Origin: a virus
Taxonomy: Duplodnaviria; Heunggongvirae; Uroviricota; Caudoviricetes
Reading direction: 5' to 3' (one strand)
DNA: 2,891 nucleotides
IMG/VR virus record: IMGVR_UViG_2695420569_000031
A program made the position numbers and the translations under genes. The notes beneath the pieces are model-generated. The model made no database searches. It worked only from the letters and a program-made list of their open reading frames with translations, and had not been told where the DNA came from. The stretch's first letter is position 1. Each line of letters opens with the position of its first letter. Shown here piece by piece: positions 1-2,891 of the stretch.

Positions 1-243
1 TTATCTTGAAGGGTTAGTTGATGCGCCATTAACCTGAGCATTATTTCTTTCCCACTCCAGAATATCAGAAAGCCACCAACGATTGGGGTTTCCCTTTATT
101 GTTGGTTTAGGAAATGGTTTGCTGAGGGACTTTGGCTTTCTGTCTGGAGTACTCCAGAAATACAGAGTGCTTCGTGAAATTTTATATCGTTCCAGAATAT
201 CTTTGGTTAACAAGATTTCATTTGTTTTTGTAATGTCGTTCAT
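1..243 (-). CDS. AlpA/excisionase-like small helix-turn-helix DNA-binding protein (80 aa)
   Basis: Complete ORF with ATG at 243..241 and TAA at 3..1. GGAG Shine-Dalgarno at 253..250, 6 nt before the ATG. The protein carries the pattern I associate with the phage AlpA family: 'SRSTLYFW', then 'KPFPKP', then 'G..NRWW...ILEW'. Family assignment is from motif recall, not alignment. Confidence 0.6.
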   Translation of the reverse strand: MNDITKTNEILLTKDILERYKISRSTLYFWSTPDRKPKSLSKPFPKPTIKGNPNRWWLSDILEWERNNAQVNGASTNPSR

Positions 244-277
244 TTTATTCTCCAGTTGAATTGTTTAATCATCGAAA

Positions 278-295
278 AACCGCCCGAAGGCGGTT
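278..295 (-). terminator. Putative intrinsic terminator hairpin (7-bp GC-rich stem, UUCG loop) followed by a short U-run on the minus-strand transcript
   Basis: Minus-strand RNA reads AACCGCC-UUCG-GGCGGUU then UUUCG. It begins 2 nt after the TGA of the 297..548 ORF. The U-tract is only 5 U including stem bases, so strength is uncertain. Confidence 0.45.
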
Positions 296-296
296 G

Positions 297-548
297 TCAG
301 TTGATTGATGTGCGGCGCATTTTGCGAAGGCTGGCAATATGCTTTTCCTTCTCAATTTCTGCTTTAATCATGTGTAGTTCGTTGTGATCGATTCGCTCAA
401 ATTCTGCATTAAATGCGCTAATTGAAGCGGCTCTGGTTCTCCCATCCAGCCTTCGGAAGATTACCTGCGTCAGAGTGATTTTGCAGACTTCAACCGGATA
501 GTTGTTGGCATCGACGAAAGACTGCCCGCGCTGGATTAGAACGAACAC
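297..548 (-). CDS. Hypothetical small protein (83 aa), apparent GTG start
   Basis: The ORF is closed upstream by an in-frame TAA at 563..561. The first in-frame start is GTG at 548..546, with an AAGGA Shine-Dalgarno at 562..558, 9 nt upstream. The only in-frame ATGs are far internal (residues 60 and 77). It sits immediately downstream of exo in the same orientation. No family recognised. Confidence 0.55.
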   Translation of the reverse strand: MFVLIQRGQSFVDANNYPVEVCKITLTQVIFRRLDGRTRAASISAFNAEFERIDHNELHMIKAEIEKEKHIASLRKMRRTSIN

Positions 549-596
549 CGGTAGTATTCCTTAATTGTCATATCATTTGCACCTCGTTGCTACTGG

Positions 597-1277
597 CTAT
601 CGCCATTGCTCCCCAAATACAAAACCAATTTCAGCCAGTGCCTCGTCCATTTTTTCGATGAACTCCGGTACCATTTCGTCAAAAACCTCCATGTATTTTT
701 CATCCCGTTCGACCACGACATAATGCAGGCCTTCACGCTTCATACGCGGGTCATAGTTGGCAAAGTACCAGGCATCTTTTCGCGTCACCCACATGCTGTA
801 CTGCACCTGGGCCATGTAAGCCGACTTTATGGCCTCGAAACCACCGAGCCGGAATTTCATGAAATCCCGGGAGGTAAACGGGCATTTCAGTTCAAGGCCG
901 TTGCCGTCACTGCATAAACCATCGGGAGAGCAGGCGGTGCGCATACTTTCGTCGCGATAGATGATCGGGGATTCAGTAACATTCACGCCGGAAGTGAACT
1001 CAAAGAGGGCTCTGGCGTCGTTCTCGTACTGTTTTCCCCAGGCCAGCGCTTTAGCGTTAACTTCCGGAGCCACACCGGTGCAAACCTCAGCCAGCAGGGT
1101 GTGGAAGTAGGACATTTTCATGTCAGGCCATTTCTTTCCTGAGCGGGGTTTTGCTATCACGTTGTGAACTTCTGAAGCGGTGATGACGCCGAGCCGTAAT
1201 TTGTGCCACGCATCATCCCCCTGTTCGACAGCTCTCACGTCGATCCCTGTACGTTGCAGGATAATGTCCGGTGTCAT
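597..1277 (-). CDS. exo: Lambda-type 5'-3' exonuclease (Red alpha / lambda Exo), 226 aa
   Basis: Translation '[37 protein letters not shown]...[11 protein letters not shown]' matches lambda exonuclease as I know it, same length. It contains a PD-(D/E)XK nuclease motif ('[18 protein letters not shown]', about 885..925). GAAGGT Shine-Dalgarno at 1289..1284. The start ATG (1277..1275) overlaps the bet stop as ATGA. Confidence 0.96.
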
Positions 1278-2059
1278 GCTGCTACCTTCTGCTCTGTGAC
1301 TTTCTGTTTCAGGAATCCAAGAACCTTCACAGCTTCAGCCTGTGTTAGTTCTGAAGATGTGTAAATGTTGCGGCGAAAAATCTGGGAACAGAGCGGCAAC
1401 AGGTCGTCATCCCACGTTTTTTCCATGGAAGTAAGAAGGGCGTTAATTTCCGACATGGTTTCTTCGTTAACCGGGGTGATGTCGCGTTCCGGCTGACGTT
1501 CTGTAGTATATGCAGTATTTTCGACAATACGCTCGGCTTCATCCTTGTCATAGATGCCAGCAAATCCGAAGGCCAGGCGAGCACACTGAATCATGGCTTT
1601 GTGCCGTAACATCCGTTTGGGATGCGACTGCCACGGTCCGGTGATTTCTCTGCCTTCGCGGGTTTTGAATGGTGCGCGGCGACATTCATCCATCCACTCG
1701 GTAACGCAGATCGGGTGATTGCGATCTTTGCGGTAAATCCGGCATGTACAGGACTCATTGTCCTGCTCAAAGTCCATGCCATCAAACTGCTGGTTTTCAT
1801 TGATAATGCGGGACCAGCCATCAACGCCAACCACCGGAACGATGCCGTTCTGCTTGTCAGGGAAGGCGTAAATTTCTTTCGTCCAGGGATTAAGGCCGTA
1901 CTGGTTGGCGACGATCAACAATGCGATAAATTGCGCATCGCTGGCATCACCTTTAAATGCCGTCTGGCGAAGAGTGGTGATTAGTTCCTGTGGGTCGACA
2001 GAATCCATGCCGACACGTTCAGCCAGCTTCCCTGCCAGCGTTGCGAGTGCTGTACTCAT
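1274..2059 (-). CDS. bet: Single-strand annealing protein Red beta (lambda Bet; RecT/Red-beta family), 261 aa
   Basis: Translation '[72 protein letters not shown]...' matches lambda Beta as I know it, same length and C-terminal '...EQKVAA'. AGAGG Shine-Dalgarno at 2074..2070. TGA stop at 1276..1274 overlaps the exo ATG. Confidence 0.96.
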
Positions 2060-2064
2060 CCGTT

Positions 2065-2361
2065 TTATACCTCTGAATCAATATTAATTTGGTGACGGGC
2101 GATGGTTTCAGCCATGTAGCGGATGTGTTCTGCCATGCGTTCCTGAAAATCGACATCGTCATCAAATGCACGGGAAATAGCTTTTTTGCTGGCCCCGTGA
2201 CGTTGCAGATTATCGATGCATAGCGATTCAAACAGGTGTTGGGGCAGACCTTTTTCCAGGTCGTCTGCCAGCTCAGCTTCAGTTTCTTCACGGGCAATTT
2301 GCTGGTAGTGTCGTGCCCATGACTGCTCTTCAATGCGATCGGGGATAAGCCAGGCATTCAT
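2065..2361 (-). CDS. gam: Host-nuclease (RecBCD) inhibitor Gam, short 98-aa form
   Basis: Translation '[60 protein letters not shown]...IDSEV' matches the GamS portion of lambda Gam. Strong AAGGTGA Shine-Dalgarno at 2374..2368, 6 nt before the ATG (2361..2359). An in-frame TAA at 2367..2365 lies one codon upstream, so no longer form is possible here. Confidence 0.94.
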
Positions 2362-2861
2362 GATTTATCACCTTCGAAATTTTCAAGCCTGTTGGCAATC
2401 ATGATGGCGATATCAGGGATTGCTGGCGCTGTGGCTATACATGCGGGGTTGGCGCACAAACCATAGACGGCGGCAATCACGAGCTGTCTTTTCCAGTCGA
2501 GAGTTACTGGCTCAGAATTGGCGTCATCGCCGGACGTATCACTGCCTGGCTCGTTCTGAACAACGGTTTCGCCCTCCTGAGCGGCATCAACAGAGTTTTC
2601 CTGAATGATCTTCTCCTCAGTTTGTGCTGAGTCTTCTCCATCAGCGGCGTCATTTTCTCCAAAAGTTTCAGCGTAAGTTTCATCTCCCATTACTGGACCA
2701 CAGTCAGGGCAATGGCCGCCACCGTTCTGACTGCATGTGGTGCAAACCTTTTCCACTTCCTGTTGCATTACTGGCCCTGGCTGTTGAACCGCCCCGGGTT
2801 TCCTGGAGAGTGTTTTATCTGTGAACTCAGGCTGCCAGATCATCGTTTCCGATGGAAGCAT
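2358..2861 (-). CDS. Hypothetical protein (at least 167 aa) at the kil position upstream of gam: CxxC-x7-CxxC motif, acidic low-complexity tract, hydrophobic Cys-containing C-terminus; 5' end uncertain
   Basis: Long minus-strand ORF whose TGA stop (2360..2358) overlaps the gam ATG as ATGA. Residues 40-54 read '[15 protein letters not shown]' (about 2700..2744). Residues about 59-118 are rich in D/E/S/T/Q (about 2508..2687). The C-terminal '[33 protein letters not shown]' is hydrophobic. There is no in-frame stop between 2862 and the window edge at 2891, and the Shine-Dalgarno before ATG 2861 is weak, so the true start may lie beyond the window or at an internal Met. Confidence 0.65.
2368..2374 (-). 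promoter_or_regulatory. Ribosome-binding site for gam, embedded in the 3' end of the upstream ORF
   Basis: Plus-strand 'tcacctt' is AAGGUGA on the minus-strand mRNA, with a 6-nt spacer to the gam ATG. Confidence 0.7.
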
Positions 2862-2891
2862 AATAAGCTTTTTCTGCTTCTGCCGGAGGAG

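Follow-up and report, generated by a model that had tools for sequence, protein, structure and literature searches.

An open reading frame upstream of gam as a very probable IS629-truncated remnant of a RecE-family gene

Introduction

The best-described relative of the gene considered here is RecE of the Rac prophage of Escherichia coli K-12, a protein of 866 residues, of which residues 564-866 hold the nuclease activity (PMC11611040). Relatives of Rac RecE that lack a nuclease domain, termed RecE-2, were reported in lambdoid phages in 2025, and the passages of that report that deal with them give their roles as unknown (PMC12315714). In the prophages of E. coli O157 Sakai, lambda-type Red modules are distinct from modules of the Exo VIII type, and most are disrupted (PMC2669165). 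Other RecE-family proteins, such as that of E. coli O103:H2 PV16-126, carry a DnaQ-like 3'-5' exonuclease domain. In phage lambda, the gene directly upstream of gam is kil; lambda Kil and Rac KilR are both inhibitors of FtsZ.

The window analyzed here is a stretch of 2,891 nucleotides from a virus of the class Caudoviricetes (IMG/VR record IMGVR_UViG_2695420569_000031). It contains an open reading frame (ORF) of 167 codons directly upstream of gam, which is very probably the remnant of a RecE-family gene truncated by the insertion sequence IS629. The intact parent gene resembles that of Rac RecE in its core (RecE residues ~230-410), in a CxxC-x7-CPDC motif and in an acidic linker, and both genes belong to an early-left operon of the Rac type, downstream of kilR and ydaE. 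In contrast to Rac RecE, the parent ends in a 45-residue tail instead of the nuclease domain PF12684, and is followed by gam-bet-exo rather than recT. The RecE-2 proteins, compared here by their description only, are likewise related to Rac RecE, without a nuclease domain and encoded in the early-left operon; however, they are called "distantly related", and the text describing them is silent on a tail module and on the Cys motif (PMC12315714). The DnaQ-like members have the DnaQ-like domain in place of the tail, but agree with the parent in the N-terminal region, the Cys motif and the acidic linker; the PV16-126 locus is without a downstream gam-bet-exo. The likeness to lambda Kil and Rac KilR is one of position only, with no sequence relationship to the ORF.

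Gene organization of the window

The minus strand is the coding strand of every gene in the window. The genes, with their supporting domain matches, are as follows.

1-243, minus strand: excisionase-like gene
297-548, minus strand: DUF4222 gene
597-1277, minus strand: exo, lambda-type, intact; YqaJ domain (Pfam), E 4.2e-30
1274-2059, minus strand: bet, intact; RecT family (Pfam), E 3.3e-33
2065-2361, minus strand: gam, intact, 98 aa; PF06064 (Pfam) over its full length, E 4.8e-65
2358-2861, minus strand: the ORF under study, 167 aa from the first ATG (2859-2861), with its stop at 2358

The genes bet and exo are named bet and lambda exonuclease in the annotation of E. coli ML35; together with gam, they constitute a lambda Red module downstream of the remnant. 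The reading frame of the ORF is open as far as the window edge at 2891.

The initial annotation regarded the ORF as an unrecognized stand-alone protein, with the reservation that it might belong to a known but poorly annotated lambdoid family. A Pfam search with the 167-aa translation gave zero matches. Against PHROGs, the ORF matches phrog_607 (E 1.9e-20) at profile positions 475-618 of 883, in the middle part of long "exonuclease" families, and against NCBIfam it matches the exodeoxyribonuclease VIII model NF007259 (E 7.7e-17, 60.7 bits) at model positions 512-598 of 877. The same model matches the intact parent with an E-value of 7e-223 (see below). The ORF is thus recognizable as a RecE-family fragment, and it was the reservation, rather than the claim, that anticipated the outcome: a RecE-family parent that is functionally uncharacterized.

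Insertion junction

A search of complete E. coli genomes with the whole window showed that at least 80% of it is present in 79 of 5,426 genomes. Identity to E. coli ML35 is 100% over positions 1-2786 and ends there. When the segment 2358-2891 was compared with phages by megablast, the query fell into two parts. Query positions 1-429 match the gene adjoining gam that is annotated as exodeoxyribonuclease VIII, with 99.5% identity in phage PhiR5_2, and query positions ~416-534 match copies of IS629 in Stx phages with 96-99% identity. In a three-way alignment, the window follows the ML35 gene through ...GGCTGTTG and thereafter the IS629 terminus, TGAACCGCCCCGGGTTTCC..., and the terminal TG at 2785-2786 is common to IS629 and its target, leaving the junction ambiguous by 2 nt. 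The element, whose transposase is co-oriented with the prophage genes, is seen over 107 nt only, as the window edge falls inside it. The parts on either side of the junction are as follows.

2785-2891, minus strand: right end of IS629 (IS3 family), 96-99% identity; annotated as a mobile_element in phage 1717
2827-2891, minus strand: 3' end of the IS629 orfB transposase gene, stop TGA at 2827-2829, in a frame that differs from that of the 167-aa ORF
2785-2861, minus strand: IS-derived leader of the chimeric ORF, residues 1-26 and the ATG at 2859-2861, from the junction alignment
2358-2784, minus strand: native 3' remnant, 141 codons plus stop, equal to parent residues 550-690, from ML35 identity and the junction alignment

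The C-terminus of OrfB at the window edge is identical to the end of IS629 OrfB in phage 1717. Since the edge of the window is an IS629 terminus, residues 1-26 of the ORF and its ATG are derived from the element, and only residues 27-167 are native. An out-of-frame reading of the element identical to that of the leader is also found at the junction in E. coli O103:H2. In complete copies of IS629, the leader frame is closed 27-44 codons upstream and contains no additional ATG. Therefore, in this genome the ORF does not form the C-terminal part of a longer protein, contrary to the expectation that a protein of at least 167 residues has its real start beyond 2891.

No Shine-Dalgarno sequence was found upstream of the ATG at 2861 or of the other in-frame starts of the 167-aa ORF. 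The exact 167-aa product has no entry in an index of 153 billion genes, and the exact junction between IS629 and the gene has no match in genome contigs, metagenome contigs, phages or the 5,426 complete E. coli genomes. In the finished genome of E. coli O103:H2 PV16-126, a diverged allele is interrupted at the homologous nucleotide by a full IS3-family element, and both halves of the gene are annotated as pseudogene pieces. Additionally, the records of E. coli and Shigella contain many short "partial" fragments of the RecE-like gene.

Junction with gam and position of kil

The stop codon of the ORF (TGA, 2358-2360) and the start codon of gam (ATG, 2359-2361) overlap in the sequence ATGA, as initially annotated, and the intact operon natively has this overlap. 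The coupling of gam translation that had been read from it does not follow, as gam has a Shine-Dalgarno sequence of its own, AAGGTGA, at 2368-2374, six nucleotides from its ATG. In most orthologues, which end in ...NFGGDKS, the corresponding region is GGAGGTGA. Translation of gam is thus independent of coupling, and the insertion need not silence gam given read-through transcription. The minus strand between 2300 and 2891 showed no terminator-like site.

The ORF had also been assigned to the position held by kil in lambda. It has no Pfam match, and thus none to the Kil/KilR family. In intact relatives, a Rac-type kil/KilR gene (PF27398) is located two to three genes upstream of the RecE-like gene; in ML35 and PhiR5_2, a 128-aa ORF and then the Rac-type kil are found further upstream of it. 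With a separate KilR upstream in the relatives, the ORF is no replacement for kil.

The intact parent gene and its relationship to RecE

In ML35 and phage PhiR5_2, gam is preceded by an intact coding sequence for 690 residues (WP_032207275, "RecE family exodeoxyribonuclease"), whose stop overlaps gam exactly as in the window. The same layout of parent and gam is found in phages PhiR5_2 and 75/02 Stx, as well as in contigs carrying the variant P0128.

A BLASTP comparison, as proposed in the initial annotation but performed with the parent, relates it to a characterized family: it shares 51% identity with K-12 RecE over 598 aligned positions (E 4e-179), covering RecE residues 43-578, with near-identity in the RecE segment ~230-410. 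In Pfam, the parent has PF06630 alone (E 1.4e-12), whereas K-12 RecE also has PF12684 at residues 615-850. The PD-(D/E)XK nuclease domain represented by PF12684, which is the C-terminal, catalytic part of RecE (564/606-866), is absent from the 690-aa parent by Pfam, and only 45 residues follow the linker. The NCBIfam model NF007259 matches the parent at model positions 1-598 of 877 with 742.4 bits (E 7e-223), below the curated cut-off of 1269 bits. Thus, of the features of a RecE, homology in the N-terminal region is present, and the nuclease domain, an equivalog-level score and a downstream recT are not; the genes downstream are gam, bet and a lambda-type exo. No chain matched when the parent was compared with PDB sequences, including those of the 3H4R type.

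The parent is therefore a RecE-family gene without the nuclease domain, which consists of the RecE N-terminal region, a C4 Cys motif, an acidic linker and a C-terminal module. More than 100 clusters (90% identity) of 680-700 residues in E. coli and Shigella have the same architecture, and all of them are called exodeoxyribonuclease VIII.

Cysteine motif and acidic linker

Three segments can be distinguished in the native remnant.

2655-2744, minus strand: putative C4 zinc knuckle, CTTC-x7-CPDC (2700-2744), and a conserved segment; alignment of 20 members
2499-2651, minus strand: acidic linker, 51 residues, computed net charge -14
2361-2498, minus strand: conserved tail module, about 40-46 aa, the C-terminus of the parent; selection and alignment

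The Cys motif reported in the initial annotation is present (CxxC-x7-CPxC, 2700-2744) and reads C40-T-T-C43-x7-C51-P-D-C54 in the 167-aa ORF. Across 20 aligned family members, no substitution is seen at the equivalent residues of the parent (C563, C566, C574 and C577), nor at the V, G, D, T, Y, F and E that follow the motif. The motif is kept in K-12 RecE (~518-532) as CNACGQTGGDNCPDC, and was found in 14 of 14 representatives that have the region. It is restricted to an E. coli-like sub-branch, where it is combined with all three types of C-terminal module. The Cys segment shows few changes relative to Shigella phage 75/02 Stx (85% nucleotide identity), with a dN/dS of 0.375. Structure prediction with AlphaFold2, which had been proposed to probe the zinc site, gave a pLDDT of 51-55 over the putative zinc knuckle in a low-confidence model.

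The acidic tract was also correctly recognized (51 residues with a net charge of -14 at 2499-2651). Its dN/dS relative to phage 75/02 Stx is 0.68, at a dS of 0.565. In the 20-member alignment, the tract varies in length and sequence and contains indels, while negative charge is retained among the variants. Its pLDDT is below 50 in both low-confidence AlphaFold2 models. In bona fide RecE, the equivalent tract joins the N-terminal region to the nuclease domain. The tract thus behaves like a fast-evolving linker and not like a structured DNA mimic, for which a conserved, folded acidic surface would be expected; the dN/dS, the indels and the low pLDDT lower the likelihood of a role based on charge.

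C-terminal module

The tail of the parent has the pattern LxWxxQLxIAAxxGLCANPA...MIAN and directly replaces the RecE nuclease domain after ...CSDETGE (RecE ~585). Compared with Shigella phage 75/02 Stx, its dN/dS is 0.07 at a dS of 0.41, and it is under strong purifying selection. The native frame is therefore truly coding in intact relatives. The last ~45 residues are almost invariant across the 20 family members, with the exception of the second Cys of CANPAC, and the last codons of the module contain the Shine-Dalgarno sequence of gam.

The hydrophobic C-terminus with a second Cys pair proposed in the initial annotation is borne out as far as the presence of CANPAC, but the pair is not conserved, the second Cys being Gly in several orthologues. 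A second metal-binding Cys pair was ruled out because relatives have Gly, Tyr, His or Ser at this position.

The wider consensus of the tail is LTYxQQLTIAALQGLCANPA...[DE][DE][IL]PxMA, with A-A-x-x-G-x-C-x-N-P invariant, and the tail in the window carries every invariant residue of it (A, A, G, C, N and P). Matches to the tail are located 6-18 residues from the C-terminus in proteins, including those of other genera, that are 21-32% identical overall. The tail was found in RecE-family contexts only, often in short "partial" fragments. Neither the tail profile nor the profile of the tail-type family had a meaningful match among PDB sequences. The AlphaFold2 models have a mean pLDDT of 32.7 for the 690-aa parent (20 sequences) and 48.8 for the native 142 aa (28 sequences); they suggest a helical tail and an acidic tract without confident structure.

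Distribution and genomic context

An exhaustive search of 1.84 billion representatives identified 209 relatives with an E-value of at most 0.001. The C-terminal architecture was assigned against reference domains for the best 150 of the 209, and among those of at least 450 residues, the C-terminal module is the tail in 21, a PD-(D/E)XK domain in 19 and a DnaQ-like 3'-5' exonuclease domain in 14, while none of these three was detected in 29. In the tail-type family, Pfam recognizes PF06630 only, in 6 of 22 members. PADLOC, whose models cover defence and not anti-defence, gave no match.

The operon on the P0128 contigs has the order N, two ORFs, KilR, YdaE, a 128-aa ORF, the RecE-like gene, Gam, Bet, Exo, DUF4222 and Int. 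In prophages of Buttiauxella, Citrobacter, Cedecea and Lelliottia, the order downstream of the tail-type gene is a small ORF (Rrf2-like wHTH or unknown), an excisionase gene and an integrase gene. At these loci, no gam, bet, exo or recT was found, and there is no ORF of more than 150 aa in the 4.5 kb upstream. Since the Red genes are missing in the other genera, the tail-type protein is the product of an autonomous early-operon gene, and its placement beside gam-bet-exo is a mosaic particular to the E. coli/Shigella lineage. A function of the tail as an adaptor for the downstream Red proteins was ruled out on the same grounds, the tail-type gene being without gam, bet, exo or recT in four other genera.

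Discussion

The arrangement in the window is very probably the outcome of an insertion into a Rac/lambda mosaic prophage with the gene order N ... kilR - ydaE - 128-aa ORF - recE-like (690 aa) - gam - bet - exo - DUF4222 - xis - int. Insertion of IS629 at about codon 549 of the recE-like gene left its final 141 codons joined to gam, and a non-transposase frame across the end of the element by chance supplies 26 codons and an ATG, giving rise to the 167-aa ORF. The remnant probably has no function of its own, and would not be made in useful amounts.

Some points would be consistent with the chimeric ORF being expressed as a functional stand-alone mini-protein, for example one that binds the partner of the tail: it has an in-frame ATG (2861), it retains both of the best-conserved small modules (Cys motif and tail), and a co-oriented IS629 transposase gene together with the lack of a terminator-like site makes read-through transcription plausible, so that transcription out of IS629, or N-antiterminated transcription from pL, could reach the remnant. 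This is quite improbable in view of the missing Shine-Dalgarno sequence at the ATG and the alternative in-frame starts, the absence of the exact product from the 153-billion-gene index, and the annotation of the O103:H2 counterpart as pseudogene pieces; moreover, the junction is absent from the 5,426 complete E. coli genomes and thus has not spread as an allele. The failure to find the exact junction in any of the collections scanned would also be expected if it were an assembly artefact, that is, a chimeric contig formed at a repeat while the real genome carries an uninterrupted gene, and insertion sequences do often break or mis-join draft assemblies. We consider this very unlikely, as the junction falls exactly at the terminal TG of IS629, as a true insertion would, and a diverged allele in the finished O103:H2 chromosome carries an element at the corresponding nucleotide.

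The initial annotation saw in the acidic tract a possible DNA mimic, and took the protein, co-expressed with Gam, for a candidate factor of anti-defence or host takeover. The charge of -14 over 51 residues, its retention among variants, the location in the early-left operon next to an anti-RecBCD gene and the lack of functional characterization of the family all agree with such a role, which is nevertheless quite unlikely. Known DNA mimics such as Gam and Ocr are folded, whereas the tract evolves with a dN/dS of 0.68, has indels and interchangeable sequence variants, and is modeled with low pLDDT. Moreover, the use of the tract as a connector to the nuclease domain in bona fide RecE is the behavior of a linker, and the tail-type gene occurs without gam in other genera. 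No positive support for an anti-defence or host-takeover role emerged, the PADLOC result being that of defence models. Essentially all database records name the parent "exodeoxyribonuclease VIII" or "RecE family exodeoxyribonuclease", and PHROGs assigns it to "exonuclease" families. That it is a real exonuclease VIII is extremely unlikely, since PF12684 is absent, with 45 residues left past the linker; the NF007259 match (742 bits against a cut-off of 1269) ends at position 598 of 877; RecE has its nuclease activity in residues 564-866 (PMC11611040); and a separate lambda-type exo is present downstream.

On the preferred reading, the ORF is an IS629-truncated remnant, a pseudogene piece of a known, functionally uncharacterized family. 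As for the intact parent, we suggest tentatively that it could be a non-catalytic scaffold with an N-terminal core, an acidic linker and a C-terminal docking module. In such a protein, a folded N-terminal core would be connected through the flexible acidic linker to small partner-binding helices. By analogy with RecE, in which the N-terminal region enhances linear-linear recombination, the role of the parent would lie in transactions at DNA ends or in recombination. A stronger proposal, in which the nuclease-less proteins with the RecE N-terminal region and the tail are non-exonucleolytic factors for host interaction or end tethering that dock via GLCANPA, and in which the remnant is still made and engages the partner, is quite unlikely.

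The ORF itself is of little weight, as an insertion-sequence scar in a prophage gene of which identical intact copies are already in the databases. Its parent family has wider implications. Hundreds of entries called "exodeoxyribonuclease VIII" are without the nuclease domain and should not be taken as exonucleases. Moreover, the RecE N-terminal region exists naturally as a separate gene with a conserved C-terminal module of 40 residues, both with and without a Red module. A boost to linear-linear recombination has been observed with full-length RecE, and the natural separate gene provides a clean genetic handle on the role of this region.

IS629 insertion site

An IS629/IS1203-type element is also present in E. 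coli O103:H2 PV16-126 (compared locus L005, ~5113-5139), at the nucleotide homologous to positions 2785-2786 of the window, and the insertion point is the same in both (...GTTG/AACCGCCCC, with the slash marking the junction). The target in PV16-126 is a RecE-family allele that is ~15% diverged and one codon shorter, and at least one SNP separates the IS copies at the two loci. This pattern suggests a hot spot for insertion or, alternatively, an old insertion whose flanks recombined later.

Junction with gam

The gene upstream of gam ends in ...NFEGDKS in the window and in E. coli ML35, as compared to ...NFGGDKS in most orthologues. Within these last codons (window 2362-2376), a single G-to-A change converts the gam Shine-Dalgarno from GGAGGTGA to GAAGGTGA, and this ribosome-binding site is weaker in the window and ML35 as a result. 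Some variants of the conserved C-terminal tail are extended by a short additional sequence, ...GVTDDEYMPNF, DDEHIPDF or SDERLPDF (in P0128, at 7020-7055 of contig L006; also in proteins P0005, P0006, P0008, P0009 and P0143), which resembles the acidic tip at the C-terminus of SSB (DDDIPF). The genes for these variants overlap gam by 23 nt, rather than 4 nt.

Hairpin beside the excisionase-like gene

One further element was noted in the window:

277-297, minus strand: G+C-rich hairpin, AACCGCC-TTCG-GGCGGTT followed by TTTTCG, flanked by the DUF4222 and excisionase-like genes

This hairpin looks like an intrinsic terminator; it was not called by the consensus terminator scan, probably because extension of the stem consumes part of the T run.

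Tail-type genes outside E. coli

In Buttiauxella and Cedecea prophages (compared loci L009, 6141-6506, and L013, 6139-6483), the tail-type gene is directly followed by a winged-helix gene of the Rrf2 family (E 1e-16 to 1e-17), whose start codon overlaps or abuts the stop codon of the tail-type gene. Such a gene is an unusual neighbor in an early-left operon. The tail pattern AA[LVI][QYK]G[LM]CAN was also matched in three cyanobacterial contigs (MAGs; L017-L019), with 50-63% identity across just 19-26 residues; these matches are probably due to chance or to a short shared helix motif.

C-terminal modules and annotation of the RecE family

More than 100 protein clusters without a nuclease domain (P0010-P0128; L001, 8358-10430) are named [quoted passage not shown], with scores far below the NCBIfam equivalog cut-off. 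This naming is a systematic over-annotation. Across the family (representatives P0130-P0276), three different C-terminal modules occur in combination with the RecE N-terminal region: a nuclease of the PD-(D/E)XK type, an exonuclease (3'-5') of the DnaQ-like type, and the 40-residue tail. The modules are swapped directly after the acidic linker, and the boundary between the N-terminal region and the C-terminal module is thus a modular mosaic joint.
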